DNA of 64,000 nucleotides, taken from contig NW_026262581.1 in NCBI RefSeq assembly GCF_021869535.1, forward strand, positions 17,608,001-17,672,000. The letters are read 5' to 3'. The translations under genes were made by a program, and so were the position numbers. A model generated the notes under the pieces. That model was not told where the DNA came from and did not search any database. It saw only the letters and a program-made list of their open reading frames with translations. Within the stretch, counting starts at the first letter, position 1. Every line of letters starts with the position of its first letter. The DNA comes from Mytilus californianus (Eukaryota). Positions 1 to 64,000 of this stretch are shown here, piece by piece.

Positions 1-1651
1 AAAAATCAATCGTGAGACTTTATTAAGCAACGGAACGAATGGAAAACAACTGTCACATTCCTGCCTTCACAGGCCATGTAAAAGTTGCAAAATACTGTCA
101 ATATCACTAGTTTTCTAGGCCAGAAAATGACTGCCGCTTGGACAGACAATCAATTTTAGATCGACATCTCATCACAATTTCATCCACCAAGCTCACTGTA
201 AAACTGTGTCCTTCGGATGGTTAAGGCTTACTTTTTCAAGTGTTACTGTCAGTTTTTGTCACGTGTTTCATGAAAACCTGTCGGGCATGCAAAAATAATA
301 TCGTTCAAGCCTTTTACAATTCCCCGTTCATTACGAAATCACACTTATATTTTATGTCATAATTGGCAAATAGCACCTCAAACTATCCTATTGAAAGAGT
401 TAGCTGTTTACAAAGCATTCGTTACGTAATTTTCTCCTATTGTACATAGTGGTAGTGATCTAAGATTTCAGATCGACATCTAAAGTGTTTTGTGGTGTAA
501 TCAATGCAAAACATAATCCAATCCAAAAGGGGTTTTATGTTGTTTTTTCCCATGGGGTTGATTATATTTTGAATTTAGAACATCGAATGGATACCCTTTT
601 GGCAACAAAAACATGAGATAAGTCGATCGATGACACGTAAGAATCATTTTACCACAATTAACAATTAGATAAACGTGGTGCCTGATTAAGTCCTCGAATG
701 CTCCGAAAAACACGTATTGAATACTACACTTCTTCTGTTCAGATTCTTGAAAAGTTGTTTGTAATCAAGCATATGAAGAGAAAATCCGTCCTGTCAGTTC
801 AATCAGAAACATGTAATACTAGAGATTGGCAACTAGGTCATACAATCTATTGAAATATTCGCAATACGGGTCAGTGTTGTGATGTTGGTCTGGTTAATAT
901 TTGTTTATTACCTTTATATCTATACTTGTACTCAACAGGAGAGCGCATATATAGACGTTGTTGGAAAGCTGATTTGAAGTTATCGACTGACTTGGCGCAC
1001 ACTATATCTCCCAGCTGGTTCAAATGAATCATAGTCTTTGTCATGGCATTGTCAGTTTCTCTTCGTCTTGTGAGTTTTGAATGCCGTTTCAAATTTATTT
1101 TCAACTGGAACTTTATGCAGGATTTATAGCTTGGACCAAACAGTCGACCACCTTGTACAGATAAACCAGCTTTCTTGCGTGTTCTTCTGCTATCAGCAGG
1201 TTATCTAATCATAAGTCGGCTAGTTTTTAGGTAACCGATCACTGTTCACTTGATTTGTAAATCCTGTTAATAAATCTAGTAGCATTACGTTGGATCCTTT
1301 CTAGTTGGTTCATGGCGTTTGGGTATAAAGATCCCATTCAAATGCTCTACATTCCATCGTGGATAGCTATATAACGATATGCAAGCGCAGTCTTAGGGAA
1401 ATAATCGTAGGTTGCGTCTCAGTAAGTCGAGTTCTGAGTTTGTTTCTTGGCTACATTGTGAATGGGAATTGTCCATTTACGATATTTGTAGTGCTAACTA
1501 TGGATAATGTTGGATCTGTTGTAAATAATGAGAATGAAGCACTTCTTTGCATTAAAATCCATGTGCCAGTCTTTGCTGCATTCTTCAGGTTTTCCGGGTC
1601 TTCTTGTAACATTCTTTGGTCACGATGTGATTTGGTGTCATTGATTGTCAT

Positions 1652-2205
1652 TGTGATTTGATGTTCCTTTGTAGCAGACAATCGTTGTTGTGGTTTGATG
1701 TTCCTGAGTAGTAGACAATGGTCGTTGAGATGATGTTCCTGAGTAGCAGACAATCGTTGTTGTTGTTTGATGTTCCTGAGTAGTAGACAATGGTCGTTGA
1801 GATGATGTTCCTGAGTAGCAGACAATCGTTGTTGTGATTTGATGCTCCTGAGTAGCAGAAAATCTTTGTTGTGATTTGATGTTCCTGAGTACTAGTAGCA
1901 GACAATGGTTGTTGTGATTTGATGTTCTTAAGTATCAGACAATCCATGTTGTGATTTGATGTTCCTGAGAAGCAGACAATCGCTGTTCTGATTTGTATGT
2001 CTTGAGTAGCAGACAATGGTCGTTGTGATTTGATGTTCTTAAGGCAGACAATCCTTGTTGTGATTTGATGTTCCTAAGTAGCAGACAATCGCTGTTCTGA
2101 TTTATATTGCCTGAGTATCAGACAATGGTTGTTGTGATTGATGTTACTGTATAGCAGACAATCGTTGTTGTGATTTGATGTTACTGTGTAGAAGGCAATC
2201 ATCAG
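1652..2205. repeat. Minisatellite, about 15 degenerate copies of a 35-37 bp unit (TGATTTGATGTTCCTGAGTAGCAGACAATCGTTGTTG)
   Basis: Directly visible tandem units. Local 37+35 bp alternation (72 bp) explains the 24-aa peptide repeats in ORFs 1451..1825 and 1648..2016. Confidence 0.9.
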
Positions 2206-2530
2206 TAAACAGTCTTATGGGTAGTTCGTGTGATAAGTACCGAGTACAAATCCTTGTGTTTCTCCATAGTCGACTTTAACTTCATCTGATTCATCTACAT
2301 CAATTAGTACTTTAATTTGCCTGTATTTGGACAGTTCTAACTGTTTATTGAGCGTTCCATATACGTCAAATTTATGTATTTGTTTATTGTGTGGCACGGT
2401 GTTGAAAGCTTTTTGAGAAGTAAAGGACTGTGACCTCAGTTTTGGGTACCATCATCGTGTTTACCTGAAGTCATGTAGAGATATTGGATTGCACGGACCA
2501 AAATCCATGAATAAGTGACTATAGAGTATA

Positions 2531-2672
2531 AAATTCAGAATGGAAATGGAGAATGTGTCACAGTGACAACAACCCGACCAAAGAGCAGAAAACAGTCCAA
2601 GGCCAACAATGGGTCTTCAGCACAGCGAGAAAATCCCGCACCCGGAGGCGGGCTTCAGCTGGCTCCTAACCA
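2531..2672 (+). repeat. Short interspersed repeat (AAATTGAGAATGGAAATGGGGAATGTGTC... family), inserted in the LINE
   Basis: Homologous copies at ~42200-42325 (+) and ~59235-59435 (-). It interrupts the LINE RT between KHKLLT and the HGF motif. Confidence 0.75.
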
Positions 2673-2850
2673 AAAATGTTAGAAGTTTATGCTTTTCTAC
2701 GTGTTTTAGTAGGTGCTTACAGATCATGTGTTCCAGTATCTTACAAGATACATATGTTAATGATACTGGTTTGAAGTTTTCTGGTGTGTATTTGTCTCCT
2801 TTCTTAAACACTCTTGAAATGTTAGCGTTTAACCAGTCGATGTATCAAAT

Positions 2851-3277
2851 AAACTCATAGATACCAGGATTAAATTTTGTATTTACGCCAGACGCGCGTT
2901 TCGTCTACAAAAGACTCATCAGTGACGCTCGAATCCAAAAAAGTTAAAAAGGCCAAATAAAGTACGAAGTTGAAGAGCATTGAGGACCAAAATTTCTAAA
3001 AGTTTTGTCAAATACAGCTAAGATAATCTATTCCTGAGGTAGAAAAGCCTTAGTATTTCAAAAATTAAAAAGTTTTGTAAACAGTTAATTTATAAATATG
3101 ACCATATCAATGATAATTCATGTCAGCACAGAAGTGCTGAATACTGGGCTGGTGATACCCTCTGGGAATTAAAACTCCACCAGAAGTGGCATCGACCCAG
3201 TGGTTGTAAATAAAATCACCATAGATACCAGGATTAAATTTTGTATTTACGCCATACGCGCGTTTCGTCTACAAAAA
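2851..3277 (-). mobile_element. Non-LTR retrozyme-like element: one 364-nt monomer flanked by hammerhead-containing direct repeats
   Basis: Direct repeat TAGATACCAGGATTAAATTTTGTATTTACGCCA(G/T)ACGCGCGTTTCGTCTACAAAA at 2858 and 3222 (period 364). The lower copy carries a complete hammerhead and the upper copy is 5'-truncated. Confidence 0.8.
2867..2936 (-). ncRNA. Type I hammerhead ribozyme (self-cleaving RNA motif)
   Basis: Minus strand reads cguca CUGAUGA GUCU-uuugu-AGAC GAAA C-gcgc-G UC uggcg. It has a canonical core, a 4-bp stem II, a minimal stem III with palindromic GCGC loop, a GUC cleavage triplet, a 5-bp stem I (cguca/uggcg, one G-U) and a distal GGAUU/AAUCC helix. Confidence 0.85.
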
Positions 3278-3850
3278 TGATCCAATGCTTTTGAATTTTG
3301 GTACATTAATTTAAGTCTCGGTGCTATATGTTTAGAGTACTCCTTTAGGATTCTATTTGGTATGTCATTTGGACATTTTGGTGGATTTAATTGTTTTAGA
3401 AAATTTAAAACGCTTTTTTGGTCTTTTTACCAGGGATAGTATTGTATTCTTGATTGTTTGGTTGGCTTTGGCAGTGTTTTGTTGGTGTCTTTGCTAAAAC
3501 TGATTTCAATTGTTGTATTAGTAATTCTGCGATTCCTTTGCTGTCGTTTACTAAATGGTCCTAGCTTTTCAAGGTAACACACCTACGTTATCCTGTTTTC
3601 TCGATTTAACATATTTCCAGAAGGGCTTCGGATTGTTGTTGTTTAGTCCTTCCAATAAAGTGATGTTTATGTAGGCCCTTTCAGCTTTTCTGACATGTCG
3701 CTAGCATTCTTATTGGGAATACATATAGTTTGTTCATTTCTGGTTCTCTATGATTATTGGTGCAGCCTTGTTTTCTCTTAAACATTTTCCTGATTTTGTG
3801 ATTTATGCATGGAAGGCTTGTTTTAGAGCGGGTGGGGTATTGTGGTATAT

Positions 3851-4230
3851 AAAAACTCATCAACGATACCAGGCTTATAATTGATACGACAGACGCGCGT
3901 TTCGTCTACATAAGAGCCATGAGTGACGTTCAAATCAAAAGAGTTGAAAGGTCAAATCAAATACAAAGTTGAAGAGTGTTAAAAACCTAAAATTCCGAAA
4001 AGTTATGCCGTATACCGTATTTGAATGCGACTAATGCAATCTATGCATGGGGGTAAAAAATCCTCGTGTTTCGAAAAATTTAACATTTAATAAACAGTAC
4101 AGAAAATGAACATATCAATGTCAACACAAAACTGCTGACTACTTGGCAGGTGATACCATCGGGTACAAAACGTTCACCAGCAGTGGCATCGACCCAGTGG
4201 TTGTCAAAATTTATCAAAGACAAAGATAGT
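3851..4230 (-). mobile_element. Older, degenerate copy of the retrozyme-like repeat
   Basis: Shares AAACTCATCA..GATACCAGG, GACGCGCGTTTCGTCTAC, AGTTGAAGAG and CAGTGGCATCGACCCAGTGGTTGT with the 2851-3277 element. The ribozyme core is mutated to CUCAUGG. Confidence 0.75.
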
Positions 4231-4708
4231 TCTTGAATGGTCCCAAGTTGATGTACTGTAGCACCCTGTTGGTACATATCTGTGATTTTGGTTGATGTGA
4301 GTTTTTATGGAGTTCTTCCTATTTCGAGTTGGAGTAAATTTAGCATTTTCATTGCAAAATAATCAAATGCTTCATTTTCCTCTACTTTCATGATATTACG
4401 ACGACGTGATTTATTTAGCCCCCTTTTATTACAATTTTGTTTTAGGCAAATGAAAATGTTAATATAACATATGTTCTAATGATTGCTAAATTACTATTTA
4501 GATTATTCAATAAAATATACTCGGAAAATTAATTTCTTCTTTTTAATCAAGTTAAAATATAATTGGTCCGTGACGAGACTTCATCCCGCAGTTGGTGGGA
4601 AGATGTATTAGGCTTGTTTGACCCAAAGACATTACCAAAGATATGAAACATCGGCGCATTTAAACTCTCTAAACCCAAAACATGGCCGAATGTGAATCTT
4701 TAATAATA

Positions 4709-4970
4709 AAAGAAGAATATGTATGCGGACACGAATGCCCCCGCTCAAGCTTTGCAATTTTTCAAATTAAAAAGGGGCATAACTCTAGAACGGTAAATGA
4801 CTTACAGCCCAAATTCGAACTCTGTCTGCGAGGTTTGGTTCTTGGCATTGTGTATGAGTTTCATAAAATTTAGATGAAGAAAACTGAAGTCAGAGTGCGG
4901 AAACGAACGGACGGAAGGACGGTTAAGGGTAACAATTAATGCCCCGGTTGCCTACGGCGGGGGCATAAAA
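4709..4970 (-). mobile_element. HINE/Helentron-like non-autonomous element, single core unit
   Basis: Reverse complement begins TTTTATGCCCCCGCCGTAGGC..GGGGCATTA, then a GTCC-type microsatellite and the TTCTAGAGTTATGCCCC core shared with 30707-31461. Confidence 0.6.
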
Positions 4971-5011
4971 GAATGACACAGAAAACTAGCGTAAAAACAA
5001 TGCAAATTCCA

Positions 5012-5368
5012 CTAAAATATATTAGTTTCAGGTAAGGGTGAAGGTTGGCGCCTGTTAAAACGTTTAAATCCGCTGTATTTGTTTGTATCCACCTGTTCTA
5101 AGTCAGGAGTCTGTTGTTCAGTGGTTGTCGTTTGTTGATGTGGTTCATAAGTGTTTCTCGTTTCTTTTTTATATAGATTAGACCGTTGGTTTTCCTGTTT
5201 GATTTGTTTCACACTAGTCATTTTGGGGCCCTTTATAGCTTGTTGTTCGGTGTGAGCCAAGGCTCCGTGTTGAAGGCAATACTTTGACCTGTGATTGTTT
5301 ACTTTTTACACATTGTGACTTGGATGGAGAGTTGTCTCATTGGCACTCATACCACATCTTCTTATTTA
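5012..5368 (-). repeat. Interspersed repeat of the AAGATGTGGTATGA(T/G)TGCCAATGAGACAACT family
   Basis: Same terminal motif recurs at ~7490, ~22861, ~36196, ~46150 (+) and ~59460-59675 (-). Confidence 0.7.
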
Positions 5369-5828
5369 TATATATGAAGTGAATTAAGCTTTTTAGAAAA
5401 ACTAAGGATTGATAAACAGTTCCTGCTCTACTTGTGGCACCCGTGGTGTTGCAAATAATATGTTATATCTTATGATAAAGCACAATCTATGACAGTCATA
5501 AGAATACATGATTATAACCCTAGCAACAATTCTTTTATGGACCATAAGTGACCTGTTTCAAATAAAATGTCTGTCCTAACCAAAATACCATCCTTCACAC
5601 GTGCAGGTCAAATTTCTGCCCGTCATCTCGACCTAATCATTTTCCAGAACATTATTTATTATTTTTTAACTTGTTCTCGTCATGGAATCGCATTAAACAC
5701 TTGCAATCCGCGTTAGGCAAATGACAATCAACAAAACAAAGTCAAGTCATCTGGACAAATTTCGAATGAATTCAACAGAGGCTAACAAAGATGTCAATGC
5801 CATATTCATAAATATTTCGATATTCATG

Positions 5829-7433
5829 CAGAGCTCCAGATAAGCTGCGTATTTGCGTGATCACGCAATAAAAATAATTAAAAACCCAATGCAATTGCCC
5901 ATTGCAGGGTTCAAAAACCCAATTAATTCAAAGGAAAACCCAATTATATGCCAAAAACATGGGTTCTTAACGCTTTTATTCGCTATCGTTTGCGTTATTT
6001 ACCCTTACTTGATTACAGTCGTCGCGTAAATCTATTTTTATAATATTTATAATTGGAAATGTCCTTTCGTTCTAAAAATAGAGCCCTGCATCAAGTAGCT
6101 GTAATGGGTCCCTGTTGGAATTTTCCGTTGCTCAAAAGGTACACGTGTTTATGAAAACATTTCGATCTTCTCGGCGTTTATCCAATTAGCGTGTGACATG
6201 CTGTCATATTTTTTCGAATTGCTCGGGACTTATCATAACATACAATGAATTAAAACGAAAGTAAACGTCCGGTAAAAATATTGAATAGAAGCATGTTTTC
6301 GGATTCTTTTTGATAGCTGAGGGAAAGTTATGATGATAACAAGACTCAGCTAGTGATTTTAGGAAGCGGCCATTGAACGCACGGGCGTGTTTGCGTACCA
6401 TAACGAGAACATTTGCTAGAGCGATAAACACGGGGTTCCGTCAAAAACGAAATCAGTTGGAATAAAAAGTGAAAGGCCAAATCAATTATGACATGATATG
6501 TAGTTTGAAAGCATCGAAACCAAAAGTTCTGATAAGGGACAACTTAACCCAGATTTATGTAAATTGAATTAAACGAAAACAGTTTATACATTATTTTTTT
6601 TCATTTTAGTTGATGAGTGAATACACATATCCGTTTTTTACGTCAATGTAGCTTGACACTTTCTATGTTTTGGTCTAATTGTTCTAGATGCTTAAGATAG
6701 TTGTCTTATTGGCAAGTGCAGTATAACATTGTCATTTATTTACTTGATGTTGCAGAATTATTTGTAAATTTAAGTTGAATGTGGTCTCCGTCATTATACA
6801 CCACCCTATAAACCTCAAGGTTTTGGGGTATATCTTAAATCTGGAAACTACTTTTTATTTTTATTAAAAAGTAGATCTGGCAAATAGGTGAAAGGACTGG
6901 CAAAACTTTCTTACAGCACCTAAATTTCACATATATTTCACAAAAATCTAAACACTTAGCCACACCTACCCCAACTATAATTAAACTGTAGCTAGGGTGA
7001 TCATATGGGATCTAGAAAGGCAATTAGTTCCTGTCCAACTAGTGACACCAGCTGCAGTTTACATAAGTTTTGAGAAAATACAAAACTGACAGAACGTTTA
7101 AAACGGGACACAAATTAAATGTACAATTGCTCGTCAGTGAATAAACCCAATAAAACAGCTAGCACATATTCTACAAAGAAAGAAACACATTTAAGATGGA
7201 AACACATCTGGGGTTGATATAATGTGATTATAACATGGCATTGCCTAAATATTCAATATTGTGTTGATGAAAAAACCCAATACATATAGGAGCTTGGTGG
7301 TGAAAAACCCAATTTGATATTTGCTTGAGGGGTGAATTGGAATTGATAATGCAATTAAAAAACTTTATCACCCAATTACATAAAAAAATGGTGGGTAAAA
7401 ACCCCAATTTGTGAATTCTTATCTGGAGCTCTG
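5829..7433. mobile_element. Non-autonomous hAT-type DNA transposon (1.6 kb)
   Basis: Perfect 16-bp TIRs CAGAGCTCCAGATAAG / CTTATCTGGAGCTCTG. 8-bp flanks TATTCATG / AATTCATG (7/8 match, TSD-like). Repeated AAAACCCAAT motifs near both ends. Confidence 0.8.
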
Positions 7434-7489
7434 AATTCATGTACTATTATTAGAAAGTGTGCTTTAAAATGGCACGTGGGATAGAATTT

Positions 7490-7705
7490 AAAAATAAGGA
7501 GGTGTGGTATGCTTGCCAATCAGACAACTATCTACAAAGTCCAAAATGGCGTGGATGTAAACAACTACATGTCACCGTACGGCCTCCAATAATAAACAAA
7601 GTCCGTTCCGCATAGTCAGCTATAAAAGGTACCGACATGACAAAAATGACAAACGAGAAAATCAACGACCCGAGTTATAACAAACAATAATTTTTAAAGA
7701 AATAT
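7490..7705 (+). repeat. Interspersed repeat (GTGTGGTATG..TGCCAAT.AGACAACT family)
   Basis: Homologous to the copies at 22861, 36196, 46150 and 59460. Confidence 0.65.
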
Positions 7706-8314
7706 GACGGACAAGTGCCGATGAGTGACACAGGGCCTAGTGACTACATATTGGATAGATAATTCAAATATTATCAACAGATTTGTGACAGTTTATTAGA
7801 AATACTAAAACAAATTTGTATAATATAAATTATGGTAAAAAAAATATATCAATAAATACATATACATATGAATGAATGAAAAAAACATACTCATCGATAA
7901 AAGTAATTACGTATCCAATCAATACCTTAATACTTTCATGATTATTTACATATATACAGTGATAACAATTTAAAGAAACATACGTTTAAACAACTCAAGT
8001 GACTCATTTTACACTACTATAGTTCTTGTGTTGCTTGTCCCAAGCTGTGACCACTGTTACACAATGTAACAGAAAAAGCAGTCACAAGTATATATAAAAA
8101 AGATAAAGTTCAAGCATAACACAGATATCTGTATGAAAATTGTTCAAAATAACATTTATGAAATGAAAAAAATATAAATCCAAATCCTGTTGATAACTTC
8201 ATTGTATCAGTCTCAGTTTGTTCTATCATGAATACGTTTGATTGCACACTTTACTCAGATTATGTAGAGGATTCGAATATGAGTATTATTGTTATTCCAA
8301 CAACATTGGCCGTT

Positions 8315-9685
8315 CTAATTCGCTATATCAGTCATCTTAAAAACCCAAGCATCAGTGCTTGGAATGTTCGCAAAAGATATATTTGGCAATGTTATATTCA
8401 CACCAGACGGCTGCACTTTTGTATATCTAAAGCTATAATCTTGATACCCTAACATTGTTATCAATGTGCTGCTACTGGTGATAGGTGCCTTTAAATACAA
8501 ATAGTTTGTATCAGGCCACTCCACTAAAATTGCATAAACATTTGTTCCCGTTTCAGTCTTTTTCATGGTATACCAACATGCCTTAGTGGCATTGTCTTGT
8601 TGAGCTGTCCACGGTTTTGAACTATAGATGGCTTCACCGTTTATTCTCATCCATTTTCCAAACTGAATAAGTCTTTCTTCATAAACTGGTTGAAAAGTTC
8701 CATAACTAGTTGGTCCAATGTTCATAAGCATATTACCTCCACAGCTTACAGTTTGTGCAAACGTTGCAATAAGCTCCTGTGATGAATAAAAGTCCTCTAT
8801 TCGTGCATCTCTTCGGAATCCCCAATGGTTTTTGTCTATTGTCCATGAATTTTCGAACTTTCTTTTCTGGAGAGTTGTAGGAAGGTATTTATCATGGCAC
8901 GTGAAGTATCCACCATGATGACACATGTCGCCTTTGCCCCAGCGGTCATTAGTGACAACCGTGTCCTTCACTGGACTGTCATTGTACAGCCAAGCTATGA
9001 ATTCCTTTGACGTCCAATATGTGTCTGATGCTTCCCATTCTCCGTCCGACCAAACTACTTCGGGTTTATATCTATTCACAAGCTCATATAATTCAGGCAT
9101 CGATTTAAATTTCACAAAATCTTGTGTTGTAAAATTGTTTGCTTTGTCTCTAAGATATAAAGGGTTATACCATTCTAACAAAGAATGATAAAGTCCAAAT
9201 CGCAGATTTGTTGTATAGCGAATAGCATCGGCCAGTTCCCCCACAAGGTCCCTGTGTGGACCAACGTCATAAGAATTCCAGTTCCAAGAATAATTAGACG
9301 GCCAGTTGGTAAATCCCTCATGGTGTTTCGAAACTAAAACAACATATTTAGCTCCAGAGGCTTCTAGTATTGCTGCCCATCTTTTAGGATCATAAAATTC
9401 TGCTTTGAAGTCTGCTGCAAAGTCGGCATATGTAAAATCAGGGCGATAATTCCGCTTCATAAAGTCGACAATGTCTCGGTGTCCATTTTTCCAATAATTC
9501 CAGAACCATACTGCACTGTAACTAGGAACCGAGAAAACTCCCCAGTGCATAAATATGCCAAGCTTTGCTTCGTCGTACCAGTCCGGAAGAGGTCGGCTTT
9601 CCAAAGACTCCCAGGTTGGTTGATATCTCTGGCCGAACGTTAATAAAGAGCAATAAAATAACAGGAACAAATATAGAGCAGCCAT
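8315..9685 (-). CDS. FUCA: Alpha-L-fucosidase, GH29 (metazoan FUCA1/FUCA2-like), single-exon CDS, 456 aa
   Basis: Uninterrupted ORF with a hydrophobic signal peptide ([18 protein letters not shown]) and GH29 motifs: [41 protein letters not shown] (nucleophile Asp), [34 protein letters not shown]1 versus FUCA2 orthology cannot be resolved here. Confidence 0.95.
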
Positions 9686-9743
9686 GTTTTAGATCTTTAA
9701 CGAAATGAAGTTATCGACCCGGTAAAGCCAACGAACCGATGTC

Positions 9744-9751
9744 TATTTATA
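9744..9751 (-). promoter_or_regulatory. Candidate TATA box (TATAAATA) of the fucosidase gene
   Basis: TATAAATA lies about 60 nt upstream of an ATG in AAAACATGG context, compatible with a ~30-nt 5' UTR. The region is AT-rich, so chance is possible. Confidence 0.45.
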
Positions 9752-10532
9752 TATCTTTTAAAGGCATCACATGTTATTTACACAGGTAAATAAACAAAAT
9801 ATCAATGATTGCTTGATCAATGTGTTGCTTGTTGTTTGCTTAACATCCAGTGGCACATAGTTCATGCGTAATTAGAACTTTGAGGTTCGAACAGCATGAA
9901 TGAATACATAGTCGAATTATTTTTTTTTAAGATTCCTAAAAACTACAATTTTCAAACATTTTGACAATTTTTTAACATTAAAAAAATAATTAAATACATA
10001 TTTCTGACATTTACAAACGGTATATGAATTATGTATTTGGGATTCGACAAGACTTGTATTATGTTCTATGTTGATTATATAAATGGAATCCTGACTTCAA
10101 ATAAGGATTACTTTACTTTATCTCATATGCTAAATTATCACCATCGAGGTTTCTATATTTGCAACCCTTTCGCAACACTCTTCAGTCTGTGAAAATATCA
10201 AGCGTGTGGCTTTTTAAGATACTAAAATGCTCATGCATTATACAATTTCAATCACAGAATTGTGGCAATTTAATGGCAATAATATTATTATTATATTTTA
10301 TTTCAAGTTGCGGTCAAAATTCTCGCCACACTTTAAATTATGTAGTGAAATAATTTTATATATAAAGTTGAAGGTAAAGTTCAAGATCATTTTTTTATTG
10401 CAATACGAAATCTGTCTCGTGCGATCGCGAATAACGGAACAAATCGATAAGAAGAGATCACAGTTAGTTCCTTTCTAGGAAAATCGGTTTTCTGTTGATA
10501 AAACATGTCCACCAAACATAACAACAATGATT

Positions 10533-10657
10533 CAGTGGCGGATCCAGAAATTTTCATAAGAGGGGGCCCACTGACTGCCTAAGAGGGGCCCGCTCCAGTC
10601 AAGCTTCAGTGATTCCCTAAATTAATCAACCAAATTTTTCCCACAAAAGGGGGGCCT
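10533..10657 (+). mobile_element. Truncated MITE-like fragment starting CAGTGGCGGATCCAG
   Basis: GC-rich island with a hAT-like CAG terminus and GGGGGCCC motifs. No matching right TIR was seen. Confidence 0.3.
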
Positions 10658-12539
10658 CTTTTACTTCGTAAACAATATCTGCGTTTATCTTTTGTCTATT
10701 TTTATACGAAGTGAAGAAGGAATCTAGATATGTTTTTCAGTCAGTCTTTTAATTTAAGAATTGGGAATACTACGTCAGACGGGCTGGTATTATAGTAATC
10801 CCAGTTACATGATAGAAAAATTGCAAGGGGGTATGGCTATGATTGTTGAACTCTAGCAATTTTGGGGATTTTGTTTTTGAGAAAACACATTGGATTCGCA
10901 CCGCCACTAGAGTTAGTAGTTTTGACACTAACTCTGAAGCCCCATTTTGATTGCTAACAAAATACTGATTAGTCATTTGGTATAAAAACGTTCCTTGAGT
11001 TTTGGACATGGAGTAATTAGTTATTTGAAAAGAAGGGTTCGCTTTGTTTTTACATTGCCAGTAATATAACGTTGTTTCTTGTAAGTTGAATACTGTAACG
11101 AAGGATTCTGATACTCACTTTTGGTTGAAATCCGAAAGTAGCATACAAAGGACAAATGATTGTCAAGCATATCATCCCTAGTAAGTGTCGTAAAGTATAT
11201 GTTTGGTTTCCGAGTAAATTCTCAATACCCCATTGCTTTATTTTAGGGTATTGCCTGCGAGGATATCCCGTATCCTTCGTCCCCACTTTTTAACCCCCTT
11301 TATCACACACCTGAACTTTATTTTGCCTTCTATATCCCACATCCCAAACGCGTGTCATCCGCCCCACTATTGAAGTAACCAAGGCTGTTTTAATTTTACA
11401 GAATAATGAAGGGAGAATACATTAACCATCTGTTTCTATGTATGTGTCGTTTATTGTCTAAAAAATATCATTACCTGTTTCAGCTTTAAAATGTCTGTAT
11501 ATGATTAAAGACAGTCCTTTTATTTGTTCTGTATAGATTTCTTTCTTTTTTTCAATATACAATCTATTTTTTTTTATTTTGTGGTCTTCATGCCATTATG
11601 TATTTTAGTTTCACGTTCCCCTTCCTTGGCGTTTTACAAACAAATACAAGTGATTAATATTTTGAAAATTAGAAACCCCGGTTTGACATATTATACCAGA
11701 ATATAGCGGTGATGAGGATGAATACAAATTCTACTAATGCATCAACTTGGTTAGATCCTAAAATGTCCCTTTTAAGGACTATCAGTATTTAAAAAGAATC
11801 TAAAATTGTAGTTCACTTAATAACAACTATTTCTTACGTTTATTTTTTTCCAAATTACAGAGAAAAAAATTAGGCCAAATCAAGCTGAAAACTGAATTGA
11901 GGACCGAAAATTCCGAAAGGTTTTTCAAAAATACAGCTTATGTATCCCAAGGATTTATATAGTAATGATGTTACTATATATAAATTCCTTGTATATACCA
12001 AGGACGTATAACTAAACAACCAAGATGTATGATGAATTCTGTATATAATAAATATAGCTTAGCACGCGTCTGTGATAAAATGATTAAAGTAAACGGTGTA
12101 TAATCTTCTATCGTGATTAATCGCAATTAACTTGGAAAAATACATAAGTGATATATATATATATCCCAGCATAATAACAATAAAATGTGCTATATAAAGA
12201 TTGAAGATAAAGAAATAAAAAATATTTCTATTTGTTTGTGGTTTAGCATAATTTCAATGAAGTCATATTATAACTAAAGGTTCATTTGAATGAAATCCAT
12301 CCGAAGAAACATTCAATTATCTACTACAAGATGTTAATTGAAAAGTGAAGGGGAAAAATCAATTACGGCTTAACATACATTTCTGTATTCTTTAATTTTA
12401 TATGTCATATTCTTTATTCTTTATATTTTGCCCATTATTCTCTATTCTTTATTTTTTTGCCTTATTTTTCTGTAGATTTTGGCTCATTATTCTCTATTCT
12501 GTTAACCGCATCCATACCCTCAGGCATATCATTTGTAGA

Positions 12540-12579
12540 ACCAGAGACATATATACACATGTGTTTATATGTCTCTGGT
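12540..12579. repeat. 40-bp spacerless palindrome with one mismatch
   Basis: ACCAGAGACATATATACACA|TGTGTTTATATGTCTCTGGT; 19 of 20 positions are complementary. Confidence 0.9.
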
Positions 12580-12802
12580 AGAACTATGTCAATAATATTG
12601 TGTTTGGTGTTCGGTGAATAGACATACCCCATTAAAACCGCGGGAAAATAGTTACCTCCCCCGTGTTGTATTTTTTTTTCGATACTTCTCTGATCTTATC
12701 ATTCACTTGATGACATTTTTGTCAGGATGTTTTGATCATAATACCTGTCATAGACAGGTGAAAATAAGGAATTATTTCGTAGAAACTTAGAAAGGATCGA
12801 AA

Positions 12803-15800
12803 ATGACTTCCGTCAAAGTAGCAGTCCGAGTTAGACCTTTTAATAATAGGTATTTTGAAATTATTTGCCACGAACAGATCTGAAGTTTTATTTAAAAAAA
12901 GTGTCCTCTTTGACGGCGTCTTTGTCTTTAAAAGGTTTAATACCAATAGACTTAACTGAAACCCAAAAAAATATGAAAAGTTTGCACACACAGTTCAGAA
13001 GATAACATACATTAATATTTCCTCAAACAGAGGAGTGAATCAGGACTATATGACATATTCAACAAATCCCTGTAATGGTTGTTCTACAGTCAAAAAAGTT
13101 AAAACAATCGGTTTATTATAATAGAATGCATTCACAAATAATTTGTTTATGGCTATGCATCAAAATGATTATTCAAATAAATTATGATGTCTCGGAAGGC
13201 ATTTTTTTTTATTAGATTACCTTCTGAATGCCCTATGAATCTTTTGACAAACCTGGGACTATTACACTAATATAGTTGTCCTACATGTACGATGTAGTCC
13301 GGTAAATCCGCCCACACAAGGCTTTGATCATATGTATTTCTGCTTAATTATATACAAATTGTATAAAATTTAATATAAATCGATTCACTGGCAAATCAAT
13401 TTTGAGCAGTTTATCTCATTTCCCAAAAAATATCTGAAATAAATTTTAAAAACAACAAAACAAGTGGGTCATCTGTGTTTTTATCGGAAATATGTTTGTC
13501 TGGTAAATCTGCCCATGTGCAGTAAATATGTATGGAGGGCCAGTTTATCACATATTTATGAAAGGAAAAGGTGATCTATTAATAGACCACTTAAAGAGGG
13601 ATTCCAGACAATCGAAAAAATAATAAATTTCAAGTCAGAAAGGAGTTTTGTAAGCAATAATATGATTATCGGTAGCTTTAGGAATTGTATTATAAATATC
13701 ACTAGATATTTTCGTAATAAAGGATTTTTCTTTAAAATTTGACATGCAGTGATGATAAGTATAGTTCCTATGAATAAAATAGCAGACGAAATATTCAGGG
13801 AAGTGACAATTACAGAAGTAAATTGGAGTGGGCGGGTTTACTGGACGTGCAGAATTACCGGACAATTACAGTTATCACTTGGTGGCAAAAAGGGAATAAT
13901 TATATTTTAGAAGTTTTTGTTGCCAGTGACTTACAAATTCCGGATTGTCATGCTTTCTCAGCACTAGTTGGCTTATCAATGTGCTTGAGTACCGGCATAC
14001 AGTTGAAACAATAACTACCTTTGAAATTCATCTTTCAAGTTGGCATTCATTTACAATGGATATTTAAAAAAATTCCTGAATTTTTTGCACAAGGTAACTT
14101 GCTCAAATATAACTCAAATGTTTAGGGATAATGTTGTGAAAACATGGGAATTTTCTTAAATTTTTCTGTTTGTGCGTTTCCGTAAGACAGTTTTTTTCTT
14201 TCAAACCAATGTTTTTCCTGTCTATAATGAGATGAAAATCAATAGTTGCCTCCCGTACACCATAGATTTGACTATTTCAGCACTCATAAAATAAGTTTGA
14301 TTAAATTTCAGTAGTCTCCCATAAAGAACAGTTTGTGTGGTGGTAAGAATTTTTGTAAGCCACATTTTCATCAGACAACAGTGAAACAACAAAAAATAAA
14401 ATAAAATCCATCTGTATTACGGAATTACAAATCTGTGTATGCCAATGCATTTTAACTGCAGTTCAAAAAAACTTAAAAATAGGTGAAAAGGCTACATGTA
14501 TCTATTATAGGATAAACAGACAGATGTTAACAGAGGATGAAACCCACATGAACCTAATTTTATGTACTTAAGTGTTTGTTTCCTATCTTTATATTGTCCT
14601 GAAGACTCCACTCTAAACATGAAAAATGGGAAACATGTCAAGCACGACAATAAAATAATTTCCTGGCCATTACCAGGATGTTGATGTCTTATTTTAGTTT
14701 GGATTCACGAGGTCTTAAGACAATAAGCATAATTTGGTGTCTGTTAATGACTGTACCAGCTTGAAACGCCAGAAGGTGTTGGTTCACTTGACTTTTTAAA
14801 TAATTAATCTAAAGTGAATTAAGTCCAAAATTTTGTATTTGGTTTGCTTTTTTACAAGTATCCAGAACCCTTCATTTATACTAATGATGATGCATAAAAT
14901 CTAGGTGAAATTCAGATTTTTCCCAGAGTTTATATGACTTGAAAAAAACATATTCTGCAACTTTTCATTTTGAAAGATTTCCTTTCTCTTTACTAATCAT
15001 TTTGACCTCCTTTAGTTTGACCTCACATGAAAAGATAAGTCCTTGCTTTATTGGATCGGAGGTAGCTATCAGGATGTGTAAAAGGATTACTGGATCAGCA
15101 AAAATCAGATTTCTCATTATCACTGCCTAGTCATTTGTCATAAGCAGTTGTGAAGATACAAAATTCATGAAATCTTTAATCATCATGAATATTTATGTAT
15201 TGTTTGAATCTTGAAGCATCCACATTTTGTTGTATTTGCAAGTAAATAAGTAAATATTTCAAGAGGGAAGCACAGTTAGCAACAATACAGCTTAGGTCAA
15301 ATATTCCCTTAAGCCCTGTATGCATGCCATATCAAATAATTTATGGTGACACCTGATCAGGCATTGAGATACATTGTCATGATTGTAGCCTGGTTAATTG
15401 GTACATTTTGGTCTCGAGAGAGGTACTGCTGGAAAACCTTTCCCAAAGGTACCAATTGAGAACCTTTTGTGTTAGCTGTTTTTTTTTTGTGTATCAATAG
15501 AATGATAAATAAATTTATTAATGACTGCTTCCTGTCCAGTGACACATATTTCATGCAGTTTCAAGACAATGGCATGTAAATGAATATACCATGTTTTTTC
15601 AAGACAAACACACTGGATTAGAAATTAAAGTGCTAGTTCAGGCAATTTTCGCCCTATCTGGACATATTTTATGGCTCAAAACAAAGTAGTTTGCAGAGAA
15701 GCTACAGTTTAAAAGTCATTGATTTGACTCAGTGGTAGTCTATCCCAGGACCATTTGCACCGTACCATGAGAGAGATTTGGTTGTTTAAATGCAAAGTAA

Positions 15801-18800
15801 TCAAAAAAGCTTTCAATCCTGTTACATATCTAACTATTAGACATCAAATTTAACACTGTAAAATTTTAATTGGTATTTTTTTAAATTATGCAATTTATTT
15901 TAATAGGGAAATTGATCTAGATAGCAAATTTATAGTGTCCATGAATGGAGGGAAAACAACAATCACCAATCCTAAGGCAAGTATTTTATTATAAGTTATA
16001 TGGTTTCAGGGATCACCACAACCTATTAAAGGATGGCGGTGCGCCACGCTAAAATTTCTAGCACCACGTTAAAATTCCCAGCGCCATGCTTATTTTATTG
16101 TCCGCCACACAGATATCCCTAATCCAATTATCATGTCAGTGGCAATTAAGAAGTCGAATTATTGTTAATTGCCTCAAGGGATGTACACTGACAGCTGATT
16201 ATATTATTTACATGGTCTCGCGTGGTTGGAACAAGGTATATGTAACAACCAATGAACGATCATGACCCAGTTTCTTCAATTTGAAAAGTAAAACTTGTTT
16301 GCAAACTACAGTTATTTTATAAATGCATATGTTTGACTATACCTTAAATGGAATGTTTATATCCTAACTAGATTAATAAAAGCAGTAGTCCAGAAAACAA
16401 ATGGATTGCCTGACCACATGGTCCTTTTGTTGACAACAATGTCACATAATCTCTTTTGGCAGGAAAATACTGGGGAATACCTAAATAACAGACAAACATT
16501 GTCTGGTTATTTTTAGACAGTTAGATCTGGGATAGGAGTTTCCTTATCTTAAAACTCATTTAAAGTAAGAAAAGAGTAAAACTGGATATATAATTCCTGT
16601 ATTGGAAAAGAGGGGAGTTAATTTAATAAAATTATACATAACACATATGATTTTATAAACTGCTAGATAGGCTTAATTTGGTGGAAATGACTGAAATTCT
16701 GTGACTGAATATTTTTTTTTATTATTAATTTCTTTATCTTTTTAGACCTTTTTACCATGTGGTTTTCCATAAGACAATTAAGATTAAATTTATCAGAATA
16801 TTCCTGCAATCTGGGAAGCCACATCAGGTGTTTACTCTCCCTGTTTAATATGTTCCTACAAGTGTGGAGAAATGCACTAATAGGACCAACTACAAAATCT
16901 GTGTGAGACCCCCTTTCCAAATTAGCTATATATATATGACAAATACATGTAAGGCATATAATTAATAATTCATGCACAAGGAATCGATTTGACAATGCAA
17001 CACAAAATCTCTGATTTGATGAACTTTCTCCCCCACCCTTGATTTTCATTCTGTGGTGAACCCTGGGTTTGCTACTGTCCTAGTGTCAGTAGTAAACGGA
17101 TTTATAGGGGGTCACCATGTGCCAACGTTAAACAATGTCACTAACTTTACCTGAGGTGTGATAATTCATTTTATACGGAATATAAAAAGGATTAAGGACA
17201 TATTTTTAGTCCGTCAAAATTGTGGAAAATGTATGCACTTGACATGTGACAGTTAATGTAGAAGGGCAACTGCACAAGGTAAAAGACACAGAGCCCTTCT
17301 TAACAAATAAAAAACCCCACCTTTTCCATCTCAACTCTTTGGACATTTCTAAGGACCTGCCTGTTTGTGCGAATTTTAAGGTAGACTTTTGGGATTCAGT
17401 GAAACTGAAAATATCATTTTATTTATTTAACTTAACTAATTACTGTGGATTCATATATGTTCATTGGTGTTAATAAATGTGCTTCAACAAAAATGTGCTA
17501 TTTTTAGGTTTCTTTATTTCATCTTATTATCATTTGCTCTCATCAAAGTAATTAGCATTTTGTGAAGTATTTGAATTTGTAATTGCTACCTTGACACCAG
17601 AAATCCAAGAAAATTGATTTCCAGTGAATGTATTAAATATAAATGAATCCACAGTACGTTATTTTTATATGTAACAGAAGAAATGGAATTTTTTGGTTAT
17701 TTATTTGTTTAGTATCTGCAAACAAATAGTAAAACAATCACCCAATTTGCTTTATATGTTTGTTATGACGTCAGTTCTACAGACATGGCAGATGAAAATA
17801 ATCTCAATTTTCGACATTGTTCAATCAAATAAAAATAAGAATTTTTGACTGATATAAACTTTTGTAAGTAGATGAATTTATTTTTTAGCATATATTCAGT
17901 ACATGTATAAGTCAATTTCTTTTCAATTGCAGATTCCTGAAAGGAATGCAGAAGGAGGGCATGCTAAAGATGCTATGAGGATAAAGGATTTCACATATGA
18001 CTTTTCATTTTGGTCTGTGGATAAAAATGAGCCTAAATATTGTTCTCAAAAACAGGTTTGTTTAAATAGATACTTGAATGCTGAAAATGTTTCACTGAAT
18101 TGTAAACAAGCAAAGATGATTGAAGTTTACCGTGTGCCTAATTTTGTGTCCACATATTTTATACAAAGAAGTTTTATATTCAATTAATAGGTAGGTACTT
18201 AAAATTTTGTTAGGATTAGGAAATTGTTTAAAATATATTTGGTAGATTTTTTTAAAAGTTCAAATATTCAGTGATTTATCAATAAATTGATGCTAATGAT
18301 ATGACGTTCCATGCATTGGTGAATATTTTTCCATAGAATAAGTCCCTCTGTGACCAAAACATTTAAAAAAATATGGTTAAAACTTCATTATTTCCTGTTT
18401 TTGATAACATATCTTAGATAAGTTTAATATATATAGATGATTATATATAGTCATAACAAATTCGTTTATAGTAACTTCTTGAGAAAACTTAAATTTCTAC
18501 TTTTCTGATATAACATCCCTAATACATTCTAAAATTTCAGTTTATTAGCAGGAATGTCTCAAGCTCAGTAAATTATTATGTTTTAGGTTTTCCAGTGTTT
18601 AGGGTCAGATGTGGTGACTTCAGCTTATGATGGTTACAATGCGTGTGTTTTTGCCTATGGACAGACAGGATCAGGAAAGAGTTACACTATGATGGGTAAC
18701 CCTGTATGTTTATTGAGGTTTCTTTTATGTCCTGTCAATGATAGTATGGGTATGAGAGTTTCCAGTCCGTGAAGTTTTAGTCACATGAACTTGAAACTTA

Positions 18801-21800
18801 ATGCACATTTTCATTATGTGTGAACTTTTTAATGATACTTTTTGTCTTATAAGGATTTTGAACCAGATCTTGTCATATTCTGAAGATCAAAATGTAATAG
18901 TGTGAGCTGGGTATAGTGTCCTAGGGAGACTAGTCCAAGACTGTGCTGACATCTGACAGCCTTATTTGAGGACTTGCATGGGCCTATGGATCTGAGTTCA
19001 GTTCCTTAAGAAAACTTGGAAATTGCTGACCCAGTCTTGGGCCAGCAAGTTTTTGTCTCAAAATTGTAAAATAGATGGATTGCTCCAAGAATATGTACTG
19101 AATTCCACTTTCATTTATGTAGCTTTAATTCCCTCAACCCCTTCCATTTGAAGAGACATACTCTCGCTAGAGGGGTTAGTCTCTGAATAGAAAACATATT
19201 TGTGGAGAAAACTTTATTTTGAAACAAATGTATGATTTGTCTTCTAGACAATGGATCTACTACACTTTGGAGTCAGAAACTTGCAGGCTGTTTTCTTAAT
19301 GGACTGTGCTTTGATGTCCAATGGCCCCATCAAGTCCCAAAAAGGCTGTCAGACATTAAAGCAATCTCTGACTAATTGATACAGATTCTAAATGTTTTGC
19401 TGTAGTAATTATTGACATAAATGTATATTGTATAAACATTCATCTTAACTGAAAAACTAAAAAGATTCAATCTTGGAGTGTTCAATCTTTGATCTTAGAG
19501 TGATTCCAGTCATTAAGTTTTTTATTACATTTGTAGATCAGTTTAAATAACTGAAGTTAGATGAATTATATATAAGAACTTAGTGTACATTTAATCTTTT
19601 CAACCTTACAACAAGCTTCTGTAACTAAAAAAAATAATGAAAATTTAATGATTTATTTTGCTTTAAAATTTAACAAGGTCTGTGTAAGTTGATCTCTGTA
19701 CCTACATTGTATATCAGTCATATTTGATATGAAGTTCTGCTATTGCATGTTTAATAGGAATTCTAAATACATTTGTATGTTCATTGTTGAAAATTCCTTC
19801 ATTGGATTGTAATCATTTAAATTTAAAGTTTTGATCTGACAATACTACTTTAATCAAAACCACACTGCTATAAGTACATGACAATGAGATATTAATCAAA
19901 ACCACACTGCTATAAGTACATGACAGTGAGATATTAATCAAAACCACACTGCTATAAGTACATGATAATACTACTTTAATCAAAACCACACTTGCTGTAA
20001 GTACATGACAATACTACTTTAATCAAAACCACACTCCTATAAGTACATGACAATGAGATATTAATCGAAACCACACTGCTATAAGTACATGATAATGAGA
20101 TATTTATCAAAACCACACTGCTATAAGTACATGACAATGAGATATAAAATTAAGTATATCACATAATTTTTTTCAAATATATTTTTCAGGATGATCTAGG
20201 ACTGATACCAAGGATATGTCAGGTATTGTGTGGTTTCATATGATGAAAAATTAACAAAAAATTGTAAGATTTGTATATACATGTAGATTTGTAGGAAGGA
20301 TCCTATCAATAGATTTCTTTAAAAAAATTAGCTTCTTTTTTTGCACAAGACAAAATATTTAAACATACCCATAATGAAATATTCCTATGTTTTCAACTTA
20401 ATGTACTAGAAAACAGATTATGTAGTTAATATGCTTTTGCATCAGTTATAGAGAACAACTATTTTATTGTACAATGTAACCTAAAAAGAATAGACTTACA
20501 AAACAAATTCAGAAAAAAATTTGAAATACATGTTATCTTGATCCAATTTTCACATTATTTTTTGTTATTAAAAACAATTTCATTTGTCAACAAAGACACG
20601 CTTGATCTGATTGTAACATCATACTGGTACTGACCTGTGTAAAGACCAGTAAACAGCTTCTTAATAAAGATAGATACTGAAAAATTATTTCAAATTCTGT
20701 TTCATTGTCTATTTTTTCTACTGTAAACACGTACTCAATTCAACTGAAACAAATTCCAATAATCTCCTTATTCAAGTTATATGGTAAATTTCAGACTCAT
20801 AAATGATAAATCTTTTTTTTTTGTAGGAGCTATTTTGTAGAATGAGAGAAGATGATACAAACTATAGAATAGAAGTCAGGTAAGATATTGTTTAGTGGTG
20901 GTTTTGACAAGGGTAATTTGTCTACATCATGATGGAAAAAAATTACAATCCAGATGAGTTTGAAGTTAGTTATGATTGAGACCTTCCTCAAGAGGCATGT
21001 TATGAGAGATTTAATGCAAATTTCGCCTTTTCAGATTCTAAAGGACTATGGGTAATCTCATTGTTCGTACCCCAAAATGAAAATAACGTTACATCATTGG
21101 TTGTATTTCCATTGTTTAGTACGTTTTCCACCAATCACAACATTTTGGTGTAGTCCCTTTTGAAAATATTACCCAGAATGCATAAGATTCTGAAACGGCG
21201 AATTCATGAGAGGTAACGTAGGATTATTTCATCAAATAAAAACTTAAAAGGTTAAAGAAATATGAAAGGTTGATTTACTTTATATTTCAGCTATATGGAA
21301 ATATACAATGAAAAGGTTCGTGATTTGTTGAAACAATCATCAAATTCAAAGACAGTACATAATCTACGAGTCAGAGAACATCCAAAAGATGGACCTTATG
21401 TCCAAGGTAAATACACATATAAATACATTTATGTTTTAATGATGTTAAATTTTATGTGAAAAGATATCAAAATATACAAGTAAATGTTTAAAATATATGT
21501 TTCAAAAGTCTTTTCTCCTTTTTAAAATATTTATTGTCTGAGTATTTATATTATTTACTACTCAATTACAAACACAAAATCACAATATAATGATATCATT
21601 CTCTTAAAGATGAGAAAAGTAGTCTATGGGAGTTTGGTATAAATTTAAGTCAAATGTTGCTATTTGAATATTTTTCTCACGTACCAACCTAAATTTATTT
21701 TTCTACATGCTGTACACCTTACAAGAGTATGTCAATTATCCTTATATGTATGCAGCTAGATTAGAGAAGTTCAGGGAAGAAAAACTCAAAATATGAATTG

Positions 21801-24800
21801 ATATGCAGCAAAAATTAACACTTTTGAAATTAAGTTACTTAGCAAATTCAAACAGACATATCCTGATGTAAACATTGAATGAGAATACATCATGAAGACG
21901 CCACATGTATGTACAAAAATCAAAAAGACCTATTATTATAATTGTAAAAAAAAAAACAGTAAAATTCTTTAAACGAAAAGCCTAATTTGTTAAAATATTT
22001 ATCCTTATTTTTTTTTAACCTGCACAGGCACAACTTTTAAATTGTTATATTCATGTAAAGACAATATTTCTATACTGAAAGTTTATGTAACAATGAGCAT
22101 ACCAGTGTACTTGAAAACTAAGATGTGGAAAATAGGTATATTATATTGAAATTGTAACATGCTAAGGACTATGTTGAACAATCCCATTATTGGTGACTTG
22201 AAAGAGTTTTAGATTTTGTATATACTGGTATATGATTTTTTCCAATTTTTTTTATTAATATGCAGCAAAGATTTATATTTTTTTTTTAAATTCAGTTTAA
22301 CAAGCTTCTAATGCAATTATTTTGATAAATAATGAAAATAAAACACCATGTATTTGCATGTATATTTCTAATAGCACAGTTTAACAAATAATATTCTTTA
22401 AAATGTAAGATTGTTGATTAGAAATTACTTTTAATCAGTATTGTTATCTGCATTATTTTTTTATTATTGATTTTGTCGACTTTCCGTATGAAGACTTACT
22501 TTTCTATTGTTCTCATGTCATTGGTTTTCCCACTGATCAAACAATTTGTATTCACACTAATTCTAAAAAAAATATAGGATTATATACACAATTTTATGTT
22601 AGTTTGTAAATATTAGAGACTGGACATGTTTTTTGACAAATATGGGACTCTAGTCTTGTCATTCGTAAATTTTAGTGGACAAAGGTAACATTCACTTGTT
22701 CAATTTTTATCAACCTGCATTAAAATAACAGAATCTCTTTGTTTTAGATCTGTCAAAACACATAGTAAATAATTATGAAGATGTAGAGGAACTAATGCAT
22801 AGAGGCAATTCTGTCAGGTATATTGTATGTCTTACTTTTATATGATATATTATAACATTGAAATAAGGAAATGTGGTATGATGGCCATGAGACAACTCTC
22901 CACCAGAGACCAAATGACGTAGAAGTTACTATAGGTCACTGTACGTACAGTATAAGAATAATTTTGAACATAAAATAATGTCAATTAATATGCAGTTCAT
23001 AAAAAAAGGAGATTTGGGGTTAATGCATTGAGCAGCAACCCATAACATGAACAAACAAAAGACATTTAGAGGTCAATAATAAACAATTGTCTATGCAAAA
23101 CGTCAAGTGCTGAACCACCCTGAGTCTAGACAAGTAGTCAATAGATTTAACAATAGACTTATCCCACGTAGACGTATCAACCTCTGCTAGCAATACCAAA
23201 TCCCCTAAAGGATAAAGACATTAAAAGATAATGCATAAATATATGCATAATTTGATATAGACCAGTGATGTGGAATGTGGATTCCCTTAAATCATAGCTG
23301 GATAAGTCCTGCAGGCTGTCTCCAGGTAAAAACTATTTTTATTCTTTCATCATGAAGTTATATCTATTTCATATTTTTTATAGGCATGCTTCCTCCTTTT
23401 CATCATGTTTATATTTTGACAGAGTAACAGCTACAACAAAGATGAATGATGTCAGTAGTAGGTCACATGCCATATTTACTTTGGTCTTCACACAGGTTTG
23501 TGCCATATTTACATGTAAAATTGACACGCATAAAGGTGATCTTATCTTTGTAAATTGCACTGTGAACTCATTATTATTTTTATAATCTAACTGGATTTCA
23601 TAGGGGTACCAAAGTTTTAAGTATTCAGGGATTTTTGGATGCAGTAAATACACTCTCATGAAACATCAAATTTAACAAGATGCAAGTACTTTTGAAGTAT
23701 TTGTTTGTTTTCATGTCTGTTACAAACACTACAGTTTAATCCACTTTAAATCGGAGAACTGAAAGAAGGTGTATGGTTAACAACCAATCATATCAAGATA
23801 CTTTAGAAGTAAACATTAATGCTTATTTAATTTCCACATCCTATAGTAAAACATTTTCATTATTTGCTATTTTCATTCATAAAAATTAATTATAAAAAGA
23901 CTTTATTGGTTACACAGAATCACTGAAGAGCATTTTTTAGCAAGATCATGTATTGCATTGAAAAAAAAGTGGATAAATTACTTTATTTTCTAATTTTTCA
24001 GTCTATTTTACAAATTTTTATTTTGTGTTTTATATTGAAATTGTTTATTCTGTTTTGTTTACTTCAGGCCAAATTTATAGATGATTTACCATGTGAAACA
24101 ACCAGTAAACTGCATCTAGTAGATCTAGCAGGCAGGTGAGTTTGGAAAAATATATTATTGTTAAATGATTATAACCTGATTGTATGAGGTATATTATACT
24201 TTAATTTGTGAAAACAAGAATATGTAAATCAAATCAAATAATTTTATTGGTGTAAATTCCAATACAGGAATGATACCAGCTGACATTTACAAAATACAAA
24301 TACAAAAAATTGACAAAAATAAACAAAAACAAATATATCGAGACACATATTTTCTCAATGATAAGAGACACATATTTTATATCTATATTGCGTTGAGGTG
24401 TTATTCATACTATATTTTTAATTCAAGCTATTACAATAAGCTTTAATACAACAACAGTTATTAACAACATTATGTTTGCTTTAAATGAATGTTCGAATGT
24501 ATGAAATCAATACATATTAGAAATTGTGGCTTTCAGATCCATTAGTTTTTGGATTTTGTTGAACAAGAATATTATAATACTTACCCGAATAAAAGTTTTC
24601 CATTGATATGAGCATATGCTGGTTTCAATGACAAAGTTGTTGATATCCTCTTTTACTAACGGGATTATTAACAACCTTTGACTACCAAGAGGGCCTTGTA
24701 AACCATCTCATTATCTCTCTGTCAAATCCTTCAGATGATATTGTTAAGAGAATAAATGAACTTATTTATACATACATATGGAACTCACCTATACATAGAG

Positions 24801-27752
24801 TTAAGAAGGATATCCTATTCAAAGATTATTTGGAGGGAGGTTTGAAAATGCTTGATTTGAATATGTTCATTACAGCCCTTAAATCAACATGGATTAGAAG
24901 GATTTTGCAGAGAGATAGTAAATGGTAAAATATTTTCATGTCAAAAAAAAGTATTATCTGTATATTATTCACATACTGGATTTTAATGAAATATTTGCCA
25001 CTGGACAATTAGCAGTCTACTATAGGTCAATAGATTAATTGTATCTTGAAAAACATTAAGGAAGGAGGTAGGGTGCATTGTGTTATTTGTTGTTTACTAA
25101 TAAAAACTAGGACTGAAAATTTACAATTGCACTAAAATTGATAAAAATACAATATCCACAAAGTACAACATATTTGTTTTGAATTAACTTTATAAATTTT
25201 TTTTTTTGAATATTTCTGTTCATAGTGAGAATGCCGATGCATCTGGAGCCACAGGTCAAAGGTTGAAAGAGGGTGGAAACATAAACAAATCACTGGTTAC
25301 CTTGGGAACAGTCATTTCACTTCTTGGTATGTATTTTAAAAATCAAGTAAGTTTGCTGAAGTGAAATATTGAAATAAAGCTGATGAACAATCGTTACCTT
25401 ACATGGTATTAGTCAATTGTTTACATAAACTGTAAAACAAAAAAAAACAAGTCATGTGACATTCATTTCATAACTTTCTGAATGGTTAAATTTTACATTC
25501 AAGTTCTTTCTCAAGCACAATTATGTTGTGAGGTATTTGGATTGAGCCAATGGTGTATATCAGTTTAATTTCATCAATGCAGTCTTGATTACTTTTAAAA
25601 ATTTCAAACCTTTTTATATTTAAATTAAATTTTACTTCCATGATATTTCATATATTAAATTAAAATGAATCTGATGAGTTGCAATAGAATTTGTAAAAGG
25701 TAAGGTGTGTCTGATCCAAAATAAAAAAAGGGTTTAAAACAGAGTTAAATTAAAGAATGAACAAATAGGGTAGATAACTCTTATGAACAGATGATATTCA
25801 AATTAATGAAATCTTAAATATATGTATAATAATACAGCTGACAGTGATTTGTTTCCAGGAATTCTATTTGTCTTACCATTTATGGAAAAGGTGATGATTT
25901 ATATAACAAACAGCTTTTATATTTATTTATCTTTTTCGACGCTTTGACTTATCAACAGAAAATTTTGAAGAAACTTTTCAATAACTAGTATTGCTCTGCA
26001 CTCTCCAGCTTAAAAATGTTTAAAAGAATTTTCTAATCCAATGCTAAGTCACTGCCTCAAATATTTGAATTATAAGTTGTTATTCCAAATTTCATACTTT
26101 TAAACTGAATTTATATTCAGTAATTTCCACCAATGATGCACTTCTTGTACATTTTCTGCTGTCTATAAATATCTGTGCATGGTACGTAAAACCTCAACCA
26201 AAATGGTTCATTAATAACATTAAGTTTTCATGCAAATTCAAGTGATAAATTGTGCATCAAGTATTTTAGATAAGATGCAAAACTGACTCAAATATATAAT
26301 CTGTAATAAAACAATCATTATTGTGCAGATCAGTAAAATAAAATAATATATAACTTCTTACTAATATCTAACTTTATTATCACTGTAACTTTTTCTTAAA
26401 TGCCGAAAATGAATTGTTTCTTTTACTTTGTAGCTAAGAATTGTAGTTTGAAAGAAGGAAAACAAGTGTTTATTCCGTACAGAGATTCTAAGATTACCTG
26501 GTTACTGAAGGATAGTATCGGTGGTAATGCCAGGACCATTATGATAGCTAGTAAGGACGGCTTTACTCTCAAGTCATTTTTGTGTTGGCTTAGAGCATGT
26601 ATATTTATAATGGCCCTGCATTATTTTCACTCTGTCTGTCTGGCTGTCAACAATTTTTGTAAACACAAAAACTTGAAAAGTATAGATAGCAGGCCAATGA
26701 AATTTTGCACAGTTTTTGCTATAATATGTGGATGTGCATATTATACTTTGGTGAAATTTGGCACATTAATTTGGGAAATAAATTTAGTTTTTGTTTAAAA
26801 ATCACAAATCTTATCATAACTTTTGTCCTTTCTCTGCTAGGACTACAATGAAAATTGTATAAATAGGTATAATATACTATTCCAAATTGATTCCATGTAT
26901 AAAATTTGCATTTAAAACTTGTTTTGGGTCAAAATAAAATGGAATTCTTATCTGTCAGGCATCTTTTTTTCAAATTGGTGCCAAAGTATATAAATTCAAG
27001 GTTGCATTGCTTTGTTTGCATCAGTGTATATTATTTGCTTCTGTGCCTCACACAAATATACCAGTAGGGCCCTTTCTGACATGTCAGTTTTCTAGTTCTT
27101 GTTTTGTTTTTAGTTAACTGCTTCTGTAGTGTTTTTTTATACAAAGTGTGACATCTTCTTTTATCAGTGGAAATTAATTTTAGTCAAATTACAGTAGGAG
27201 TGATAGTTCTTGAAGTTTTTTTATATCATTTTCAATATTTCATCATAGTTTGAAAGTGAAGACAAAACCACATTGAGTAAAGAAGACAACATCTTTAACT
27301 TTACAAGGCAAAGGCCAATAAGGAAACAACAAATGATCTTAAAAAAATATTCTCTCATTTCAAACTCAATATGCCTTACAGAAATAGTGCTTTAAAAATA
27401 TAGCATATGTAATTAACTTGAATGAAGAAATTCATTAATAGGCTTTGAAATTCCTGTCTTAAAAAGGCACAATAAAGAGATAAAAGGTCTAATTATGGTT
27501 TATGTTAGTGTGGTAAACTCCATTGTCTGTATGGAAAGTATAAATCTCATTAGGAATGGAAAATGGATAGCGAAAAAAAAAAAGAATGTGATGACATGTC
27601 ATAATCACAAATAGTTAAAAAAACTAATTTATTAATTAGAATCCTATTTTTTAGCTATATCTCCAGCAGATGTAAATTATGGTGAAACACTTAGAACCCT
27701 GAGATATGCCAACAGGGCCAAGAATATCATCAACAGACCTACTGTCAATGAG
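12803..27752 (+). CDS. KIF16B: KIF16B motor domain (exons 1-13)
   Basis: VKVAVRVRP; P-loop [14 protein letters not shown] (exon 4); [13 protein letters not shown] and LRVREHP; switch [13 protein letters not shown]; switch II LVDLAGSE; [16 protein letters not shown]; IPYRDS; [22 protein letters not shown]. Confidence 0.97.
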
Positions 27753-30700
27753 GTATTATCTTAGGACTTTTCTTAACACTGGTTTTATTCTAGCAACAGG
27801 TAGTGTCATTATTGTAATTGTTGTGAGGTAAAAATAATATGTAATACATTTTTAAATGCTTCAGACTTTGAAATTTTGATATCATCAAATATCAAGTGTT
27901 TGACTTTTGCTTATCTATTTATGCTTCATGAAGGTCCTTTGTATGATGCATTTGTGTAAGATAAGATTTACTGATTATGCTCAGAATTGAAAAGTGTTTC
28001 ATCATTTCTTTGAAATTTTTTTAGGATCCAAATGTGAAATTAATCAGAGACTTAAGAGCTGAGATATCAAGATTGAAAGCACTACTTGGTGGAAGTTTGG
28101 TAAGTTGTTTCTCATGCAGAAGTTGTTATTATTTGTGTTAAATAATTTTAACAAAAAAAATGATGTAGTTTCTCAAATAAACATTATGATTTTTATAAAG
28201 TTTTCCATTTGAAAATTGACAAAACTTTGTTGTTAATCAATTCTTATAAGTGTACTTCAGCACAGGTTTACTGCATAAGATTTGTTTGCCTGATTGATTT
28301 TTGAATGAATTTTGGTAAAATCTCATACATGGACAGTTGCATATGAAAATGTATGCCACAACAAGCATTACTCCTGAAAAGTTGATTAGAAATGTGCTAA
28401 GCAATCTATGACAAATTTGTTCACACTTTTGAAATTTATGTTGAACAGTTCTAATTAATTATCCATTTTTTACTAGCTCTAAAACATTTTGCATCTTTCA
28501 TTTACAGGATAATATTGTGACACCTAAAGTTCAAGAAAAACTTCATGAGAATGAAGCGAGGGTAAGCAATAACTTTTAAAAGCAGATTCAAAAATAAATA
28601 TTCACCATCTTCTTATTCATCTCAGTCGTTTTATTGCAAACCAAATGAAACTTTTTCACTATTGTTCAATCTATTTAACTTTTGTCAGTTCTATTGTCCT
28701 ATTCAATAAATACAATCTAAAGCTATTGTTCTCTGTGTAGTTTATTCACTGGGACCTTTAAATTTCTTCTAAGAGAAATCTATCACTCATTGATTAATTT
28801 ACCTCAGTAAAAACATCATCTTCTAAATAGATGAAAATACATGTTTTAACTAAAAAAAATGCATGTGATGTTGTATTTATTCAATATCAAAAACATATTT
28901 TCAATCTGTTCAATATAAACACTGATTTAATCATATTTTCTACTTAATGTACTTTATGATAGATAGAGGGATTTTAAACCATTTTTAAAAACTGCTTAGA
29001 ATATAGACAGGCATCACAACTTAATTAAATTTAATTAGCTAGCTGACAGAGGACTCAGTGTCTCATTGAGTAGTTATATCATAAAACAGGACAGTGTCAT
29101 TTTCTTAAAGACCAGAGGTTAATTAACAGAGTGTGTTAACTACCTATGCTATATTTTTGTCAATCCTGTAAGCTGTTGCAATTGCAAAACATGCACATTT
29201 TGGTCAATGATATCGTAAGTTTGTTTGCATAGAAGCTTTTATCAAAAAAGACAAAAGGCATTAATTTTACAAGGATGATGGCAAAACTCTTTTAAAGTTG
29301 ACAGATGTAAATACTCATAGGATGATTAAAAAAAGGTCCTGTATGATTTTTCCGTTGAACAGTGTATTTTCATAAAAAGCTGACAAGTTTATATTTGAAG
29401 GGAACATTTTTTAGTTTAATATAGTTGATAATGTTTTTTTCTTACTTCAGGTTAAAGTTCTAACAGAAGAATGGGCTGGCAAATGGAATGAGACAGGAAC
29501 TATTTTAAAGGTAACCTTAGTATAATGTTCTTTTATTTCTTGATGCTAGCCTTGCCATTGTCAGGGTCCTGTAATCTTTCATAAATTAATTAATTCTCAT
29601 CCATGGAACCATATATGCAAAAAAAAAATTGGTGAAATTGAATGAAATATTTGTTTCTACCAGAACAATTCAGTTATTTTTTGAAAATTTCACCTCACAC
29701 ATGATTAAAAAAAAAGTCTTTAAAAAAACTGGAACTTTTATCTCTTTGGCTATCTGAAACAAAAGGTTTCTACATAAAAGCTTCTGTTGTTTAATAATTA
29801 CCATATTTTTTTGCTACAATTATCTACTGATCATTAAGGCATGATGTTAATAAATAAGATAAAGAGTTGAAACTTGGATTTTTAGCAACACCATATAAGA
29901 AAAATCTATGGATTTGAAATTGGAGATTTGATGATTTTTAGTCAAATTTAAGAATGTTTTCTACGATTTTATGTGCTTTCTATACAAATGTTCACCTATT
30001 TTTAAAGAATTTAGTCAGCAATATTTTTTTAAAAAATTTAAAGAGATTAAAGCATTATTTCCTTGATTTTCAGTTATAGTTCAAGGAGCCAAAGTTGTTT
30101 CCAAATTTTTTTCAAAATCAGTCATATAGCCCATTTACTGTAACCTGACTTTAAACACTATATTTGATGCACATATTCTAAATTAAAGAAATTTTGGGGG
30201 GGATAATTTTTGAGTCAGTCAATCTGACTATGCATATCCCTTTTAGTTCTGGAAAAGAGAGCTTCTAATACCTGCTTTAAATAAAACTATTGTAAAGAAA
30301 TTGTTGACAACAAAATGTCCGTGTATGAATATGCTGCTTTTTGTGATAAGGTAAGATTAGCTAACACCCAGCGTTGGCAGTGCTTTGATATCTTATAGGT
30401 AGATGTACATGCTAATTTAAATAGGTTGACATGTATTGCTCTACGGAAGAAAGTTTGGATATTGTGTTTGATCCCTTATTTCTACATATGAATCAGTATT
30501 AATGATATAATGTATTTAATTATCTAGAATGATATGTTTGCTGTACGTAAGGAAGGTCTTGGTGTTGTGTTAGATTTCCAGCTCCCACATCTGATTGGTA
30601 TAGATGATGATATTTGTAGCACTGGTATTATGTTATACCATATTAAGGTTTGTATACAAAAATACTGTCTACCACTTCTTGTATCATATTTCATATTTGC

Positions 30701-33700
30701 AAAATATTTTTATGCCCCCGCCGTAGTGGAGGGGGCATTAAATTTTACCCTTGTCCGTCTGTGCGTCTGTACATCCCAGAAGAGGTTTCTGTTCTCTAAC
30801 TTTAGTTTGCCACAACCAAATGTTATGAAACTCATGCATAATGCTTATTACCACAAAACACAGATCAAGAATAAATTTTGATGGCGTCACTTTTACCGTT
30901 CTAGAGTTATGCCCCTGTACAAATGTAAAATTTGCTGAATTTTTCGTTTCCATTCTCTCACTTTAGTTTGCCTCAACCAAATGTTATGAATCTTATACAC
31001 AATGCTTATTACCACAAAACACAGTTCAAGTTTGAATTTTGGTGGCGTCACTTTTACTGGTCTAGAGTTATGCCCCTTTACAAATGGAGAAATTGCTGAA
31101 TTTTCCGTTTCCGTTCTCTCACTTTAGTTTGCCTCAACCAAATGTTATGAAACTTATGCACAACGCTTATTACCACAAAACACAGATCAAGTGTGAATTT
31201 TGGTGGCGTCACTTCTACTGTTCTAGAGTTATGCCCCTTTACAAATGAAAAAATGCTGAATTTTTCGTTTCCGTTCTCTTTCTTAAGTTTGCCTCAACCA
31301 AATGTTATGCAACTTATACACAATGCTTATTACCAAAAAACTCAGATCAAGTACAAATTTTGGTAGCGTCACTTTTACCGTTCTAGAGTTATGTCCCTTT
31401 ATAACATTATATGCAAGCAGGGGCATCATCTGTGTCCCATTGACACATTCCCCATTTATTTTCTAATGCATATTTTTGTTCTCTCCAGTGATTGAACCTC
31501 AATGCGCCATTTGAGGTAATATTTCAGCTGTCGAGCAAGTTTATAAAAAATTCGCGAATCAACAGGTTGATATTTTGATTAATGAAAAAAATGCAATAAG
31601 ATGAACCTCACAACAATTAAAACTTGCATTTATACCTTCAGTAGTATTATTTTTCCACAACATTAATGGCATTACAGTAAAAATAACAATTGCGGATATA
31701 TATTGTCATGTTTCAGGAAGGGAAGACTACAGTAGGTAGACCAGATGCTGATGTTACACCTGATATAGGTATGGGTATTCACATTAATTTATAAATTGTT
31801 CACCAGTCACTTTATATTATCCCAGGAACTCATTATTGTTCAAGGCATAAAATACATTTGTAACATGAAAAATAATGCAGATTGTTAAGACAAAAGTTCA
31901 GAACATCATCAATTCATTCTTTTTGTCAAATGAACTATCCTTATTATTTTGCTTTTCCAATCATAAAAATGTAGGATGCTTAGTTTTTCAACAGTATGGA
32001 AAACGATTTCTTACAGATTATTCATCGTACATTGAAGGAAAAACACACTGTCTATATTTTATAAAGAATATATATATATATAACTCGTCTAAACATCAGC
32101 CCAACAATGTTAGATCTGTTAATTTGCTTTTGCATGTACACAGCCATGTATCACCATCATTGCTGGTGATCCGATGGATAAATCTGTTGTAGAGTTGTCA
32201 CTGGTTCAGACATACTTATATATATATAAAATATATAAATATACATTAAAATATACTTTTTCACTATTTTGGTCTTTTGGAAAATGTTGTTTGTGCTGTA
32301 TTTAGACCCCTTTACCAAGAAATTTGTTTTACATGCACACGTTTAAAATTTCGATTTTTATCCAACGCAATCATAGGTTTGAACGTTGTTTTCAATTTAG
32401 ATTTGTTTATATATATATATATATAATATTTGTTACTAATTTCAGTGTGCATTCAGCATGTTTAAAAAAAAAATTATTAAGAATGCTTGACAAAAGATCA
32501 GGAAGTCAAATGCATCAAACTTTAGGGAGCATTAAAACCAAAAAGGCTTGACGGGTGACTAAATATGACTCAAATGTTCTTCTGTAAGTTTGAAGTAATG
32601 AATTGTATTGTTGTATTGCCATATTTAAAGAAATATTTCAGATATGACATACCTTGTTTTTATAGTACTAGCTGGTATTGAAATAGAAAAGGATCACTGT
32701 GTAATAGAATATGTCAATGGAGATGTCATTCTCTACCCTGGTACTGGTGCCCTGTGTGTTGTTAATGGAGTCACACAAACCAGTCCAACAACACTATCAC
32801 AAGGTATTGTAAAATAGATTGAAAGTGAATTTGCATGGACATCTTGCCTTTCTATCATATTTTCTTTTTCTGTTAACATATTGCATTTTGAATACCCGTG
32901 CTTTAATCTTCAGCAATTGCTTCTTTATGAGTAGTATAATATATATCATGATGACCTTTCCCCTTTAATGCTTTACAGCGACACAATCCCCCAAAAAATA
33001 TATGGAGAGAAATATACAGTCTTAAACAGTAGACAGGTGGCTATACAATATGGCAAGCTCTAAATTGCCCCAATGAGTAAATTAATTAGAAACTTTTGAG
33101 ATCTGCCATCAATACAAAATACTCCAAATAACATAAAAAAGGTAATTACAAAAGATGACATAAGACAATTACTGATGAAGTTTTTGATTTTGGAGGGACA
33201 CATGAATATGTTAGTTTTAAAAATGAATCTTCTGATTTAATCATATATATTTTTTAGAAGTTTAATGTAAAATTATACATTATCTCTTTTATTCAGGGGC
33301 AGTAATATTACTAGGAAGAACTAACATGTTTAGGTTTAACAACCCAGCAGAGGCTGCTAAGATGAAGAAAGATCTTAATAATGTATGTTACCCTTCTATA
33401 TCATATACTGAATAACATTTTTTTGTAACTGGTTGATACAAATTTTTGTTTGTTTATATTTTAATGCTTTCAGATACAAAAATTAATTATTTAATTGTTT
33501 TTTGTAATCAATTACTTATGTGTTCATTTGACTGCTTTTAAATAGGTAGATTGTTATAAGTTCATGTATATTTTTAAGGATATTCGCTCCTGTTTTGAAA
33601 TAACAAAACTTTTAATACACTGTTATAAATTGATAGTAAATAAATGACGGAACTTAAAAAGCAGAAAAAAATGAAAGGTCAGTGTCCTTGTTTTTGAGAT

Positions 33701-36700
33701 ATAATCAATTGAAAAGTTGACGGGAAATGGTTCTATCTAGATTTTTTATACATTTACCATTTGCATCTTTTTTTCTTTCAAAAACTATGAAAAAAATAAC
33801 AAGGATTTCATAAGACTTTCAAAAATGGCTGTTTCAACTAGATGTAATTAAATTATGAGAAGAAAAAGTAGGGGTCAGCTGGCAATATTTTTATTGGCAT
33901 TACATGGATAAAACTAGAGGATTCTGAAAATATCTGACAGAAAGTCAAAAACAAGAGTAGCGAACATCCTTAAGATACATATTATATGACAAAAATCCAT
34001 AAAATATTTTATATAACCCTAAGACTAAAGCTTGAATTTGATAGCTACAATATAAAGGGGAAATACTGTATCTTTTTCAGTGTGGTTTAAGCATGTCACG
34101 GTCATCATTATTGAGCTATTCTATGACGGACCTATATACAGATAGTTTATCTCAATCAGGATACTGGTATGTTTTATGTCTAACATATTTTCATGACTAT
34201 TTTCAGGTTTGAAATTTCTGCCCTTTGGGATTTCCATTGTTTAGTATTTTAACTGCATTTATCATATGTCAGTTGTTATAATTTGAAGATTGGCAGAATT
34301 GTTATTACTAAATGCAATCTGTCTTTTATTGGCATGTGTTTATTTTTTTTGTAATGAGATACTGTGGATTCATTTATTTTCGTGGGTACCAATTTTCGTG
34401 GATTAAGGAAAACTTACATGTTCGTGGATATTTAATTTCGTGGTTTTTGACAATGTCTGCGTACAAACCTATAGTAAATTTGCCATTCATTGAACTTTTA
34501 ATTTCGTGGTTAACATATAACCACGAAATCCACGAAAATTGGTATCCAACGAATAATAATGAATCCACAGTATAGTGTTTAATAATGACAATAAGTCACA
34601 TGATATACATACTTTTTATGCAACTTCCAGAAAGTCAACATGTTAGTTTGCACACAGTGCAACTGGAAATTGAAATAGAGATTAAAGGTCCCCAAGAATG
34701 AACCTAAAGATAGTTTGACTTTTTTATGGAAACAGGAACTTCATTGTCCATTAGAAAGCCAGTCATTAATTTTCAAAATCAAAGTCAGTAGTATTCTGTT
34801 ATTTTATCATACATGAACTCCTGTGATCCTTAAGCCAGGGGATATGGATAACATTTATTGAATGTAATAAATTAATAACTGAATTCATCACATTAATCAG
34901 ATGATTGATACAAATGACATTTTTACTATTTTACTTAATCTCCTCCTTTTATTTAGGTGGGATGACAATGAAAACAAGTTAGAAGAAGAGAGTATAGTAG
35001 ATAATAACAGGTAGATTGTATAGTTCATTAATTTTTCAGATGAATATATCAATTTTCACTTATTATTAGGTCATATGCATTTTATAATAAAGTCAAACTT
35101 GCAATGCCATTTTTTCGAACACTTTGAAAAGAAATGTTGGATCAGATATTACACATTTAAAAACATAAAAGGTTTGCTATAAGTGCAATGAAAAAAAGGT
35201 ATATTTGAAATCTAATATTTGATTTATAAGTTGGTTTTTTTTTATGATGCATGGTAGTTCCACTTTAGTGACACTATGACTTTCATATTATTTGAGTTCA
35301 AAATAGAATTATTCTTATATAGCATGCCATGATTTTTGAATTTATATGGATGTATTTGCTTAAATTTAACATTTCAATGGGTAAGAGAAAAACTTCACAA
35401 ACCCCCAAGACTTATGGCTGCCATGTGTTTGTAATGAGTATAGTGTGAGCCTGATATGATGTCCTATGGACACATATTCTTGTTTTTATTCTACTCATGG
35501 CATGGTTGGAAGATGGGAACATGCAATATCTTTAAATTTCTGAGAAATGAACTTGTATCAAATAAATTTTGTAGAATACATTTAGCTGTAATAAATATGA
35601 TTAACATGTATTGATAGGAATAAGTTAGACGATTTAGAACAAATGTACATAGATTCTGAAAGAGAAAGGGAAGTAATTATAGTTCAGTTAGAGGTGGAAC
35701 TGGAAGAAAAGAGGAAGCAGTTGGATAAAATTGAACAAGACTTTGAACAGGTGAGTTGCTTGAAGTATGCCTTATTAAATAATATGACACTTATATGTGT
35801 TAACTCTTCAACAATTTGAATTTGGACCTTCAAATGTTTTTTTTTTTTAAACTTGGAAAACTTGATGACAAACAGTGTCATTACAGAAAATTAAATTCTC
35901 TAATTTTAGAAAAAAAAATCTTGCAAATTTCTTTTCCTTTCCCCATAAAAATGTCTGTAAAAATTCAAATCAATGTTTTTTTTACACATTATAGAAAACC
36001 TAATGTACCTGAAAAGTTGTTTAAGTTGTTTTATATATTAATGATTGAATTCAATTGAATTCTTTTTATGAATAAAAAAAAACATTTATATTACAATTGC
36101 AAAAATTTCAATAACGTTTTATGAAAAAATAGTGTGTAGCTGAATCTACAGCAAATCTGCCACCTAAAAATCCCTTAGTTTGAGGTATCACCATATAAAA
36201 TAAGGAGATGTGGTATGACTGACTATAATACAACTATCCAACAGAGTCCAAATAATGTAGATGTTAGCAAATATAGGTCAGTGTATTGCCTTTAACAATG
36301 AGCAAAATCCATACTGTAAGTTAACATTCAAGGAATATTCAGTTTTCTGATTATTTGTTTCAAAATGTAACCAATTTGCATCTATCTCTGTTTCATTATT
36401 AAGCAATTGACATTTTCCTATATTATTATATATCTTTTAAGCTTATAATCTCACACTGTTAATAAATTGTACAAAAGTATAATCATTCATAGTATTTATT
36501 TTACAGTTTGTTGTTATGTAGTAAGTATATTATTATTTTATATGATAGTCATACTTATCTTCCGTATAAACTTGTTATTTTCAGCTAAGACAACAGATAG
36601 ATGAACAGCCAAGTAACAGTCACAGGGAAAAGGTTAGTTTTGTTCTTGAAACAGGGTATTTTGAATACTGTGATTAAATTATTTTGGAGGGTACCTTTAA

Positions 36701-39700
36701 AAATTTACGACTTCTTTAAAAGCTTACCAATATTTTTATACCCCCGCTTTAAAAAAGTGGGGGTATACTGTTTTACCTCTGTCTGTCCGTCCATCCATCT
36801 GTCCATCTGTCAGTCCATCAGTCCGTCCTTCCGTCCGATGAATATTTTTCGTCACATCTTTCGCAGGAACTACATTACAAAGATTTCTGAAATTTAGTTT
36901 CAGGGTTTATATGAGTCAGCTATACCATGTGATGCGTTTTCAGATTCATAACTCAACAACTTCCTGTTTACCTTATACTTTTAGTGGGGCGGGGTACCAG
37001 TAGTGAGCAGTAGCTCACAGATTCACTTGTTTTTTTATTTTTTTTATTTCATACATCAGTACAATAAGCAAAACACAATCAATATAAGACCTTGGCTGTA
37101 CAGTGTTTTTTTTATCAATATGACCTATCACCTTTTACATTTGAGAAACATCTTTCAGTTTGTTGTTATAGTCTGCAAGGAATTGGGAAAGATAAAAATT
37201 GTACTTAATATTGTAGATGTTCCAAATTGATGAAGAGCTAAGAGATCTTGAGACAAGAGAGAAAGATATAGATGAGGAAACAAGATTAGCAAAAGAACAA
37301 CTTCAAATGGTAAGAGTTTTTAGATTCTAAAAAGTTAGTGTTCCACAACTTCTTTACATGTGCAACTTACAAGTCGAACAATGTAATTTTGTTGGTCCTC
37401 CTTATAGCAATGTTTCAAATCTCCAGACCGAATAACACAATTTTCTTTTGTATGTGTACAAAATAGGTTAATAAACAGAATTTTTGGCCATTAAGGAGGA
37501 CACAAGTATATATATTTTTTGTCCATGAGGCAGGACACAAGTTTATTTATTTTTTGCCTTATATAACCATCTATGCTTTTATCAGGAAATAGAAGATTTG
37601 CAGCATGATTTTGAGGAAAAGAAGTCAAAGGTAAAAGATGAGGTGAAAGAATTGAACGAAAATCTACAGACCTTAGAAAAAACATACTCAGATAAAGTGA
37701 AACAAATAAAGGATAAAAGAGACACTGTTAAAACAGAACAGCAGCAGGTATGTGTTATTTCAGGAGAATTGTTTACAAAGTTTTTATTGCTGTTTCAGAA
37801 TCTAAAGGATTATGTGTAATTACAGAGTTCGTATCCCAAAATGAAAATAATGGCACACCATTGGTTGAATTTTCATGGTTTACGATGTTGTAAGCCAATC
37901 ACAAGGTTTTTGGTGTATGCTTTTGAAAATACTATCCAGAATATTTTACACAAATTCCTGTAAACCATTACAAATTTGAAGTCAAAATCTAAATTGACGA
38001 AATTGTAATTTGGTTTATAAATTCATATTGGTTTCAGGTTATGAATATTTAAGGTTATAATTTTGACACTGTAGATTTGATGTACAGCTTAAAAATGGTG
38101 TCTTTTACAATTCTCTCTATACATGTATTCTTATTGAAATAAAAAAGAAATATTGAACTAACATTGTCAAATTATTTTGCTTACATAATCCTGTCAGGAT
38201 TGAAAAGTGAGAGAAAATGAGACCCATGGTATTTTCTTTTCATATTCAAAATGCGAACAAAATTCCTACTCATTGTATGATATTTTCATTTCTAGCTTTA
38301 TTATCAAATTGAAACTGAAGAAGAAGAACTTGATGAACTTCAGAATAAGGTTCAGGAAAAAAGGGACTCTCTTGTCCATGATAATCCTCAACTTGCCCAA
38401 CAACTTGAAGAGTTTGATAATGCAGAAAAAGAACTTAAATCAATACAAAAGGAGATAGAACTGACCTATAAAACAAAATGGAATCAAGAATTGGAACATG
38501 TAACACAAGAAAATTTAAAAGTTGAAGAGGCATGGAAAGATATTGAAGAAAATGAAGAAGTTGTTTCACATTTACTCAGCAGGGTGGACAAACTAAATGT
38601 AACAGAGAGAAAAAGTCTCGAAATAAAGCAAGCAAGTATTCAGGAAGCAAAAATATTATTGAAAGATGAAGAAAAAAGACTTTCTGAAAAAGAGAAAAAT
38701 GTTTTAGAACAAGTAGAAAGAGAGATGGAAAAATGGGAAGAGGCAAAAAATACAGAAATGTCTAATTTGCTGAATAAGAGACAAAAAATGATTGAAAGTG
38801 GGGATGTAGAATTGACAAATTTACTTCAAGAAATGTCCGAAAAATCTGATAAAATACATAGTTATGAAAAAACATTGAAAAGCGTCAGAAAAACATTAGA
38901 TGATGCCGATAGTGAGGAAGAAGAAACTAAATCTCAGTTTGAAGTCGCGGGAAAAGAAATAAAAAATGAGTTATCTACTCTTAGTAAAACTCTTTCATGT
39001 TTGGATGAGGAGGAAGATGTTGAAGTGAGTGATATGAAATCCATGTTACAGCAGATTGAAGACTACTGTAATACAGAGATACTTGGCATTCAGAAAGACA
39101 AAGACATGTAAGTTCATTTTATAGAGCAAACAATTCGGTAACAATCTGACTGAGGTAACTGCTGCTGTCTTAAACAAAACATGTGGTGATGAAAAATATA
39201 AAAAAATAAAAATTTATCAGAAACACACTGAATATTTTTGGCATTCCAAATTTTTGGTCTATAGCTTACCTGATGAAGGTTTACCAGAAACTTGTTGTGT
39301 GTAATGAAATCATAACATTTTTTTTTCTTATATATTTAATTTTATCTTAATTCTAGCAGTTTTTCAGCAAGCGGTAAGATGGGAAGGGCCATTTTATCCC
39401 ACTGTATGGATGGCTTTGTTTGCCTAAAAGAAAGTAAAACATCAGTAACTGTTTTATTATTAAAGTGAAAGAATAAAAATTTGCAATTTTTGTGAAATAC
39501 TAAATTGTCATCTTTATAATGCAAGTTTTAAATTTGTTTGATATTGTTTCAAAATGTTTTTTGCCTTTGTAGGATGAATAAGAAACATCAAGATCTTTGT
39601 CAGCTTGACGAAGTAGGAGTATCGGATAATGATCAGAAAATTCAGGTAAGTAAAATTATAAATAATTAAAAATTGTTAGATGTTACCATGTTTTTGCTGA

Positions 39701-42700
39701 TTTTCATATCTACTGTAGTGTATTATCATACATGTGCCTATAACAACCTGCTCAGTTGCTTAGTAAAACTCTTTTTTTGACATTATTAGCCACTTCACAA
39801 TGTGAGAGCAAATATGTTTCAAGCTTAATTCTGGTAGGACAAGCTAAATTGAAATTGTCTATTAGGGAGACAAAAATTGACCAGAATTAGATTATTGGGT
39901 TTTCTGCACATTGATATCATAAAATAACAACCAACACAAATCAAGCAACTTATTAAGCACTTTTTCTAAAGAGTAAAAGGAAATGTGGGTATATGTCAAA
40001 GAGACAGCAATCCCACAACACAATAAAACCAAATGACATGTACAGGTCAACATACTGTCTTCAACAATAGACAATTGTCTGTACAGTATTTCAAACTCTA
40101 CATCACCCTGTATCTGAAAAAGTTGTGATTAGGATTTAAAGTTACATTGTAACTAGAGATTAATTGTCTTGCATTATGATCTATTTATTTTAGGAATTTG
40201 AAGAAATGAGAAGGTCTTATGAGATAACAAAGCAAGAATTGGATGAAATACAGAAAAAATATGATGAACAAAGAAACAGTGAACTTGATAAAATAGAATT
40301 TGAAAGACTAAAGCTTAAAGAATTAGAACATCAACAAAGGTATGTGAATATATATGTGAAAGGTAAATAAGATGGCATTAGGAATTCAGTCTGGCCTTTA
40401 AAAAAAGTGATGGAATGCCAGACATAGGGATGCTAATCTGAAGGTGCTAGCTGCTTTAACTATTTGTAAAAAAATTATTTCAGAAGGTAGAAGGTCTGGG
40501 CACATACTACCTAGTGTAGGACTTTCTTGAAATTCACTTTTGACAGCCTGATCTAATTGTAAAATAACAATTGAATACAAATTATTTCCCTTATTGAAAA
40601 GTATACTGGTGTAAATACTGGTTCGCTGCAGTGTAGAGTAACGGTGAGAAGCAAATAGAAAACAATTTGCATTTCCAGCTTTATAATTGAGTTTGATTTC
40701 CAGTATGTTGAAGACCATCAACAATTTCTTTATTTTATATAAACCAAATGTTATCTTTAAATAAACAGGGATAAAAAAACCTAAATTGTTGACTCTTTAT
40801 TGAGCATCATTACTGTGATGCAGTTATACTCCTTGTCAAGGGAAATAACCTGCTTCAAATTATAATTTAAAAGTGCAATTCCTGATTCCAGAAAAGATTT
40901 CCTTTAAAGTATAATACAGATGTGTAGTATTACAAATTTCCACCTGTCATATGTTAATTGTCCTTGGTCTCATTTTCATAGTTCTGCATGTGTTTAAAAA
41001 AAATATGAATTTTCACCAATTATGAGTGATATGACAATTATATAATTAAATAAAGAAAGTATCCTTGCAGGGTCTTCATGTCTTTCAGAGAGGGTTCACC
41101 CGACCTCGACCTCATTTAATGGATCAGTGATCAATGTTTAGTCTTTGTGGTCAAGTCTGTTTCTCAGATTTTATAAGCAATAGGTCAACTTATTTGGTGT
41201 ATGGAATGATTGCATGTCTGCTAGAAGGGTACAATGCATGGTTCATTGGTCAGCATTTAGATTTTGTAGTTCGGTCTTTTTCTCAGATACGATAAGCAAC
41301 AGGTTAAATATTTTGGTGTATGGAATGAATATAAGGTGTACATGCATGTCTGTCTGGCAGGGTTCATGTGACATTGACCTCATCTATATGGATCTTTGAT
41401 AATGTTATGCTTACATGATACTTTTATTAAACCTTTATCTTAAGGTGGTACCCAACACCTTGACTAATATTAATTTGGCTCGTTTAATTTTCATAAAATT
41501 TTGACAAAATGTTTACTTTGACCCTTTGACAAAAATATAAAAATTTCAAAAAATTTGAACCAACCACTTTATCAGAAAAATTTCATTGGTTATATAGCAG
41601 TTTGACAAACACTAATTTTGATCATTGAGAAGCTTAATATTTCCTTAACAATACAACGTAATTAAAACGTTTAGTTGATTTTTACAGAGTTATCTCCCTG
41701 TAGTGTTAGGTACCACCTTAAATACTCTTTAACATAATTTCAATCAAGGTCAGTAAAGAAGGCCACACATCTCAGTGTGTGCACTCTTGTACTTTCGGTG
41801 TTTTTAGAAATCGTAGTTTTGTGTTCAGAATTGACCAAACAACTACACCATCATTAGTCTTGTTCATTTATTATTTAATGAAAATGACATATTTTGTTTA
41901 GAGCACATTAACTTTCCCATTCTCAGAAAGTTTTAAAAAGGTTGCCAAGGTAAACTTCTGCATTTTTTTTTTCAGAATTAATACTTTGGTAGAACAAGAA
42001 GTAAAAAGGAGAATGTTTGAAGAAAAAATTCTGAGGGAAAACTTTAGGAAAAAAGAAAAGGAAAAAGAAAGGATAGACAGAGCTGCTGAAATTCAGAAAA
42101 TTAAAGACATGCATAATAGAGAAATAAAACAGCTTAAAGACAAATATGAAATCCCCAGGTAAACCTATTGTCATATGTCTTGTAGATGTGTAATAATAAA
42201 ATTGAGAATGGAAATGGGGAATGTGTCAAAGAGACAACAACCCGACCATAGAGCAGACAACAGCTGAAGGCCACCAATGGGTCTTCAATGCAGCGAGAAA
42301 CTCCTGCACCCGCACCCGGAGGCATGTTTTCCAATTACCTCAAAAAGTATATTTGGACAACAGTAAATATAAAGTGTGCTGTTCGATTCAAGTATCTAAA
42401 ATAATCCTAAACCTTTAAAAATGTTTTGCAGCAGCATGGACCTGTGATGTGACATCATTTACGATAATGCTGACAGCATTTACATCCAAGAAAACACACA
42501 AATAAAATTTTGAGAGCGAAAAAAAAAATGTGTTTGAAAATCATTTTAATAGACAATTTAAAATGAATAAATATTTATGACTTGGAGAAAGTTAAATGTA
42601 TACAGAACTTTTTTATTTCTCTTGTTTGTTCAGAAATATCTATAAAAAAAAACCAAACAGGTACATGTTATTTTAGTTACTTAGAATTTATATGATTGTA

Positions 42701-45700
42701 AATTATTCAAATGTAAACTGGCTTAAAGTTATATAAAAATACTCAATGTAGAGTTATCAAATACATAACATGCTATATAGACAGTGATACTGGATTAATG
42801 GTTATGAAGATGCATGAAATAAATCACTAACTGGCAGGTAAATTAGTTTTTCCTCTGAAAGTGAATATAGATAGTTTCTAATAAAGAATAGCAAATGAGC
42901 CTCTACAGTATACAAGCCAGTGTCTTATTTAACTTCTTCAGTGGCATCTGAAAAAAATATTTGAAAGGCTGTAGTCTATGTCAATTTTCTTTTATTGTAA
43001 AAAATTCTCCAATTAATAAGTTTTCTGCTTTTAATTGTAGCACTTCTTCGAAAAGTTTGATGCCATCAAAGTCCAACCCTTATGTAACAGTAAGTATTTT
43101 ATTGTATTTAAAAAAAAAAATTTTAATCTGAATATGTTAATATCCAATAATGGAAATTATAGTACACTACAGCAGTAAAACAAAACAAATGTTTAAAAGT
43201 GCTTTAAATGCTTAATCCTGTATCTTTTTTTGCTAGATTATGACATCACTGAATGCAATTTTTCACAAATGTTTTGTCTTATTTCGAAGAAGCAGAAAAA
43301 GCAAGACTAAGGCATGCTGTTTCTGGCTGCAGTGTCAAGAATGTATTATTTTGTTGATAAGTTCAGTTTATGGGGAACCACGAGTGGTAGGTCAATAATA
43401 TTTTGTATGCAGTTGTATTATCATTTGCACATCTAATTTCCATGGAGATTATTTGGCCTTGTTGCCATAGTCATGGTCTATTGACTTTGAAACCTTTGCT
43501 TAGTTTACATGTATTAGTTTGTGATTATGTCAGTTTAAGGGGGAACCATTAGTGGTAGGTCAATGATATTTGGTATGCAGATGTAAAAGCATATGCACAT
43601 CTCTTTTCCATGGAGATTATTTGGCTCTGCCCCCTCAGTTGTGGGCTATTGCCTTCCAATGTTTTGCATAGCTAATACATGAATAAATATTGCCATTTTA
43701 ATTTCAACATTTGCATTATACTATCAAAATTTCAAAAAGGCAATACATTTATCTCTATGTCAACAGTTTATTACTTTAAATGAATAATATGATGGGTGCA
43801 GTGAATCAAGAACTACTTACCATTCCCAAGCAACTGAGTTCAACCCAAGTTTGGTGTTATGCTGCTCTATCTTTGGTTATCTGTTTTAACAAGGAATTAT
43901 TTGAATCTGGAATAGTTTTGAATTCTAGAAAATTGATAAGAAAGGTCTGATGAAAACTTACTCAATTTAGGAGGGTTTGCATGCATGGCTGAGGGGGTTA
44001 GTTAGTTCATACTGAATTATCAGTGAAAGTAAAATTAACCTTAGCCATTGGTGCATGGCTAACCCTATTTAATTGGGTTAGATTTCATCAAACATTTCTT
44101 ATCAATTTTCCAGGATTCAAAATTATTTCAGATTCAAATAATTCCTTGTTTTTAGTGTTTTCTGAACTGTTGTTTGCCTTTTGGATTTTTATACGACCAG
44201 CAAAAACAATTTTGTGGTCGTATATTGGTATGACGTTGGTGTCGTAATCGTCGTCGTCGTCCGGTGTCTGGCGTCGTCCGAAGACACATTAGTTTTCGCA
44301 CTCTAACTTTAGTTTAAGTGAATGGATCTCAATGAAATTTTACCATAAGGTTCAATACCACAAAAGCAAGGTGGGGATTGATTTTGGGGGTTATGGTACC
44401 AACAGTTAAGGAATTAGGGGCCAAAAAGGGGCAAAAAATAAGCATTTTTGTAACTTCCAGACATAACTTGTGTGTAAGTGTATGGATCTCTCTGACATTG
44501 TACCACAAGGTTCCATATCACAAAGGGAATGCTGGGATTGATTTTGGGGGTAATTGCCTCCAAATTTTAGGAATTAGGGGCCAAAAAGGGGCAAAAAACA
44601 AGCATTTTTCTAGTTTTATGACAATAACTTGTGTGTAAGTCTATGGATCTCTCTGACATTGTATCACAAGGTTCCATATCAAAAAGGGAATGCTGGGATT
44701 GATGTTGGGGGTAATTGCCTCCAAATTTTAGGAATTAGGGGCCAAAAAGGGGCAAAAAATTAGCATTTTTCTAGTTTCATGACAATAACTTGTGTGTAAG
44801 TGTATGGATCTTTATGAAATTGTACTACAAGGTTCCATTTCACAAAGGGAAAGCTGGAATTGAGTTTGGGGGTACATGTATTTACCCAAAAATGTTTGGA
44901 ATAAGGGGCCAAAAATAAGCATTTTTCTAGTTTCTAGACAATAACTTGTGTTCAAGTGTATGGATCTCTCTGAAATTGTACTGCAAGGTATCATACCACA
45001 AAGGGAAGGCTGGGATTGATTTTGGGGGTAATTCCCTCAAAATTTTAGTAATTAGGGGCCATAAAAGGGCAAAAAAACAAGTATTTTCTAGTTTCAGGAC
45101 AATAACTTGTGTGTAAGTGTATGGATCTTTATGAAATTGTACTGCAAGGTTTCATATCACAAAGGGAAAGCTGGGTTTGAGTTTGGGGGTAATTGCCCTA
45201 AACGTTTAGGAATTTGGGGCCAAAAAGGGGCCAAAAAACAAGCATTTTTCTAGTTTCCAGACAATAACTTGTGTTCAAGTGTATGGATCTCTCTGAAATT
45301 GTACTGCAAGGTACCATACCACAAAGGGAAGGCTGGGATTAAGTTTGGGGGTGATGAGTCATAAGGAGGTTCAAAAAATAGGGGGGGGATTTTTTTCCCC
45401 TTTTTTTTCTTTAAAATTTTCCATTTTAAATTGGTTATTTCTGATTTATGAAAGCAAATAATAATGATATGGTTTGAATAGGTAAATTAAAATTTTTTAA
45501 GTTCTTAGAACACTTTCATTCTGTGTCAGAAACCTATGCTGTGTCAAATATTTAATTACAATCCAAATTCAGTGCTGTATCAAGCTTGAATGTTGTGTCC
45601 ATATGCATACTTGCCCCAACTGTTCAGGGTTCGACCTCTGCGGTCGTATCAAGCTGCGCCCCAGCGGAGCATTTTATTTTCTGATGGACAAGGTGTTTTG

Positions 45701-48700
45701 TTTTTCTTTGACTTCGTTTGCCCATTGGTATCTTTTCCCCTTTAAAAAAAGTTTGACTTTCAACATAAAAAAAAGTCATAACTATAGTGACATTATCAGC
45801 AATAGTTCTGTCCCGGTTACTTTTAGTCATTAAATTTTAGTCTTATATTCACAATCATTTGTAATAATATGATCATGCAAAATTGTTTTATTGTTTAACT
45901 TGAATTTAACAAATAAAATATGTTTACACTATATTTAGGATATTGGATATATATTTTTTATAATTTTGCTATCAAAAGATAATGATGGGTCTTCATAATT
46001 TCGAAAGCATCAGTAATATGTCCATTTCATGCTTCTATTTATTGTAGTCTCCTGATACTGGAAAGCAATCACAACACAATCTACGAAGCAGATTTGTAAG
46101 TGTTCCTAAAAGATTTTTTGTTAATTGGTTTCAATGCTCTTAAAAAAATCAGAAAATGTGATATGGTTGCAAATGAGACAACTCTCTACCAGATACCAAA
46201 CGATGTAAAAGTTAGCAACTATAGGTCACCGTACAGCCTTCAACAATGATCAAACCCATACCGCAGAGCAAGCTATAAAAGGCCTCGAAATGACTAATGT
46301 GTACTTCGTTGGTCATTTAAATTTGTGGTTCACCTTTACCCAATAATAATAAATTCAGTAATTTTAATAGATTATGATATTCAACACAATTTTTACCGAA
46401 ATATATTTGAAAAAGTGTGTAATTTTAAAAATAACAATTAATAGGAATTGAAATAGAAGAACCTGAATGCAGCTGTTGTCAAATTGGTGGTAATTCTTGA
46501 GCATAAGCGTTTACTTATTTGGATTAAATGTATTATAAAATGCTTACTCAATACCGTATTTAGAGATATTGTTTATACTGCAATTTTAATCATTTTTGAA
46601 AATTGACTCTACCTAATAAGATATTTATTAAGTGATAGCTTTCCACAACTTTAAATTGTTGAACTATTGGATCTTTAATAATGTTTATTATTTCAGTTTC
46701 ACTGACAAAATTCAATTTCATTTAGTTAAATAAATCCAGAGACAATTGCTAATTGTTGATGTTGAAGATTATATTTTCTACCTCGAAAAATTGAATATAT
46801 AAATATGGCAAAAAATTCTAGCAAAAGAACAATTTACTAAATCATATGTCTTTTTTAATGTATTTAATTACATGTTATATGGCTTATTATTTATTTTTCT
46901 TCTTCATAGGTACAAATTAATGCATACAAGAACAAGAAAATAATTATTAATATTTGTATACTTGATATATGATAATCAGGCTTTTTATTTTAAACATTGA
47001 TTGAGAAGATATTTTATTATCCTCTCAGGAGATGTTATGTACAAAATGTAATCCCCATACCTGCAGCAATGACTGGTTTTATGTCCATATTTTGTTTTTA
47101 TATAAAACCAACAATTCTTGATTCCCAGGTCTGATATGGGTATCAAATTAAAAACTGCAATCTTTGTCAATAAAGTGGTTTTGTCAAAAGTTTAAAGCAC
47201 TTCAGCATTTCTAATGTGATAACTGCTAATCAGTTTTTGAAAAAAAATTCACTTGCGATTGCGTCTTGTTTGTTTCATGTCAGGAAGTTTTAAAATAAGT
47301 CTACTCATAACTCGAGAAAACGTGCCTGGATAGCTAACAGTATTTTATGGCCTTGGTCTAACATATAGGCTACACAAAGAAGTGTTTTTCTCAGCAAATT
47401 TTATGGTAATAGGTAATTAGTTAGTTTCATTAGAAAAAGACCCATTAAAGAATTCTAATTATCATTACTAGGAAATCTGAAATAATGAAATTTGCATGTA
47501 GGTATATTACATATGGTATTATCAATGAATTACAGTTGTTTTATCATTTATGTTCTTACAGAGTGGGTCAAACATATCATTATCTGGTTCCCAGATGGGA
47601 GATATTCCAGCACTGAGTATTACCATACCGGCATACAGGTTACAGGGTTATGGATCTGATGAACATTATGCATATGAAGTACAGGTAAATTGTTATGACA
47701 ATTCTGAGTAAGGGTTTTATCAGCAAATGTTTTCATATTTAGCCATACATTTGGGGGTTTTAGTTGATTTTAAGCTATTAAAATATTAATCAGTGATTAA
47801 ATTTTTAATTTGAATGTATACCAGGTTTTTTTTAAATATAAAAAATGGAATTATTCATTACAGCAAAACAAATTGACAAACATGTCAACCAAAAAACCTG
47901 TTAAAATGTAAACTGCAAGCATGCTGATACTTATTCTCCAAGAGATTCTGTTTAATGAAACTGTCATGTATTTAGAATAATGAAATTAATATCTACAGAT
48001 AGCAGTAGGAGATGAGAAGTGGACAATATACAGAAGATACAGTCGATTTAGAGATCTACATCAGGAATGGAAGAAGCATTACTTACAGGTATTTCCTTTC
48101 ATTTTATTTCTGAGTGTACGTAGTAAGGGTTGTGCAAGTTAATGTCATTTCTTGCCATTAGGCCAGACTTTTTTTTTATCTGTTTAACGAGAAAATTTGT
48201 AAAAAATTAGGGTCGAGGGGACGAAATTAAAAAAAAATAAAAGTGCAAAGTTGGTCCAGTCGACACTAAAAATAAAAATAAAACCATTATAAGTGACCTT
48301 TTTTTTTTAAGAATTTATCAAAATACAAGAACAATGAAATGAAAACAGACCAGTATATTAACCTTCTATTAATATGAACATAAAAAATATCTTTTGATTC
48401 TGTATGTCCTCTAATTTAGATCCATGCATATGCACCAGGCAAATCTATCAACCTCCCTGCATATACACTATATATATGTATATTACCAGTCAGGAACCTC
48501 TTAATGTATGTTACATGTTTATACTGTATATACAATTCAATTAAAAAAACTACTCTGTTATCATGTTCATGAAATTAATTATTTTTCATTAAAAAGATAT
48601 ATTCATTTAACCGTTTAGCTTGGAAATAATATAATTATTTTATATTAGTGTAATAGACATGATTGAGCAACATTAACTTATAAATTGAAACAATGCATTA

Positions 48701-51700
48701 AAAAGGAAATATAAACATTAATCAAAAATATCTAACCAAAAGTACGTTAATGCGTGTGGAATGCGTAATTTTTTTCTTTTGGGATCAATTTTTGTCTGTC
48801 AGCAGTGCCATTCATGCGTCCGTAGTCATTATCACAAGAATCCGGATTTCGGTCATAGCGGCTCCGCTTCCAATGAAATCCCTACTCCGATCCGTAGTTC
48901 TGCAAAAATATACCCAATAATTTAAATGTCGGAGAAAACTTAACAAAAATAAACGATGTTTGATACGCTTTTTGGAAAGGAATATGACGTTTTTAATGCA
49001 ATACATGGATTACAAATTTACTTCAGGCTAATTTCATCAAGTTCAAATGAAGTAATAATTTATTTAGCCGAAAGTTAGAATGATTTGATGTACTCTCTTG
49101 TGTAACAAGTACCGGCGAAAGTGGTTTTAAACAAATTGTTTTTATGAAAAAACATGCCACCAGCTTGAAAAATCAATGCTAAATTAACCTCTTTTTTGAA
49201 GTCATAAACCGTTTATGCCTTTAATTTCTTTACTTTGAAATTGCTGTTTCATCGACTTGGTAAAAATAAATATTACCGATGATGAAAACGGGTATCGTAA
49301 ACCACAGATTTTATTTTTCTTCTGAGGATTTCGTAACAGTCGGCGGGAAAAATAAAAATAAAAGTAAAAAGCACTTCTTTTATTTTTATTCTGAAATTGG
49401 GAAATTGGAGTCGGCGGATCTCGTTAAACAGATAATAAAAAAAGTCTGGCCTTATTTGTTTGTTAATTAATTCAAAGGCCTTTTTTTTTAATCCTTATAT
49501 TGAGTCTGGTGACCTTGTCACTAGATCAACATGGTCCCTGTTGTGTTTTTTCCTAATTGATTGTTGAGCTGAATTTTTCTTATCGTTTTCCGCTGTCTGT
49601 ATCACTGTATAAAAGGGTGATATATATACCCTTATTACATTAGGGCTATTACATTAAAATGTATGTGGGAGGGTAGGAAAGGAGATTAATTATTGAATGT
49701 GGGTCATGGGTCTTTTTTCATTATGCATCTATTACCATTATGCAAAATTATCTAAAAAATGGTTCTTGGTTGTAGGGATATTTTGAAAGTCCCTTCCTAC
49801 CCTCCCACATACATTTTAATGGAATAGCCCTTACCACACAATTATGTACAAGATAAGTGTTGAATGAAAACAAAACTGAAATGTGTAACATTTATGGGGG
49901 GCAGGGTCAATATACCATAATTTACACACCAGACTGTACTGGTTACCAGTGCACAAATCGGTGCTAGGGGTTGTCTTAAACTTGCAGTGAGGTGATAGTT
50001 TTTTTCCTCTGTGTTGAAAGCCTCACTATGACTTAGAGATGAAGAACAGCAATAAAAGCACTGTTCCTTTACTGTTTGTGTTTTTTGCTGTGCATATACT
50101 GATTTTGTGTCATGGATGGATACCCCTTATCTTTTCTTTTCTATAGGCAAACATTTATCATATACTTATCACGTTATACTCAGGACAGAAAAAAAATTTG
50201 AAGAATCAAGCTCTGCTGAAAACATACTTATAAAAACCAGTGCTTTATACATCTATAATCAGGTTAAACTGAAAATTTCAGAAGCAACAGTTGATATATT
50301 GTACTTAATTTAGTTTTATTTATGTTAACTGGAAGTAATGATTATGTTAAAAAATGCTATAAATCCCCCCTAGGAAAAAACGAAATAATCAAATGTCTTC
50401 CAGTTTGATAACATTCTATAGAAAGTTGGTCTCGAAAGAGTAGACCTGCAGAAATGAAAAATTATTTCTGGCAAATTTATCATATTTTTAAAAGGCCAAA
50501 TTTAAACACATAGAATTTAAAGAAATTGATGAACATTTATTTAACTGAAAAAGGTAAGAGATGAATGAAAGGCAGCAACGATACAACACAAGGTAAATGA
50601 AAATACACACAGGGCCGTAACTACATTGAGGCAAATGAGGCAAATGCCTCATGTTGAAAATTTCGAGAAAAAAAAATTATAAGTTGACACAAAAGCTTGT
50701 CCATATCAAATTGTTTTCACTGCGAGTGTCTTGCAAGAAGCAAGTTCTGTTCACCCTCTGACGTCGTCCCCTGTTTTTCGGTATCCATGTTCCTCATTTA
50801 TTTCTAGTTTTCAGTGTTGATGGTCTATTGTTTGTCATTATGTGTCTTATCTGTTACCGGGTTTGTCTTTTGTTTGTTTATTGCCCTTCTTTATGACTAT
50901 TGTCTCAGTGTTGAATTTCATTTGTAAATTTAATTTAGTAATTTTGTTTTAAACTTGATTTTTGTTATATTTAAGGACCTTTTGTCTAATTTTAAAGCCT
51001 ACTTTAAATGGTAAAAATATTTGAAATTAGCTCTCGCTTTTTTGTTCTGAAGCGGCGTTAAGCGAACACCAATCAATCAATCAATCAATCAATCTTTATG
51101 ACTAACGCTTCAGTTGTCCAATATTAAGCTGTTTTTGATTCTTCTCGTAACATCTGTATGTTGTAAACGTTCGTTCTCTGCTTTGAGTAGACTTAAGACT
51201 TGGGAAAGATCAACGATGACGAGTGAAAGGTTGTGTGGTTTGGCAATGTTGCATGTCCACCGATGTCGAAAAAATGGTTTGAGAAGATTCTATGCTACCG
51301 GACATAGAAAAATTTGTTGTTTTTTCATGGAAAATTAAACTTTATATTAAAGAATACAAGACTGGCTCTCTTTTCTGTAAATAAAACTAAAAAGCTGACA
51401 TGGGTTAAATTAAAGTGAGACAACCAATCTCCCAGAATCAAATCATTTGTAAAGAAAAATCACGTATTGCCATACAACCTTTTACATTGAAGGGCTAAAC
51501 TTGCATTAAGCCGTGTTCAGGCCCTTAAAAAGAAAATAAAGGGATATGGAGTAAATGTGCAATGGACAAAATCGCACACACTACATAGAATTAATTCGAA
51601 AAAGTACAATTTATCAATGAACAGGGTTTTTATTCCTGTTCTTCATCTTGACAGTCGCTTGAGGGTCTTCAACAATGAAAGAATCATTCATACCCTACAA

Positions 51701-54227
51701 CAAGGTCAAGACGGCCCCTAGCGTCGACTTAAGCGGTACTTAAAGTATTGTACTGTGAATAAATTTGAAAGTCCCACAAAAATACACCAAAGTCTAAACA
51801 CAATACAAGACCAGAATAGACAGACAGATCCGACATTAATCAGCTGGTATAAAATGTAGCAATGAGGTCTAAGAACAGTTTTCCTGATTCTATCCTGAGT
51901 GTACCCTTTTATCCCAGTTAGGAACTACATCAAGTTGGAATTGAAATGCGTTATAAAATCTTAATTCACATAGTTAAATAAATGATAATCAGCCCCCTCT
52001 TAACTTGATTTGAAAAAAAATAATTGACAGGTATAAAACGTTTTCTGCAAGCCGAAACTCAATTAAAAAAAAAAAAAACAGCAGCCACACACTTAATTAT
52101 GTGACATACGATTTTTGCTTTATCCTACTTATCGGTCTTTTGATGTTGTCCCTAAAAACTAAGAGTGCTACAATGAATCTATATATTTTGCTTTGAGACC
52201 AGAATATTGTTGAAAACATAATTAAAACAAAACTTGCGTTTCTGATTAAGAACGGGTCCGAGAAACGCTCAGAATGCACAATTTTGCGTCATTTTTTCCA
52301 GAGCTTCTGGGGTCCTTCAGCGGCCCCCAGACCCCTCGCCAAAACTTTTTTGCCTCACTTTTAAAAGAGGCTAGTTACGGCCCTGACACATCTAATAATA
52401 GCCTGATTCTTACAAAAATACCCCTACCTTCCATGTGTTTATATGAAAGAAATACACCCTTTTTTTATAAACATTGTTAGGTTCTTCTGTGTCAAAGGTC
52501 AAATCAGTTAGCCAATTGTGTTAAAAAGTTTTTAATTGAGGACCTTTCTTTCAGATTGGAGGCCTTGTTTTTCCACCAAGAAAACTGTTCAGAAAACAAG
52601 AGAAAATAGCTATGGATAGACAACAGCAATTAGAGGTATTTTAAATGAAACTCTACTCAACTGTTTCTTTCCATCATTCAAGATTTAATCTAGAGTTTTT
52701 TTTATTACAAACAGTGTATGGTTTTTAATATTAAATAACAAGGATACCAGGTATTATTTCTTATGCAGCATAAATACTGCAATCTGAATAGTTAATTACC
52801 CCGGTGTAAATAACACCCCACCCTTGTTCACCCCCAGATAAATAAAATTTTGCCAAAAATTTTTAAAAAATANNNNNNNNNNNNNNNNNNNNNNNNNNNN
52901 NNNNNNNNNNNNNNNNNNNNNNNNNNNNNNNNNNNNNNNNNNNNNNNNNNNNNNNNNNNNNNNNNNNNNNNNNNNNNNNNNNNNNNNNNNNNNNNNNNNN
53001 NNNNNNNNNNNNNNAAAGAACACAAAACAATTCTGAATTTCCCTAAAATAAAGAAAAAAAGTATTTAACAATGCGCAGCAACATCGATGTTGAAAAAATG
53101 TTACACTGGAAATTTTTCATTAGCATTTTTCAATTTTACATCCCGGTTTAAAAATGGGTAAAGGAATTGTTCATAAGAAATAAATTTGTTATCTTGGTGT
53201 AATCAGGGGTGTACGGATTTTACACCGTTGTTGAAAATTCATACACCGATTTGGCTGCGCCTCAGGGTGTATGAATTTTCAACAACGGTGTCAAATTCTG
53301 AACACCCCTGATTACACCAAGATAACTAATAATACCAAAAATATTGGACTTTATAATAGAACACACAAACCACCAACAAACAACTAATAAAAAGTGGTAA
53401 TGCCAAAACACAAAATTAACACAGCCTGGTGATGAATTATTGCCTGACCAGTTTTGGTCCTTCTCAGATCTTCTTCTGAGGCAGATTGATGGAGTAAAAG
53501 TGCCAGGCTATTTATATAGTGTCTTCATAACTATCCGTTATTTGTTACCAGATACATCCATGCAGGATTAAACTAACCATTCATTTAAATATATGGTGAA
53601 ATTATCATCAGTTATGGTAAACATCATTCGACTGATTTTGTATGTTACAGTAAACATTTAACCTGATGATATAGGTCAGGTAAACGTTTAAACAACATGT
53701 GGGCTTCTATTGTGTGCTGATTATAGATAAATACAGATTATAGACAACTTTGTTTTAATTTAAACAATGCCTGTATGAACTCAAATAGCATACATCCTAT
53801 TTTTATGGTGGCAGAGTAGATTATGAGAACAGCTTACAATTGGAAATTATATACTTGTTCTATCATAAAAATATGATGTTTGTTATTAAATATCACAGAA
53901 ACATGCCAGAAAACACACTTTTAAGTTATAATGAATATGAGTCAAAATAACTAAGTGTAAAAAAAAATGATTATTTAGTAAGATCAATTCCTTCATGATT
54001 AAAGTGTAATGGTTAATTGAACTTCATATTACTTGATGAAAGTAAAATAACAGTCTATTTTTTACTTACAGGTCTATTTAAAGAATGCTCTGACCATTTT
54101 AATGAGAACTCCAGATTGTCCTTTGCATCCTTCCAAGAACTTGTACCTCAGTAAACAGATATTATGTGATTTTGACCCCTTCTTTAAAAGAGGAATATTT
54201 GAGACATCTAAACACAGTACATCATGA
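12803..54227 (+). CDS. KIF16B: Kinesin-3 family motor KIF16B ortholog, 36 exons, 4008 nt CDS, 1335 aa
   Basis: Exons: 12803-12849, 15907-15976, 17933-18055, 18587-18703, 20190-20222, 20827-20879, 21291-21406, 22748-22817, 23423-23495, 24068-24135, 25226-25326, 26434-26550, 27655-27752, 28025-28099, 28508-28561, 29451-29510, 30528-30647, 31717-31768, 32666-32803, 33297-33382, 34081-34166, 34957-35010, 35618-35750, 36585-36632, 37217-37309, 37586-37747, 38296-39107, 39573-39645, 40194-40339, 41976-42158, 43041-43089, 46048-46095, 47562-47684, 47999-48088, 52555-52635, 54072-54227. All phases join into one open frame. All introns are GT-AG except intron 2 (GC-AG). It starts [14 protein letters not shown] and ends [16 protein letters not shown], collinear with vertebrate KIF16B as I recall it. 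Confidence 0.92.
13297..13846. mobile_element. Putative non-autonomous TIR element in intron 1
   Basis: Inverted pair GTCCGGTAAATCCGCCCAC / GTGGGCGGGTTTACTGGAC (17/19). TSD not resolved. Confidence 0.4.
17443..17654. mobile_element. MITE with TA flanks (CTGTGGATTCAT...ATGAATCCACAG family)
   Basis: 12-bp TIR flanked by TA on both sides; same termini as 34362-34570. Confidence 0.6.
18950..19355. mobile_element. Old degenerate TIR element in intron 4
   Basis: Imperfect inverted repeats TCTGACAGCCTTATTTGAGGACTTG / CAAGTCCCAAAAAGGCTGTCAGA. Confidence 0.35.
19851..20146. repeat. 42-bp minisatellite, 7 copies
   Basis: Unit TAATCAAAACCACACTGCTATAAGTACATGACAAT(GAGATAT/ACTACTT) starting at 19851, 19893, 19935, 19977, 20020, 20062 and 20104. 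Confidence 0.95.
21018..21206. mobile_element. Degenerate MITE in intron 6
   Basis: Imperfect ~38-bp inverted ends (TTCGCCTTTTCAGATTCT..TGGGTAAT / ATTACCCAG..AGATTCTGAAACGGCGAA). The interior resembles 37825-37935. Confidence 0.45.
24640..24960 (+). mobile_element. L1/Tx1-clade LINE ORF2 fragment in intron 10
   Basis: Translation [71 protein letters not shown] resembles the post-RT region (W....I.R.........GGL......AL...WIRR) of Tx1/L1 ORF2. Confidence 0.7.
30528..33382 (+). CDS. KIF16B: KIF16B pre-FHA and FHA region (exons 17-20)
   Basis: [42 protein letters not shown] ... HC.IE ... VNG ... [18 protein letters not shown]. Confidence 0.92.
30707..31461 (+). mobile_element. HINE/Helentron-like element with 4 tandem 161-bp core units
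   Basis: 5' TTTTTATGCCCCC..GGGGGCAT hairpin, then a GTCY microsatellite. Core anchor CTTTAGTTTGCC at 30800, 30961, 31122 and 31282. 3' GGGGCAT plus TGTGTC/GACACA hairpin, with T-rich flanks. Superfamily assignment is inferred from architecture. Confidence 0.75.
33578..33969. mobile_element. Non-autonomous element with TTAA TSD (Kolobok-like)
   Basis: TTAA|GGATATTCGCT...AGCGAACATCC|TTAA. RR...YY termini with TTAA duplication. Confidence 0.65.
34081..43089 (+). CDS. KIF16B: KIF16B stalk, E/K/Q-rich coiled coil (exons 21-31, including 812-nt exon 27)
   Basis: Phase-compatible exons with canonical splice sites. ORFs 37598..37819 and 38491..39111 fall within them. Sequence similarity is weak, so individual boundaries are less certain. 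Confidence 0.78.
34362..34570. mobile_element. MITE with TA TSD (Tc1/mariner-like), 209 bp
   Basis: TA|CTGTGGATTCATT...AATGAATCCACAG|TA, with internal TTTCGTGG/CCACGAAA repeats. Confidence 0.75.
36733..37030 (+). mobile_element. HINE-like element of a second subfamily
   Basis: TTTTTATACCCCC..GGGGGTATA 5' hairpin, (GTCC/GTCT)n tract, single core, 3' GGGGTA plus GTGAGC/GCTCAC hairpin. Confidence 0.6.
41444..41717. mobile_element. MITE with TTAA TSD (Kolobok-like), 274 bp
   Basis: TTAA|GGTGGTACCCAACAC...GTGTTAGGTACCACC|TTAA. Confidence 0.72.
42200..42325 (+). repeat. Short interspersed repeat (AAATTGAGAATGGAAATGGGG family)
   Basis: Homologous to 2531-2672 and 59235-59435. Confidence 0.7.
43370..43680. 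repeat. Two degenerate ~170-bp tandem units
   Basis: GGGGAACCA..AGTGGTAGGTCAAT.ATATTT.GTATGCAG..CCATGGAGATTATTTGGC occurs twice (~43371 and ~43539). Confidence 0.55.
44186..45680 (+). mobile_element. HINE-like element with 7 tandem ~161-bp core units
   Basis: 5' TTTTTATACGACC..GGTCGTATA hairpin and GTC microsatellite. Anchor ATGGATCT at 44322, 44482, 44643, 44804, 44960, 45121 and 45283. 3' GGTCGTAT repeat and terminal hairpin. Confidence 0.75.
46150..46297 (+). repeat. Interspersed repeat (ATGTGATATGGTTGCAAATGAGACAACT family)
   Basis: Shares ACTATAGGTCACCGTAC.GCCTTCAACAATGA with the copies at 7490, 22861 and 36196. Confidence 0.65.
47562..54227 (+). CDS. KIF16B: KIF16B C-terminal PX domain (exons 33-36)
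   Basis: [54 protein letters not shown]; matches the PI3P-binding PX signature (RRYS.F, PPK/RK, downstream Arg). Confidence 0.9.
48161..49451. mobile_element. Non-autonomous PIF/Harbinger-type element, 1291 bp
   Basis: TTA|GGCCAGACTTTTTTT..TATCTGTTTAACGAGA ... TCTCGTTAAACAGATAATAAAAAAAGTCTGGCC|TTA; 3-bp TTA TSD. Confidence 0.78.
49643..49830. mobile_element. Tourist-like (PIF/Harbinger) MITE, 188 bp
   Basis: About 38-bp TIRs GGGCTATT(A/C)CATTAAAATGTATGTGGGAGGGTAGGAA with TTA on both flanks. Confidence 0.8.
50610..52385 (+). mobile_element. Internally deleted hAT element with transposase dimerization-domain relic
   Basis: 14-bp TIR CAGGGCCGTAACTA / TAGTTACGGCCCTG and GAGGCA subterminal motifs. 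ORF 51114..51338 ([40 protein letters not shown]) resembles the hAT C-terminal motif (ERSFS.L.R.KT..RSTM...RL..L..L..H). Confidence 0.8.
51071..51094. repeat. (AATC)6 microsatellite, probably a SINE-like tail
   Basis: GCGGCGTTAAGCGAACACC followed by six AATC units. Confidence 0.8.
52873..53014. other. Assembly gap (142 N) in KIF16B intron 35
   Basis: Run of N. Confidence 1.
53188..53326. mobile_element. Foldback element or long inverted repeat (60/61-bp arms, 18-nt loop)
   Basis: GTTATCTTGGTGTAATCAGGGGTGT..ACACCGTTGTTGAAAATTCATACACC and its reverse complement. The arms are identical except for a ~9-nt internal patch. Confidence 0.85.
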
Positions 54228-54699
54228 TAAAAAAAAAGAGGAAAAATGGTTGCAATCAGCATAATGTTATCAAGGAATCTCAATAACAAATTTAGTTTGA
54301 AATCCATAAACTACTTCAACAAGAATGTGAAAAGTAGTATTATTTAAGATCAATGTATACTTATTAGAATTCCAGAATCTCAAAAATATATTTCAAACAT
54401 TAGATTAGAGGGATTATTATTTAGATACTTTTTTTCAATGTTATATTGAGGGATTTTTTTAGAAATTTTCTAGTGCCATAGGATAAATAACATTAAAAGT
54501 GTTATGTAAGATATTTGTGTTCACTAAAAAGGGCTGTGTGATTCATGTATAATTTTGTACATTAAATGTTTTTGTATAAAAAGTTTGTATCCCTTGAGGA
54601 TGAGATTAGTGATTTTGATATGAAGAGAATTCACAGTTGTATTATGGTATTAGTGCATTGTCACTGTAGCTTTTGTTCTTATTGTTATTTTTTAAATGA

Positions 54700-54955
54700 A
54701 AGATACTCATAGTTTATGAATTAGGAATGAGTAAAGATAGTGCCATATTCATTTGTAAGTCTGCCAAACAAGGATACATTAGAATTGGGCATGAGTAATG
54801 ATAGTGCTATATTCAATCGTAAGTCTGCAAAAATATTGGTGCAGGTTGAACATTAATTTTATAACGATACTCATAGTTTACAAGGATACATCAGAATTAG
54901 GAATGAGTAATCTGATAGTGCTATTATTAATTGTAATTCTGCCAAAATATAGGTG
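54700..54955 (+). repeat. Three imperfect ~50-bp direct repeats downstream of the KIF16B stop
   Basis: GAATT(A/G)GG(A/C)ATGAGTAA..GATAGTGC.AT.TT...GTAA.TCTGC.AAA at ~54718, ~54782 and ~54894. Confidence 0.75.
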
Positions 54956-55453
54956 TAGGAAGTTTGATTAAACATCATTTTATGCTTGTATTTATTGTTG
55001 TAGGAGGTGATAAAATCTTTTAACGATCTCATATATGTTCATTTAATCTGTATTGTTTATTATATATTATTTTTGTCATGAATATAAAATGATACTTTTG
55101 ATTACCCCCAGCATAACAGACTTGTTATAAATATTATAATTTATCGAGAGATAATACATTTTGGTTTCCGCATCACATCTATAAGCAGTTAATTTTCTAA
55201 ATATGTAAAGTTTTGGCTTTTTGTTGCTTTATTGGATATCCTCTACTGATTATATGTAATGCTTTTGAATGAATGGCTGCAGGAGATGACACATTCTGCC
55301 TTAAAAACTGGCTTCTTATTTCTAATCTATTTTTCTCACAGTAAAATACAGCAGTGATTTGACTGTTTTCAGTTACTGCTTGGTTCTTCATGAGAGAAAT
55401 GCAGTAATCATACATCATTGAAAAGACACTCATAAGCTGAACAGTAATGTTAG

Positions 55454-55856
55454 TTTTTATACCCCCGCCGTAATGGAGGGGGCATTAAGTTTTACCCTTG
55501 TCCGTCTGTATGTCCGTATGTCCCAAAATTGGTTTCCGTTCTTTAACTTTAGTTTGCCTCAATCAAATGTTATGAAACTTATACACAATGCTTATTACCA
55601 CAAAACACAGGTCAAATTTGAATTTTGGTGGCGTCACTTTTACCGTTCTAGAGTTATGCCCCTTTACAAATGGAAAAATTGCTGAAATATTCGTTTCTGT
55701 TCTCTTACTTTAGTTTGCCTCAACCAAATGTTATGAAACTTATGCACAATGTTAATTACCACAAAACACAGATCAAGTTCGATTTTTGGTGGCATCACTT
55801 TTACTGTTCTAGAGTTATGCCCCTTTACAAATAGAAAAAATGCTGAATATTTTGTT
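55454..55856 (+). mobile_element. 3'-truncated copy of the 30707 HINE-like family (2 core units)
   Basis: Same 5' module; anchor CTTTAGTTTGCC at 55547 and 55708 (161 bp apart). Confidence 0.75.
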
Positions 55857-56957
55857 TTAAATCAAGTTCCTGCAATTTGTATTAGGCACATTCCAGCTTT
55901 CTAATTTGCTCATTTTTTCCCACTATATTTCAATTGATCATTATTTAATATTTATGACGGTTTTGATTTTTCATATTTATGGATGTAAACTCTTTGAGTG
56001 ATAGATGCATGTCCATAAGACATTGTATGTTGTGTTCTAGTCTGGTATTGTGTTCATTGCACTTGTTATAGGAATGCATGGTTACTTGTTACATTTTTGT
56101 GATAGTCTTTAATGCATATGCACTGTATAAATATTTTTTACAAAATGTATATTTTTATTATAGATCTTCTATTTTTAAGTCCCTTTTACATTGTTTTAAT
56201 ATGAATGAAAATATAAAAATATTTTATCTGTGTAATATACTTAGTACTCATTTGAATGAATCTTACAAAATAACAGTAATTGTTTACTCTCCTTTGTTTT
56301 AAACATATAATTCAGTCATAACTGCATTATAATGAAAGCATGTTTTTTTTTGAAACAAAATTGAACTCATTCTCCCTACAACCAATTTAGATATTTTTGA
56401 CATAACTGAATTATTAAAGTTTGTTCAGTTCAGAAAGAATATTTCTCATCAGAGATTATTTTGACAATACACAACAAAAACATGTCATGTAAGGAGAATA
56501 CATGACCAAGAAATTTTGACATTCACATTTTTTATGGTTAAAATTATGATAGTTAAAAGTCACATCCACATTGTAAACTGTTTTACTGTGTTGAAATTTA
56601 ACATTAACTATTTCCTTATTATTTCTTCAATTTCATTTATATAACTGTTTAAATAATTTTTATATCTTCAAATTTTAAAATGGCAATTTGTAAATATATA
56701 CAGCTTATTTATTAAAAGTTACTACCAACAATAAATTGATGATTGAAACTTGAGAAATGTCTCATTAAAAGCCATAACAGTTGATACCTGTATGATCTTG
56801 GAATTGGCCCTATAACTTTTCCTTTTGATGTATATATTTTACAGTGTTTTATTGGATTCTTTTGCTGCAAAGGTTTTCGCTGTAAAACACATAATGTTAA
56901 CCAGCTATGAATTATAACACCAATTCTGTCCAAAACAGAGTTGTTCAGACACTTTAA

Positions 56958-57748
56958 CTCATTCAACCCCAAGAGATTTCTGGAAAATCAGGCATTTTCG
57001 AAAATTTGCAAACATTTGCAAATTATATGCAAATTAGTAGACCCTTAATGCTGTAGCTGATGCTGATCTATTAAACTATGTAATGAGATTTGGTGGGGGA
57101 TGGGGTGGGAGGTGATATATTTTCTAGTGGGTTTGAACCCACCCCTACTGAAAAATGGTTATTTTCAGTCTATTTTTCTATTACATACGACCTTGAAAGG
57201 TGAACATTGACCAAACTGTGTTTCTTTGTCATTCAAGTATTACCTTAAAGTTACAGCAGTCCATCCATACTGACTGGAAGTAAATGTGACTTGAGTGTCT
57301 TGCTGGGGAATTATTATTGGCAAGCCAGGTCTGCCTAAATGTCCGTTTTTACAGATTTCTGACAAAACGGTGATCTAGATTTTACAGACCAGATTTCTTT
57401 TGGCCATATTATACCTCCTTGTGTTCCTGTACCACCTATGCATGTATTTATGATAATAGTTAATACCTACAGCCCATACCAGTAAGGTAGTGACCATCAA
57501 AAGACTCCCACCCTCACCTGATTTTGGCTATTTTTCACAATTTTGAACTCTAAAAAGGCCATTAAAGTTGACATATTTTCATAAACACACATCTGAGAAG
57601 AGTTTATGGACCATGAATTGCATGGTTGAAGTCCCTGTTGTCAAGACAGTTCAGCTGGGGCAGTTCTTAAAAAGTATGGAGGGTCATACGGGCCATCAAA
57701 GAATGGTGGTCGCCATCACGACTATAGGCGGAATTGGGGGCAAAGGGG
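56958..57748. mobile_element. Possible piggyBac-like non-autonomous element
   Basis: TTAA on both flanks, weakly matching C-rich/G-rich termini (CTCATTCAACCCCAA versus reverse complement CCCCTTTGCCCCCAA), and higher-complexity interior. Confidence 0.3.
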
Positions 57749-58440
57749 TTAATATTATTCTATATTTGAACTCTTAAATGAGTCATTAATATCCTTCCAA
57801 CACATTTAAAAGTTGTCAGTCATAAGTATGAACTTTCTAGTTATACCACACATGAACTAAGTTTGATCATGCAAGTCAGTGTCTGGTTTAGAATTTGTTT
57901 AATGCCTTGAAGGATAGCTGGTTAACATTGTGTGTTTTACACTCACATACATTATGAACATATAGATTACTTGGCAATTTGGTAAAATTTCTTAGCAACT
58001 GAACATTTTGATTTGATGATACAAACTGCAATAAAAAGACTGAAACATTTACAGCAATATCATATTAAAATCAGTCAAAATTAAGGGGCCAAAAACTAAT
58101 GATCTCATTAAGAGTATTCTGTGTGGCTTAATAAACCAGATAAAAATAACTTGATACTGCATTTCATCTGTCAGCAAATCATTTTTTATATTTTAACAAT
58201 TTGTATAGTATTAAACAACTGTAGTAAATATTACATAGATGTCAATACAATGAGTTGATCAGCCAGGTGCAGGTATATGTGACAACCATTTTGACAATAA
58301 AAGTCTTCCTTTTGACTTGCTTGAATATCAAAATTTAAATAAAATTAAAAAAAAAAACCACACAACTATAAGTCTCACAATTGCTAAACAAATCTGACAA
58401 ACAACTGATATACAATTTAAAAATCCTATTATATCCTTCA

Positions 58441-61400
58441 TCATAATATTGTACATGAGGACTTCTCTTCCTCTTGAGGAATTGGTTTTTTGCCCATATT
58501 GTAAGCTTTAAACAAAGAAACTTTATTTTCCCATCCTGGCACTGGTTTGTTCCAATCCTCAGGTGGACTGTCTCTATATTCCCACATATTGTTTGCTATT
58601 GATGCTTTTCTTCTTGCAAAATACCTTTCTTTTTCATTGGTAATTATCTTATTCTGAAACGAAGAGGGAAAATTAATACATGTACAAAGTTAGACTATAA
58701 CTTTTTTTTATTAAGCATATTCGGCTTTGAGCGTTCCTGATGACGGTAAATCCAGAAAAGCGCTTCACGTATGAAATTTATAACATGTTTTCATTTTCTT
58801 ATACTACTACTGATATTATTATTATCCTTTCTAATGAAACATATATTGCCACAATTAAGTTCCAAACAAGAATTAACCCCAAGAGTTTACAAAGGTATAG
58901 AATTAAGTTCATCTGTGGTCTTCTCATATTCCAGCAGTTAAACCTTTCCTAAAGTGTCAAATCTATTTGGCTGTGCAGGATGAATAAAATGCCAGCCAAT
59001 GCCTTTGCGAAGAGAGCGCAATGCTCTCTTGCATGTTAAAGAACCCTTGCAACAACCATCCAAGGGGGTCGTAGCTGGCCTGTTTCTAGGCATCCTTTAA
59101 ATATCCAACTTACCTATATTTTCCAGAGGCAGTCTGCATTACCTGCCCTTCATCCCAGTTGACCCCTACTTTGCAGAACCAACCTACTGTATTGATAGTT
59201 AATTTGTTTTCATCCTAAACATCATTTTAGTTTCTTGTGTATAATTTGGAGTTTAGTATGACGTCCATTATCACTGAACTAGTACACATATTTGTTTAGG
59301 GGCCAGCTGAGGGACGCCTCTGGGTGCGGGAGTTTCTCGCTGCATTGAAGACCCATTGGTGGCCTTCGGCTGTTGTCTGCTCTGTGGTCAGGTTGTTGTC
59401 TCTTTGACACATTCCCCATTTCCATTCTCAATTTTATCATACATGTACCGGGTATATGTTTTTCGTAAAATATTTTGTTATAAATTAGGCCGTTTGTTTT
59501 CTCAATTGAATTGTTTCATATTTTTCAAGTTGGGGCCTTTTATACCCGACTATAAGGTATGGGTTTTTCTCATTGTTGAAGGCCATACTGTTGACTATAA
59601 TTGCTTTCATCCACTTCATTTGAACTTTGGTGGATAGTTGTCTCACTGGCAATCCTACCACATCTCCTTATTTTTATGGGAACTATTTGCCACTAGACAT
59701 AAAGCAAACAACAATCAAACCAGAATATTAAGACTTACAGCAGCGTCTATATCATTGGACTTTGTATACAGTAAACAGTTCTTGTAATCTTCTTCCCATT
59801 TTGAACAATCTAATTTATATCCTACTGTATACCACTGGTGTCTCCTACCTTTACGACCTGTAATAAACATACATGAAAAATACAAATAACACAGGGCTAC
59901 TTTAAAGAACAATGCTTATACAATTTTAAAGTTATACAGCAGCCATTTGATCTTAAAAGTCTTTCATGCCTTGAAAACAGCTGGGAGTGTCAGGGTTGGT
60001 ATGTTAGATAGAATTCAGGGAGATCCTTCTTTTTGTCATCATGTCTAGTTACCAAGTGCTACCCATTCTCTGGGTCTCAGCATAGCTATAGTACAAGAAG
60101 TTGTTAACTGAGAATATCATGAATTTCAAGCAATTATACAAAATGTCTGTTCATACGTAAAAAAAGATGTAAGACTGAATTATGAATATTTAGATTTTTT
60201 AATCCATTTGAACTATGTGTAATAAAAAGTAAAATCACAAAAATACCAAACTCCGAGGGAAATCCAAAACGGAAAGTCCCTAATCAAATGGCAAAATCAA
60301 AAGCTCAAACGAATGGATACATGGGATAACAACTGTCATATTCCTGACTTGGTACAGGCATTTTCTAATGTAGAAAATGGTGGATTAAACCTGGTTTTAT
60401 AGCTAGCTAAACCTCTCACTTGTATGACAGTCACATAAAATAAGTATCCAATCACCTCCATCTACCTCCTTTGAGTTCCAGACCCCCTCCCAGGTTATAA
60501 GATGCTGTTTTACTTACTTTTACAAGTGTCATATTCTTCTTTATAGATGTCACATTCCCTTATCTGTAAAAACAGAAATACTGAGATTACAATACAGCTG
60601 GTATAATTGGCATGCTGAAATATAATTTGTTCTTCTGGAATATTTTGAAAAATTTAATAAAACACATACATGTACTAATCAATTAACATAAAATGATTCG
60701 ATCAAATTACAATACATCCAAGGGGTCAGTTAATTTCAAATAATTTGGTTTATTATTTCTTGAAAACATTAAAATAGACCATATTTATGTACATGATGTA
60801 GTTATGGTGTAGAATAATGTAAACATGGACCAATGTGAAAGTACTTTTATTCGTGGGTATCAGTTGTCATGATTTTTCACAAAATTTACACGTTCGTGGG
60901 TTCTTAAATTAATGGATTTTAGTTTTCAGAAAGAAATCGAGTGAAGAATTTGAAGCCATCAGTAAAGAAGATTCTTGAAAATAATCATATGTGTGTGTTG
61001 TTTAATAATGATTTGTAGGACATTGCAAAATAAGGTGCCCTCTTTCACTTACTTTCATTACTGACAACATTCTTCAAAATTTTCAATAAAATAATTGCCT
61101 TTCAAAATAAATGATTCACCTATGCTTAAAAATTGTCTTGATTGAGGGAAATTGCAAAGTAAAGATTTTAATTCACACACATGTAATCAGAAGTGATGAC
61201 ACTAATTAACCAGAGATTGAATGATCAACCGATTAACGATCATCAATGGTGCTAATTGGGCCATAAACATGTCTCTTAAAAAAAAACGTTACAGAATACG
61301 TATGCGAATTAGGAGGAGATAAAATGAACACTTCATCATTGCATATCATCACCGGAAATCTGATTTTCATCGATCAAAACTAATTTTTCATGAGAATTAA

Positions 61401-63415
61401 AAGGTAAAAAGTCATACACTTTAGGTTTTTTAAAGATAAAAGGGTAAAATCTTGTCTGAAGTTGTATATATAGTTCATAGTGTGTTTGCAGAAATTTGAT
61501 GCATTCTCTAGATTATATGCCCATATTCATGCAGTCAAACCTATATGGGGATCTTTCCATGTCTTGATTTGGAAAACAGTTGTTAAATTTTGTTTGACGC
61601 GGTGAAATTCGTGGATGGCGTTATAACCACGATAATTGTTACCCCACCAATAATAGTACTATCACAGTATTTCCATTCTAAAGACAGTAAACACCATGCT
61701 ACAATATCTGACTATTGTACAGTGCGCCTGTGTATACAATGGTAAAGTGATCTATTCATTTGTTTGTTTCTTTCGTTTGATTGTTTGTCTGTTTGTTCAT
61801 TAGTACTTTGTATCTAATAAAAAAAAAACATTAGGTATTTAAGGAAACTTAAAGAAATTCTTCTGAATCGGTACACAATAACCTTGTGCACCTATTTTGT
61901 TTTCTGATTAGAATAATTATGTGTTTTCCCTGCACCCAATGCATCTCCTTTACTCAATATTCAGAATCTGCACGTCTGCTAATGTGTATACTATACATGT
62001 ACCATAGTAGGCTGTTAATTTAAACTATAAAAAGTTAAAAAAAAGTGTGAAAAAATCAGATGAAATTACTCAGAAAAATTTATTGTGATAAACAGTAAAT
62101 GAATCTTTGTTATTTATAGGTATGAATTATATGATTTACACAAAACTTTTCTGTTAATAAGAAAATGAAAAAAATTTGGTTATACTAGAAAATTGTTTTT
62201 CTTTCTTCAATTTTGTTCATTATGATGTCATAAATAAATTGTTTAATAGTATGACCTACCATTGGAAGTGTTTCTGTGTTTCGGTTGATATTTTCAACAG
62301 ATATAGTGCAAAATATTCATACTTAATGTTACCATAATTTGGTTTTAATATGTTCATGTTTCAAACAAGAGGCCTATAATGTAAGGTATTACCTTTCCAA
62401 ATGGATTTTAAAATTTTTTTTTTATTTATTACACCAATAAAAATATAAAAAAGTGGCCTTAGTAATAAGATTCAAAATATTTTGTCCAATTGAGATTTCA
62501 AAAATGACATGCATAATCTGAGAAGGAAACTTAATCGATAGGTAGTTAGAAGAAACAGGTTAAGGCAGTAAAGTCTGCTGAAAATTTATATCAACTGTTG
62601 GGAAACCAAAAAATTGCAACATTTCAGTCTACTAATTGCAGTTGTTACATGTACCTTGACCTATGACCTAAAAATTAATAGGTTCTTTTCATCCCAAGGC
62701 TCATTATCCACCAAAAAAATGTATAAACAACTGATTTATGGCTAAAAAATTAATCTAAAACAAAATTGTTAATGGTACTGTGACCTACACCTTTGAATTA
62801 CTGAAATCAATAGGTGGTCTTCCTAATCGCATTGAACATTACCAAGCCAACTTTGGTAAAGATATGCCTTATAGTTATGGTTTAAAATATTTTGTCTGGA
62901 ACCTGAAATGTCGCCATCTGGATAGCTGGCTACGGAATTCCTTTTCCGATTCTGCGTCTGCAGCTTTTTCTGATTAGCCGACAACAGAATCCATCAATAG
63001 CCATAAAAAAAATGTGGACAGTATTATCAGACAAACGGCTCAGACTCAAAAGACAAAACAGCCAAAAAGGGATAATTTGTCCTCTTGCAGAACCTGGTTC
63101 GTGTTGAGGCAAGCTATATCTTTTGGGAAAAGAGTCAATCTGTCAATGATTGGTTGATTGATGGTTGCTTAACATCCAGTGGCAAATATTTCATGCATGT
63201 TCAGGACGTCTATCCGTCAATAACAATGTCATGATCATGAAAAAATCATAGGACCCTATTGACTTTGAATGATGACTTTGAATGATAAAAAACTTGACAA
63301 CAAAAAACATATCAAGCAGATGTTTACGTTTCAGTGATATGCTTTAATTTAATCGTTGAAATGTAATTCTTACCAGCCAAACATCATCAGGTAGCTTTTC
63401 CGAGTTTTGTGTCAT
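58441..63415 (-). CDS. C22orf39: UPF0545/C22orf39 (PANTS; Emi1-like DUF3128) homolog, 4 exons, 139 aa
   Basis: Exons 63415-63374, 60563-60518, 59857-59739 and 58653-58441, all GT-AG and phase-compatible (420 nt). Protein: MTQNSEKLPDDVWLIRECDIYKEEYDTCKSRKGRRHQWYTVGYKLDCSKWEEDYKNCLLYTKSNDIDAANKIITNEKERYFARRKASIANNMWEYRDSPPEDWNKPVPGWENKVSLFKAYNMGKKPIPQEEEKSSCTIL*. It fits the family pattern C..Y..E...C.S / H.YY..G...C..W..D...C / W..R..PP.DW..P.P. Confidence 0.88.
58729..58769 (+). ncRNA. Degenerate minimal hammerhead-like motif (Penelope-type), stem I damaged
   Basis: gagcguuc CUGAUGA cgguaaaucca GAAA A-gcgc-U UC acg: the core boxes and palindromic stem III are present, but the 3' strand of stem I pairs poorly. 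Confidence 0.4.
59235..59435 (-). repeat. Short interspersed repeat (AAATTGAGAATGGAAATGGGG family)
   Basis: Reverse complement of the 2531 and 42200 copies, and more complete. Confidence 0.75.
59460..59675 (-). repeat. Interspersed repeat (GAGATGTGGTAGGATTGCCAGTGAGACAACT family)
   Basis: Ends TTGTCTCACTGGCAATCCTACCACATCTCCTTATTTT, as at ~5330-5368. Confidence 0.65.
60232..60440 (+). repeat. Interspersed repeat fragment
   Basis: CGAATGG..AACAACTGTCA.ATTCCTG also occurs at positions ~35-65 of the window. Confidence 0.45.
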
Positions 63416-64000
63416 TTTCACATGGGCGCAGACATTTTCATTCCATGCGAGATATCGGCACTATACTTTCTAAGTAACGAAAAATCTAGAGCAAGCTGAA
63501 ATACAAAATCTTTGAAACGTTTAATCAAGGGGGTTTTATGACATGACGACGAAACCCTGAACGACAAAGCATCTGCTGCAATGAAGAGATTTTTCGTCTG
63601 CAGTTGTTTTTACTCTCACAACTTTTTCTTGAAGAAATACCATACTCACGTAGTTTTTGTGTCAGATCAACAGCTTTTGGACAAATATTTAAAAGTATAA
63701 TATCTAGTGTAAATCGTTTTCATATTTTTATTTAGTTTTGGTATTGTTTCAATCTGTTTTATTTTAAGTTGATGCGTGAACTAGATTTTTATGATTGATA
63801 TTTGATTTAAGACAAATTAAGTTTATGTCAGTATTGAGTTCCATATTTTGGACTTTTGGGTTTTGTTTATTGATTCCAGGAACAATAAGTTGATAATGCC
63901 TAAGCAATGTTCATATTCTATGTACTAGACAAACACAGCAATTACAAATTAATAGGCCACTTCACGGGGCTAATTTTTTTTACAAAATTGATATGCGTGA

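What the first reader, a model, noticed from the sequence alone, without database searches (positions are those of the whole stretch)
2851..3277. Structurally complete type I hammerhead ribozyme in a 364-nt retrozyme-like unit that could yield a circular RNA
Seen: on the minus strand, 2927-2886 reads cguca-CUGAUGA-GUCU(uuugu)AGAC-GAAA-C(gcgc)G-UC-uggcg. Every core nucleotide is canonical, and the predicted cut lies between 2891 and 2890. A distal GGAUU/AAUCC helix (2936-2932 with 2871-2867) closes an asymmetric internal loop in stem I. The 3' half of the motif recurs exactly 364 nt away (GUA triplet at 3257-3255), but that copy lacks CUGAUGA. Established: animal type I hammerheads sit in 170-400 nt non-LTR retrozymes expressed as linear and circular RNAs (Cervera and de la Pena 2020), and mussel was among the species studied as I recall. 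Palindromic short stem III motifs can work as dimers. Inference: this is a young, 5'-truncated retrozyme insertion whose 3' ribozyme may still cut any minus-strand read-through transcript, for example one from the fucosidase gene ~5 kb upstream on the same strand.
Basis: partly seen in the sequence, partly recalled or inferred. Interest (0 to 1): 0.82.

Follow-up and report, generated by a model that had tools for sequence, protein, structure and literature searches.

The report
Known mussel retrozyme, truncated dead copy
This is a real self-cutting hammerhead RNA motif, but it sits in one ordinary, cut-short copy of a mussel mobile element family that was published in 2020, and this copy shows no sign of being transcribed or of making an RNA circle.

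Summary
A complete type I hammerhead lies on the minus strand at 2928-2885, with the cut between 2891 and 2890. A 364-nt direct repeat places a second, 3'-half-only motif (GUA) at 3277-3255.

It is not new. A 47-nt stretch covering the ribozyme is letter-identical to the cloned Mytilus galloprovincialis retrozyme Mg353 (Cervera and de la Pena 2020). That clone cleaves in vitro, and its family accumulates as circRNA. The paper's four primers match this copy with 0-2 mismatches.

The locus is a 1.18-unit, 5'-truncated insertion into a decayed LINE reverse-transcriptase ORF. It stops 15-16 nt short of a second ribozyme, so ordinary double cleavage cannot release a 364-nt monomer.

In one stranded RNA run the flanks are silent and the fucosidase transcript ends about 4.5 kb away. 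Most family reads differ from this copy.

Family-wide, insertions end at one fixed point 46-51 nt past the cut site: 3,328 exact tails, of which 12% continue into another unit. 5' ends are spread evenly at about 0.5% per nt. A Penelope-like element in the same genome has the same end anatomy.

This scan already holds over 130 hammerhead/retrozyme notes on other DNA of this genome; those shown concern other families, mostly ~540 nt. Interest is low.

The parts
2885..2928 (-). Complete type I hammerhead ribozyme. Helix I is GCGUCA/UGGCGU. Helix II is GUCU/AGAC with loop UUUGU. Helix III is two base pairs closed by a GCGC tetraloop. The cut is after GUC, between 2891 and 2890.
   Evidence: Rfam RF00163, 32.5 bits, full model. 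The sequence is identical to the published, in vitro active Mg353 ribozyme. It is the commonest core among 58 family ribozymes.
2867..2936 (-). Extended ribozyme including the distal part of helix I (GGAUU 2936-2932 pairing with AAUCC 2871-2867) across an asymmetric internal loop.
   Evidence: Read directly. Pairing is kept in 72-91% of cells in this subfamily, is not kept in the sister subfamily, and shows no compensatory change.
2891..3254 (-). One full 364-nt retrozyme unit, from cut-site position to cut-site position. It is non-coding and 35% G+C.
   Evidence: Repeat spacing of 364. It is 93-97% identical to units elsewhere in the genome. G+C is 0.354 and the longest stop-free stretch is 56 aa.
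3255..3277 (-). Remnant of the upstream ribozyme, holding the 3' half only: loop 2, AGAC, GAAA, helix III and GUA. This is the 5' truncation point of the insertion.
   Evidence: The junction with the LINE flank was fixed by comparison with intact LINE relatives.
2847..2890 (-). 3' tail of the element: 44 nt after the cut site, with a 3-nt deletion relative to the consensus. It ends at the family's fixed 3' terminus (...GAGUUUAUUU).
   Evidence: Most of the 22 independent insertions examined end at unit position 46-51, including this one once its flank-like last letters are set aside (2 end at 34 and 54). There are 3,328 exact tails in the genome, and only 388 continue into another unit.
2839..2846 (-). 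Eight letters (GAUACAUC) of unclear origin between the element's end and the resumed LINE sequence. Nine target letters (CTGCCCAGA in relatives) are missing and there is no target-site duplication.
   Evidence: Alignment to 14 related LINE copies.
3278..3640 (-). Upstream flank: a decayed non-LTR (LINE) element, the part just before its reverse-transcriptase domain.
   Evidence: It is 68-76% identical to about 20 other copies. Relatives encode Exo_endo_phos and RVT_1.
2617..2838 (-). Downstream flank: the same LINE, at the start of its reverse-transcriptase domain (DWLNANISRVFKKGDK...PVSLT).
3847..4235 (-). Second, older retrozyme insertion in the same LINE, about 72-83% identical to the first. 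Its ribozyme (about 3929-3886) is dead: CUCAUGG replaces CUGAUGA and helix II is broken.
   Evidence: Repeat families D4-D8; sequence; unit match at 72% (L001).

Best explanation
The locus is a dead-on-arrival copy of the published Mytilus 350-390-nt non-LTR retrozyme family.

How the family works:
- Shown by others: tandem copies are transcribed, each unit's hammerhead cuts after GUC, the 364-nt monomers are joined into circles by a tRNA-ligase-type enzyme, and the RNA accumulates.
- Inferred here from insertion anatomy: new DNA copies are made by reverse transcription that always starts at one point 46-51 nt downstream of the cut site. It runs back through the GUC|UGG junction without stopping there, so the template is a circle or an uncut concatemer. 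It falls off at a roughly constant 0.5-0.6% per nucleotide.
- Consequences: about 85% of insertions are shorter than one unit, and there is no poly(A) and usually no target duplication.
- Likely enzyme: an autonomous Penelope-like element of the same genome has its own hammerhead 53-60 nt before its insertion end and forms the same head-to-tail partial tandems. A Penelope-like reverse transcriptase is therefore the likeliest engine (about 60%).

This copy:
- Copying stopped after 431 nt, inside loop 2 of what would have been the second ribozyme.
- It landed in an old LINE reverse-transcriptase ORF.
- It keeps one intact ribozyme that would cut a minus-strand transcript at 2891/2890.
- It has no promoter evidence, no detectable transcription of its flanks and no second ribozyme, so it most likely does nothing.
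For: Identity with the published family:
- A 47-mer of Mg353 is exact at 2930-2884.
- The published primers match with 0, 1, 2 and 2 mismatches.
- The paper reports about 5,000 copies, 350-390-bp repeats, kobs of about 0.1 per min and circRNA by northern.

Family size:
- 5,803 first-look candidates.
- 1,536 exact ribozyme cores.

Fixed 3' end:
- 19 of 22 independent insertions end at unit position 46-51. This one is aligned on to 58, but its last letters are flank-like, and it fits once they are set aside (2 others end at 34 and 54).
- Only 388 of 3,328 tails continue into another unit.

Even 5' truncation and read-through of the junction:
- 6-9 of 100 copies are truncated within the 13 nt before loop 2.
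- 0 of 100 start exactly at the cut site.
- At most 5 of 100 start at the round-completion point.

Insertion site and target loss.

Penelope-like parallel: nine independent ends lie 53-60 nt after that element's GUC, and it forms 3,927-bp head-to-tail tandems.

RNA:
- Family reads are 76% ribozyme-sense.
- The flanks have zero depth.
- Most reads differ from this copy at 2885 and 2936.

The 2026 preprint links vertebrate retrozymes to Penelope terminal repeats.
Against: - No cleavage or circle was measured for this copy.
- The one RNA run was sampled at about 6% and shows neither ends piled at the cut site nor back-joints.
- No Penelope-like element with sequence similarity to this retrozyme was found in 30 sampled loci, so the partner is inferred from anatomy alone. 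A LINE enzyme would give similar 5' truncation.
- The pattern samples cover the first 100 places per search and need a non-G letter at one position.
- The hazard estimate assumes about 96% per-base identity.
- The catalytic fold is 11.7 kcal/mol above the predicted ground state, although the identical ribozyme does cleave in vitro.
Confidence: 0.85

Rival explanations
1. This copy is functional: it releases a 364-nt monomer, and so a circle, from 1.18 units. The single 5' half (GCGUCA-CUGAUGA-GUCU, 2928-2912) would pair first with its own 3' half and then with the upstream 3' half (3270-3249). That would form a split hammerhead that cuts after GUA at 3255/3254.
For: All parts needed for the split ribozyme are present, and every helix can form with standard pairs. 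GUA is a cleavable triplet (established hammerhead NUH rule, from my own knowledge). The constrained split fold is only 3.8 kcal/mol worse than the cis fold (-85.6 against -89.4).
Against: There is no transcription of the flanks in the RNA run, and most mapped reads carry other copies' letters. Both catalytic folds lie 11.7-15.5 kcal/mol above the predicted ground state of -101.1. No back-joint was seen in raw RNA reads. No promoter is known inside the unit.
Confidence: 0.07
2. The family is copied by a LINE (APE-type) reverse transcriptase acting on circles or concatemers, not by a Penelope-like enzyme.
For: A fixed 3' start with random 5' truncation is the classic target-primed signature of LINEs and SINEs. 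LINEs are abundant here, and the copy itself sits in one. No sequence homology to a Penelope-like element was found.
Against: There is no poly(A) or simple-repeat tail, and target duplications are mostly absent (only 2 of 22 insertions score above the 95th percentile of mismatched-flank controls). Head-to-tail partial tandems and a hammerhead about 50 nt from the end are the anatomy of the autonomous Penelope-like element in this genome. Published co-occurrence and terminal-repeat homology in vertebrates point the same way.
Confidence: 0.25
3. The repeat is a DNA-level satellite or segmental duplication, and the hammerhead is a passenger. No RNA-mediated copying is involved.
For: Tandem arrays can grow by unequal crossing-over, and the 2026 preprint discusses this for arrays.
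Against: Thousands of dispersed short copies share one exact 3' end and have variable 5' ends, which DNA slippage does not produce. The copy interrupts a LINE ORF cleanly. The family RNA is abundant and strand-biased.
Confidence: 0.03

Closest known systems
Mytilus galloprovincialis non-LTR retrozyme (genomic clone Mg353; circRNA clones MN642551-MN642576), Cervera and de la Pena, NAR 2020 (PMC7229834)
   Same: The ribozyme and its immediate flanks are identical (47 of 47 nt). The unit architecture and size class are the same (364 against 353 nt; the published range is 350-390). G+C is low, there is no ORF, and all four published primers match.
   Different: The published work concerns multi-unit repeats and their RNA. 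This locus is a single 1.18-unit insertion lacking a second ribozyme, and it shows no sign of expression.
Penelope-like elements with hammerheads in their pseudo-LTRs (Cervera and de la Pena 2014; Craig et al. 2021, PMC8557442). Here: the family with a 755-aa ORF and 3,927-bp tandems
   Same: Both form head-to-tail partial tandems with a 5'-truncated upstream copy. Both carry a hammerhead 50-60 nt before the fixed insertion 3' end. Neither has a poly(A) tail.
   Different: The Penelope-like element's ribozyme is the minimal type with no helix III loop and a palindromic ACAUGU. It encodes RT plus a GIY-YIG nuclease. It has no detectable sequence similarity to the retrozyme.
Vertebrate non-LTR retrozymes related to Penelope terminal repeats (Li, Clavereau and Pollet, bioRxiv 2026, 10.64898/2026.07.22.740005)
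   Same: It describes the same class, and its solitary 'monomer derivatives' are regarded as offspring that cannot transpose.
   Different: In Xenopus, sequence homology to Penelope termini is shown. For this mussel family I found only the anatomical parallel.
Plant LTR retrozymes (type III hammerheads)
   Same: They are non-autonomous, ribozyme-processed elements with circRNA intermediates.
   Different: They have LTRs, a primer-binding site, a polypurine tract and 4-bp target duplications. They use type III ribozymes, have 600-1000-nt units and high G+C.

Membership tests
Type I hammerhead ribozyme (Rfam RF00163) | Conserved core CUGANGA / GAAA / cleavage triplet NUH, with helices I, II and III in type I topology | tested here: met
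   The full 45-position model is matched with all core letters canonical. All three helices pair in more than 90% of cells across 58 family copies, though almost without variation.
Type I hammerhead ribozyme (Rfam RF00163) | Score at or above Rfam's gathering threshold (34 bits) | tested here: not met
   The score is 32.5 bits. Sister copies in the genome with other loop 2 sequences reach 34.4-44.8 bits. The shortfall reflects the curated cut-off, not a defect in the core.
Type I hammerhead ribozyme (Rfam RF00163) | Self-cleavage | not testable with these tools
   The identical ribozyme in clone Mg353 cleaves co-transcriptionally at about 0.1 per min (PMC7229834). This copy was not assayed.
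Animal non-LTR retrozyme (Cervera and de la Pena 2020) | Canonical type I hammerhead inside a 150-450-bp unit found as tandem repeats | tested here: met
   The unit is 364 nt. Arrays of up to 8 or more units spaced 362-365 nt occur elsewhere. This locus itself holds only 1.18 units.
Animal non-LTR retrozyme (Cervera and de la Pena 2020) | Non-coding, G+C below 45-50%, no LTR, primer-binding site or polypurine tract | tested here: met
   G+C is 35.4% and the longest stop-free stretch in a dimer is 56 aa. No terminal repeats exist other than the unit itself.
Animal non-LTR retrozyme (Cervera and de la Pena 2020) | Expressed as linear and circular RNA of unit length | tested here: inconclusive
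   Family-level reads are present and 76% ribozyme-sense. No ends pile up at the cut site, no back-joints were seen, and the flanks of this copy are silent. Circles are published for the family.
Animal non-LTR retrozyme (Cervera and de la Pena 2020) | Two flanking ribozymes, so that a monomer can be excised from this locus | tested here: not met
   The upstream motif lacks 15-16 nt, including CUGAUGA.
Non-autonomous partner of Penelope-like elements | Sequence similarity to the terminal (pseudo-LTR) region of an autonomous element | tested here: not met
   There was no similarity in 30 GIY-YIG loci. The two retrozyme-bearing loci (L061, L086) are incidental insertions.
Non-autonomous partner of Penelope-like elements | Penelope-type insertion anatomy: 5'-truncated head-to-tail partial tandems, fixed 3' end, no poly(A), irregular target sites | tested here: met

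The most novel reading that the evidence does not exclude
The genome-wide insertion scars of this family act as a quantitative record of how animal retrozymes are copied.

- Reverse transcription is primed at one internal site 46-51 nt past the ribozyme cut.
- It crosses the cut-site junction with no excess of stops, which implies a ligated circle or an uncut concatemer as template rather than the cleaved linear monomer.
- It ends at a constant rate of about 0.5% per nt.
- The same geometry in the resident Penelope-like element would make that element's enzyme the engine.

The mussel family would then be the first invertebrate case where the partner and the start site can be tested directly.
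Probability: 0.35. Interest if true: 0.5.

Novelty: already known. Interest (0 to 1): 0.18.

Why it matters
For annotation, this locus can be filed as a retrozyme fragment inside a decayed LINE. It is not a new ribozyme or a circRNA gene.

The family-level numbers are the useful by-product: one fixed 3' end, read-through of the cut site, and an even stop rate. Published reviews say that animal retrozymes show no motif that reveals which enzyme moves them (PMC7761336). A defined start site about 48 nt past the cut, mirrored in a resident Penelope-like element, gives a concrete handle for that open question. Other follow-ups in this scan reached a similar Penelope-type reading on the ~540-nt family, so the idea is not unique to this window.

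Tried and rejected
1. The Rfam gathering scan of the window gave no hit. This is explained by the 32.5-bit score against the 34-bit threshold.

2. Free-energy folding does not recover the ribozyme. The 86-nt fold has a z-score of 0.15, and RNAalifold on 58 copies finds another weak helix. The helices were therefore counted by hand.

3. The first 22 insertions suggested three 5'-end hot spots:
- Loop 2 (5 cases).
- The cut site (3 cases).
- Unit positions 41-58 (4 cases).
Unbiased pattern samples did not confirm any of them. They were artefacts of how my query ranked the hits.

4. A search for target-site duplications found only 2 of 22 insertions scoring above the 95th percentile of mismatched-flank controls (L026 and L030).

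5. A Penelope-like element sharing sequence with the retrozyme was not found in 30 loci.

7. Pfam on the 73-aa flank ORF gave nothing. LINE relatives were used instead.

9. RNA run X21 showed no ends piled at 2891/2890 and no back-joints in raw reads. With about 6% of the run read, this is weak negative evidence.

The 5' junction contig has 30 letters on the element side.

Full report
**Observation**

The minus strand of 2928-2885 reads GCGUCA-CUGAUGA-GUCU(UUUGU)AGAC-GAAA-C(GCGC)G-UC|UGGCGU. A permissive Rfam scan of 2600-3500 matches Hammerhead_1 over the whole 45-position model at 32.5 bits, E 4.7e-6. The gathering score is 34, which is why the whole-window scan at gathering threshold listed nothing.

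The motif is not a chance match. Its 32-nt core occurs 1,536 times in the 1.65-Gb genome and the reversed control occurs 0 times.

**What it is**

The supplement of Cervera and de la Pena 2020 (PMC7229834) prints the cloned genomic Mytilus galloprovincialis retrozyme Mg353 with its cut site marked.

- A 47-nt stretch of that clone covering the ribozyme is found exactly at 2930-2884.
- The paper's four retrozyme primers match this copy with 0, 1, 2 and 2 mismatches.
- The paper reports about 5,000 ribozyme copies in 350-390-bp repeats, co-transcriptional cleavage at about 0.1 per min, abundant circRNA by northern blot, and circularisation by RtcB rather than self-ligation.

The unit here is 364 nt, has 35% G+C and has no ORF over 56 aa. 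A search of the window's own genome gave 5,803 first-look candidates. The scored matches were 91-97% identical and many lay in arrays spaced 362-365 nt apart. The family and the ribozyme are therefore already known.

**Anatomy of this copy**

The flanks belong to one old non-LTR element. About 20 relatives at 68-76% identity exist, and relatives with open frames carry Exo_endo_phos and RVT_1. Intact relatives read ...GGATCA CTGCCCAGA GACTGG... at the start of the reverse-transcriptase domain. In the window the element sits between GGATCA (ending at 3278) and GACTGG (starting at 2838). The nine middle letters are missing, eight unexplained letters stand at 2846-2839, and there is no target duplication.

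The insertion proper runs from 3277 to about 2847, which is 431 nt or 1.18 units. It begins inside loop 2 of the upstream ribozyme, 15-16 nt short of a complete second motif. Its two overlapping ends differ by three substitutions and a 3-nt indel over about 70 nt, and its closest genomic relative is 97% identical. It is not very young.

A second, older copy with a dead ribozyme (CUCAUGG) lies at about 4235-3847 in the same LINE.

**How the family is copied (inference from scars)**

- Fixed 3' end, sampled. In 19 of 22 independent insertions the 3' end falls at unit position 46-51, at ...GAUGAGUUUAUUU(A); this one is aligned on to 58, its last letters being flank-like. The two exceptions end at 34 and 54. 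The 5' ends vary, and there is no poly(A). The sister subfamily, about 81% identical, ends at the same place.
- Fixed 3' end, genome-wide. The 23-nt tail occurs 3,328 times exactly. Only 388 of these (12%, or about 15% after allowing for decay) continue into a next unit. About 85% of tails are therefore true termini. Copying stops at about 0.5-0.6% per nucleotide. On that rate an insertion as long as this one has a probability of about 0.1.
- 5' ends. My first sample suggested 5' hot spots at loop 2, at the cut site and at positions 41-58. Position-ordered pattern samples did not bear this out. Six to nine of 100 copies are truncated in the 13 nt before loop 2, against 6.5-7.4% expected. None of 100 starts exactly at the cut site. 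At most 5 of 100 start at the round-completion point.
- Template. Copying passes the GUC|UGG junction like any other position. This fits a ligated circle or an uncut concatemer as template and argues against the cleaved linear monomer.
- Target sites. Duplications are mostly absent.

**Likely engine**

A GIY-YIG scan found over 1,400 candidates. They include a young Penelope-like family with a 755-aa ORF in 3,927-bp head-to-tail tandems. That family has a minimal hammerhead (CUGAUGA-CGGUGCC...GGCACCG-GAAACAUGUC), and nine independent copies end 53-60 nt after its GUC. This is the same geometry as the retrozyme.

I found no sequence similarity between the two. The two loci where retrozyme pieces lie near GIY-YIG remnants are incidental. 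The literature proposes Penelope-like elements as partners (PMC7761336; PMC8557442). A 2026 preprint shows terminal-repeat homology in Xenopus but did not examine invertebrates. I rate the Penelope-like enzyme at about 60% and a LINE enzyme at about 25%.

**Expression**

I laid one stranded RNA run (X21, raw reads, about 6% read), two probable RNA contig sets and one probable DNA set on 2500-8400.

- Strand calibration. The minus-strand fucosidase gene (Pfam Alpha_L_fucos) gives first-mate-on-plus reads only. First-mate-on-plus therefore means minus-strand RNA.
- Family signal. Retrozyme bin 2894-3090 has depth 52 against 16, which is 76% ribozyme-sense.
- Origin of the reads. 93% of laid reads run on into unlike sequence. 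At 2885 and 2936 most reads carry another letter (24 of 32 and 55 of 67). Ninety-two reads diverge at 2884 into a sister-subfamily sequence.
- Flanks. The LINE flank 3288-3681 has zero depth, as do 4273-4666 and 5455-5651.
- Fucosidase transcript. Its signal falls from 9 to 0.2 between 8.4 and 7.6 kb, so no read-through reaches the element in this sample.
- Other negatives. No ends pile up at the cut site and no raw-read back-joints were seen.
- Assembly check. A short-read contig with no differences bridges the 3' junction (2722-2884), so the junction is not an assembly artefact.

**Could this copy still make a circle?**

The upstream 3' half and the downstream 5' half can in principle form a split hammerhead that cuts after GUA at 3255/3254 and releases exactly 364 nt. 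Constrained folding gives -85.6 kcal/mol for that form, -89.4 for the cis ribozyme and -101.1 for the unconstrained fold. Without transcription this remains a formal possibility (about 7%).

**Verdict**

It is not supported on circle formation or on read-through from the fucosidase gene. This is a known element and an ordinary dead copy.

This scan already holds more than 130 hammerhead/retrozyme notes on other parts of this genome. Those shown concern other families, mostly ~540 nt, and several follow-ups reached a Penelope-type reading. My end-anatomy counts agree with that reading for the 364-nt family.

Noticed in passing
window 3847-4235 (minus): A second, older retrozyme insertion sits in the same decayed LINE, about 600 nt from the first. 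Its hammerhead core is mutated (CUCAUGG) and helix II is broken. Two insertions of different age within about 1 kb may be chance or a target preference.
   Followed up: partly
window 8315-9685 (minus): An uninterrupted 456-aa alpha-L-fucosidase ORF (Pfam Alpha_L_fucos plus Fucosidase_C, E 4e-125) is expressed on the minus strand in run X21. A complete animal glycosidase in a single exon is unusual and could be a retrogene.
   Followed up: partly
window 5061-5454: A very high-copy repeat shows by far the greatest depth of the stretch in all four runs, with RNA reads on both strands (142 and 205). Hundreds of reads diverge at 5304-5371. It is probably an abundant short interspersed element.
   Followed up: no
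window 1450-2200: A minisatellite of 35-37-nt units (2009-2188, 69-100% alike) is flanked by longer repeat-derived ORF artefacts on the minus strand.
   Followed up: no
G000 C24:23574054, C24:23575620, C24:35921836, C96:3324011: A retrozyme variant reads GAGTCTTT directly followed by TGGCG. It lacks the 3' half of the ribozyme from loop 2 to the cut site and is present in several copies. This deletion derivative has evidently still spread or been duplicated.
   Followed up: no
L065-L085 (e.g. G000 C110:55838761-55861102): A young Penelope-like element family has an intact 755-aa ORF and at least six head-to-tail copies spaced 3,927 bp apart. It has a minimal palindromic hammerhead 53-60 nt from its 3' end. 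Several copies end in or next to (AT)n microsatellites.
   Followed up: partly
window 6240-7430: RNA reads here lie mainly with the first mate on the minus strand (up to 26 against 1). This indicates a plus-strand transcript or repeat between the fucosidase gene and the retrozyme, with several fixed differences from the window.
   Followed up: no
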